Below, in pieces: positions 1 through 64,000 of a stretch of DNA of 64,000 nucleotides; the first letter of the stretch is position 1, and each line of letters starts with the position of its first letter. A model generated the notes under the pieces. The model had not been told where the DNA came from. It saw nothing but the letters and a program-made list of their open reading frames with translations, and did not search any database. A program made the translations under genes and the position numbers. The DNA lies in contig OZ024746.1 of the NCBI GenBank assembly GCA_964016885.1, positions 15,128,001 through 15,192,000 on the forward strand, in the 5' to 3' direction. The DNA comes from Eledone cirrhosa (Eukaryota).

Positions 1-88
1 TGATGGGGTCCAACTCTTTTTCGACATCTCATCAGATATATGAGCTTATATGTGCAAAGGCACATCTAAACTGTTACACACTTAACTA

Positions 89-139
<51 letters not shown>

Positions 140-274
140 AAGAGAGAGAGAAAGTGTATGTCCTATAATTATATGTTTCTACATATACATACATACTGTT
201 ATCTCTCATTTTCTCTTCCCCAACAAATATTTCATCATATTATAATGATGTATTATTTATGAGAAAGTGGTGGA

Positions 275-575
275 CGAGACACTGCATCCTTTAAGCCCTC
301 CATGCTCCCCGAGATCCGCCAACACTTCAGCTAACACATACACAGATGTACTTCCCTGACATTTGTATATTATTCTATGTACTATACATACACCTTTGAC
401 GAGTTGTAGTGCACCTGAGCACTTTACACAATAATTTCATTATTATGTGTATATCATGACTCATGCACTGTTCATTTTCCTGATGTTTGTACATTACCCT
501 ATGTACTATACATACACTTTTTGAGGAGTTGTAGTGCACCTGAGCACTGTACACACTATTTCATTATTATTATTA
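275..575 (+). mobile_element. CR1-type LINE 3' tail fragment with internal tandem duplication
   Basis: Same sequence as the tail at 29625-29835 (gagacactgcatcctttaa...gagttgtagtgcacctgagcact..acac..atttcattattat); the terminal ~130 bp is present twice. Confidence 0.6.
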
Positions 576-711
576 GAATGCTGGATAGAATTCTGACTTT
601 CTGCATTCTGTGTTCAAATCCAAACAAGGTCAACTTTGCCTTTCATTCTTTTGAGATTGATAAATAAAGTACCAGTTTAATACTTGGGTTGAGTCTTTCT
701 CTATATCTCTC

Positions 712-744
<33 letters not shown>

Positions 745-1067
745 TCTCTGGAAGAAATTGGATATGTTTCAACCTAGAGAGGGATGCCCTAGACATGACA
801 TATGTAATGATGGTGTCTCTAGGACTCCAGCAAGAGTTAAGGGTTCATGGCATGAAATTATTTCTGAAATTTAATAAGTAGTGCATGCACTATCTCAAAG
901 AAAATAATGATTTATTACATTATTTTGGTTTCATTTGCAATCAATTTGAAATCATAAATTTCTGGAAGCCAACTTAATATATGGATTAAATAAAGTGACA
1001 CATGAATTAAATGATTAAAAAAAATGTTTAATAATCTTTTCAGGACAAAATAAATGATTTGGCTAGT

Positions 1068-2447
1068 TTAAAACAGATATGGAATAATGCGGTGGGGTAC
1101 TTTGCGACAGTATTCGTTCCAGAACTGTCCATATTTTTTTCCACATTTATCATCATCCCGAAAACTTCTGTGTGTAAGTAAAATTAGTAAATGTATGACA
1201 TAAAAAAATGGCATTATACCTGAGAAACATGCAGGAATTGTCCAGAAGAATGCCAATAGAATTTCTGGAATGTAATGGAAATGTCGAGACCAACCCCACC
1301 AGCCTGAAACAAGTAAAATACTTTCTTTTTTTTCTCCTGACTCTAATGTGTAAGTTGCCCGAATGATAACTGGTTTCTTGCCCCATACTAAACATTTTCC
1401 ATTAGTAGCTCGGACTTTTTGTTTTTGCATGTCAGCCAAGTAATTTACTAGAAGTGCTGTCGTTCCTGCTAAAAAAAGGGAAATAGATGCTAATGGTCCT
1501 AGATGTATTGGGTTGTTGACTAAATACAAACTAACGGATGTATAGAAACCTGGTATGAAGACAAGACAGCCCCAGCAGATATAATACCCAGCTCTGTCTA
1601 ACATGATATCAATTGTGCGAAGATATCCAGCTTCCCACCAAAAAAATTTTGTAATGTATAAAAGCTGAAGTAAGGTAGATACCATATTACTATCAACCCA
1701 ACCATAAAGCTGGTAATTCTTGATTGAAAATATTAAAACTAGAAGGGCCCAAGACATCATTCCGAATCGACAATTGGTGAACACCTTAATATCAATACTA
1801 CAAATTCTTGGATAGAGTTCGGTGCCCCAGTAATAATCAAAAAGCACATTTCCTGAACTACCACAATCAGAGGAGGATGGTATTACCAGTCCTTTGATGT
1901 ATAATATCAGACAAAAGACAAAACTTAGTAGATTCAATGTACCTAAGATGTCACCAAACCGGTCGTAGATTATAGATACAGAAAGCCCATGCTTGTTGAG
2001 CATTATTTCAAGAAAAACAAGAACACTAATTGTGAGACAATAATATGTAAACCCATTGTCAATATAAATAGGTACATTGCCTTTTGGTGTGATTGGACCT
2101 TCAACTTGCTTTCCTGGTAAAAGCTTCAGTGTAACAATACCCCACAAACTGTATCCAAAAATCACGCTCAGGGCAAAACAACTTCCTAGTGAAACTTCAG
2201 TCCAAATGTTTAGGAGTCCATTAAACAGAGAGTCTTTAAATAAATATTGTAAGAAATGTGTAATATTTCCATCAAATTTGACAGCTGTATACCAAAGGAT
2301 CATCACTAAATTTGGAGTGAACAGCATAAGTAGCAATGGTACAAATGTATGATTAATGAAGAGTTTAATTCTGCTGTCAACAGGCTCAATTCTTGGTTCA
2401 TCTCTCACCGCCGTGCTCATCGGCTTCGTCACGTTTTTTCTCTTCAT
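1068..2447 (-). CDS. DHCR7: 7-dehydrocholesterol (sterol delta-7) reductase, ERG4/ERG24 family, DWF5-like; entire CDS in one exon
   Basis: Intact 459-aa multi-TM ORF with family motifs YWGTELYPR, DIKVFTNCRFGMMSWA, KFFWWEAGY, DRAGYYICWGCLV, LLVSGWWGWSRHFHYIPE, RDDDKCGKKYG..W..YC..V..RIIP. Pyrimidine tract + AG acceptor (2451-2452) 3 nt before the ATG implies an upstream non-coding exon. Confidence 0.93.
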   Translation of the reverse strand: MKRKNVTKPMSTAVRDEPRIEPVDSRIKLFINHTFVPLLLMLFTPNLVMILWYTAVKFDGNITHFLQYLFKDSLFNGLLNIWTEVSLGSCFALSVIFGYSLWGIVTLKLLPGKQVEGPITPKGNVPIYIDNGFTYYCLTISVLVFLEIMLNKHGLSVSIIYDRFGDILGTLNLLSFVFCLILYIKGLVIPSSSDCGSSGNVLFDYYWGTELYPRICSIDIKVFTNCRFGMMSWALLVLIFSIKNYQLYGWVDSNMVSTLLQLLYITKFFWWEAGYLRTIDIMLDRAGYYICWGCLVFIPGFYTSVSLYLVNNPIHLGPLASISLFLAGTTALLVNYLADMQKQKVRATNGKCLVWGKKPVIIRATYTLESGEKKESILLVSGWWGWSRHFHYIPEILLAFFWTIPACFSGIMPFFYVIHLLILLTHRSFRDDDKCGKKYGQFWNEYCRKVPHRIIPYLF

Positions 2448-3023
2448 GGTCTACAAGAAAGAAAAATAGAGACAAATAATATTTTCGTCTTTTGAGTATT
2501 TTACATTATATTTTACTTTCAACAATTTTTAAAATTTTATATATATTAATAATTACACCATGTGTATCTAGTTTGGAATGAATAAGTGCACCTTAATCCT
2601 CCATGTCAGAAGAAACGACTTAAAGAGTTTGTGTCAGGAAGGGCATCCGACTGTAAAACATTGCCTCAAAAAGTCTTGTCCAACTCATGCCAAAATGGAA
2701 AAGGAAAAGTTGACTTAAAAAATTGCTGGCCTTGTGGCAATTTTAGATTGAATTATCTAAAGGCACTACATATAACAGCAACAAGAGTTACGTCCCTTTA
2801 ATATCATGGTTAAAACATTTTCGTTCAGCAATGAGCACAAAGGTTGTGAAATGGTGGGAAGGGTACGTAGGTGCGTGGGGTGGCAGTTGTTATGAATATA
2901 ACATAAGGTTTGGGAATATTTATATTAATCTTGTAAAAAAACCCCAGACAAACACAACAAACAACAAACGTTCCACACAAGTACGGTTATAAAACGAAAT
3001 AATAGTTTTCTTAAATTTCTGAT

Positions 3024-3058
<35 letters not shown>

Positions 3059-3304
3059 CCCTGCCTTACAATGAGCATTAGTAACAACCCTATTAAATGT
3101 TTTTTTCTTTTTTTCTGTTACCAGATAATAAACAAGAAAAGACAAAATGGAAATGGTAGTGGTTTATGGGTGGGGGTGTCTACCCAACATTCTGGGTGGA
3201 CAGTCTAATTCAAAATAATTTTAAGGCTTGGGCCGGACTAAGCTATATGAAATTTGAGGCCCTTCTCTAAAATAATTCGGTTAAAATATGTTATTATTAT
3301 TCAT

Positions 3305-3490
3305 GGATTGGCAGTATCGGTAGAGGGTCGGACGCCATGCTTTCCAGCATAGTTACGTCCCTTTATGATCTGAGTTCAAATCCCGCCGAGGTTGACTTTG
3401 CCTTTCATCCTTACGGGGTCGATAAAATAAAGTACCAGTAATGCACTGGGTAATTGCTGGCCTTGTGCCTAAAGTAGAAACAATTATTAT
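3305..3490 (+). mobile_element. tRNA-derived SINE (Nin/Deu-like core), representative of about 25 copies in the window
   Basis: Head with B-box-like gagttcaaatccc, core ctttgcctttcatcctt..gggtcgataaaataaagtaccag, tail ggccttgtgcctaaagtagaaacaattatt. Other copies near 575, 11730, 19560, 20880, 21370, 22560, 24430, 31000, 31150, 31370, 33020, 33470, 34070, 39955, 42565, 47700, 51975, 53525, 55250, 55570, 56710, 58760, 59030, 59330, 59440 in both orientations. Confidence 0.8.
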
Positions 3491-3551
3491 TCATAGTAAT
3501 GATAAAGAATGGCGCCGCGGTCGGGGATATTACAACCCTCTCTCTTTCTCT

Positions 3552-3605
<54 letters not shown>

Positions 3606-5114
3606 ATCAGTGTTAAAGAATAAAAACTAATGATAAAATAAATAAATATTTTTAAATACGAGGCCCCGAGGGGTGTAGCCCTAAGCTATAACTTATTTAG
3701 CTTATAAATAAATCCAGTACGTACACCAGGCATTAGGGAACGAAAGCTGTTCCATGGACTCAAGTGGCAGAGACAGCAGCCGAGATACAGGAAGACCTGA
3801 CTGGTTACACGAGGAGAAAATCACTCAGTTTAGATGGTCTTCTCTATGAGTTTTACGTTGACATGCCAGACATGGTGGCCAATGTCCTCGAAGATTCAGC
3901 TGAAATTAAGCATCAGTCTATAGAGATATGAAAGGGAGAATCAATAAATGTTACAGGGACCTTATCCCAGAAAGACATAGATTCCTTCTGGAAAATATGG
4001 GATGGGGAGAAGAAATTCAAACAAGAGCCAAACGATCTACTGCCCATGCATTTCACCAAAAATGTACAGCATCAATGATGATACCTTTGAGAGTTGACAG
4101 GAAAACTCCAAGAGACTTGATTGTTAGGGACTGATTCAAATTAATGACTTTCTATAGGATGTACATTATAAACCTCTACGAGCAAGCTCTCAAGAGAGAT
4201 GGTTGACATTAGCAGAAACAATATTGGTTCCCCAAAACAAAGGTACTCACTTGTGACGGTAGCGAAATTATCACAAATGAACAAGCAACTAAGAAGAAAG
4301 GAGTTTGATGGGGTGTTGAGCAATTTCTTATAAATAAAACTGCGATGTCAGAGGCTGGGGGGGGGGGGGGGGGGGCACATCTCTTAGTTCTGTTGATGAA
4401 TGGTCTGGACTTCTCCAGATCCTCCATTTTATATTATGGGGAACTCCTTTATCTTGTAAATACCTGATTAGTTTTACCAGCGCTATGGTGATCTCCATTT
4501 CAAAGTATCTTAAAAAAGAGACGTATGAGTAAAATCGTAGTTTAAATTAAAGGTTCCCAACGGGGGGGCGTTTCGTAGGTCCAGGAGGGCGTTATGCAGT
4601 AAGGGGGCGTTTGAAACTTTGAGGGCGCTAGAAGCCCCTTTAGTTTGGTAAGTTTTATAAGTCATATTTGTACGTCTCGTAGACAGTCAGTGATTTGAAT
4701 GAAGAAAACAAAGAAAATAAATTAAAGAAGCTTGTCAACGAATTCCCTAGGGAGATAAAAGAAAATCAAAAGAAATTAAAGAGAATGAAAGTAAGGACTA
4801 CTTCAACAGAAATGACAAGAAGAAGCAGTGGTGGTGAACATACATACACACATATATACACATACACACACACATATATACACACACAGGCCGGCGTTAG
4901 TGTTTGATGAAGTTGAGAACCCGGTCAACTTTCAGCCAGAGGTGTGGTATTTAATCTCCCTAGGTAATAAAATCTGGCGACAAAAATGTTCTTCTTACCA
5001 AAAAAAGAAGACATAGATCATATCAACATCCTTACACACTTAAATATAAATGCATGTATATATATAAATGTATAAATGCATAGCTATATACATACAATAA
5101 TGTATGTATATATG

Positions 5115-5149
<35 letters not shown>

Positions 5150-5272
5150 CGTTTCTGAATTTGTTTAGCAAGATTCTTTATCTGAAATCGTGTGTTGAAA
5201 CCGATATTGTTATACTTTGGGAGGGTCATGGTGCGTGTGTTTCTTATTGGCAACATGACCCTCCCAAAGTAT

Positions 5273-5310
<38 letters not shown>

Positions 5311-5407
5311 CTACATACATATATATATATAAATCTACATACATACATATATATATATACATCTACATACACATATATATACATCTACATACATATATAT
5401 ATATATC

Positions 5408-5446
<39 letters not shown>

Positions 5447-5449
5447 ATT

Positions 5450-5481
<32 letters not shown>

Positions 5482-6100
5482 AATCTACATACATACATGG
5501 TGGCTGCCAACTCGTTTTCGAGTACGGCCACTACTTTATATCCATGTAGGAGAACCCCTACCGATGCGCTGAACGAGTGTGACTTTTTAGTCCAGCCAGC
5601 GACTTGAAAACTCTGGTACAAACACTACACTTGTGACAATTACTGACACATAGTGCTGGGCCCATGGTACCATGTGACGACAAGTGCAGAGAGATCTCCA
5701 GATATAAAGCAATGCCTGTGCCGTGAAGCTTTTATAGTGAGCAAAGGCACTGCACAAAGCCAGTCCCACTCTCTTAACCAAGATGATATTTACCAAAAAG
5801 AAGAACAAGTCAACATCATTGGATACCATCAGGGTTGCAGGTGTTATATCAGAGTTTTCCTTCTCCTAGAATTCTGCCTTGACAAAGGCTAAGGGGTCAT
5901 CTCTCCCGGTGATTTTGGATGGCCATTGACTCTTAAGAGCTCCTTTGCATACATACATACATACATACATATATACATACATACATTTACGTATGTATAT
6001 AGCTATGCATTTATACATTTGTATATATATACATGCATTTATATTTAAGTGTGTAACGTTATATATATATATGTGTGTGTGTGTATAATATATATATTAT

Positions 6101-6171
<71 letters not shown>

Positions 6172-6445
6172 GTGTGACAAGAAGTTTGTTTCCCAACCAC
6201 ATATTTCCGGGTTCAATCCCACTGCCCGAGCCGACCAAAGCCCTGTGAGTGGATTTGATAGATCGAAACTAAAAGAAGCCCGTCGTATATATGTATATAT
6301 GTCTGTGTGTGTCTTTGCGTTTATGTTTGTCCTCCCACCAATGCTTCTTGGTTTGTTGACGTCCCCATAACTTACCAAGGTGATGCTCCAGCATGGGCGG
6401 AGTCCAGAGACAGAAAAAAAGTAAAATATATATGTGTGTGTAGAA

Positions 6446-6850
6446 GAGGGGTCTCAAACTCAAGGACACAAAAGGGCTATTACGTCCTGGAGGAGAGGCA
6501 CAGTGGGCCAAACGTGGTGGTGGGTGAAAATTTTCACCAGTTATAATCATTTCTACTATAGGAACAAGGCATGAAATTTGGGGTTTAGGGTTCAGTCGAT
6601 TGCATCGATCCTAGTACACAACTGGTACTTAATTCATCGATCCCAAAAGGATGTAAGGCAAAGTTGAGATCGGCGGAATTTGAACTCAGAACATAAAAAC
6701 GGAAGAAGTACCGTTAAGCATTTCGCCAGATGTGCTAACGATTCCACCAGCTCGCCGCCTTATTTTCACCAGTTATAATGCGATATGAAATATTGGTTCT
6801 ACCAAGGGCCACAGATGAGTAGTTCGCGGGCCGCATGTGTGAGCCCCCTG
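6446..6850. mobile_element. hAT-type MITE interrupted by a SINE
   Basis: Ends gaggggtctcaaactc / gtgtgagccccctg with cgcgggccgc subterminal motif; TSD not recognisable. Confidence 0.5.
6548..6761 (-). mobile_element. Full-length tRNA-derived SINE with 18-bp target-site duplication
   Basis: TSD ATTTTCACCAGTTATAAT at 6530-6547 and 6762-6779 flanks a complete minus-strand SINE copy. Confidence 0.85.
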
Positions 6851-7691
6851 TTGGAGATAAATGGATAGATAGATAGATAGACGTATACCAAACACACACA
6901 CATTTCTTACCTCTCTGTCCCTCCCTCTTTCTCTCTTCATTTATGTGTGCGTGCGCGTGCGTGCGTGCGTGCGTGCGTGCGTGTGTGTGTGTGGAACTGT
7001 TGTTATTTGGCGCTGTTGAAAAGAGCAGTGGCCTTTGACCTGGCAATAGAAAACTGTAGACAAAATTCTTTCTGTACCCAAACCCAAGGCACACACACAC
7101 ACACGTTTGTGTGTGTGTGTGTGCGCGCGTGCGTCTATGTGTGTTTGTGTGTGTCTCTGTACCTATCTATGTATATATATATATATATATATACATCTAT
7201 GTATATATATATATATATATACATAAATAGGTACAGTGACTATATATATAGATAGGTACAGTGACTATATATATACATAGTATAAATACTACTTTCTCAC
7301 TGTCTCCAAGCTTCTCAATTCATTCGTTGCTAAGTATTTTATTTTGCTACGAGGTATTTTATTTTGCAAGGTACTATTTTCCCCTGAGTTTGTGATTTCA
7401 GAGAAACGTAAGAAATTCTTCATATTTTACATCTTTTGTATTTTGGCTTTACAGTTTGAATTGTAGAATTGTTTATCCAATCAAAATATTACAACAGCTA
7501 ACAGTGAAATATAGAATTAAAAAAAAAAGCTTTTTCGACTGAAATCAAGTCTTTGAGAACATTCACGTCTATTTTTCAAAAATATATAATTTGAAATAGT
7601 TTGCTTTTGTGTTGGACTGAAACTTTTTTTTGTATTTAATTCGTACGGGTATTTTTTAAAGATCTTTTTAAAGATTCTAACATAACTTGAT

Positions 7692-8170
7692 TTGGCCCAT
7701 TACGTGCACTGTGGCATTCATATTTCTCAACTTATTATAACTAAGTCTGTACAACAAGCTTCACTTATCAAAACTGTTCTAGATTACGTGAATGAATTGC
7801 GGAAATTATATAGTACATCAGGGAAATTTAAGCAAGCGTATTTATCACAACATGATGAAGAAAATGAAGTATCGTGACCACGCTCCTTAATGTGCCCTAC
7901 TCGATGGCTAACACGACTTTCTGCAGTCAAAGCCCTTCTTCACAATTATTCAGATGTTCCTATTTCTTTACAAGAGGCAACAAATGAGTTTGGCACCAAC
8001 ATTGCATCCAGAGATAATGTTATTCTTACGTGTCACTCTCCGGGCCAATGTGTTCTTGGATTGCACGTTGTAGTTCCATTACTTCAATTCCTTGAAGGAT
8101 TGAAGAAATCTTTTCAAAGTACCACCTTCAATCTAGGTAGCATGTTGCTTCTTTGAACTGTTCGACTCTA
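7692..8170 (+). pseudogene. hAT transposase fragment (ZMYM1/Tip100-like central region)
   Basis: YVHCGIHISQL (CxxH motif) and CPTRW motifs typical of hAT transposases; stop and frameshift present. Confidence 0.6.
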
Positions 8171-8229
8171 TCATTGAGTTTCTTCGAGGACGCAACACAG
8201 AACTGTATAAAAAAAACCCTCGATGTGAG

Positions 8230-8890
8230 GGCGCCTACCTCGCCGACATCTTCGACAAATCCAATAGCCTCATTATGGCTTTGCAGGAGGAGAAGATCAC
8301 CTTGTTTAAAGCGAGGAATGCTGTGAAAATATTCCTGGCCAAATTGAAAGTCATCGAAAGGAATCTTTGTCGACGGGAATTCTATAATTTTCCTAGTGTC
8401 GCCAATGTTCAAAACATTGTGAGCGATGACCAACTCCAAACTTATACCGCGCACCTCAGTGCACTACAAGACAACACGAGAGAACGGTTTATCGACCTTT
8501 TGCAGATGGACATCCCAATGTGGATAGCAGATCCCTTCATAGCTAACGTCGACGATTTCGACGTTAAATTTCAGGAAGAATTAATTGAACTTCAGACAGA
8601 TGACATTATCAAAATTAAATTTTCCAAAATAGGTGAACCCCTTTTTTTGGATGCAAGAGGAAATTCAGCGTCGATTTTCACTCCTACATGCAGAGGCTAA
8701 GAGATTTGCTTTGCCTTTTCCTAGCTCATACTTAGTCGAGAGGGGGTTTGGCGTTGTTTCCAGACTGCATAGTAAGGCTCGCAACCGCTACAATGTGATT
8801 GCACGTGGAGATCTCCGGCTACAGCTCACGAAAATCCAGCCTGACGTCAAAGAGTTAGCTAAACTCCATGGAGCTCAAGGGTCCCATTGA
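8230..8890 (+). pseudogene. Buster/Charlie (SCAND3-like) transposase C-terminal fragment
   Basis: AYLADIFDK..., FPSSYLVERGF, RGDLRLQLTKIQPDV...QGSH* terminus; one frameshift near 8635. Confidence 0.8.
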
Positions 8891-10658
8891 AACGAGGTCA
8901 AAGTAAGTCGATTTTTTATTTATAGTTGCAGTCTGACTGGACTGGAAACCATCTACCACAATTCACTTACTCATTTGTTGCATATATTTTACCGTTTACT
9001 AATGAATATACCCTCTTACGTGGTCATGAAAGCCCTCTTCCGGGGTCTCTAAGCTCACAAAGCGGAGGGAACATCAAGTTAGATATCAACATTTATTCTG
9101 TCCGTTTCATTAAAGGGAAAATTGGAAAGCTTTGAAATAATACAATTGCCACTTTCTTCCAGATAAGAGCACTCTTTGGATAGACAGAGATGCTCTTGTA
9201 TAAATGTTCAAAATAGCTGGTATCGTCTGGTGGGAATATAACAAATTCAACTGGTTCTTATTCATAAAAAAGAACATTTATCTTCCTTTTTTTGAAATTT
9301 ATATACTTCCTTTCAAGGAATGTATTTATACTTTCAACTGCCTGCAAAGGTATCTTTGGAATATCGTTAATCAGTTTTTTAGTAATCTACTGATATCAAA
9401 CAAAATCAGTAGTATATTTAAAAATGGAAAAATAGGGGGGGGGGGGGCGTTTCGTGATTTTGAGGGGCAAAAGGGGGCGTTTGGCCGAAATGGGTTGAGA
9501 ACCTTTGGTTTAAATCGATCTTGCGCCATGCTCACATATCTTTCACTGCTCTCTGCATGGTTGGTGGTGAAAGGTGCAACTTCGGCCTCATATACAATGG
9601 GCTTGATACTACAGATCAGCAAGAGTATTTTGGTTCTTCATCGGTTTTGTTTTTAGCAGTTATTTTTGATATCATGGAGGAGCCACAGGAATAGCTTATC
9701 TTCACAGAGCGCCTACCGAATATTTTACTGTGCCTATGTTTGTGGTGATGGTGGTGGTGGTGGTGGTGGGGGGGGGGATGCTTACCTATCAGATCTAAGA
9801 ACTTCTTACCTACATTAGTCTTTACATTAAGCTAGTAGGGGGTGAACCAGATGATTTTTCTTTTTCTATTTTTATTTTTAGGGTTGTTAAGTGGAGGTTG
9901 TTTGGGTATGTACTTAATCTTGTCATTGAAGCCGCTATCTAGAAGGGTCACACTGTAGAACTGTGCTACCTTATCAAATATCTTCTGAGTGGATGAAAGG
10001 TTTGAAATCTTGCGAATAATATTAGAGACTAGATTTTTAAAACCTGGGGGTGCGGTGGGGAACAGGAACTTCTGTTAATATATTTCAGTTTTTCGTTAGT
10101 TTTATTATTTGGTTTATACGCACCTAAGGCCAAGGAAATTGGCGTTAGAGAGGTTGTGAAAAACAAGATGTTAGCCTAGCCACATTATTGCCAACTATGA
10201 AAGTATGTCTTCTCGTTGCTACCCCCCCCCCCCCCCCACGAGGCATGATGTGATAGCTAGAACGATATGGAATGCATTACAGAAGACGAAAATAAAAACA
10301 AATAGGGAGGAATATGTTGAGACTGATAGCTCAAAGGAATACTGGTAGAATCTAAAAATAAAAACTGGCACCAAATTAAAGCACAAAAAAGCCTGATATT
10401 GTTGTTTGGAACCACACATTAAAAATACTCTGTTGTAGAAGTGAGCTGCCAACTCGATGTCAATATGGCAAGAAGGGGGATATCTACAGACCATTAATGA
10501 GGTGTTTGCAGATCCAGTATCCAAGATACGCGTTCAGCTTCATACCCGTCATTGTTAGAGCTACAGGTTATATACCAATTCGCCTGGACTGTACAACCTT
10601 GCCACCGGGAAGGTGGCCGGTTGAAAATAATCTCAAAATTTCAGTCAGAAAAAGAGAG

Positions 10659-10660
<2 letters not shown>

Positions 10661-10726
<66 letters not shown>

Positions 10727-10960
10727 CATATGTATGTATTCATCAATTTATCCATTTATCGTTCTCTCTCTCTCTCCCCCCCTCTCTCTCTCTCGCGGTA
10801 GGTAGATAAATACAGACATTCATTCTCATATTTATCTCTCGAATTCGCTGATGACAGTCTTCTTCACTTCACACACATACACACACACGCACACAAACAC
10901 ACATGCATACACATATACATACATACGCACGCACACATACATACATACACACACACACAC

Positions 10961-10995
<35 letters not shown>

Positions 10996-12677
10996 GTATT
11001 TACGTATCGAGAAAGAAAATATATATATACATACATAAGCATACACAGATGCATATATTCATACTCATACATGCATACACTCATACAGGTATACATACAT
11101 GGATACATATATATATCAGCACACGCACTTACTTACGTACATACATACGTACGTACATACATACATACGTACGTACGTACATACATACATAAGTACATAC
11201 ATACATACATATGTGCCAGAAATTTTGCTTGTAATAACTATATATACACCCGCATAAATATAGAAACATATGTATATGTATGGATATGTATGTATTTTGA
11301 GAATAGTAATATATAAATTTTATTCACGTTTATAATAACATATATAATGACACAATGCTTAGAGGAAATCATAAAATCACTGATATCAACACAAGTGGAG
11401 AAGTTCCTTCAGAATGAAAATATAAACAGAACATATAAACAAATTTACATAAAAACATAACAAATATGTTTTAAATAACATAACAAATATGTTTTAAATA
11501 TATACATAAATAACATTACAAATGCCTCGGTAGAATAACATAACAAATATGTTTTAAATATATACATAAATAACATTACAAATGCCTCGGTAACACTACA
11601 AAGGATGAAATAATGAAAGATAAGTTCCTTCAATGCTACAATATTAAGGAAAATGTAAAAGAAGGGGTGAACAACGGAGCCAACACCAGGGCAAAAGACA
11701 GCAACGTGTATGTATATGGGGACAAATTGACAGATTCGTTAGAACATCGGACAGAATGCTTTGTGGTATTCCTTCTGCCTCTCTCCTCTCATTTTGCTTT
11801 TCATCCTTTCGTGGTCGATAAAAAAAATAATGTACCAGTCAAATACTGAGTCATTTTTTCCTCAATATCACTTCTTCTCTCTATTATTCTCTCTCCCTCT
11901 CTCCTACTCTGGAAGAAGTCTGTTGTGTTCAGACATGGAGAAAAGATGGGCTACCCCTGGTTTTAACGTTGCATGACAGTACGGCACCCACCACGACACC
12001 CCCACGTCACCATCATATGTTACGGGTCCATACGATATGACGATGTATATATGGTTACATATAATCAAAAACATACAGATCCACATGTACAGAAATATAC
12101 ACACATGCACACACATACACACACACATATATATACACACACGAATATGCACACATGCACACATATATATATACACACACAAAAATGCACACATGCACAT
12201 ATATAAATGTACACACACGCACTTACACATGCACTCACACACACAAATATACACACACGCTCACATGCACGTGTATACACACATACACACACAGGGGGGG
12301 GGGGCATAATTACTTAGTTGTTGCCTAAATTCTGATGAAAGAATCAAATTCTGCGTTAGAGGCTGACTCCCTGTCTAGAAGTGAGAGAACAGACCATACA
12401 TACACACATACATACACACATACATACATACACATACATACATACACACATACATACATACATGCATGCATATATACATACATGCATACATACATGCATG
12501 CATATATGCATGCATACATACATGCATGCATATATACATATATGCATGCATGCATAAATACATACATATATACATGCATACATATACACCTACATACATA
12601 CATACATGTATACGTACATACACACATACTTATGTTCATACATAATTACATGCATGCATACATATATACACACACAC

Positions 12678-12715
<38 letters not shown>

Positions 12716-13043
12716 GTATATAACACATGCATATGTGCATACATGTAAACATTCAAATAGCTTACATAAATAACCAGATAGATAGATGCATATATGTAAA
12801 CACACGCAGATGCATACATACTTACAAACAGACATATGTGCATATACCCGCACGCACATACATATAAACACACATATATATATATAAACATACATACATA
12901 TAAGCATTTATATAAGCATACATAAATACATACATACATATACTTACATGCATACATACATATAAGCTTACATAAATAAATAAATACATACATATATACA
13001 TACATGTATACATGCATACTGAATAGATGCATGTGCAAGTAGA

Positions 13044-13099
<56 letters not shown>

Positions 13100-13285
13100 G
13101 AAGGAAGTGTGGTAAGGAACCAGATGGACCATAACGCACCAGAGTACTCAATACTTAGGGTAGTAGAGTGAGTAATAGGAAAATGCTTAACCCCGACGGC
13201 TGAGCTCAAGCCATTTCGGCGGCTATTTCAATCCAGAAATAGCCGTCGAAACGGCTTGAGCTCTGCCGTCGGGGTTAAACATTTT

Positions 13286-13343
<58 letters not shown>

Positions 13344-13610
13344 CACCGTATGTACTTACTTGGTAGTCGTGTGAACTTTTGTATAGTTCTGAGCTCTTCA
13401 CATCAATGGAAATGTCAGCTGTAGTAATCGATTGGTGAGATGTCAGTTTGTGTGTGTATATATCGCCGTGTGTGTGTATATATGGTCGTGTGCGTCTATA
13501 TATAGCTATGTGTATGAGCGCGTGTATATGTGTCTATCGGTATGTGAGCGTGTGCAAGTGAGCGCACACCTGGGTCTGTGCGCGTGTGTATATGTTTCCA
13601 TGTATGTATG

Positions 13611-13653
<43 letters not shown>

Positions 13654-13730
13654 ATGTGTGTATGTGTGTGTGTGTATGTATATGTGTGTGTGTGTGTATG
13701 TGTGTGTGTATATAATGTTTGTCTATCCAC
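10661..13730. repeat. Compound AC/AT/ATAC microsatellite field with 60-bp tandem duplication at 11455-11590
   Basis: Long (CA)n, (TA)n, (TACA)n runs visible directly. Confidence 0.9.
13175..13290. repeat. Near-perfect 116-bp palindrome at the end of a TA-flanked repeat
   Basis: ataggaaaatg..aaccccgacggc.gagctcaagcc.tttcg.cggctatttc / gaaatagccg.cgaaa.ggcttgagctc.gccgtcggggtt..cattttcctat. Confidence 0.85.
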
Positions 13731-14704
13731 GCGTCTAGTGTTTTGCTAATAGGCTTTTAATACCGCCGACAGAAAGATAAGGCCTAACATGAACCAATCA
13801 TGAACAGTTCATTGTTAACACTAAATCGTCATGCGCTTTATTTATTTCATAGCATGGCAAATCTCTCCTCCGTATTTATCGATTTATATGAAACAATCTC
13901 TCAATATTATCGATTTTATCTGAGAGGTAGCAATATTACAGATGTTTCCATATTTTAGCAGAGATGTATGTTGTTCTGTTGTTGATATATTTAACTTTGT
14001 TCCAACGATACAACAAACAACATCTTTCGATAAAGATGGCAACATAAATTCTTTGTTTCGATTTGACTCAAAGACTGTGTATGTGTGTGTGTGCGTGTAA
14101 GTGCGTCTGCTCCTGTGTGTGCATGTGTGTGCGTCTATGTGTGTGTGTGTGTGTGCATGCGCGCGTCTGCCAATGTATGTATGAATGCGTGGGGTGGGAT
14201 GGGATTGGGGAGGGGATGATGTGAACAGGAGGGATGTGCAGAGTGGAATGTTAGAACATTCCACTCTGCACCCAAACATTATTATAATGTGAGTGAAGCT
14301 CTACCTAAACCTTGCAAATATCGATCCTTAAAATATTATGTTCCAAATATATTCTTAAACAGATGATTGATTCGATTGGAAAAAAAAAAAAAAATCCATT
14401 TCCTCCAAAATACGCACAAATACAAAAACAAACAAAATCCCCAAACCCCAAGACCCTCCCCAGTCAGGGCAACGTTTATCCAGACACCTCCACCTTACCT
14501 GTCAATACATTTATCTCGGAAAAGAGAATAATTTTATAATGTTTTAAGTAATCCTTCATTGAAATAATTAGCATGTGAAATGTCTTTATTTTGAAAATAG
14601 GGGGTTATAGAAAAATTGGTCATTAGTTTGTTATTTAGACATATTTTGTAGCCAACTTCTGGACGAATTTGTATTCAAATACAATCATTTTTTTTCGTGC
14701 CGGT

Positions 14705-15250
14705 CGCCTTCAACACACCTGGTGTCTTTGGTCCCCGAATTGCTGCCTTCAACACACCTGGTGCCTTTGGTCCCCGAATTGCTGCCGTCGACACAGCTAG
14801 TGTCTTTGGTCCCCGAATTGCTGCCATCAACACACCTGGTGCCTTTGGTCCCCAAATTGCTGCCGTCGACACAGCTAGTGTCTTTGGTCCCCGAATTGCT
14901 GCCATCAACACACCTGGTGCCTTTGGTCCCCGAATTGCTGCCGTCGACACAGCTAGTGTCTTTGGTCCTCGAATTGCTGCCATCAACACACCTGGTGCCT
15001 TTGGTCCCCGAATTGCTGCCGTCGACACAGCTAGTGTCTTTGGTCCTCGAATTGCTGCCATCAACACACCTGGTGCCTTTGGTCCCCAAATTGCTGCCGT
15101 CGACACAGCTAGTGTCTTTGGTCCTCGAATTGCTGCCATCAACACACCTGGTGCCTTTGGTCCCCGAATTGCTGCCGTCGACACACCTGGTGTCTTTGGT
15201 CCCCGAATTGCTGCCGTCGACACAGCTAGTGTCTTTGGTCCTCGAATTGC
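14705..15250. repeat. 39-bp minisatellite, about 14 units, alternating A/B variants (78-bp higher order)
   Basis: Units tgctgccgtcgacacagctagtgtctttggtcc.cgaat and tgctgccatcaacacacctggtgcctttggtccc.aat alternate. Confidence 0.95.
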
Positions 15251-15344
15251 CGTTTTTACTCTGCAAAATCTGAAGGAATGCGTCCCACCCGAGGACGAAG
15301 CTTCGTGGCCGAGGCAGCATGTGTCGCTGGCTGTTCGTGGCCAT

Positions 15345-16888
15345 GTACAGCTGAGATATACCACCTAGAATCGGGTGAGTAATGACAGGGATACAGCTGA
15401 GATATACCACATAGACAGGGGTACAGCTGAGATATATCACATAGACAGAGGTACAGCTGAGATATACCACCTAGACTGGGGTACAGCTGAGATATACCAC
15501 ATAGACAGGGGTACGGCTGAGATATACCACAGAGACAGGGGTACAGCTGAGATATACCACATAGACAGGGGTACAGCTGAGATATACCACCTAGACTGGG
15601 GTACAGCTGAGATATACCACATAGACAGAGGTACAGCTGAGATATACCACCTAGACTGGGGTACAGCTGAGATATACCACATGGACAGGGGTACAGCTGA
15701 GATATACCACAGAGACAGGGGTACAGCTGAGATATACCACATAGACTGGGGTACAGCTGAGATATACCACATAGACAGGGGTACAGCTGAGATATACCAC
15801 CTAGACTTGGGTACAGCTGAGATATACCACCTAGACTGGGGTACAGCTGAGATATACCACATAGACAGAGGTACAGCTGAGATATACCACATAGACAGAG
15901 GTACAGCTGAGATATACCACATAGACAGGGGTACAGCTGAGATATACCACCTAGACTGGGGTACAGCTGAGATATACCACATAGACTGGGGTACAGCTGA
16001 GATATACCACATAGACTGGGGTACAGCTGAGATATACCACATAGACAGGGGTACAGCTGAGATATACCACCTAGACTTGGGTACAGCTGAGATATACCAC
16101 CTAGACTGGGGTACAGCTGAGATATACCACATAGACAGAGGTACAGCTGAGATATACCACATAGACAGAGGTACAGCTGAGATATACCACATAGACAGGG
16201 GTACAGCTGAGATATACCACCTAGACTGGGGTACAGCTGAGATATACCACATAGACTGGGGTACAGCTGAGATATACCACATAGACTGGGGTACAGCTGA
16301 GATATACCACATAGACTGGGGTTCAGCTGAGATATACCACATAGACTGGGGTACAGCTGAGATATACCACCTAGACAAGGGTACAGCTGAGATATACCAC
16401 ATAGACTGGGGTACAGCTGAGATATACCACCTAGACAGGGGTACAGCTGAGATATACCACATAGACAGAGGTACAGCTGAGATATACCACATAGACAAGG
16501 GTACAGCTGAGATATACCACATAGACAGGGGTACAGCTGAGATATACCACATAGACAGGGGTACAGCTGAGATATACCACATAGACTGGGGTACAGCTGA
16601 GATATACCACCTAGACAGGCGTACAGCTGAGATATACCACATAGACAGAGGTACAGCTGAGATATACCACATAGACAGGGGTACAGCTGAGATATACCAC
16701 ATAGACAGGGGTACAGCTGAGATATACCACATAGACAGGGGTACAGCTGAGATATACCACATAGACAGAGGTACAGCTGAGATATACCACCTAGACAGGG
16801 GTACAGCTGAGATATACCACATAGACAGAGGTACAGCTGAGATATACCACCTAGACTGGGGTACAGCTGAGATATACCACATAGACAG
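15345..16888. repeat. 30-bp minisatellite, about 51 units
   Basis: Unit gtacagctgagatataccac(a/c)tagac(a/t)(g/t)(g/a)g repeated head-to-tail. Confidence 0.97.
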
Positions 16889-17788
16889 GAGTATACAGTA
16901 TGTTGCTCCCTCTCTCTCCTTTACTTTCGCTATTCAATTTTTTTCTCTCTTTTTCGCTTTTTTTTAAAATACACAAACGTTGCTGGATTATAAAGTATTA
17001 AGTTTCACAAGTACAAAGAAAATTGGATTGATCCCAATTTGCTGAAACAACCACAAATATTTTATAAAAAGATACTTACGTTGAGACGTCTGGTTTAATG
17101 GTTAGTGTGTTCAGCTGCCGGTCATGAATTGAATTTAACAGCTTTATTTCACGTTGCTCCAATCGACCAAGCTGGCAAAAAGGTGTTGTACCTTCACACA
17201 CTGTGGCACACTGAATGAAAACTACGTTATGACTACACGTGTCTATGGAATGCTCATTCTTGCTGACTCTCTCTGCGAACTTACATTAAGGACCCCTCAC
17301 TGTATTTTAATTTCAAAAGCAGGTTCTTCCTTGAGTCAAACAACCGGAATAGTCGTCTTCGTATGCAACGGAGCTCAAACGACAGCACACTACTAACAAC
17401 TAGAAAAAACATGATTTCATTATATTTTAATATATCTATTATATACGTAACAGTTGAACAACCACCAAAAATAATTTTTGATACAATTGGCGTGGGTTGC
17501 AATGAAGAATGAAGCACTCTATAGATAGCAGTTGTGTAAGCCGTCTGTTGTTGGGATGGGATGTTTGTGTTGAGGGTGAATATATTTTCTTTCAGTCTAA
17601 CGTAATAACGAGATTAGTAGGTAGCTGAGCAATTGGAGGAGTTAGGTTTGTTACCTTTATTTTAAACAGACGAATATAAATGAAGAATATTCAAGGTGCA
17701 ATAAGTCGCCTTTACCCACCCGCACCTTCAACATGACAAACCATAACTAATATACACACAAAGGACATACTCTTGCAAACAACACATA

Positions 17789-17824
<36 letters not shown>

Positions 17825-18579
17825 ACCATTTAACAATATATATATAAACCTTAATTTAATATTATTCTTAACCCCTTTTTCTCTTCATCAACTTTTAATT
17901 TCAAATTCTTTTAAATTATCTATTATCTTCCAACGGCTTTTTAACTTCTCTCTGTGAGGCAATATTTTTTTTTCTCAGTTGTAAAGGCTATCTCTCTCTC
18001 TCTCTATCACCCATCTCTCCTCGTCTTTCATCCTTCCTTCTTATACTCCTCCCCCACCATTCTTTACTCTCATCTCCTCTTCCTTACCTTTTCCAACCTC
18101 CCCTCACTTTTTCCAAATATCACACATCAATCTTAAATTATTTTTCATATGTTGATTTAAAACTTCACTATTCACAAGTGTTTTTTAAGCTTCATATCAT
18201 GTATCCCTATTTTATCTGATGAAAACGCAGATATCATCTCATGATGATATTTGTTTTTGAAATGCGCATAATAAAATACTTGGAACTCTTTTAACCATCT
18301 TTTGATCTTATATATATATATATATATATATAAATGAAAAAATATCGTTTTTTACAAAAACAATATAAAAATTGGAAGGAGGTTGGTGGAGAAGTAAAAA
18401 CAGCTCAAAATACAGTAATTTATTATAATAAACAGTACAAAAGGCTGTTTCATACTTCTTTGAAAGATTTTTCAAACAAACATGTGTACAAAATCCTATT
18501 GTGTTAAAAGTAATAATTACACACGAAGCAAATTATTCATTAAAGTAATTACCAAATACGTTTTTACATTAAATATTGA

Positions 18580-18945
18580 TTTACGAACGTTTCGTCCCCT
18601 TATTGGGACGCTGTGCCGTTATTTTCGAGGTTTCAAATATGAATGGTACGTTTTTGTCAGGATGTCTGAAGGTTGTTTCGTGGTTCAGGAAACGGCTTTT
18701 GAACTGGCTCCCAGACATTCCTACATAAGTGCAGGCTTCAGTTTGGTGGAGGTCACATCTGCTTCATATAACACTGCTGGAGTGTTGCACTGTTGATCCA
18801 AGGGCATGCCTCTGGCCTTCTAGATGAGCATCCATAAGTGGGAAGGCTTTTGCGTTTGTTGGTGATGTGGGATTTTATGTTACTGGTACAAGAGTAGCCT
18901 ATTTTTATTGTATGTCGGTTGAATATTTGGTATTTATGGCCTATA
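18580..18945 (-). pseudogene. Penelope-like retroelement fragment
   Basis: Minus strand 18860-18940 reads HKYQIFNRHTIKIGYSCTSNIKSHIT, matching the recalled KIFNRNT.K.SYSC..N motif after Penelope RT; stem gtccc...gggac followed by gaaac at 18588-18610 resembles a decayed hammerhead core. Confidence 0.6.
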
Positions 18946-19076
18946 CATATACGTATATTAGAGTAAATAAATAATATGCATTTTTCTTCTGAAGGGAACC
19001 CAATATCGCTACCCTGGTTATGTGCTTTACATCATAAACAATAAAATAAAGAACCAGTTATTACTGTGGTTTATAT

Positions 19077-19392
19077 CAGGGATTCTCAACCTTTTTTTCG
19101 CTGTGGATCACCAAAATAAGTAATTTTATCCTGTGGACCACCTAAACTTTAAAATCTTTTGTAATAGAACTGCTACTTATAAGCATCAGTAGATGTTTTT
19201 TTCAATGAATTAGAAAATGTTATTATCATGTCACAGTGCCTAAAAATCTACGCAAATAAACAGCTGAAGTCGTACTTATGCGAAGAATAAGAACAGCGCT
19301 TTAAGTCAAATGCATGGATCAAAAAAGAATTTGCTATTGAAAATTTTCTGTGGACCACTAGTGGTCCACATGGACCAGGTTGAGAACCCCTG
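19077..19392. mobile_element. hAT MITE (316 bp) inserted in a SINE
   Basis: TIRs cagggattctcaac / gttgagaacccctg; 8-bp TSD GTTTATAT at 19069-19076 and 19393-19400. Confidence 0.9.
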
Positions 19393-19784
19393 GTTTATAT
19401 AATGCCCCCACCCCACAAAGATTTGGCGTTGTCTATAAATTAGAAACCATTATAGATGTTTTCTTTTAGAAAATGTGGATTTGAGTTGTGATCATTGTAG
19501 GTATCTAAACTTAGGTTCCTCAAGTAAAAACGAAGGTGGCAAATTGACAAAGTCATTACACAGAATGTTTTATGGTTACCGTTCCGAATTGAAATCCTGC
19601 TGAGATCAATTTTGCCTTTCATCCTTTTGAGGTTGATAAATAAAGTACCAGTCAAATACTGGGGTCGATTTTTCCACTGTATCTCTATCTTACTTATATC
19701 CTCTCTCTTACTCTCTTTCTACTTCTCTGGAAGAAATTGGCTGTATTCAAACCTGGGAAGGGGGATGGGCCCAGCCAGGTTAAA

Positions 19785-20035
19785 AATATACCCATGGTAC
19801 ACCATATGTCACAATGGTGGCCCTATTTAAAAAATACCCATGGTACACCATACGTCACAATGGTGGCCCTATTTAAAAAGTACCCATGGTACACCATATG
19901 TCACAATGGTGGCCCTATTTAAAAAGTACCCATGGTACACCATATGTCACAATGGTGGCCCTATTTAAAAAGTACCCATGGTACAGCATATGTCACGACG
20001 ACAACTGTATTAAAAAAATACCCATGGTACACCAT
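19785..20035. repeat. 46-47-bp tandem repeat (about 5 copies) expanded inside a SINE tail
   Basis: Unit tacccatggtacaccatatgtcacaatggtggccctatttaaaaag. Confidence 0.85.
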
Positions 20036-20350
20036 GTCATGATGTCACCCCTAGGACTCCATACAAACAAATCAAAATGAATGCAATGTTTGGAACTTAA
20101 GATATTGACAAAATGACACATTAGTGGAGCAACATCTGTTTGACTTACAAAATGATCTGATACAGTTATTATCAGGTCAGATTCTATGAAAGATTGTAAC
20201 TGAAATCAAGGTGACTAAGTACTTTGCAACCATCATTGCCTCTACTTTTGATATTAGAATATATATATATATATATATGGACCCATAACTCCTGGTAGAG
20301 TTGAACAAGTGCTTTAGTAAGATACAGCGTTTCTTGGACATTTTATTTAA

Positions 20351-20569
20351 CCCTTTAGCATTTGCATTAATCTATATTTACTATTGTATTTTCACAGTAA
20401 AGGTTTTATCTCACATAATTATCTCATAATATCAAATCTATGAGATTTTGATATTATTTATTTTGAGAACAATGCCTAAACGTTGGAATAAGTAGCCAGC
20501 TATGGTTGGTTTGAACAGAAATAGGTGAGAGAATTCTGGTTGGATACAGCCGGTTTAAATGCTTAAGGG
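20351..20569. mobile_element. piggyBac-type MITE (diverged second copy at ~57849-58068)
   Basis: TTAA on both sides (20347-20350, 20570-20573); TIRs ccctttagcattt / aaatgcttaaggg. Confidence 0.8.
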
Positions 20570-21486
20570 TTAAACCTGTCTGAACCCATACCCACATCGT
20601 ATCTGAATGCAGCCAATTTCTTCCAGAGTAAGAAAAAAGTGAAGTTGAGAGGCTTAGTGGTTAGAGAATTAGATTCGCAATTATGAGGTTGCAAATTTGA
20701 CTCCAAGACTGGCCAATGCATTATGTCCTTGGGCAATGTTGCTGTTTCATGCTAGGAGTTGTTCTTTCTGCTATGAGTTGTGGCTGGTAGATAGTATTAA
20801 CAATGGAGATAGTATTAACAATGGAAAGACCAATGGAAACATAAGCTGGCATTTTTTTATTTCATCAACTCCAGTATCGGACTGGTATTTTTTATTTGAT
20901 CAACCCTGGAAAGATGTAATGCAAATTGACATAAGCTGTATTTGAACTCAGAGCTTAGAGAACTGGAAAGAATATTGCAAAGTATTCTATCTGACGTTCT
21001 AACGACTGTCAATTCTTCATCTATACCCTTGATATTTACACACACACATACTAGATAAAAATAATATAAATTCTCATTATGTTATCTAGTTTTTAACAGC
21101 AACTTTCAGAATTCAATAAACATCTCTGATCTAACAAAGTAAAGTGATGTGCACTTTATCATTATGCCTAGTTATGATAAGTTTAACAATAGGCAGTGAT
21201 AAACTAATCTACATGGGTTCATTAAGTCTATCTTTCTAAATAAAATGTTGTTCTATTTCCAAAGCACTTAGCAAAAAAGTGTGGATAAAGTTCAATTTTT
21301 AATTATGTATGTACCATAGTACTTGGGTTATAAGAAGGATCTTAAGGTGGCATATTGGCAGTCATTAAGGCAGCAGATTGGCAGAATTGCTAAAGGGGCA
21401 GATTAAAAATACCTTGGTATTTGATCTGGCTCACTACTCTCTGAGTTCTAATCCCACCATGATCAACTCTGCCTTTCATTCTTATA

Positions 21487-22018
21487 TCTATATAAATGGC
21501 AATTTCTGTCTGTTTGTTTGTGGATTTGTTTGTGAACCTAAAACTCAAAAACTACCAAACCGATCTTGATGAAACTTGACACGTGTGTGGGGCTCATGTC
21601 CATTTGATTTCTTACGTACTTTGAAGTTGAAAAAAAATCAATAATTTTCAGTCTGCATCAATTTTTTAAAAAATGAATAGGAAATTTGTATGCAAATGCT
21701 CATATGAATGTTATTTTCTGCCATAACTTTTAAAGCTCTCAACAGATTTCCTTCAAACCTGAAACACAGATTATGTGCTAAGGGTGGCTTTATGTTAAAG
21801 AAAATTATCCAGATCTCTCGAGCAAAGCGTAAGCTGATTTTTGATTAACTGATGAGCGAAATTTGGCTTCAGCAATTGCGAGCTTAAAATGTTCTCCATA
21901 AATCAACTTAATATTCTCTGCTTGCTGTAACATTTATTTTTGGTCTGAGAGGCATTGAGCATTTTAATGGAAACTGGGAATACTCCCGCTCCCGGGTATT
22001 ACCGGGTACCTCAGCTAG
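21487..22018 (+). mobile_element. Non-autonomous Helitron
   Basis: 5' TC after A, 3' hairpin cccgggtattaccggg (21991-22006) then CTAG followed by T; no TSD; interrupts a SINE. Confidence 0.8.
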
Positions 22019-22889
22019 TATATATATGTCAAAGTAAATGATATATATGGTTTACGGTTATCTAAGGTAAGGTTATGAGTAATTTGTACTGTGGAATATT
22101 TTAACGTGTGGTATTGGTTGACTCAACGAGATGTTTACTTAGTTTTTTGGAGGGTTGATTCCAGAAAGTTCCATGGTTAGTATTTCTTGGAGTATTAATA
22201 ACAAATAAATGATGATTAACACGCTCACCCATGTTAATAATTTATTCACTATATCATCATTTCCAAATTTAAAGGTTTCTTAGGAACTTTCAATATTTAT
22301 TTCAGGTTTTGCCGTTTGAAGAGCTCAGGCTATCTATCCTAACTGATTGTCCTCAGTGAAATATGTATAATGGAGTTTTAAATAAACCTGAATCAACTGA
22401 ATATGGCCTCCGATCTGTTATTCATATATATATATATATGTGTGTGTGTATGTATATATATATATCTATATATTCTTTCAAGATTCGAAATGGTTATGAC
22501 AATACACTCAATTGGAATGTGGTTGTTAAGAATCAAGAGAAAGACACAAAAATAATTGTTTCTACTTTTGGCACAAGGCCAGCAATTATCCCAGTACATG
22601 ACTGGTACTTTATTTTATTGACCCCGTAAGGATGAAAGGTAAAGTTAAAAATAATGTCAGAGAAACCTACTTAAACAGCAACCGCTGTTAATGTTAGTTC
22701 TGGCAAACCAAAATAATTCGACTGAAGGAACAAAAAAAAGAAAAAAAAAAGAGAAAAAAAAAAGAAAAAAAAAAGAAAACGAAAACATGACCAAGAAGAA
22801 ATTATAATTATTGGTGGGAAAATGTCAGATTTTGTAGTAATATCATAAATAACAGTTAAACTAATGAAGAAATAATATTTTAAGTAGCT

Positions 22890-23220
22890 TATTGGGGTTA
22901 GGGATAGGTTAGAACTAGGGCTTTGGTTAGGAATAGGGTTAGAGTTAGGGTAGGGTTATGGCTTTGGTTAGGGTTAGGTATAGGGTTAGAGTTAGGCTTT
23001 GGTTAAAGTTAGTGGTATGTTTAGGATCAGGGTTTTGGTTAGAGTTAATTGTTTAGAATTAAGGGTTTGGTTAGGGTTATGTTTAGAATTAGGTCTTGGA
23101 TTAGGGTTAGAGTTTGTGTTAGGGTTGGGGGTTAGGGTTATATTGAGAATTAAGGTTTGGGTTAGACTTATGGTTAGATTTAGATTTAGGGTTACAGTTT
23201 AGTTTTAAGGTTAGGGTTAG
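22890..23220 (+). repeat. Degenerate interstitial (TTAGGG)n-like tract
   Basis: Many ttaggg/ttagag/tttggt variants over ~330 bp. Confidence 0.8.
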
Positions 23221-24114
23221 TGTGTGAATACTGAAACTTTTTTCTTGTGATTATTCAACACCACTTTCTGAATTCATGTATATGTCACTCTTAACACAAC
23301 GAAAACAAGACACATAAACACCCACACATACCCAGAATGATTAGGGTTAGCGTGTGTGTGTTAGTGTGTATGTGTGTGTATCCATATATCTGTGTGTATG
23401 TTAGTGTGTGAGTGCATGTATATATATGTGAGTGTGTTTGTGTGTGTAGGAGTATGTGTGTATATATGTGTGCATGTATGTGAGTGTGTGTGCTGTAAAC
23501 TTTTTCCTGACATTTTGAGTAATTTTTATTGAATGACCTTTTTTGTGACCGTTTTCCTGTGACATTATGCCTCCCCCTTCAACCTGTTACTGCTGCTGTT
23601 GATGATGATGATGGTGATGATAATGATGACGAGAATGGTAACGATGGTGATAATAATGATAATGCTGATAATAATTTAGAGATTTTAATTCAAACCAATG
23701 TTTTTCAAGATAAAAAAAAGCATTTTAAAATAAAAATGTATTAAAGCTATGAAAGTATAATCATGGTTGTTGATACCAACTTGATTCTGAGAGTTTGTTT
23801 GTTTTTAGAGACAGTTAAATATGGCAGCCATGATGTCTAGGACGGACAAAACAGGGCTGTCCCAGTTTGATATAGTGTAGCTGTTGGTATATGTTACCAG
23901 GTGGAGGGCATGGTTGGAAAGTACCATTTTACTATAGAACAGCATCTAGAAGAGTCAAGGAGGAGGAGAGGTGTGGCTTATTCATCTTCAGCCTCCTTTC
24001 AGTTTGTAGTTGATTCTCCTCGAGTCTTTCTGTAGCATTTGAAAACATCTGACCCTTTAAAGATGGATCACTTCCAGGTTTTAGGGTTTCTTCAGATTTA
24101 AAATAAATATAATA

Positions 24115-24374
24115 TCATAAGAGAAAAGGAATAACTGCCCTTCTCTGTGGTGGGTAGGATGATATCATAGTTTTATACCACCTGTGGTTTAATAGACCAG
24201 ATATTAATTGATTGGTAATTACAAATAACAGTAACGACAACAGAGGTGTGTTAGAAAAAGATGACATCATGTTAAAGGATGTATGAATAAGTATTTCCAT
24301 GAAAAAATGTGGACAAGATACCAACTGGAAGAGGTCCCCATAAGGAATATAGTAGTCTGTGTTCTTTACTCGAT
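24115..24374 (-). CDS. SRD5A3: Polyprenol reductase exon 5 (last)
   Basis: Acceptor ttttgcag at 24375-24376; NRVKNTDYYIPYGDLFQLVSCPHFFMEILI...NQLISGLLNHRWY...YPPQRRAVIPFLL*; steroid 5-alpha-reductase C-terminal motifs; phase matches exon 4. Confidence 0.92.
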
Positions 24375-24659
24375 CTGCAAAATATTGAAAAAAAAAACAA
24401 CAAATAACTTAAAATATTGATTTCTAATCGAAACGAAAGACCAGCAATTTTGGAAGAAAAGGCAAAGTTGATTATATAGACCCCAGTACTTGACTGGTAC
24501 TTTATTTTATTGATTCTGGAAGGATGAAGGGTAAAGTTGATCTCAGTGGGGATTTGAACTCAGAATGTAAAGAACCAGAACAAATACTGGAATGGTATTT
24601 TATCCGACACTCTACTGATTCTGTCAATTCATCAAACTTAAGTTAATATATTTTAATGA

Positions 24660-25110
24660 TAACTACATACATAAACACACAGATACATAGACACACACAT
24701 ACATAGACACACACACATAGACACACAGATACATAGACACACAGATACATAGACACACACATACATAGACACACACATACATAGACACACAGATACATAG
24801 ACACACACATAGACACACAGATACATAGACACACAGATACATAGACACACACATACATAAACACACACATACATAGACACACAGATACATAGACACACAG
24901 ATACATAGACACACACATAGACACACAGATACATAGACACACAGATACATAGACACACACAGATACATAGACACACAGATACATAGACACACACATACAT
25001 AAACACACATATACATAGACACACAGATACATAGACACACAGATACATAGACACACACATACATAGACACACACATACATAGACACACACATACATAAAC
25101 ACACACATTC
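24660..25110. repeat. Compound (CATAGACACACAGATA)-like repeat in SRD5A3 intron 4
   Basis: Visible directly. Confidence 0.9.
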
Positions 25111-25142
25111 ATATATTAGGTGACACACACATTACACACATA

Positions 25143-27559
25143 TCTCTATATATATAAAACAGAGGATGTTTGTCTGTCTGTCATCATCATCATCATCATC
25201 AACGTTTAACGTCCGTGGACGCTTGCATGGGTTTGGACGGGGGTAGTCCCACTTGAGGCAAGAGTGATTGTCTTGCTCGCATAGGACTGTCTGGCAGGTT
25301 TTCTACAGTTGGATGCCCTTCCTAACACCAACCACATTTACAGTGTGGGTCTGGGAGGTTTTTACCGTGTTGCCTACACGGCCACATTACAGCGTGGACT
25401 GTGTGTTTTTTTGTCGTGACACCTACACGATCTCATTTGTTTCGGCCTGGATGGCGCGGCACCAACATAACTTTACATAGGACGGGGTGGTGTGGATGGG
25501 GTGGGGGTGGTGGGACGGGGTGTATTTTGTTAGAGATGCCTACTGGCTGGAGTAGGTTTTACTATATATTTAGGTAAGGCGGGTCTTCTCTGTTACTGAG
25601 TACCGCCAAAGGTCTCGGTCCAGTGACATTGTCTTGGAGAGGTGTAAGTGTGTGAGGTCGGAGTTTATCAGCTCGTCCCAGGTTTTTCTAGGTCTGCCTA
25701 TTCCGTGGCTACCGTCTATCTTTATTGCCCTGCACTTTGTTATACAGCTATCGACTTTCATGCGCATCACGTGTCCATACCAACGTAGCCTTCTCTCGAG
25801 TAAACAGCATCTGATCCCTCTTATCTCTAATTTTTTTCTTAGTTCGTTTATGCTTTGCCGTTCACGTATATTACTGTTACACATCCAGCGGAGCATGCAA
25901 GCTTCGTTCCTCTCTAGTCTGCGTATATCCTCTGCACACAATGCCCATGTCTCACTGCCATGCAACATTGCTGTTCGTATGCAGGCATCGTACAACCTGC
26001 CTTTCATTTTTAGGGAGAACCCTTTAGCAGCTAATAGTGGTATAAGCTCTCTGAACCTTTTCCAACCAGTTCTGACTCTAGCTACAGTACTTTCAGAGCA
26101 CCCTCCCCCACTGCTGATTTTATCGCCCAGGTAACGGAAGCTGTCCACTATTTCTATAGAACCCTCTGCGCAATTGAAAGAGCTAGTATTTTGTGGGCAC
26201 TTGCTGCTACTTATTGCACCAGAACACCGGCCACATGTAAAATCTATGTTCTTAGTTAGCTTACCTGTGATCCCACTACATCTTTTATGCACCCATACTT
26301 TGCATTTAGGACACAAAATGGAGTTTCTACCTACGCCTTTCCTACACACCGAGCACGACCATTTCCCAGAAGGGACCGCCGCCTTGTTTTCTTTCCTACA
26401 AACTAGAACTTTGGTCTTAGCCAGGTTAATTTTAAGTCCTTTTGACTCTAGGCCGTGCTTCCATGTTTGGAATTTCTTCTCTAGCTCGGCCATTGATTCC
26501 GCTATGAGTGTCAGGTCGTCTGCGTATAGGAGTTCCCATGGGCAGCCTGTCTTGAACTCCTCTGTTATAGCCTGAAGGGCAATAATAAATAGTAGGGGGC
26601 TGAGAACAGAGCCCTGATGGACGCCGTAAATCCTTAAAACTCAAGAAGTACCCGACTGATTTTTTTCAAACTTTACACATGCGTTACTTATATTTCTTGA
26701 AGTGCAATGGGCTAAAAAGAATTTAAACTTTTTCTGCCCTAGGGCCTGCATTAGGCGAAAAACCGCCTTTTTTAGGCTTTTTTGAGACGTAACTTAAAGA
26801 TAACCCACCCGATATCCTCGAAATTTGCAGCACACATTAGTCCCCTTGCATTGCTGTGGACAAAAAATTTCTGATTCCATTAATGGTTTCTAGGAAATTT
26901 ACAAATTAGCATTGGGCATTACATGCCATTTTCAATATAAACACTACTTAAATATCGTAAGTAATGTATATTTCGTTAAACATTTGGTTTATTTAACACA
27001 GGATACAAGACTTACTTACTTTTAAGCAGGACCATTTTCGGGGGATTGAGGAAATGAAGAGGACCTTAAAATTTTTGTCAGCGCTCTGTTAACGCTTCGT
27101 GCTTTCATCACGCGCAAATCCGGGCTCTGTGTGCGTTGACGTGTTATTGACACCGTAAAACTCACGTCTGTGCTACTTCTACTAAGACCCCTTTTGTTGC
27201 ACCTACACTGCAGTATGAACGCCCTGTGCAAGTACGCCGAACAGCGGTTGTGCTAATTCCGCGGTGATCCCTTTTGTCGCACCTTTGTTGCTGTGTAAAC
27301 GCAGTGCAACCAGTGCCGCCCAGTGTTTGTGCTAATTGCACTATGACCCCCTTCTGCTGCAGCTGCGTTACCACACTGATTTCGTCATCTCAATATCCCT
27401 ACTTAAACGTACATCCCTACTTGGTTTTCACACAATTGACTATATCGCTCCTGAGAATAAGGGAATTCAAAAAGTACACAGCTACATTCCTCAATCTTTG
27501 CATATGCATGTTGCTATTTCACGTTTCCTACCCCGTGCAACACCGGGTCCTGCTGCTAG
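25143..27559 (+). mobile_element. Non-autonomous Helitron carrying a nested RTE LINE
   Basis: 5' A|TCTCTATATATATAAAACAGAGGATG, resumes at ~26626 (taaatccttaaaactc), 3' hairpin ccccgtgcaacaccggg then CTAG|T at 27556-27560; homologous to the fragment at 42310-42500. Confidence 0.75.
25181..26625 (-). mobile_element. 5'-truncated RTE-clade LINE (RT C-terminal half, PHD finger, 3' UTR, (GAT)n tail)
   Basis: GVHQGSVLSPLLF, LLYADD, CSVCRKGVGRNSILCPKC..WVHKRC; protein very similar to 35375-38287; ends in (ATC)n on the + strand. Confidence 0.92.
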
Positions 27560-27779
27560 TATATATATATATATATGTATTATATTAGGTATGAATTGAA
27601 GTGGTAGCTGGCATATAGCAGGTACTAATCGAGTTGTTTGAGGCAATCACAGAGCGGTATGTTAATACATTACCTACCATCTGGCGTAAACACAAGAAAA
27701 GCGACCGAAGGCAGTGGCCATACATAGACACATATCAGTGGATACATACACAGACACATATTAGTTGGTATATATACAG

Positions 27780-28390
27780 CAACAAGCTGAAGCATACAGA
27801 CAATATGCCCCCATCCCTCCCACTGCAAAGTGGTTGTGGAGGTGTCATGACAAAAAAACACCCAGCCCACACAGTAAAGTGGCCATGTAGGCGCCACAGT
27901 AAAAAAAACACCCAGCACTCACTGTAAAGTGGCCATGTAGGCGCCACAGTAAAAAAAAACACCCAGCACTCACTGTAAAGTGGCCATGTAGGCGCCACAG
28001 TAAAAAAAACACCCAGCACTCACTGTAAAGTGGCCATGTAGGCGCCACAGTAAAAAAAACACCCAGCACTCACTGTAAAGTGGCCATGTAGGCGCCACAG
28101 TAAAAAAGACACCCAGCACTCACTGTAAAGTGGCCATGTAGGCGCCACAGTAAAAAAAACACCCAGCACTCACTGTAAAGTGGCCATGTAGGCGCCACAG
28201 TAACAAAAACACCCAGCACTCACTGTAAATGAGGTTGGTGTTAGGAAGGGCATCCAGTTGAAGAAATCAAACCAAAATCAGTTCCCATATGAGCAAGACA
28301 AGGTCACCCGACTTGGCATTGCCCACAACAGGACAACCTGTCTAACCCATGCTAGCATGGAAGAATGGCCATATGACGGTGATGATGATA
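27780..28390 (+). mobile_element. RTE 3' UTR fragment with internal 50-bp unit amplified about 7 times
   Basis: Matches 38283-38590; unit cacccagcactcactgtaaagtggccatgtaggcgccacagtaaaaaaaa at 50-bp spacing (27961, 28011, 28061, 28111, 28161). Confidence 0.85.
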
Positions 28391-28717
28391 TATATATATA
28401 TATATATATGCCCTAGCATGGCCTCAGCTGGATGGCTGGAACAGGTAAAAGAGTAAAAGAGTACCTATATACTCAACATGGGTAACTACATATACATACA
28501 TATATATACACATACATATATATGCACCCACATATATACATATATATATATACACATTCCATTGAAAATAATATCTTAACATAGTGGAACATATGTTATG
28601 TTCCACTATGTTAAGATATTATTTGGTGATGTGACCTTTCTAGGCTCAGAATGTAACAACCTGTCTAACCCATGGCTGTGGGGTAGCAAATTGGGAATAA
28701 TGATGGAGATGGTGATG

Positions 28718-30767
28718 AACAACAACAACAGTAACAACAACAGTAACAACAACAACAAAGTAACAACAACACAGTAACAACAACAACAACAGTAACAACA
28801 ACACCAACAACACAGTAACAACAACAACAACAACAACAGTAACAACAACAACAACAACACCAACAATACAGTAACAACAACAACACCAACAATACAGGAA
28901 CAACAACAACAACAGTAACAACAACAACAACAACACCAACAATACAGTAACAACACCAACAATACAGGAACAACAACACAGTAACAACAACAACAATAAC
29001 AACACAGTAACAACAACACTAACAACAATACAGTAACAACAACAGTAACAACACCAACAATACAGTAACAACAACAACAACACAGTAACAACAACAACAC
29101 AGTAACAACAACAACAACACAGTAACAACACCAACAATACAGTAACAACAACAACAACAACAACACAGTAACAATAACACCAACAACAACAACACAGTAA
29201 CAACACCAACAACAACACAGTAACAACAATACAGTAACAACAACAACAACTTCGAAACATTTTTTCATGCTAGGAGTTGCTGAAGCATGGAACAAACTAC
29301 CTGCATCAGTTGTTAGCTGTCGAGACACTGCATCCTTTAAGGCCTCCATGGAACAAACTACCTGCATCAGTTGTTAGCTGTCGAGACACTGCATCCTTTA
29401 AGGCCTCCATGGAACAAACTACCTGCATCAGTTGTTAGCTGTCGAGACACTGCATCCTTTAAGGCCTCCATGGAACAAACTACCTGCATCAGTTGTTAGC
29501 TGTCGAGACACTGCATCCTTTAAGGCCTCCATGGAACAAACTACCTGCATCAGTTGTTAGCTGTCGAGACACTGCATCCTTTAAGGCCTCCATGGAACAA
29601 ACTACCTGCATCAGTTGTTAGCTGTCGAGACACTGCATCCTTTAAGGCCTCCATGCTTCCCGAGATCCGCCAACACTACAGCTAATGTTCCCCCTCCATA
29701 CACATACACACATGTACATCATGACTCATAAACTATTCACTTCCTTGACATTTGTGTATTATTCTATGTACTATACATACACCTTTGACGAGTTGTAGTG
29801 CACCTGAGCACTTTACACAATAATTTCATTATTATTATAGCAACAACACCAACAACACAGTAACAACAACAACAACAACACAGTAACAACAACAACAACA
29901 CAGTAACAACAACAACAACACAGTAACAACAACAACAACAACACAGTAACAACAACAACGCAGTAACAACAACAACAACACAGTAACAACAACAACAGCA
30001 ACAGTAACAACACCAACAATACAGTAACAACAATAACAACACAGTAACAACACCAACAATACAGTAACAACACCAACACAGTAACAACAACAACAACAAC
30101 ACAGTAACAACACCAACAACACAGTAACAACAACACAGTAACAACAACAACACAGTAACAACAACAACAACACAGTAACAACAACACAGTAACAACAACA
30201 ACAACAGTAACGCCAACAATACAGTAACAACACCAACACAGTAACAACAACAACAACAATACAGTAACAACACCAACACAGTAACAACAACAACAGTAAC
30301 GCCAACAATACAGTAACAACAACAACAATACAGTAACAACACCAACACAGTAACAACAACAACAACAACACAGTAACAACACCAACAATACAGTAACAAC
30401 AACAGTAACAACACCAACAACACAGTAACAACAACAACAACAGTAACGCCAACAATACAGTAACAACAACAACAATACAGTAACAACACCAACACAGTAA
30501 CAACAACACCAACAACACAGTAACAACAACAATACAGTAACAACACCAACAACACAGTAACAACACCAACAACACAGTAACAACACCAACACAGTAACAA
30601 CAACACCAACAACACAGTAACAACACCAACAACACAGTAACAACAACAACAATACAGTAACAACAACAACAATACAGTAACAACACCAACACAGTAACAA
30701 CACCAACAACACAGTAACAACAACAACAACACAGTAACAACAACAACAATACAGTAACAACAACAAT
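28718..30767. repeat. (CAA)n/ACAGTA compound array split by a CR1 3' fragment
   Basis: Two blocks 28718-29250 and 29840-30767; runs up to the SRD5A3 exon-4 donor. Confidence 0.95.
29251..29838 (+). mobile_element. CR1-type LINE 3' end with a 61-bp unit amplified 6 times
   Basis: Reads HFFMLGVAEAWNKLPASVVSCRDTASFKASML (CR1 ORF2 C-terminus-like); unit starts at 29286, 29347, 29408, 29469, 29530, 29591; ends in (ATT)n. Confidence 0.75.
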
Positions 30768-30773
30768 ACTTAC

Positions 30774-30908
30774 TATCTTTAGTTCTCCTTAAGTTAGACA
30801 ACATCACACAGAAACGGTATTGTTTCCATGAAGACACAATAAAAAGTATAAAACCAAGGAAGTGTAGGATATGTATCTGGTTGTGGTGGACATCTTCAAA
30901 TGTCACTT
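30774..30908 (-). CDS. SRD5A3: Polyprenol reductase exon 4
   Basis: tttcag acceptor / gtaagt donor; KVTFEDVHHNQIHILHFLGFILFIVSSWKQYRFCVMLSNLRRTKD; 135 nt, phase 1-1. Confidence 0.9.
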
Positions 30909-31758
30909 CTGAAACAGATTAAAGGCTCATTACATTTGAATTTAAACAGTAGATAGAACACAAATAACAACAACAACAACAACAATAATAATTGTTTCTA
31001 CTTTAAGCACAAGGCCAGCAATTACCCAGTGCATTACTGGTACTTTATTTTATCGACCTCGTAAGGATGAAAGGCAAAGTCAACCTCGGCGGGATTTGAA
31101 CTCAGATCGTAAAGGGACTTAACTATGCTGGAAACATGGCGTCCATAATAATGGTTTCTACTATAGGCACAAGGTCAGCAAATTTGGGGATGGGAAAGTC
31201 GATTAAATCAACCCCCAGTGTATTACTGGTGCTCGATTTTATCAACCCCGAAAGGATGAAAAGCAAAGCTAACCTTGGTGAGATTTGAAATCACAACATA
31301 AAGGGCTATAACTCTACGCCACAAAGAATTTTGACCGGTGCTCTACCGATTCTACCAATAATAATAATTGTTTCTACTTTAGGCACAATGCCAGCAATTT
31401 GAAGGGGAGGAAAAAGTTGATTAAATCGACCCCAGTACATTACTGGCGCTTTATTTTATCGACCCCGAAAGGATGAAAAGCAATGTTGACTTCAGCAGGA
31501 TTTGAACTCACAATGTAAAGAGCTGGAACAAATAACACAAAGTGTTTTGTCCAAACAACATTCAACAAGCAGTTTCCCTGCTGTCAAAGAGGTTGGATGG
31601 GATGTCACAGCAGTTCTCCCTGCTTGATAAGATCGACATATCAATCAAAACCAGTAAGATTTGATAAAAATGTTTATTGCCGAATTGAAGAAAAGAGAAT
31701 ATTTCTGAGCTTTTCCACTTTTACTTTTTACCTTGGTATCTATATCTATAAATATATA

Positions 31759-31837
31759 CAGGGTGTCCCCAAAAAATGTATACACACTTCAACAGCATTC
31801 CAATAAAAAGTGTGTATACATTTTTAGGGACACCCAG
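31759..31837. mobile_element. Tc1/mariner-type mini-MITE (79 bp)
   Basis: TA|cagggtgtccccaaaaaatgtatacacac ... gtgtgtatacatttttagggacacccag|TA. Confidence 0.75.
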
Positions 31838-32351
31838 TATATATATATATATATATATACTAAATTGGAGAACAGATGTGGTTTAAATGACTACATCTTG
31901 TATATGTGTATATATATATATCAGAGGAGGTCTGTTGGGTAAATATGTTTATATATAAATATGGACATGTGTATGTTCGCCCAACAAAAGGGACATAAAA
32001 AAGGATCCTACGCACAAATTAGAAGAGTTGTTTCCCTTGGTGTGAGAGAGAGAGAGAGAGAGAAAGGCTGGAGAGAAATGAAGCAAGCATGCATCAATGG
32101 ATGTGCAATGTAATCGCAGTGGAAGGAAGCCACAACAGAGGTAGACCAAAAATGACCTGGATCAAAGTAATGAGAGCTGATCTCAGATAGCTAAAGCCTC
32201 ATGGAGGAGATAACAAAGGAACACAATAAGTGGAGAGATGCTGTACTGAAAAAGGACCTGTCTAACCCACGTATGCATGGAACAATGGATGTAAAATGAT
32301 GATGATGATGATGATATTAATACATAGCAATGTAAAAAAAAGAAATCTTAC

Positions 32352-32552
32352 TTCTGTTGTTACAAATGACAGCTGATTCAATTGTTGGGATGACAGGTAA
32401 TGAAAAGTAGTGAATAAACCCAGCTATATAGTGAAGTATTGACATAGTTGCCGAGGAATAGATGGAGACATTTCTACTCTCAATATAACGCCTGCAGATG
32501 TGTAGAGTGATGCAAGACAATACCAGAACTGTGGTAAAGTTGTCAATAGCTC
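32352..32552 (-). CDS. SRD5A3: Polyprenol reductase exon 3
   Basis: tttgtag acceptor / gtaaga donor; GAIDNFTTVLVLSCITLHICRRYIESRNVSIYSSATMSILHYIAGFIHY...; 201 nt, phase 1-1. Confidence 0.9.
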
Positions 32553-33714
32553 CTACAAATATAAAGATAATGAAAACATAAGATATTTGGCAATGTTACT
32601 TGTTGAGTAAGAGAAGACTCAGTCAGGGGACATTTTCTTGAAAAATTATATTTTCTAGCAATGGCAAAAAGCCAGTAATTTGGCAGGGGTGGGGATCAAT
32701 TATATTGACCCCAGTACTTTCCAATCCAATCCAGAGCCTTCTCACTCCGTTGACTTCCACTTCTGTTTAGTTTTGGTCATGTGAGAGGTGTAATCATACA
32801 CATCACAGTTGGCCAATCGTAGGTTGGTGAAGCTATCTAACCCATAGTTGGGGTGGATGGCCATTGAGTTCGAGGAGGAGTTCATTCACCCACTTTAACT
32901 GCTCTTGGTTTTTGTATTGCTGGGGTTCAACTTACCCTCTTTACCAGACTAGGCTCTGGTGGGGGAGATGGTTTAATCACCAACCAGTCGACCATGACAC
33001 AGGTTGTACTGGTTATACAAGGTACTTTATTTTATTGACCTTAAGGGAATGAAAGGCAAAGTTAACTATGGCAGTATTTGAACTCAGAATATAAAGGGCC
33101 ATAACTAAATATTGAAAGCAATTTGTCCGACACTCTTATGATTCTGCCAACCCACCTTACTTTTCTTGAACAATAAAAAATGCAAATATACATAAATAAG
33201 ACTACTTGTGTGTTAATTCAACATATGTGGTGATAAATCCACTCACAAGGTGATAACTCCACCCACATGGTGATAACTCCACTCACGTTGTGTTAACTCC
33301 ACACACCTGGTGTTAATTCCACCCATGTGCTGAGGTGACTGGCTGTTATCAGCAGAGTACAGTGAGATATGTTGCCCAGACTGGGGTGTAGAGACTGCCA
33401 TACCCTTCTCCATTCACTGGGTTTATATGACAACAGCAAACTTATAACAAACACAAATAATGGTTGCTGATTTAGGCACAAAGCCAACAATTTTGGGCAA
33501 GGAGAAAGTTGATTAAATCTACCCCAGTGCATTACTGGTACTTTATTTTATCAACCCCCATAAGGATGAAAGGCAAAGCTAACCTTAGTGGGATTTGAAC
33601 TCAGAACATAAAGGGCCATTACATGCCACAAAGCAGTCCGATGCTTGACTGATTATTGCCACTCCACCACCAGATATTGAGAGTAAAATATTAAATCGTT
33701 AAAATGTTCTTTAC

Positions 33715-33851
33715 CTGATCCTGAAGAACATCCAAATGAATAGAATAATGGAACTTGTGAGATGAAAGGTGATATCAAAGAAGATGACAGGACAATGGAT
33801 AGCATTATTCCACTGACAATCGCTCCAAACAGATAGAAATGTTTGAAATAC
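33715..33851 (-). CDS. SRD5A3: Polyprenol reductase exon 2
   Basis: tttacag acceptor / gtaaag donor; completes VPKR-YFKHFY motif; 137 nt, phase 2-1. Confidence 0.88.
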
Positions 33852-34379
33852 CTGTAAATAAAGCAAACAAATATAATGATGGAATGAAATCACACTATAC
33901 AGCATTGTATATGTATTCTTTATCTTCCAGACCCCTCTCTCTTTATAATTTACTTTTTCAGATAAAGGACTAATGTCTGATAGGTTGAAACAGTCTTTTT
34001 CCTTTTCTATGAAGTGTGAAGCTAATAAGATTTTGTTTATCTTCTTTTTACCTTGAACTATATATCATGCAAGGCAGTAAATTGGCAGAATTGTTAGAAT
34101 GTCAGATAGAATGTTTTGTGGTATTTATTCTGGCTCTTTGCGCTCTAAGTTCAAATCCCACCAAGGTCAACTTTGCTTTTCATTCTTTTGAGGTTGATAA
34201 AAAATAGTACCAGTCTCCTACTGGGGTTAATTCTTTCTCTATATCTCTTTCCCACTTCTCTGGAAGAAATCTGGAAGGGGATGGGCTCTGCCAGGTTTCA
34301 AATGTCTACGAAATACTGTATATAAATACAGCACCCCCATTACTCACTCACGAGTTACAGAACCATACCATATATCATA

Positions 34380-34900
34380 CATTGAGTACTACGCTGATTT
34401 GGGATTTCAAAAATGCTAATATAGTGCCATATCTCTTTTGAATACTGCTGGCAAGATCCTCTTGGACAGGTAAATCATACTGGCAGAAGATGCTCTTCCT
34501 GAGTCTCAATGTGGTTTTTGACCCTGCCAGGGGCACAACTGACATGCTTTCATATGCACAACAATAATACCAATCACTTATGTTTATTTTCTGGGACCTA
34601 CAAAATACATTTGACAAAGTATCAAGAATGGTAATGTGGTCCAGTTTAGCCCATTTGTCTCTCTTGTTTGTTCCTTGCATGACAGCATGCTAGGAAAAGT
34701 CTGTTACTAAGGTACTTTGTCAGACCTTTTCCCTATTACAGGTTGTTTCAAACATGGTTGTGTGCTGGAACCAATTCTATTTACTTTATATCCCATTGCT
34801 ATAATCAATGAGTTACCTCCTCCGTCACTAAAAGTTAGATGGTGGATTGTTCAAACTCTCGTTTCCACTCCACTCTACTGTCAGCAAGGTGTGTGAACTA
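34380..34900 (+). pseudogene. Degraded RTE/BovB-like reverse transcriptase fragment
   Basis: Remnants of AGKIL, LPESQCGF, GTTDM, FDKVSR, GCVLEPILF across frameshifts. Confidence 0.65.
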
Positions 34901-35374
34901 TAATACATAGATGGAAATTGTAATAGAAACTGTAGCGAGTCATGGTTCCTGATTTATGGAAGCAACTAAATATAAAGGTAATCATTAGAAGATGTTATCA
35001 GCATGTGCAATCATGGATTTTGATTTAGTGGCCAATGGCAGCTTCTTTTTCCATCTTTAAGGGTTTTCACCCTATTTTATAAGCTATTTTATAGCAACTC
35101 ATGAGTACACCATTCTTTATATATATTTAGTATCTGATAATGTGAAAGCTGAAACACTGACTGTACTAATGACTCTGCAGGACATCCATTACTGGTGAGA
35201 TCGATGTGGTTCATGTTTAACATCCCTATACAATATAGTTGTAGAATCTTGTCAACACATTACTTAAAGTTTCAGATAAACTGGAATGGGGAATAAGTAA
35301 TATAGTAATGATGAAATAAAGTAGTACAGCTGTTCAACGTAAATTCATTAAAAATATATTGAATATATATATAT

Positions 35375-38300
35375 AGAGTCCTTGTAGGAAAAAGCCAGTG
35401 CTACAAATTTTTCTGGGTGGGAAATGACGATGGGATGGGTGGTGTAGGTATACTATTAGCTGACAAGTGGGTAGATAAAGTAATCTCAGTGTACAGGGTA
35501 AATGCAAGAATCATTAAACTCAGACTAGTCCTGAATAAGACAATTACCACAATAATATCAGCTTACGCACCCCAATCGGGGCTGCCAGACGAACTTAAGG
35601 ATAGGTTTTACGAGTCCCTAATACACACTACTGCTCTAACAGACGACAAGGACTTCCTAATCATTGCAGGAGATTTTAACGGACACGTAGGTAAACACTG
35701 CGACGGCTTCAATAGAGTACATGGAGGCCATGGAGTTGGCACAAGGAATGAGGAAGGATTCAGACTTCTAGAATTCTGCGACGCCAATGACATGTCGATA
35801 TGTAACACAAACTTTAAAAAACCCGACAACCACCTGATCACCTATAGATCAGGGGAGCACTCTAGTCAGTTAGATTTTATCCTCATCAGAGGACGTGACA
35901 GATGGACGGTCGTAAACACAAAAGCCTTCCCTAGTGAGGAATGTACATCCCAACATAGCTTAGTTGTCAGCGACCTCACGGTCAGAACTAGACGAGCCCT
36001 GAAACAGAGGCCAACCTGGAGAAGAAAGATCTGGAAGCTGAAAGTCCCCTCAACCAGTAACAGATTTAAAGATATTTTACTCAACGCCTACGACAGTAAA
36101 GAAGAACAGATAGAGACATTTAACGTAGAAGAGAACTGGGAGTTCCTAAAAAATAACTTACTAGAGGCGACGGATGAGGTTTGTGGCTGGAGTAAGACCT
36201 CAAGCAGGAGGAGAGTGACTTGGTGGTGGAACAATAAGGTAGATGAAGCAGTCAAGGCCAAGAGACAGGCATGGAAAGAATGGAAGAACGGGGGGAGCAG
36301 GGTACATTACATAGAGACCAAGAGGGAAGCTAGGCGACAAGTATACTTAGCTAGGAGGGAAGCAGAGGATAGAAAATTCAAGCATGTTTTACAACGTGAG
36401 GACCAGAAACAGGAGGTATTCAAGATTGCGAGGCAGTGTGTCAGAGATAGTTGTGATGTCATTGGAGAGAAGTGTATCCGGAATGATAAAGGTGAGCTTG
36501 CCCTCACAAGTGCTGAGAAGAAAGATGCATGGAAGAGTCATTATGATAGATTACTAAATGAGGAGAATGCATGGGAAGAAGAGACCCTACCCCACGTAGA
36601 CCCTATAGAGGGACCAGCAGTACAAGTCAGCGGCAGCGTAGTAAGTAAGGCAATCAGAGATATGAAGATAGGGAAGGCAACCGGTCCATCGGGTATAGCT
36701 GCCGAGATGCTGAAGGCATCTGGGTCTGTAGGTCACACTATAACCACACGTATCGTTAACCAGGTAATACTAGAGGGGGCCATACCAAAAGATTGGTGCA
36801 GTAGCATCATTGTCAACTGCTACAAAGGTAAAGGCGATGCACTAGATAGAGGAAACTATAGAGGTATAAAGTTGATGGACCAGGTCATGAAAGTAACAGA
36901 AAGAGTTATAGCACAGCTGATTAGGGACCGGGTGAATATAGACGAGATGCAATTTGGGTTTGTTCCAGGGAAAGGCACCACTGATGCGCTCTTCCTTGTG
37001 AGGCAATTACAGGAAAAGTACCTAGCTAAAAGTAAGCCACTCTACTTGGCATTTGTCGACCTTGAGAAAGCCTTTGACAGAGTTCCACGTGCAGTAATCT
37101 GGTGGGCTCTTAGAAAACTAGGAGTAGATGAATGGCTTGTGAAAGTGGTACAAGCCATGTATAGGGGAGCAGTCAGCAAAGTTAGGATTGGCAATGAGTA
37201 TAGCGAGGAATTTAGCGTACAGGTTGGGGTCCACCAGGGCTCTGTTCTTAGCCCTCTCCTGTTCATCATAGTCCTGCAGGCAATAACGGAGGAGTTTAAG
37301 ACCGGATGCCCATGGGAACTCCTGTATGCTGATGACCTCGCACTCATAGCTGAATCTATGGTAGAACTAGAGAATAAATTCCAAACCTGGAAGCAGGGAC
37401 TAGAGAGAAAGGGCCTCAAAGTCAACATGACAAAGACTAAGGTCCTTATAAGTAGACGAGAAAACAGAACCCAGATCCCCTCAGGGAAATGGCCTTGCTC
37501 AGTATGTAGGAAAGGTGTAGGTAGGAACTCCATTCTTTGCCCCAAATGCAAACAATGGGTACACAAGAGATGTAGCGGGATCTCAGGAAGCTTAATTAAG
37601 AATGTAGGATTCACATGCAGCAGCTGTGCTGAAACAGCAAGCAAACAGCCACAGGAAACAAGTACCACCAATCTCTGGGAGGGCCCTGTAGAAACAGTAG
37701 ACAGCTTCTGCTACCTAGGTGACCGAATTAGCAACGGAGGTGGGTGCTCAGAAAGTACAATAACTAGGGTAAGAACGGGATGGAAGAAGTTTAGGGAACT
37801 ACTACCACTGCTAGCTGCAAAAGGCTTCTCCCTCAGAATGAAAGGCAGACTGTATGATGCGTGTATCCGAACAGCGATGTTGCATGGTAGTGAGACCTGG
37901 GCGCTGAAGGTGGAAGACTTACGTAGATTAGAGAGAAACGAAGCCTGCATGCTCCGATGGATGTGTAACAGTAATATACGTGAACGACAAAGCATAAATG
38001 AATTGAGAGAGAGACTGAGCATAAGAGGAATCAAATGCTGCGTGCAGGAGAGGCGGTTACGCTGGTATGGACATGTGATGCGTATGAAGGATGACAGCTG
38101 CATAAAAAGGTGCAGAGCACTAGAAGTTGATGGAAACCGCGGAGTGGGGAGACCCAAGATGACTTGGGATGAGGTGATAAAAGCCGACCTTACCCAACTA
38201 CACCTCTCAAAGTCAATGACACACGACCGTGACTTCTGGCGTCACGCAGTAATACAGGGTACCCGACCTCCCATGGGTACATGCTGAAGCATATAAACAA

Positions 38301-38590
38301 TATGCCCCCCCCCCCCACCGCAAGGTGGTCGTGGAGGTGCCACGGCAAAAAAGCACCCAGCCCACACTGTAAAGTGGACGTGTAGGCGCCACGAAAAAGC
38401 ACCCAGCACTCACTGTAAATGAGGTTGGTGTTAGGAAGGGCATCCAGCTGTAGAAATCAAGCCAGATCAGTTCCTGTATGAGCAAGGCATGGTCAGCCGA
38501 CCAGACACTGCCCACAACAGGACAACCCGTCTAACCCATGCTAGCGTGGAAGAACGGACGTAAAACGGTGATGATGATGATGATGATGAT
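35375..38590 (+). mobile_element. RTE-clade LINE, 5'-truncated, ORF2 open from 35375 to 38287 (APE endonuclease, RT, embedded PHD finger), antisense in SRD5A3 intron 1
   Basis: AYAPQ, GDFNGH, QLDFIL, SQH (APE); QFGFVPG, DLEKAFD, GVHQGSVLSP, YADD (RT); no stops over ~970 codons; (GAT)n tail; flanked by (TA)n on both sides. Confidence 0.95.
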
Positions 38591-40235
38591 ATATATATAT
38601 ATACATATAAAAAGTCTGCCTTTCATTTTGAGGGAAAAACTTTTGTAGCAGAAGCTCTCTGAACTTTTTCTGTGCCATTTACACTCTGGCTACTTTACTT
38701 ATAAAACACCCCCCTCCACTGCTAATTTGGTCACTGAAGTATCAGAAGCTGTCTTTTATATATATATCTATATATATATATAGGATCTTTTACTAGTTTC
38801 AGTCATGCTGGAGCCCATCCTTGTAGAGTTTAGGATTTGATGATGAATGATTCAGTTGTTCAATGAATGGAGCAAGTGACTGAGCATTCCAGACACAATT
38901 ACTTTTAACATAATTCTATTGATGGTCAGGTCAAGTTTCTATCTGCTACTGGTACCAGGGTCCACCTGACCAGAGTCTGAGAAGGAGGGTAAGTGGAACC
39001 CCAGCAGAGCTATTAATGTGCAGATGAACTCCTCAGAATCAACAGCCATCCATCCCAAATATGGGTTAAATAGCCTCACCAGCTTACAATTGGCTAAGCA
39101 TATGGCTACACTCACTATGACCAAAACCAAACAGATAGCAGTGGAGAGCAACCAGGGAGGGGTTCCTCTAATAGGAGTGAGAAGGCCCTGGATTGGAATT
39201 GTATTGCACTCAGAGCTGGAGCTGATGTCTATGGAAGATGTATATGTCTTTGTGGCAGCCCCTTTGACTCCAGGGGAATCCATGGATTGTATTGCCATCT
39301 GAACACATGTAATTTCGTTCATTATACTGAGTAAACCTAATTATGAAGTCAATACTCCTTCAATTCTGGAGCCAGACATGTTGTCAAGGTTTGATGGGAA
39401 GAGGCCAGAGGGTCTTACTCTTTGTCTCTGGGTGAGAGGAAGATGTCTTATTTAGGGACACCACAGTTAGCATCTCCTTTGCTCCTTCTCCCATCCCAGA
39501 TGCTGCGGTAAAAGTGAGGGTCCCAACATCTGTAGCTGGATGGCATAAAATGATAAAATACCAGGAATTATTGGCAAATTATTTTTTCCAGCCTATGGTG
39601 TTCCAGACATTTTAGGGAGCTGGGTTGTTGACAATGAGGTTCTTGTTATTGTTGTTAGCTTGTCTTACTGAGGTATCAAGCGATACCCTTGAGAGTGTTT
39701 GGTAATTCCCATGTCTTAGCCTCGCTATCACTTGCAATAAAGCTGTGTGTTGGCCAGCTTCAAAAAGTATGTCATGTAATTGAGTGTGCGTTTCTTCTCT
39801 TTTTGATATATAAATTCTTGTATTGTGTTTATTTGTATGCATTCTATTGAAATAACCTTGTACAGACTTTTTGTTAGAAAATAAAAATTAAACACAAGCA
39901 CCATATTTGAATATCTGGACTTTGTACCTATTATGGTATGCATTACATATATAGGCGGCAAATTGGCAGAGTTGTTAGAAGGTCAGATAGAATGCTTTGT
40001 GGTATTCGTTTTGGCTCTCTCCTCTCAGAGTTTAAATCCTGTTGAGGTCAACTTTGCCTTTCATCCTTTTACAGTTGATAAAAAAGTACCAGTCTAGTAC
40101 TGGCGTCGATTCTTCCTCTATAAATCTTCCTAATTCCCATTATTTCTATCCTTCTCTGAAAGGAACCTGTTAGGCTCTAACCCGGAGAGGAATAGACTCC
40201 GTCAGGTTTAAAAATACCCTAGTAATGCTGTATGT

Positions 40236-40548
40236 CAGATGTTGTCAAAGAGGGCGCTACCGCCACACGGGGCTGAAAAGGTCCATGGGTGCGCTGCTTC
40301 ATATGGGCGCGATAGAGATGATATAATAATATATCAAATGTTAAATGATACATTTATAAAAATATAGTAAAATATATAATAGTTATTTATACATAGTATA
40401 TATTTATTATATATAAATTAACGATTTTACTTATATATTATTTGTAATTTGCGTGTAGGCAGGTCTCGTTGAAAATAGGGTTGAGGGGCACTGAGGATAT
40501 TACGTGGCCGTGAAGGGTGCGAGTGCCCAAAATATTTGAGAACCTTTG
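40236..40548. mobile_element. hAT MITE inserted in a SINE tail
   Basis: Ends cagatgttgtcaaa / tttgagaacctttg; TSD CTGTATGT / TTGTATGT (1 mismatch); right TIR matches the large hAT at 9494-9507. Confidence 0.75.
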
Positions 40549-41753
40549 TTGTATGTCAATATAGTACCCCTACGACTCCTCCAGGAGTTACGGGTCCACA
40601 CATACATTATATATATATAAATATATGTATATATATATTGGCTGGAAGGGTCTTCCTTCTCTGCTATTTGCAGTTATAGTGGGTTATCGAAACAAATATA
40701 AATTTTAAGAAGTATATATTTGTGTAACACCCAAACAAACTAAGAACGTAGCAACATATCAACAATAATTATACATCCTCGTTTCTTCTGTTTTACATTT
40801 TACTTCTGCATCATTTCAGCTTGTTATTAAACTAGAAAATAATCAAGGACTTGTGAGCTTTTTTTTTAAAGACGGTAACGTGTAATTTGATGTACATTTG
40901 AATGCTATTTCTAGCAGGTCGAGTGACAACAGAGAAGCTATATGGCTTATTTGAAATATAGAAAATGCAAGCATATATTGAATACATAATGTAAAAGGAT
41001 AAATAATTTTCTATATCACAAGGATATGGTCCACGTGGAGTAGATTTATTCGAAGCGAAAAAAGTAAAATAATAACAAAACCAGAAATGTTAAAGAAAAG
41101 CGGATTTGGTAGGTTTCAAACGAAAAACGAAACAGTTAAACGAGATGCGAATCTGGACAAGTAACTCGTTTTTACGCCTCTCTATATGTTGTATTACTAA
41201 TCAATTATATATAGAAATATTAAAGCTAATTTAAAGTAAACTTCAATATCTACACTGCACTGTCGGAAAAGTTTGCTAGTTTCAATTGTTTCATAAAATT
41301 TCACTTTTTCAAATAACCCATAACTGGAATTTGAACATTTAATTTGATGACAGAAAAAAGTCAAATAACTGAACGAAAAAATTGGCATCAGTATTTTCTA
41401 GTAAAACAAAAATACGGTTAAAGCTTCTAATTAATTTTTTACACCACTATTTGTACCTTGTATGCACCTCATTAACTTTATATAATTTTAAATTGAGTTT
41501 TAACGGAGAATTATGTTTATATATTATATAAAATAATAAACTCTTGATATAACTAAAAATGACAAACCAGCGAAAATATTAGAGAACTACGAGCTCTAGA
41601 AACACACGTACATACAATGATCTATCACTCGCGGTAATGCTGAAAATGTGTTGGCTTGCCCCTAAAAGTATTAGAAGGAGGCTCAGGTACCCCTTGTGCT
41701 GTGTGCCACCGATTGACACACATAGTGTTGAATTAATAGTTTCTTTAGATTTG

Positions 41754-41791
<38 letters not shown>

Positions 41792-41983
41792 TGTAATTAT
41801 TAACAACACAGGCCTGCTAGAAATAACAGGCAAAACACAATCGAAATTTTCTTTTTAAAGGGTAGATTGGATATGATATTACTGCATAAAAAAGAGAACA
41901 AAGCCAAATTATGGTAAAGAACAAGAACGTTAATTTTCATTATTTCCAATTTTTTTTTTACTGAACAAAATTTCACAGCTCAC

Positions 41984-42159
41984 CGCTTCGGGACGTCGAA
42001 AGAAGATCGAACATAGCAATCAGCATATTGTTTCATTTTACCAAACATGTATAGTTTATGTATTATATTATATTTATCTTGGATTACGTTGACAGAGACA
42101 AATCCCCCAACAATACAAAGGGAGAGGAATAGCCATAATAGAGTTATTAATGATACCAT
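41984..42159 (-). CDS. SRD5A3: Polyprenol reductase exon 1
   Basis: ATG at 42159; MVSLITLLWLFLSLCIVGG...LYMFGKMK...SSFDVPK/R then gtgag donor; 176 nt. The five exons sum to 909 nt = 302 aa + stop. Confidence 0.88.
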
Positions 42160-42309
42160 TATCTCTTAAACAGTAGAATACAAACAGCGAACGATTTAGT
42201 CTATGAATAATAATGAAAAAGTTAAAGAATTTTCCCGTAAACAAGCTTCCAAGAAAAGATAACTCTAGTTAGTACATGAATTACTTCTCTTTAAAGAGTG
42301 TTTTTTTTT

Positions 42310-42500
42310 ATCTATATATATCTAAAACAGAGAATGTCTAAAACAGAGAATGTCTGTCTGACTCCCTAAAACTCAATAACCACCCAACCGACTTTTTTCA
42401 AACTTTTCACATGTAATACTTATGGTCCTATGAGTGTTTTGAGCCAACAATTTTCAAATTTTCAATGCCCTAGGGACCGCATTAGGCGATTTAGCGATAT
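42310..42500 (+). mobile_element. Helitron 5' fragment about 150 bp upstream of the SRD5A3 ATG
   Basis: Homologous to 25143-25180 + 26626-26760 (aaaacagag.atgt.tgtctg, taaaactcaa, gccctaggg.c.gcattaggcga). Confidence 0.6.
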
Positions 42501-42759
42501 CTCTCTATAATTCTTAGTCTTTCTTTTTAGATATATACATAAATATAACGTCGCGCCCTTATAATTGTTTCTACTTTAGGCACAAGGCCAGCAATTAACC
42601 AGTGCATTACTGGTACTTTATTTTATTGACCCCGTAAGGATGAAAGGCAAAGTCAACGTCGCGCCCTTATAATATCAATCTGTCTGCATTACGACATTAT
42701 GACGCTATATGTGTGTGTGTGTGTATATATGTATATATATATATAGTGTTGGTGCTATT

Positions 42760-43341
42760 GGTAACATGTATCCCAGTACAACCTGTCTCATGGTCGGGTC
42801 GTTGGCGACTAAACTGGCAACCCCACCAAGGTTTCATGGTGAGGAGGGTGACTTTGGACATCCTGCAGGACTAAAAACAAAACCTGTCAAAGGGCAAAGG
42901 AGCTCTTAAGAGTCACTGGCCATCCAAAATCACCGGGAGAGATGACTCCTTAGCCTTTGTCAAGGCAGAATTCTAGGAGAAGGAAAACTCTGATATAACA
43001 CCTGCAACCCTGATGGTATCCAATGATGTTGACTTGTTCTTCTTTTTGGTAAATATCATCTTGGTTAAGAGAGTGGGACTGGCTTTGTGAAGTGCCTTTG
43101 CTCACTATAAAAGCTTCACGGCACAGGCATTGCTTTATATCTGGAGATCTCTCTGCACTTGTCGTCACATGGTACCATGGACCCAGCACTGTGTCAATAA
43201 TTGTCACAAGTGTAGTGTTTGTACCAGAGTTTTCAAGTCGCTAGCTGGACTAAAAAGTCACACTCGTTCAGTGCATCGGTAGGGGTTCTCCTACATGGAT
43301 ATAAAGTAGTGGCCGTACTCGAAAACGAGTTGGCAGCCACC
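42760..43341 (+). mobile_element. Dispersed non-coding repeat; near-identical inverted copy at 5497-5947, diverged copy near 51170-51425
   Basis: 42892-43341 is the reverse complement of 5497-5947 with only a few substitutions; contains ggcgactaaactggcaacccc and ctaggagaaggaaaactctga, recalled from RTE 5' UTRs. Confidence 0.75.
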
Positions 43342-43481
43342 ATATATAGTGTATATATATATACTCTCTCTCTCTCCTCCTCTCTCTCTCCTTTTATGTA
43401 AGAAATCGGCTGTGTTCAGACGTGGAGACGAGATGGGTTCCGCTAGGCTTAATTTAAAGTGCTAGGGTTGATATAATCAAC

Positions 43482-46400
43482 TGTAGCCGGACGCATTCGG
43501 ACTTACCTTGCGTCTCTCTGGTCCACGTGCGGGTACTTTCCGCTTGCGTCTGTCTTCGCACGCCCGTCTCCTTCCAGGGCGTATGGCTAAGAGGCCCCTG
43601 TTGACTGTCTGGTCCCTCGAGTCGCCCCCGTCCTCCTTCTTCCGGTCAGGCGTCCTCCAACTTCCGCAAATCCCCCTCCCACGGCAGCTCTACACCTCCC
43701 CTCTATCTCGCGGCAGCCCCCCCCCTGATCTCAAGAATCAATCCCCCCCATCACACTGCTCCATCTCAAAATCCGCCATCCACATAGGTTGGCGGCGGCT
43801 CCGTTGCGATCTCCGCACTGTTGGAGAGGCACTTTCATTTTCCTCTTCCTCGGAGTCCGTCACCACAACGACTTTACGGACGTTCAAGACGTGACGTGGC
43901 ATTCCGTCCACAGACGTTTTGGGAATTTACGGCGGTTACCATTCCTTTTCCCCATTGAGATGTGCAACGCGCGTTCGGTGGCTTGACCCATACCTCTTCG
44001 CCCACTCGTACGAGTGCGCTCTCTCTCTCCACCGGCTGCTGTGGTACCGTGCACGGGTGTCGCCATTCATATCTGTATATTGCCCTGTGCGGGTCCGACT
44101 CCTCGGCCTATCCCACCCGCGGAGACATGTTGTACCAGAACACTGCTTCCGTTGGCGAAATGTGCCCCCTTTCCGCCATGGTCTTGATCGTGCGATGATG
44201 TCTCTCCACGATCCCATTTCCGCTCGGCCTGTATGCCGCTCTGAAGAAGCGGTTCACCTTCCACTTGTCAAACATTTCCCTCAGCGCCTCCGAGCGAAAC
44301 GCCGTACTGTTGTCCATCAGCAGTTCACCCACAGGGTCCCGCTCCAAGAATATCTATCTCAGTGTCCGCACGATTTCCTCCGCAGTCCCTGTCTTCCTTT
44401 CTCTCCATATCGCCATCCGCCCCGGCCCACAATCGACCATCGAAAGATACGTTCCTTGTCGATAGTGTGTCACGTCCACCGCTAATCGCTTCCAGTTATG
44501 CTCCACCGGGATGCTTCCTGTCTCGTGCAAACCCGGGGCAGCGTCGATAGACTGTCATCTGTCGAAACCTCCGACCACTCTCTGGACACTCTGTCTGCTA
44601 ACATCAGAGTCGATTCTTCTGGCTAGGAACAGGGTCATATCCACCCCCATGTGGTGCATGGCGTGCGTGCAGTCCCTTCAACTCCGAATCACTCAGCCGA
44701 CACACTGCCGCTATCACCTTCACCCTGGTTAATACGTCTGCCCTGTTTTTTTCTGAGGGCACAAAAAACACACTCAACTCCAGACCGAACTCAGTGGTCA
44801 GCTGTCCCAGAGTTTCCAGGCGGCGCTTTATCAACATTTCTGCTGCCCCTCTCGTTCGCACCCTCCTCTCACTGGTAAGCACTGATTTCACGCATCCGAG
44901 TACAGTGGCCGAGTTAGTGCGGATTTCTATGGTGCGCAGCCCCCATCTCAGGGCGAGATTCACCCCTCTCAGCACAGCATCCAATTCGGCCACGTTGATG
45001 TGGTTGTAGTCCTCCTTCTTCCTCAGCCAAGCGGCGTCTTCGACCTCGACGCCCCTATCTCCAGAGTAACCCCTAGTGCTATGCTACTGGCATCACACCA
45101 TACGGTCCCACTCTCCGATTTGGGGACGTACCAGCGTCCTTTCACTGGGTCATCCGCCTTTACCCTCTCCACAATTTCCTGGATCATGGCCACTGTCCTC
45201 TCTCCAACCCTGTCAGCCCAGCTCACTGCGTCTGCTCGTCTCTTGACATAGCTGCATGCCGTCCGGAGCCATCCTGCGATCGGATAGTGGCCCACCAATT
45301 TACTACACATTGAGAAGAGTTCCCGTCTATCCATATCGGGGCCCCATTTCCGGGACTTCGTTACCCCTCCGAAACACGAGTGTGCCCGTCTTATCCCTTT
45401 GCAACCCGAGTCCTAGCGCGGCTCCTCCTTCCATCGCCTCCGGCGGTTTCGTGGCCAGCCCGAATCTTCCCAAGTGGCCTGAGACTTCTGCTGCTGAAAC
45501 CACCGTCTCGTCCACCAAGATTTCGTTGATGTAGGAGTTGGTAGCCCTCTTCACCTTGTCCGCTTGCCCCAGAATGGCCTTGAGGACCGTCGCCATGGTT
45601 TTTGGCGCAGAGTTAAACCCGAAGCCAAGCCTGGTCAGACAGTATGTCTGGCCCTTATACTGACCAGCAGCTGATATTTCCACAGCTTCTCATCCACGTG
45701 TAACTGCAGATATGCCGACTTTAAGTCGACAATCGTGGAGGCTCCCGTCATTCGTTTCCACTCTCGCAAAGTTTCCCCGCAAACATCCGTGACCTCACCG
45801 CCTGTGTGACATGACACGTGTTCGTTCAGCTCACGAAAGTCCAGCACCGGCCTAACCTTGTTCTTCGTGGGTTGCACCACTGCCATCAGCGGCAACACTC
45901 CACACTTCACCTCCTCCTTTCAAGGAAGCAGTATACCCTCTTCGATCCATCTCTGTGCCTCTCCCTCAAACTCGCTTTTGGTATTTCCTTTCAGGGTATG
46001 CTGATAGCAGCCCATTCTGTTCTTCAGCGTTGGTGGATCTCCCTTCCAGTACCACTCAACTACTCACCGCTGCCCATCGAACACCGCCCTGAAATCCTTC
46101 TCCTGTATGGTATTTTCTTCGTGAATCGCCCTGTTCTTCGTGGATTCTCTCAGCACGCTCACAGTACATAATGTCCTCTCGCTACCAAACGTCACCACGA
46201 CTTCAGTCACTGTAACACCTCCAAGGCAGCCAATCGTGTCCATGCCCATTGCTACATCGATTCCGTCCACCACCTGGTCAATCACGATCGCCCGAAGCCT
46301 AATTTTTCTTCCCCGTACCACCATCGACACCTCGCTGGTACTTCTGCATCTAATCTCTCTGCCCTCGACTGCCCTTGTACTGCTCACCCCGCTCCACTTT

Positions 46401-47622
46401 TTAACCACCTCCGTGGTCACTATTGTTGTGCAACCCGTGTCCACGAGTGCTCGCGGTGGCTTCCGTTCCACAAAAACTTCCACTACGGGCAGCGACTGCA
46501 AAGGCGCATCTACTCGCCTCCAGGGGTGGCTACCGGCGCAGTAGCCCCCTGGTCGCAATTAATTTCGATGTGGCCTGGCCACTTGCAGCGATAGCAGACT
46601 ATAGCTGGCTTCAGCTCTCTGCAGTCCCTTGCCATGTGCGGGCCCTGGCACCTGAAGCACCGCTCTCCGAACGCACGCGGACGACTACTCACAGCGGCTG
46701 GTCTCCTTTCGACATACGTTGGTTGCTGTCGACTGCCATGGGCTTCCGTCGCTGCCAGCGTTGCAACACTCCACCTCGTGTCCTGTGTTACTATGCGGGT
46801 CTGTGCAATGAGCAGCTGTTGGAGCTTCACGGAGATTTCCTCGGGGAACCCGTTCATAAAAGCCAACCGCACGGCGCATTCGCATTCTACCGCGAATCCC
46901 ACCAACGTAGCCAACCGCCGTAACTCTGTCGTGGACACGTCCACGTGCTCTCCCTGCCATCTCGCTCTGCCTAGCTTGGCAAAAGCAACATACGGTGAAC
47001 GCTTCCTTAAGTCGCTGTCCTATCCTCTCCGCGTTCAGTTGGTCGCTCTCGTCCATCTCGAGGTACAGTGCTAGGGCATCCTCGTCGAGATATAGACCGA
47101 TCAAACCAGCAACGCTGTCAATGCCTTTCAGCGAGGCGACCAATGTGACCTTTCTCAACCAGGCCACATCATCTCCTTCGCCGTTAAAAGCCTTGATCGT
47201 CTCGCTATTTAATCTCAGTTTCACTGCCATCTCCCCTGCGAGATCGGAAAAAAAATCAACAACGATACCCCACGAAAGAGAACAAAAAAAAAAAAAAACA
47301 TTAAAAAAAAAAGCTAAACTAAAGGGCTGCCGTGCTGGGAGTAAAAATGCCGAAAGATGGGAAATTTCATTAAACGCCAAAATAGCTTGTAGCCGGACGC
47401 ATTCGGACTTACCTTGCGTCTCTCTGGTCAACGTGGGGGTACTTTCCGCTTGCGTCCGTCTTCGCACGTCCGTCACCTTCCAGGGCGTATGGCTAAGAGG
47501 CCCCTGTTGACTGCCTAGTCCCTCGAGTCTACCCCGTCCTCCTTCTTCCGGTCAGGCGTCCCACAACTTCCGGCAATCCCACGGCAGCTCTACACCCCCC
47601 TCTATCTCGCGGCAGCCCCACA
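43482..47622 (-). mobile_element. Complete compact Gypsy-like LTR retrotransposon (4.14 kb), degraded gag-PR-RT-RH-INT
   Basis: LTRs 47388-47622 (5') and 43482-~43720 (3'), outer ends TG...CA; 5-bp TSD TCAAC at 43477-43481 and 47623-47627; gag ATG 47230 with two zinc knuckles; ALVDTGC, WCDAS, LLMDN...GNGIVER; multiple frameshifts; inserted in a SINE tail. Confidence 0.95.
47376..47387 (-). promoter_or_regulatory. Non-canonical primer-binding site, complementary to tRNA-Phe(GAA) nt 1-12 (one G:U)
   Basis: AGCTATTTTGGC immediately after the LTR-terminal CA on the minus strand. Confidence 0.7.
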
Positions 47623-47959
47623 TCAACTTCCCCCCTCTGCCAATTTCTTAGCCATATGCCTACGTTAGAAAGAATTATTAAAGTCACAGTGGATTCCAAG
47701 AACCATTAGTGTCGAACAAAATGCCTATTTCTTCCAGCGCTTTATTTTCCGAGTTCAAATCCCACCAAGGTCAACTTTACCTTTCATTCTTTTGGGGTTG
47801 ATATAATCGATTTTCTCCTTCCATCAAATTGCTGGCCTATGCCTTAATTAGAATACATTATTAAAATTTCTTCATTTTCAGATAATAGCTGATTAAATAC
47901 GATCATAAAACTCTGAGTACCTATGAAAACAGATGCTTAGTTGCCATGTATTTTAAGTA

Positions 47960-50900
47960 ATGTCTGCCTGACTGTATGTCTGCCTGACTGTATGTCTGCC
48001 TGACTGTACGTCTGCCTGACTGTATGTCTGCCTGACTGTATGTCTGCCTGACTGTATGTCTGCCTGACTGTATGTATGTCTGACTGTATGTATGTCTGTC
48101 TGTATGTATGTATGAATGTCTGTCTGTATGTATGTCTGTATGTCTGCCTGACTGTATGTATGTATGTATGAATGTCTGTATGTATGTATGTGTGTATGTC
48201 TGCCTGACTGTATGTATGTCTGTATGTCTGTCTGTATGTATGCCTGACTGTATGTATGTATGTCTGCCTGACTGTATGTATGTCTGTATGTATGTGTGTA
48301 TGTCTGCCTGACTGTATGTATGTCTGTATGTCTGTCTGTATGTATGCCTGACTGTATGTATGTCTGTCTGTATGTCTGTATGTATGTATGTCTGCCTGAC
48401 TGTATGTATGTCTGTATGTCTGTCTGTATGTATGCCTGACTGTATGTATGTCTGTCTGTATGTCTGTATGTATGTATGTCTGCCTGACTGTATGTATGTC
48501 TGCCTGACTGTATGTATGTATGTATGTCTGTATGTATGTCTGTATGTCTGCCTGACTGTATGTATGTCTGCCTGACTGTATTTATGTCTGACTGTATGTA
48601 TGTCTGTCTGTATGTATGTATGAATGTCTGTCTGTATGTATGTCTGCCTGACTGTATGTCTGTCTGTATGACTGTATGTATGTCTGTCTGTATGTATGTA
48701 TGAATGTCTGTCTGTATGTATGTGTGTATGTCTGCCTGACTGTATGTATGTCTGTATGTCTGCCTGACTGTATGTATGTCTGCCTGACTGTATGTATGTC
48801 TGCCTGACTGTATGTATGTCTGCCTGACTGTATGTATGTCTGCCTGACTGTATGTATGTCTGTATGTATGTCTGTATGTCTGCCTGACTGTATGTATGTC
48901 TGTATGTATGTCTGTATGTCTGCCTGACTGTATGTATGTCTGCCTGACTGTATGTATGTCTGCCTGACTGTATGTATGTCTGCCTGACTGTATGTATGTC
49001 TGTATGTATGTCTGTATGTCTGCCTGACTGTATGTATGTATGTATGTCTGTATGTATGTATGTATGTCTGCCTGACTGTATGTATGTCTGCCTGACTGTA
49101 TGTATGTCTGCCTGACTGTATGTATGTCTGCCTGACTGTATGTATGTCTGCCTGACTGTATGTATGTATGTCTGTATGTATGTCTGTATGTCTGCCTGAC
49201 TGTATGTATGTCTGTATGTATGTCTGTATGTCTGCCTGACTGTATGTATGTCTGCCTGACTGTATGTATGTCTGCCTGACTGTATGTATGTCTGTATGTC
49301 TGCCTGACTGTATGTATGTCTGTATGTATGTCTGTATGTCTGCCTGACTGTATGTATGTCTGCCTGACTGTATGTATGTCTGTATGTCTGTATGTATGTC
49401 TGTATGTCTGCCTGACTGTATGTATGTCTGTATGTCTGCCTGACTGTATGTATGTCTGTATGTATGTCTGTATGTCTGCCTGACTGTATGTATGTCTGCC
49501 TGACTGTATGTATGTCTGTATGTATGTCTGTATGTCTGCCTGACTGTATGTATGTCTGCCTGACTGTATGTATGTCTGCCTGACTGTATGTATGTATGTA
49601 TGTCTGCCTGACTGTATGTATGTCTGTATGTATGTATGTATGTCTGCCTGACTGTATGTATGTATGTCTGCATGACTGTATGTATGTATGTATGTATGTC
49701 TGTATGTCTGCCTGACTGTATGTATGTCTGTATGTATGTATGTATGTCTGCCTGACTGTATGTATGTCTGTATGTATGTATGTATGTCTGCCTGACTGTA
49801 TGTATGTCTGTATGTCTGCCTGACTGTATGTATGTCTGTATGTATGTCTGTATGTCTGCCTGACTGTATGTATGTCTGCCTGACTGTATGTATGTCTGTA
49901 TGTATGTCTGTATGTCTGCCTGACTGTATGTATGTCTGTATGTATGTATGTATGTCTGCCTGACTGTATGTATGTATGTATGTCTGCCTGACTGTATGTA
50001 TGTATGTATGTATGTCTGTATGTCTGCCTGACTGTATGTATGTCTGTATGTATGTCTGTATGTCTGCCTGACTGTATGTATGTCTGTATGTATGTATGTA
50101 TGTCTGCCTGACTGTATGTATGTCTGTATGTCTGCCTGACTGTATGTATGTCTGTATGTATGTCTGTATGTCTGCCTGACTGTATGTATGTCTGCCTGAC
50201 TGTATGTATGTCTGTATGTATGTCTGTATGTCTGCCTGACTGTATGTATGTCTGCCTGACTGTATGTATGTCTGCCTGACTGTATGTATGTATGTATGTC
50301 TGCCTGACTGTATGTATGTCTGTATGTATGTCTGCCTGACTGTATGTATGTCTGTATGTATGTCTGTATGTCTGCCTGACTGTATGTATGTCTGTATGTA
50401 TGTCTGTATGTCTGCCTGACTGTATGTATGTCTGCCTGACTGTATGTATGTCTGTATGTCTGCCTGACTGTATGTATGTCTGCCTGACTGTATGTATGTA
50501 TGTATGTCTGTATGTATGTCTGTATGTCTGCCTGACTGTATGTATGTCTGCCTGACTGTATGTATGTCTGCCTGACTGTATGTATGTATGTATGTCTGCC
50601 TGACTGTATGTATGTCTGCCTGACTGTATGTATGTCTGCCTGACTGTATGTATGTCTGCCTGACTGTATGTATGTCTGCCTGACTGTATGTATGTCTGCC
50701 TGACTGTATGTATGTATGTATGTCTGTATGTCTGCCTGACTGTATGTATGTCTGCCTGACTGTATGTATGTCTGTATGTATGTCTGTATGTCTGCCTGAC
50801 TGTATGTATGTCTGCCTGACTGTATGTATGTCTGCCTGACTGTATGTATGTCTGCCTGACTGTATGTATGTCTGCCTGACTGTATGTATGTATGTATGTC

Positions 50901-51100
50901 TGCCTGACTGTATGTATGTCTGCCTGACTGTATGTATGTCTGCCTGACTGTATGTATGTCTGCCTGACTGTATGTATGTCTGCCTGACTGTATGTATGTC
51001 TGCCTGACTGTATGTATGTATGTATGTCTGCCTGACTGTATGTATGTCTGCCTGACTGTATGTATGTCTGCCTGACTGTATGTATGTATGTATGTATGTA
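47960..51100. repeat. 3.1-kb tetranucleotide-built array (TATG/TCTG/CCTG/ACTG; core 20-mer tgtctgcctgactgtatgta)
   Basis: Visible directly; the 870- and 1050-aa ORFs are translations of this repeat. Confidence 0.97.
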
Positions 51101-52249
51101 TGCATGTATATATTTTTATGGAGCGAGAGACTCCATTAAGACATCTCTCTAGGAGAAGGTCACACTTACATAAAACCTGCGACTCCGTTTTCATCCAATG
51201 ATGTAGATCAGTTTTTCTTTTTAAGTAAATTCATTCTATGTTCAGAGAGTGGGATTGGCCCCCTGCAAAGCTTTTACTCACTTAAAAAAGCTTCAAACAC
51301 AGACATCGCTTGATATGTGACATTGCTGGCCATAGACAAGTCCCTGGCAGGACTAAAAAGCAACGTCCATGATACTCATACTTAAGTATCAAGTGATGGC
51401 ATTAATCGAAATCGAGTTGCAGTCATCATCATCATGTATGTATATATAATTTAGACAACACCAAGTAAGTATATAGTTTTGTATGCCTGTATGTGTTTGT
51501 ATGCAGGTGTGTGTGTTATTGCTTGTGTGGACCTGTATGTTTTGAGTTATATGTGTACATATGCATATGTTTCCGTATCTATATATGTGTGTGTATATGC
51601 AGTTATTATCTGATGAATTAATGAAATATTTTACATATTTTTACAGTTCCTTTAATGGTAACTTCCTAACTACCCGTGCCCTTTTTGGTTTTGTGAAGCC
51701 CAGCTTCTCAAGATTTGTACTGAGGCAATTAGTAATATATCCAAGGGCCCCAAATGATCACAAGAACAAATCTAAATGTATAGTCGGGGTGGAATAACTG
51801 CAGATTCCTCATTAGTTCAGTATAAACTCCAGTGCCCCTGCTGAGAAGTGTGATTGACTGTGCAGACCTTTTTCCCCTTTTCCTTTCTTTGATATAATGT
51901 CTTTTTTTAAAATATAAATTGCGTTTATTTTAAAAAAATACGCCCCCCCTCTTCACAACAATAACAACAAACATGGCAGTATCGGTAGAGGGTCTGACGC
52001 CATGCTTTGCAGCAAAGAGTTACGGCCCTTTATGGTTTGAGTTCAAATCCCGTCGAGGTTAACTTTGCCTTTCATCCTTACGGGTCGATAAAATAAAGTA
52101 CCAGTAATGTACTGGAATCGATTTAATCGACTTTCCCCTCCCCAAAATTGCTGGCCTTGTGCCTATATAAGAAACCATTATTATTATTGCTTTGTTATTA
52201 TTTTTATTAAACTGGAAAATGTGCCCTAATGAACATCAAGCCGCTACCT

Positions 52250-52935
52250 GTAGCCTCAGATATTCAGGATGTATAGGAGGGTCCTTGCTGTTCCCAGTAG
52301 GCATGCCTTCTGGAGTGTTCCAAAAAGGGGGCTGGGCTAATATTTTTTAACCAGCCTTTGAAGCTCTTGATGGGTACGACCTTGATCTCATGACGGTTCC
52401 AAGTCCTTTTCAGTTCCCACTTTAAATCCTGGTACCAGTTAATTTTCTCCTTCTTTTCTTGCACTCTTGTGTCAGAAAGACAAGCTACATCTATAATCAG
52501 GCATGGTCCTTTTTCCTTGTCAAAAACCACCAGGTCTAGCCTATTGTGTTCTAATTTCTTTGTCCGTTTGTATCCTGAAATCCCACAGCACATTGACCCG
52601 GTCGTTTTCTATCACCAACTCTGGCTTATGCTCAAACCATTTCTCAGAAGGAGGTAATTTGTTTAGTTTGCATAAATGACAGTGTATCACTTTACTTATG
52701 ATATCATGCCTCCATCCTTTATAGTGAGTCTGGGCTAGGTGTTTACACTTGGATACAATGTGAGCCACAGTTTCCTTTCTCTGTACAGATCCTACAGAGC
52801 GGGCTAGCTTGTCAATATGGTGTTTCTTCCACTTCGTCCCTAGGGCTTGCTACTGTGTAGCCAGTAGCAATCCCTCTGTGGCTTTCTTAAGATCCCCTTT
52901 CTTTAACCAGTTCCATGTCTGCGAATCTCTGAATT
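52250..52935 (-). pseudogene. R4/Dong-like LINE C-terminal fragment (zinc knuckle + restriction-like endonuclease)
   Basis: CRIC..ETVAHIVSKC, RHD, LWDFRIQTDK, NRLDLVVFDK..CLIIDVAC, KINWYQDLKWEL across frameshifts. Confidence 0.8.
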
Positions 52936-53154
52936 CTGTTTTACACGCACTAAATGTTATTTGTAATTATGTTATCTTTAAAATATCGTAAATATTATAT
53001 CGAGACTCCACTTGGAGAATTTTGTGATGATATATAGTTAGAAGAATTATTTGTGAACAATAAATATATATTGTAACAACAGTAAATAATAGAAATCTTT
53101 ATTAATTTTGCAGCAGAAATCAGATATAAAAGGCACGGATCGAGTGATAAGCCA

Positions 53155-53400
53155 TATATCAAGATCAACTTGATCCAGTGATGGGTTATATTCGTATATC
53201 AAGATCAGTTTGATCCAGTGATGGGTTATATTCGTACATCAAGATCAGTTTGATCCAGTGATGGGTTATATTCGTATATCAAGATCAGCTTGATCCAGTC
53301 ATGGGTTATATTCGTATATCAAGATCAGTTTGATCCAATGATGTGTTATATATCGAGATCAGTTTGATCCAGTGATGTGTGACATATCGAGATCAGCTTG
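53155..53400. repeat. 40-bp tandem repeat, about 6 copies
   Basis: Unit atcaagatcagtttgatccagtgatgggttatattcgtat. Confidence 0.9.
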
Positions 53401-53464
53401 GTTTATTTATTGTTAACATTCCATATTAAGTCAGTTCTCAGTTTTAGACAAATCCATGTGGTTG
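53385..53464 (-). other. Putative non-coding last exon of the PAN-WSC gene with poly(A) signal
   Basis: Acceptor ctttatttaatttcag (53465-53466); AATAAA at 53402-53411; would pair with the gtatgt donor at 54314. Confidence 0.5.
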
Positions 53465-54021
53465 CTGAAATTAAATAAAGATATTAAGTTTTGATATCAT
53501 ATTCAATTATATATAACTTTTTCTAACACTAGCACAAGGCCAACAATTTGGGGGAAGGAGAAAATCAATCATATCGACCCTAGTACTTTATTTTATTGAT
53601 ACCGGAAGGATAAAAGGCAAAGTTGATCTCGGCGGTATTTGAACTCATTTTCTTCGACGCTCTACCAGTACTTTCAATCCATCACTCTCATTAATTTTTA
53701 TATAATTCAATCTATCCTAAGCATTTTGAAAATATAATGTAGAGAATTAAATTTCCTAAATGTGTGTGTAAAGCATCGATTTTAAAACAATAAATCTGTT
53801 TAAGTATTTTCATAGTTACACGGGAAATCAGTGATTAATTTCGTGTTTATTGTATTCCAGCATAATGATAATCTTAATATAATATAACAATAGGTAAAAG
53901 GTTCTAGTTAATTATTTACGAATCTTATAATTATTTCTAGCTTAAAAGAATCCTTCAATATCGCTGAGAGATGTATTCATATTTAATTAAAAAATATATA
54001 TATTACATTATACGTACCTCT

Positions 54022-54190
54022 GTGAAGGCGTGTGGCTTAGTGGTTAGAGTCGGATTCACCATCGTCAGGTTGTGAGTTCGATTCTGGACCTAGCAATATG
54101 TTATGTCCTTGACCAAGACACTTTATTTCACATTGCTCCCTCTGCTGGAGGTGCGATCCGTAGATAGTATTAGCAATGAAAATACTAATG
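54022..54190 (+). mobile_element. Second tRNA-derived SINE family (also ~17085-17280, ~20648-20850)
   Basis: A-box tggcttagtgg, B-box gagttcgattc, then tgtccttg..caagacactttatttcacattgctcc core. Confidence 0.7.
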
Positions 54191-54327
54191 GAAACATTGT
54201 TTCTTTGGTTCGATTTAATCAGTTCCGCCCCACTCGGTAAGCGAATGTGGTCTGAGGTGTTGTCTATCGATTCGATATGTACCTCTACATTGAAATATAT
54301 AACATTGTACATACCTTTACATTGTTC

Positions 54328-54465
54328 CTAGGAATCATAGACTGAAAGTGCCCAATGTCCACCACATCCAGCTGATTGGTCTCCAGCACACCTGGCGCTA
54401 CACTTCTTTTCACTGAGTGGACCGTATTTATCAAAGGTATTACCACAGTAACATTCATTTGTGTT
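54328..54465 (-). CDS. Secreted PAN + WSC domain protein, coding exon 5 (WSC second half, stop)
   Basis: ttctctag acceptor; NTNECYCGNTFDKYGPLSEKKCSARCAGDQSAGCGGHWALSVYDS*; typical WSC ECYCG...C..C.G.....CGG. Confidence 0.88.
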   Translation of the reverse strand, partial: NTNECYCGNTFDKYGPLSEKKCSARCAGDQSAGCGGHWALSVYDS

Positions 54466-54692
54466 CTAGAGAAAAGAGAATGGTAAATCAATAGTCTATT
54501 GTATCAATAAAAAATATCGATTATTTATTTATATTGTCAGAAGATCACTAAGTTCTAAAGATGAGCTATAATCGATTGAGTTGATTGCAGTATAAGATTA
54601 TTAGATATTTTAGCGACACAAGAGGTATTAAGTGAAACGTTAACATCATGTGAAAGAGATCTGACTAAACATCATCATCATCATCGTTTAAC

Positions 54693-54925
54693 GTACTCTA
54701 CTTTACACTGTGGTACTATATTTGGCACCTTGGTACTCTACCTGAAACTCTGGTACTCTATCTGTCACGTTGGTACTCTACCTGAAACTCTGGTACTCTA
54801 TCTGTCACGTTGGTTCTCTATCTGACACCCTGGTACTCTATCTGTCACCTAGGTTCTTTATCTAACACTTTGGTACTCTACCTGACACATTAGTACTCTA
54901 CTTGACACCCTGGTACTTTACCTGT
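54693..54925. repeat. 20-bp tandem repeat, about 11 degenerate copies
   Basis: Unit tggtactcta(c/t)ctgacac.. Confidence 0.85.
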
Positions 54926-55027
54926 ACACCATTCGGATCACCTACAAATCAATAAAAAGGTTCACCTACTCTTGCCATAATCAGTTCTATTGAGAGATTC
55001 AATGACACAGAAACCCTTTCTACTTAC

Positions 55028-55158
55028 TTCCAATCCGGCAAATTTAAATTTCTTCTCGGTACAATGTTTTTGACACATCTCCACTGTCATATAAGCTGAA
55101 ATCATTTGAGCTTTAGGCACCGCCCTCACACGGGCGTCTTTAAAACAACCGATGTATC
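55028..55158 (-). CDS. Secreted PAN + WSC domain protein, coding exon 4 (WSC first half)
   Basis: gttatag / gtaagt; GYIGCFKDARVRAVP...MTVEMCQKHCTEKKFKFAGLE; 131 nt, phase 1-0. Confidence 0.9.
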
Positions 55159-56153
55159 CTATAACATTAAGAGCAATAATAATTTCTTTTGAGAAATACA
55201 AATGACGATTATTTTTTATTGGATTTGTTATTATGTATAAATATGACAGCGAATTGGCAGTCATTAGAACATCATATAGAATGTTTTGTAGTATTTCTTC
55301 CAGCTCTCTATATCCTCAGTTCAAATACCATCGAGGTCAACTTTGCCTTTCATCCATTGGTGGTCGATAAATAAAGTACCAGTCTAGTACTGGATCTTTT
55401 CTCACTTCGTCTCTATCACTCTCCACTCTCTCTCATTTGGAAGAAATCGGCTGTGTTGAGTCTTGGAGAGGAGATGGGCTCCGCTAGGTTTAAAATGCCT
55501 TAGAAATGCTATACGACGCCCCTCAGGAGTTACGAGTGAAAAGAAGATATTATACATAGAGTAGTAAGGACATTTTAAACCTGGTGGAGCCTATCCTTTC
55601 TCCAGGTCTGAATACAGCCAATTTCTTCTAGAGAAAGAGAGTTATAGAGGAACAATCGGTCCCAGTACTAGACTGGTATTTTATTTTATCGATCACGAAA
55701 GGATGGAAGGCAAAGTTGACCTTGGCGGGATTTGAACTTAGAGCCTGAATGAAGACCACAAAGAATCTGTTCTAACGATTCTGCCAATTCACTGTGTGTA
55801 GAAAAGTATTGATATTATTATAGGGAGAAAGTTTATGGATGTCATAATCTCTGATGATATGGAATCGATTGTGCATTGGATGTCGAATGTTCTACTAACT
55901 ATATAATATTATAGATGCAGCGAGATCTAGGCAAATTGATGTCTATTGAAACGTACGTTAGAACCGAATAAATCTCTTTTACTGCATCTTTCTGTTCTTT
56001 TTGATTCTTTATACACGCCCCGGAGTATAGCTAAACTGGAATATACACCTATTTTCTGCATTTCGTTGAGCACCACTCTGTTGTAAGCTGACCTTCCCCT
56101 ACACGGTACATAACACTGTGTCCTGGAAAATCTTAATGCACTCCTGCATAACC

Positions 56154-56207
<54 letters not shown>

Positions 56208-56241
56208 AAAATGAGGGTTTTTTCAAAATGAAAAAAAAATG

Positions 56242-56318
<77 letters not shown>

Positions 56319-56405
56319 GTATGCGTATTGATTGAAATACAACTACAACATTCTTGACAAAGAATGATGCTTTAAAACCGGGGCCAAGGAATTATATTTA
56401 CTTAC

Positions 56406-56636
56406 CTTTTATTTTTTCATAATAATCCCATCCATATTTGTTGACTATCAAATTATATTCGTTGTGAGTCACGTTCGACATATCACATTTTTTACCATCC
56501 GCTTTGTATTCAAAAGAATTACAATCTTGCTTTGCCAGACATTGTTCTTTACATTCTTGTAATGTATAGCCTATAGTTTTAATAATGTCATTGCTATATA
56601 TACTGGCTCCTTTTACCACAGCCACACCACGTTTTC
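56406..56636 (-). CDS. Secreted PAN + WSC domain protein, coding exon 3 (PAN/apple domain)
   Basis: tttgcag / gtaagt; TLQECKEQCLAKQDCNSFEY...KCDMS...WDYYEK; 231 nt, phase 1-1. Confidence 0.88.
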
Positions 56637-57546
56637 CTGCAAAGAAACAATTTTTTAAGGAATTAATCTGAACATTTTACTATTGCTATTGTATTTTGTA
56701 ATATCGATTTCTAATTCAAGTACAAAGCCAACAAATTTGTTAGAAGGGGAAAGTCGATTATATCGACCCCAGTACTTTATTTCATCAACCCCGGAACGAT
56801 GATCTTAGTGCTATTACAAAGTTGATTTCGGCGGGAGTTCAATTCAGAACGTAAAAGGCCGTAACTGCTGTACAAAGCAATTTGTTTGGCGCTCTACCGA
56901 TTCTGCCAATCCAGCGCTCTGATGACAATCAAATAAAGGACAATGGATACTAGAAACTTAGAAACTTACTATTGACTTTCTGGTAATAATCAACGCCATG
57001 TTTTTTCTGTACTTTTATCTTCGTAGCATCTTCACGTAAAAGTTGGCAGGAACTAGTTTTCCGTGTCCACTCAAAGGATTTGCAATGGTTGTCCGTTTGA
57101 CATAAAGTTACACAATCAGATAAATGGTGTAAGAGAGTAGTATTGCGGATTTTTTTAGAATCGAGGCTGGCATCTCGAACTTTGATAAAGTTTGGTAAAG
57201 TTCCTGTTGGAGAAATAGAACAACTAAAAGTCCCTTGAATAGCATTGCATGTAAATTTAATTCAACAAATTTCATTTGAATTATGTTTACAATAAAACAT
57301 AAAACGAAAGAGGAAAGAGCGACAGACTCTACACCTCAATCTCGGCGGTATATCTCAGCTTTAAGGAACCATGATTAAATCTTTGAGTCACGATTAAATC
57401 TTTATAAAATTGGGCCATGATTAAGTAATTACAAAACTGAGCCATGATTAAATCTTTACACAATTGAGTCATAATTAAATCTTTACAACATTGAGCCATG
57501 ATTGAATTTTTGTAAAGGAAAGAAGTAAAATGTTTATCTTGCTTAC

Positions 57547-57579
57547 CTTCTGATTTACTTTCACAAGGATTCAACCAAA
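57547..57579 (-). CDS. Secreted PAN + WSC domain protein, coding exon 2 (33-nt microexon)
   Basis: gttttcttcag / gtaagc; VWLNPCESKSEG; phase 1-1, completes the signal peptide. Confidence 0.65.
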
Positions 57580-58126
57580 CTGAAGAAAACAGAAAACAAA
57601 CAAACCAACAATTCATGAGACAATTGATAAAATCAAGAATCCTAAGAAATTTGTGAGAGACTGTTGGCAAAAATCGCAATCCTCTTGGATTTCATGATTT
57701 CAATAACAGAATAATTTCACAGTCACATTATATTTACGAAAGTATAAAACACTTAAAAACAATGTATAACACTGAACGGTTTGTCAGAACCCTTAGCGAA
57801 TTTAATAGAATATCTGGAAGTTTTTATTTTGGTTTTCTGGTCTATTTATCCTTTAGCATTCACACTACTCTATATATACTATTATATTTTCATGGTAAAT
57901 GCTTTATGTCACATAATTATATCACATAATTTTGAATCTATGAGATTTTGAAAGTATTTGTTTTGAGAACAATACCTTAACATTAGTTTGAGCGACCAGT
58001 TACAGCCAGTTTCAACAGAAAGAGGTAGAGAATTCTGGCTGGTTTTGGCCGGTTTGAACATTAGAGTGTTTAGTTCAAATATCAAAGTCAAATTTACCTT
58101 TCAACTTTATTAACAGATTTAGAGAG

Positions 58127-58128
58127 CT

Positions 58129-58225
<97 letters not shown>

Positions 58226-58390
58226 TCTTCTTTGCCCACTTATTCCTGGAAGGGTCGTGGGGGCAGAGTCCTCTAACACTCCTTCCAACGGGCTTCTGAC
58301 AGGACCCACTGGAAGGAGTGTTACAGGATTCTGCCCCCAGGAATAAGTGGGCGAAGAAGAAGAAGAAGCTCTCTCTCTCTCTATCTATCT
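58127..58390. repeat. Foldback element with (GA)n / (TC)n arms
   Basis: ttcttc.tt.gcccacttattcctgg...ggcaga.tcct.taacactccttcca is mirrored by tggaaggagtgtta.agga.tctgcc.ccaggaataagtgggc.aagaagaa. Confidence 0.8.
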
Positions 58391-59173
58391 GTTACATTCT
58401 GCCGTGATAATTTACTAATCTACAATAAGTACACCGTATGGAATTCTTAACAAATATTTTCCTCCTTATCGAACCTAATCACTTCTCAGATGAAATTGGA
58501 GCACTCCTTTTTTGCAAGCTAAAACTTCAGTATTTTCTGTGTTTACTTTGAGGTCTCCGGGGGATTCTTAATCACCCACACATTTCCCTTTCCTTGAGTT
58601 GATTCATATGTCACAGGATGTTTACAAAAGATGAAATGTTGAAATTGGAAGTTTCCTTTCAATTTCTATTGTTTATACTGTTTCCTTTTTAAATTTTCAC
58701 TTTGAATTTGTTCTCAACGTTGTTCTTTCTCCTATTTTCCATTATGTAATTTTAAAGGTCTAAGTTCAAATCCCACCTTTCAACCTTTCAAAGTTGATAA
58801 AAAAGTACCAGTTAAGTACTGGGATCGATTCTTCCTCTATATCTTTTTCTCATTCCTCCACTTTCACTTTCTATCCTTTTCTCGGAAGAATCTGCTGTGT
58901 TCAGACCTAGAGAGGAGATTAGTTCAACCAGGCTTAAAATAACCTAGAAACGCTGTCAATGCGGTGACCCTATGACTCCATTAGGAGTTATGGCTTATAA
59001 ATCCACCGCCCTTATAAAGGAGTTATAAGGGCGGTAGATTGGCCGAATCAGTAGAACGACGGACAGAATACTTTGTGGTATTTAGTTACGACTTTCAACG
59101 GTCAGAAATCAAATCCCACCAAGGTTAACTTTGCCTTTCATCCTTTTAATGTCGACAAAATGAAATACCAGTT

Positions 59174-59304
<131 letters not shown>

Positions 59305-59539
59305 CATGGGTGTTATTGTATGTGTTACTGGTACTTTATTTTATCGACCTCGTAAGGATGAAAGGCAAAGCTAACATGGCCGGGATTTGAACTCAGAACA
59401 TAATAATAATAATAATTATAAGAATGACAATATTAATAATCATAAGGGTTAAGTTGTAACTGTTCCGCCGTGACATATATTGGGCATTTAAACATGGTGG
59501 AGACCATCTCTCTCCTGATTTGAACACAACAGATTTCTT

Positions 59540-59599
<60 letters not shown>

Positions 59600-59965
59600 T
59601 GAAGAAGGGTGATAAAGATAGAGGAAGAATCGAACCCAGAACTTGACTGGTACTGTTTTTATCCTTGAATGGATGAAAGGCAAAGTTGATCTTGGCGGAA
59701 TTTGAACTCAGAGAGCAGAGAACCGGAACAAATACTGCAAAGCATTCTATCCGACGTTCTAACGACTCTGCCAATTTTGGGTTAAGCTCTGCTTATCCAA
59801 GCAGATGCGAACTGCACAAACAGCGATCATCTACACAAGCAGGGTCAACTACTACACAAGCAGTGGCCAATTGCAGAAGCAGGGATCAACTACACATTTA
59901 AAATAAACACTGAAATTAACCTTACAAAGATGGGAGAGAAAGTGAAAATAGTTTTTGTAACTTAC

Positions 59966-60011
59966 CAACAGTGATGAGAAGAAGAGAGAGATATTTGACT
60001 TGTGTTAACAT
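59966..60011 (-). CDS. Secreted PAN + WSC domain protein, coding exon 1 (signal peptide)
   Basis: ATG 60011, MLTQVKYLSLLLITV, gtaagt donor, phase 1. The five exons sum to 579 nt = 192 aa + stop. Confidence 0.7.
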
Positions 60012-60321
60012 TCTGAATGAGATTATATAATGTATACAATATTAACTGGTTTTTAAAGATATGTGAAACTCCACGCACGCTCTAACGTGTTTATATATAT
60101 ATAAATTAGTTGGCATTCCGCGGATTTTCATCTATTGTGAATTAACAGCTGTTATGATTCTTAGTTCAGCTGACTTCGAATAGTCTACTATAACCAACGC
60201 AATGTTAACTCTGTATACATGTACGTACATACATATGCACACATTCATACATACATACAAACGCACATACATACGCACATACATACATACGTACGTAATA
60301 CATACATGCATACATACATAG

Positions 60322-60358
<37 letters not shown>

Positions 60359-60665
60359 AATACATTCATACATACACACATACGTATAAGCATAAATAAA
60401 GATATATATACTGTGGGTATGGTGTGGCGTGCGGTGGCCGGAAGCGGGGGAGTGCTCGACCGGAAGGGTGCTTGGCCGGAAGGATGCTCGACCGGAACGG
60501 TCAGCAGATGGGTCTCTCTCTAGTGGTGACCAGCAACGATGTGGACGCGAGTTTTGGCAGCTCCCGGTGTTAAGGAGTTGGACGTACGTGGAAGCGGAGA
60601 AACCAGCAGTGGGATTTAGCGGCGCCTATGAAAAGCGGTAAGTGAGATAGCTTGTTCTAACCACA

Positions 60666-60677
60666 AGCTATTTCGGC
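60666..60677 (+). promoter_or_regulatory. Non-canonical primer-binding site, exact complement of tRNA-Phe(GAA) nt 1-12
   Basis: AGCTATTTCGGC directly after the LTR-terminal CA; reverse complement GCCGAAATAGCT. Confidence 0.75.
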
Positions 60678-60699
60678 ACTGGAAACTGAGATCTGATTG

Positions 60700-60731
<32 letters not shown>

Positions 60732-61493
60732 CTGGAAAAACAGAGAGGAGTCTGTTGCTTTTTTTTATTTTTATCACGTACCGCAAGACAAATTAGAAGA
60801 TGGCGACAAGACTACGAACAGGGTATTTACCGGGGAAGGTGATGTCGCCTGGCTGAGAAAAGTCCGGCTGGTCGCAAGCTTGCAGAAGATAGAAGATGTG
60901 GCTGGCCTCATGGCACTGTACCTCGAGGGGGACGCGTTGGTATTCTTCCTTGAGTTGGACGAACACAGCCAAAGAGATACGCAAAAGATTGAGAGGCGCA
61001 TGATGGAAGCGTTCGCAGGGGGACCGTTAGCCGCTTTCGCTAAGCTGGCAAGAATTAGATGGAACGGTGAACGCGTTGACATTTTCGCAGCGGAAATACG
61101 GCGATTGGCCATGTTGGCTGGATATCAGGTGGAATGCGAACGCACGGTGCGGTTGGCGTTCATAAATGGATTTCCAGACGACATAGCGGTGAAACTGCAG
61201 CAAGTCCCGGGTTACAAAGAAATGGAAATGCGTTCACTGGTGGAACAAGTCCGGATCATAGCAGAAGATGCCAAGAAGAGTGTTACGGCGATAGCAACTA
61301 CAGAGGCTCAAGACAGCTGGCAGCGAAATGGTGAACGGGAGGCAACCACGGCACGCGGTCGCCCGCGAATGTTTAGAGGTCGCTGTTTTCGGTGCCAGGG
61401 CCCACACATGGCTAGAGACTGCAGAGAGTCAAGGCCGGAAATAATATGCTACCGGTGTAAGCGACCAGGTCACATCGCTATTAACGGCGACCA

Positions 61494-61537
61494 GGGAAAC
61501 GATCCAAGGGGAACTACTGCACCGGTAGTTGCCCCTT
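61494..61537 (+). promoter_or_regulatory. -1 programmed ribosomal frameshift signal (gag-pol)
   Basis: G GGA AAC in gag frame, 5-nt spacer, stem-loop aaggggaactac...gtagttgcccctt; the -1 frame is open into the protease ORF at 61557. Confidence 0.8.
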
Positions 61538-64000
61538 ACGAGTAGAGGCGCTGCCCGTGGTGGAAGTCTTCGTGAGGGGAAAGCCACAGCGAGCCCTCGT
61601 GGACACGGGCTGTACGACGACACTGGTGACCGCGGGGGTGGCGCAGAGGTGGAGAGGGAAGAGCAGCGTAAGGGCAGTCGACGACAGGAAAATTGAATGC
61701 CGAGGTCGCAGCGAGATGGAAATAGCGGTACGGGGAAGGAAAATAAGGCTTTCTGCCATCGTAGTAGACAGGGTGGTGGATGGGATCGGCGTGGTTATGG
61801 GCATGGACGCAATTGGCCGTCTAGGAGGCGTCACAGTGAACAACGTCGGTGTGTCGTTTGGCGCCGCTGCATCGGTATGCGCTGTGAGTGCGCGACAGGA
61901 GAACCAGAAGGCCCACGAGGAGAAATACCCCGCTTACACTGTGCAGGACAAAGACTTCAAGGCCGTGTTCGATGGGCAGCGATGGGTTGTTGAGTGGTAC
62001 TGGAAGGGATAACCACCAACACTGAAGACCAAAGTGGGCTGCTATCAACACACATTGAAGGGAAACATTAGGAGCGAGTTCGAGCGAGAGGTAGAGAGAT
62101 GGATTGAGGAGGGCATACTGCTTCCTTGGGAATACTGCTTCCCTGGAAAGAGGAGGTGAAGTGCGGAGTATTGCCGTTAATGGCGGTGGCGCAACCCAAG
62201 AAGAACAAGGTGAGGCCGGTGCTGGACTTTCGGGAGCTGAACGAGCACGTGTCATGCCACACGGGCGGCGAGGTCACGGATGTCTGTGGGGAAACCCTGA
62301 CTTGGGGAGACGCATGACTTGGGGTTCAGCAATCGTAGATCTAAAGTCGGCATACTTGCAATTGCATATAGATGAGAAGCTCTGGCAGTATCAGCTGGTC
62401 AGGTATAAGGGCCGGACATATTGCCTGACCAGGCTCGGTTTCGGGCTGAGCTCCGCACAGAAGATCATGGCGGCGGTCCTCAAGACCATTCTGGGAAAGG
62501 CCGACAAGATGAAGAGGGCCACTAACTTCTATATTGACGACATCCTAGTGGACGAGTCTGTGGTGTCGGCGGCGGAGGCCACGAGCCATTTACAGGGGTA
62601 TGGACTGGCTGCGAAACCGTCAGAAGCGTTAGAGGGAGGAGCCGCGCTGGGACTTAGGCTACGGCGAGACAGGACGGGCGTCTTGGTATTCCAGAGGGGA
62701 AATGAAGTTCCAGAACTGGGCCCAAGTAAGAGTAGGCGGGAGCTTTTCTCGGTGTGTGGAAAGTTGGTGGGTCACTACCCGATTGCTGGGTGGCTCCGGA
62801 CGGCATGCAGCTATGTCAAGAGACGAGCGGGAGGAGTGACTTGGAGTGACAGAGTGGGAGAGAGGACGGTGACCATGATGCAGGAGATCGTGAGGAGGGT
62901 GAAGGCCGACGACCCAGTGCGGGGACGCTGGTATGTTCCCAAATCACAGAGCGGGACCGTATGGTGTGATGCCAGCAGCATAGCGCTGGGTGTCACGTTG
63001 GAGATAGGAGGTGTTGAGGTCGAGGATGCAACCTGGCTTAGGAAGAAGGACGACTGCAACCACATCAATGTGGCCTAACTGGACGCAGTGTTGAGAGGGG
63101 TGAACCTCGCCCTGAGGTGAGGACTGCGCACCATCGAGATACGCACCGACTCGGCTACTGTACTCGGATAGGTGAGATCAGTGCTCACCAGTGAGAAGAG
63201 AGTGCGAACGAGAGGGGTGGCGGAGATGCTGATAAAGCGCCGCCTGGGAACTTTAGGAGAGCTGGCCACCGAGTTCGACCTGAGGCTGAGCGTAGTTTTC
63301 GTGCCCTCAGAGAAAAATAGGGCGGACGTCTTAACTAGGGTGAAGAAAGCCGAATGTAAGCGCCGGGGGAGGTAGAAGATGAGATAGCTGCCGTGTGTCG
63401 GCTGACCGAATCGGATCTGAAAGGGTTGCATGACATGCACCACATGGGATAGGAGCCTGTTCCTAGCCAGGAGAATCGACTCGGACGTTAACAGACACAG
63501 TGTCTCAAAGGGTGGTTAGAGGCTGCGTCCGATGTCAGTCCATTGATCCCGCCCCGGGTGTGCACTAAACGGGAAGCCTCCCGGTGGATCGCGACTGGAA
63601 GCGATTGGCGGTGGATGTAACGCACTACCGACAGGGAACGTACCTCTCGATGGTCGACTGTGGACCAGGACGGATGGCGATATGGAGGGAGATGAAGACT
63701 GGAACGGCCGAGGAAATCATGCGGACGTTGAGAGAGGTGTTCTTGGAGCGGGGCCCTGCGGACGAACTGCTGATGGACAACAGCGCAGCGTTCCGCTCGG
63801 AGGCGCTGAGGGAGATGATCGATGGATGGAAGGTGGACCGTTTCTTCAGAGCAGCGCAGAGGCCGAGCGGGAATGGAATTGTGGAGCGACACCACCGGAC
63901 GATCAAGGCAATGTCGGAGCGGGGCCATATCTCACCAATGGAGGCAGTGTTCTGGTACATGTCCCCTCGGGTGGGACAGCTCGAGGAATCGGTGCCACAC

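Follow-up and report, generated by a model that had tools for sequence, protein, structure and literature searches.

A conserved 12-nucleotide site at the 5' LTR edge of DUF7047 retrotransposons is complementary to tRNA 5' ends and most likely marks a new type of primer

The window, by which the whole 64,000-nucleotide stretch of the Eledone cirrhosa genome is meant, holds two LTR retrotransposons, A and B, that are complete end to end, each of about 4.2 kb with TG..CA ends and a 5-bp target site duplication (TSD). Element B is on the forward strand and continues past the window end:

60407..60411, + strand: 5' TSD of element B, TATAC; the second copy is 3' of the 3' LTR, outside the window
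60412..60665, + strand: 5' LTR of element B, 254 bp, TGT..ACA; boundary set by the partner LTR and the TSD
60666-60677, + strand: putative primer-binding site of element B, AGCTATTTCGGC, the exact complement of tRNA-Phe(GAA) nucleotides 1-12; abuts the LTR with a spacer of 0
60697..61545, + strand: gag frame of element B (stop to stop) with zinc knuckles; from the ORF list and PF00098
61485..62012, + strand: protease frame and start of pol of element B (PF13975); the in-frame stop at its end breaks pol in this element
62311..63078, + strand: RT palm (YIDD), DUF7047 (predicted thumb helices) and start of RNase H of element B; stop at end
63079..64000, + strand: remaining RNase H and integrase region of element B, broken, continuing past the window; from inverted similarity to element A and the domain order of a related copy

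Element A is on the reverse strand:

47623..47627, - strand: 5' TSD of element A, GTTGA; second copy at 43481-43477
47388..47622, - strand: 5' LTR of element A, 235 bp, TGT..ACA; from the partner LTR and the TSD
47387-47376, - strand: putative primer-binding site of element A, AGCTATTTTGGC, with one C>T at a CpG relative to the tRNA-Phe complement; abuts the LTR
43760..47375, - strand: internal region of element A (gag with zinc knuckles, protease, RT, RNase H, integrase), interrupted by stops and frameshifts
43482..43735, - strand: polypurine tract and 3' LTR of element A (LTR at about 43723-43482, its 5' TGT lost in a G run)

The 3' LTR of element B was located 375-629 bases past the window end, which gives an element of 4218 bp whose LTRs are identical at 243 of 254 bases. 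Element A is about 4140 bp long, its LTRs agree at 220 of 234 aligned bases, and the pol frames of both copies are broken. An earlier sequence-only reading of this DNA had noticed that the same 12-mer follows the 5' LTR in both elements with no spacer, and this was borne out, the boundaries now being fixed by the partner LTRs and the 5-bp TSDs. Its description of the LTRs as otherwise dissimilar needs correction: a 43-nt LTR stretch is alike and the pol regions are 74-83% identical; as the elements belong to related families, A and B alone are not independent evidence. Within the window the 12-mer has only two exact matches, those of elements A and B, and three matches at up to one mismatch, against a shuffle mean of 0.48.

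The same reading had stated that metazoan tRNA-Phe(GAA) begins with the exact complement of the 12-mer, and this holds for the host genes. A pattern for the tRNA-Phe 5' end gave 210 matches in the genome and none in the control, ARAGORN called tRNA-Phe(GAA) at all six loci scanned, and Rfam agreed for the one locus tested. Over all its bases (12/12) the site is the reverse complement of nucleotides 1-12 in the host tRNA-Phe(GAA) genes. Pairing ends exactly at the LTR edge, since tRNA nucleotides 13-15 would need CTG and the LTR ends in ACA. The host tRNA-Phe genes also occur together with tRNA-Asn genes in a long tandem array with a unit of about 1.26 kb (G000:C4:117366467-117580000), and the host genes for elongator tRNA-Met(CAU) and tRNA-Lys(UUU) are clustered and contain introns of about 20 nt (L232, L195; G000:C2, C1).

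The single T in the site of element A had been thought to preserve pairing as G:U, an explanation that proved unnecessary. As C outnumbers T at this CpG by 514 to 26 among the 540 genomic matches to LTR end plus site, and four other copies with the LTR end of element A carry C (L025, L034, L038, L088), the T is probably the result of CpG decay after insertion and not a functional G:U variant.

Those 540 matches, obtained genome-wide with ACA followed by the site, compare with 2 for the reversed control. Among the first 30 of them, gag is downstream in 28, behind at least five different LTR ends. A sample blind to the site was also drawn, comprising 40 copies from 150 listed DUF7047 matches and mostly skipping loci already in the pattern list. 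The site was exact in 25 of these copies, had one mismatch in 8 and two mismatches, at damaged junctions, in 2, and was absent from 2; the remaining 3 had no gag start within the stretch. Conservation of the 12-mer, on which the sequence-only reading depended, was thus upheld, with at most one mismatch in 33 of these 40 domain-selected copies. Across these 33 copies conservation falls from 0.91-1.00 inside the site to 0.55-0.70 right after base 12, and the TSD is 5 bp in 18 of the 24 copies scored. Sites of Lys, Thr or Met type gave 21 scattered matches in the window's genome, and none of the 20 fetched was near gag, PR or RT; the control count for this pattern search (1318) was inflated and uninformative. 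Two copies, L075 and L100, have longer direct repeats (about 310-375 bp) on either side and may have inserted into another repeat or its LTR.

A site that adjoins the LTR without a spacer and has a length similar to that of the Tf1 self-primer might be thought to pair with the 5' end of the element's own transcript, and one U5 stretch of family B does pair with six bases of the site (ten with G:U). Against this, the longest Watson-Crick run between the site and its own LTR was 4-7 nt in all ten LTRs compared, none exceeded shuffles when G:U was allowed (fraction of shuffles reaching it 0.085-0.99, 10 LTRs), and the site is common to unrelated LTRs. Self-priming of the Tf1 type was rejected on the lack of an LTR complement above chance in 10 of 10 LTRs and is very improbable; the transcript 5' end had been named as a possible better match for the 12-mer, and none turned up in the LTRs compared. 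In family B, the U5 end (window 60645-60672) and the first 6-10 bases of the primer site are able to form a hairpin across the LTR edge, a possible competitor of the tRNA; this hairpin is absent in family A and does not rise above shuffles.

The RT region was then used to follow the lineage into other organisms. At E<=1e-30 it matched 449 clusters (50% identity), and matching proteins were named from octopods, Argonauta, Aplysia, Plakobranchus, Oratosquilla, Palaemon, Petrolisthes, Watersipora and Trichuris, with named homologues in Octopus species at 67-78%. With 449 clusters, the DUF7047 lineage appears to be large, and it appears to be unnamed. Euglenozoa are named in three records among atlas matches to the RT-RH part, which serve as a lead only.

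Of 100 relatives found in a scan of metagenomes, 80 (37-66% identity) were retained; 30 of these were without 1400 nt upstream of RT and went unscored, leaving 50 evaluable loci. The 12-nt site is carried by 42 of the 50, which are about 40-58% identical in RT, in 41 cases found by pattern and in one (L162) by eye. The 41 fit the pattern AGCTR-NNNN-GNC, preceded by CA or GA and located 1.3-1.9 kb upstream of RT; this pattern is post hoc, having been written after the relatives' junctions were inspected, and matched 17 times in about 370 kb of control sequence. The nine loci missed by the pattern are L162 with its variant site, L163, which starts past the site, L150 and L188, which look damaged, and five without an upstream gag. 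Where LTR pairs could be assembled (L140, L143, L147, L154) the site again adjoins the LTR. L147 comes from an annelid metagenome run, and mapping of run X1 on it confirmed the site with no differences, for this one contig. In many distant relatives (L112-L191) and in both window elements, GATC and then a purine tract precede the 3' LTR, and this is a second conserved putative cis signal of the lineage.

The metagenome sites vary mainly opposite tRNA positions 4-7 and hardly at all opposite 1-3 and 8-12, a pattern of variation like that of tRNA acceptor stems. Eight of the 42 sites are the tRNA-Phe complement. The sites of L161 and L169 are exact complements of nucleotides 1-12 of tRNA-Lys(CUU) of the window's genome. 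The L162 site is exactly complementary to the intron-bearing elongator tRNA-Met(CAU) of that genome and departs from the Phe site at five bases, among them a matched change opposite position 12 (U12>G12). Exact complementarity also holds for the L171 and L185 sites, here to a human 5' tRNA-Lys fragment described in the accessible part of PMC3710361. In all, 13 of 42 sites were matched to a eukaryotic tRNA and 29 were without a match among the tRNAs compared, which were those of the window's genome and the human fragment; the 29 are predicted to correspond to host-specific variants of tRNA-Phe or -Lys. Genes for tRNA on viral contigs begin with the complements of three unmatched sites, a result that was not counted as support, the pattern having been designed for them and the viruses not being the hosts; no relative was found in the set of viral contigs. 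None of the sites at the 42 metagenome loci begins with TGG. Only 3 of 41 metagenome loci have a T at base 13, and the host tRNA-Phe genes have A at -1; pairing with a pre-tRNA leader was rejected, base 13 not being complementary.

Judged by these matches, the site follows the 5' ends of three or more different tRNAs. Since its types are scattered over a quick RT-RH tree (44 rows), the primer tRNA would seem to have changed several times with the 12-nt register kept. The sequence-only reading had proposed a 12-nt 5' fragment of tRNA-Phe as the primer; this is supported for Phe, but a restriction to Phe is too narrow, and as relatives match the 5' ends of tRNA-Lys and tRNA-Met the reading was widened to the first 12 nt of a tRNA.

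The position of the site at the LTR edge, its exact 12-nt length, its conservation across the lineage and its tracking of tRNAs are all observed, and the feature is real and lineage-wide. The explanation that fits them best is that tRNA nucleotides 1-12 (of tRNA-Phe here) serve as the minus-strand primer, and this is held to be probable. Some of the same facts could be read as those of a tRNA mimic or a regulatory site (for packaging, translation at the gag start or targeting by tRNA fragments), with priming achieved otherwise: the last seven bases of the 12-mer are the tRNA's own 3' acceptor strand, and an ATG lies within 26 nt downstream in 39 of 41 loci. Such a reading is improbable, however, as the 12-mer fills the exact primer position with no rival candidate site, the pairing stops precisely at the LTR edge, and the D-stem part (nucleotides 8-12) covaries with the tRNA in L162, which mimicry of the 3' strand leaves unexplained.

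For priming by the tRNA 5' end, the following course can be proposed. The element RNA would invade the acceptor and D stems, displacing the 3' acceptor strand and pairing with tRNA nucleotides 1-12. A cut between nucleotides 12 and 13 would then leave a 3'-OH exactly at the LTR edge, from which RT would extend into U5 with no spacer, giving a strong-stop cDNA flush with the CA of the LTR. Plus-strand synthesis would run off the 5' end of the primer, and this run-off would explain the fixed length of 12 nt with no need for a modified-base stop.

Tf1 RNase H cleaves its own 11-nt self-primer. Since three tRNAs in different hosts share one register, and by analogy with Tf1, the element's own RT-RNase H is favoured as the enzyme that would cut after nucleotide 12, in a trans version of Tf1 self-priming, a proposal with about an even chance of being right. 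All four acidic residues of RNase H are invariant in 43 of 43 Pol proteins; this permits the proposed cut without showing it, as ordinary reverse transcription needs them too.

The primer might instead be made by the host, either as a 5' tRNA fragment that is cut in the D loop, anneals and has its unpaired 3' tail trimmed to nucleotide 12, or by a host nuclease such as RNase P acting on the misfolded tRNA in the hybrid. This account fits all the sequence observations equally well, and RNase P cleavage has reportedly been proposed for the copia half-tRNA. That 5' tRNA fragments exist is documented in the accessible part of PMC3710361. It is nevertheless a distinctly less favoured possibility, as the cut position would be the same across tRNA-Phe, -Lys and -Met and many hosts, for which a ruler borne by the element is simpler. 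A fixed position could also be had with no nuclease at all if RT primed from the 2'-OH of nucleotide 12 of an uncut tRNA, yielding a branched RNA-DNA; retrons provide a precedent, and 2'-OH priming has been a proposal for half-tRNA elements. For a retrovirus-like RT, in which 3'-OH priming is the rule, this seems improbable.

Three primer types of LTR elements are distinguished in the accessible part of PMC6317226: the whole tRNA 3' end, the half-tRNA and the self-primer. The proposed primer has something in common with each. With canonical 3'-end priming it would share the use of a host tRNA, a site adjoining the 5' LTR and a primer tRNA that switches over evolution. The difference, which the sequence-only reading had rightly pointed out, is that the site lacks TGG and is not directed at a tRNA 3' end: the complement of the 3' end of this tRNA-Phe with CCA is another sequence. 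Canonical priming was rejected on the absence of a TGG start and of any 3'-CCA match. IAP elements primed by tRNA-Phe are described in the accessible sections of PMC7472051 as using the canonical 3' end.

Half-tRNA priming is known from Ty1/copia elements, namely copia, Ty5, Osser, Bianca and fungal Helenus, in the accessible parts of PMC6317226 and PMC10886601; the former gives it only for Copia and the latter has 3'-end and anticodon-loop sites only. As in copia and Ty5, the primer would come from the 5' part of a tRNA, leave the CCA end unused and need a cut inside the tRNA. There, however, the tRNA is cut within its anticodon stem or loop and an internal stretch of it pairs with the site, whereas here nucleotides 1-12 are paired and the predicted cut is in the D stem; half-tRNA priming was rejected on this difference, the site not pairing with the anticodon stem-loop region. 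The likeness to Tf1/sushi elements is in the pairing of an RNA's 5'-terminal bases with a site at the LTR edge and in the need for cleavage to free the primer (accessible parts of PMC5445492 and PMC6317226), the difference being that a host tRNA would act in trans here in place of the element's own transcript, no LTR complement having been found.

The affiliation of the elements was examined with a related copy that encodes a Pol of 961 aa. This Pol contains PR, RT, DUF7047, an RVT_3-type RNase H and rve, in the order PR-RT-RH-IN. With two TG..CA LTRs, a TSD, a PPT, gag, PR, RT, RNase H and a DDE integrase, the elements are LTR retrotransposons of Ortervirales type. No match to Peptidase_A17 (PF05380, the practical marker of BEL/Pao) was found in this Pol at E<=1, and its absence speaks against BEL/Pao membership; Ty1/Copia membership was rejected because RT precedes the integrase. 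With Ty3/Gypsy (Metaviridae) the elements share the domain order, TG..CA ends, a 5-bp TSD, an HHCC-DDE integrase and two gag knuckles, the last being a feature of the Mag clade of Ty3/Gypsy. They differ in carrying DUF7047 and RVT_3: the 961-aa Pol gave no match to the Gypsy RNase H profile RT_RNaseH (PF17917/PF17919), which ordinary Gypsy elements of the same genome do match, and RT identity to four such loci is 26-28% over about 117 residues. Two CX2CX4HX4C knuckles are present in gag at 27 of 41 loci, and the first position of YxDD is Y in 39 and F in 4 of 43 Pol proteins.

In a structure model (mean pLDDT 77.8, pTM 0.52) DUF7047 forms three helices after the palm, directly followed by RNase H. 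As these helices are what separates palm and RNase H in the model, DUF7047 is likely to be the RT thumb, with the tether absent. The model also predicts an SH3-like strand set at Pol residues 867-903, at the integrase C-terminus. Fold and PDB searches gave generic retroviral RT and IN matches only, at 11-15% identity, and did not place the lineage.

Troyka elements (Kuafuorterviruses) are likewise a divergent LTR lineage of aquatic animals with the order PR-RT-RH-IN and with neither envelope nor tether, according to the accessible parts of PMC12440569 and PMC11673190. Those sources give them CG..CG ends, a 3-bp TSD, a CX2CX8-10HX4C knuckle and (I/V/L)ADD, whereas the present elements have TG..CA ends (TGT..ACA), a 5-bp TSD, CX2CX4HX4C and (Y/F)(I/V)DD; membership was rejected on termini, TSD, knuckle and RT motifs. 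The accessible main text on Troyka (PMC12440569) makes no mention of a primer or PBS.

In the literature searched, a scope outside which Repbase, GyDB and most subscription journals fall, no description of the priming mode or of the lineage was found. The search took in the accessible parts of PMC6317226, PMC10886601, PMC7472051, PMC5445492, PMC12859917 and PMC13191261; a term search of the accessible text of PMC6238403 returned nothing on a PBS, and the readable supplements of PMC11673190, PMC6238403 and PMC8556966 do not contain the lineage motifs.

On the comparisons above, the site most likely represents a new primer type for LTR retrotransposons. If the proposal is true, a 12-nt 5'-terminal tRNA primer would be the fourth type, linking half-tRNA priming with Tf1 self-priming, and would be, to our knowledge, the first tRNA-fragment primer outside Copia. 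It would offer a small, defined substrate (a 12-bp RNA duplex, a tRNA and an RT) with which to approach the long-standing question of which enzyme cuts the primer. Tools that seek only 3'-CCA sites will score DUF7047 elements as PBS-less, and these elements would evade 3' tRNA fragments, though 5' fragments could target them. The picture may be drawn more widely, as an unnamed DUF7047 lineage of superfamily level with hundreds of families across aquatic animals, whose RT-RNase H opens a host tRNA, cleaves it behind nucleotide 12 and uses the 5' 12-mer for priming, as a fourth kind of primer and the trans counterpart of Tf1, and which escapes silencing by 3' tRNA fragments; taken as a whole, this is a tentative suggestion that may well fail in one part or another.

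The window has other features besides elements A and B. An intronless ORF of 460 aa at 1068-2450 (- strand) falls in the sterol reductase family ERG4/ERG24 (PF01222, E 1e-68). Animal genes of this family do not usually consist of a single exon, and the ORF may be a retrocopy or a transferred gene. A non-LTR retrotransposon at 35363-38287 (+ strand) has an open frame of 974 aa for an endonuclease and an RT with a PHD-like finger, and an inverted fragment of it, 75-77% identical, is found 10 kb away at 25570-26640 (- strand). Long simple tandem repeats, including minisatellites of 30-48 bp, occupy 14611-16967 and 47921-51230, the latter with an array of 8-bp units that adjoins element A.
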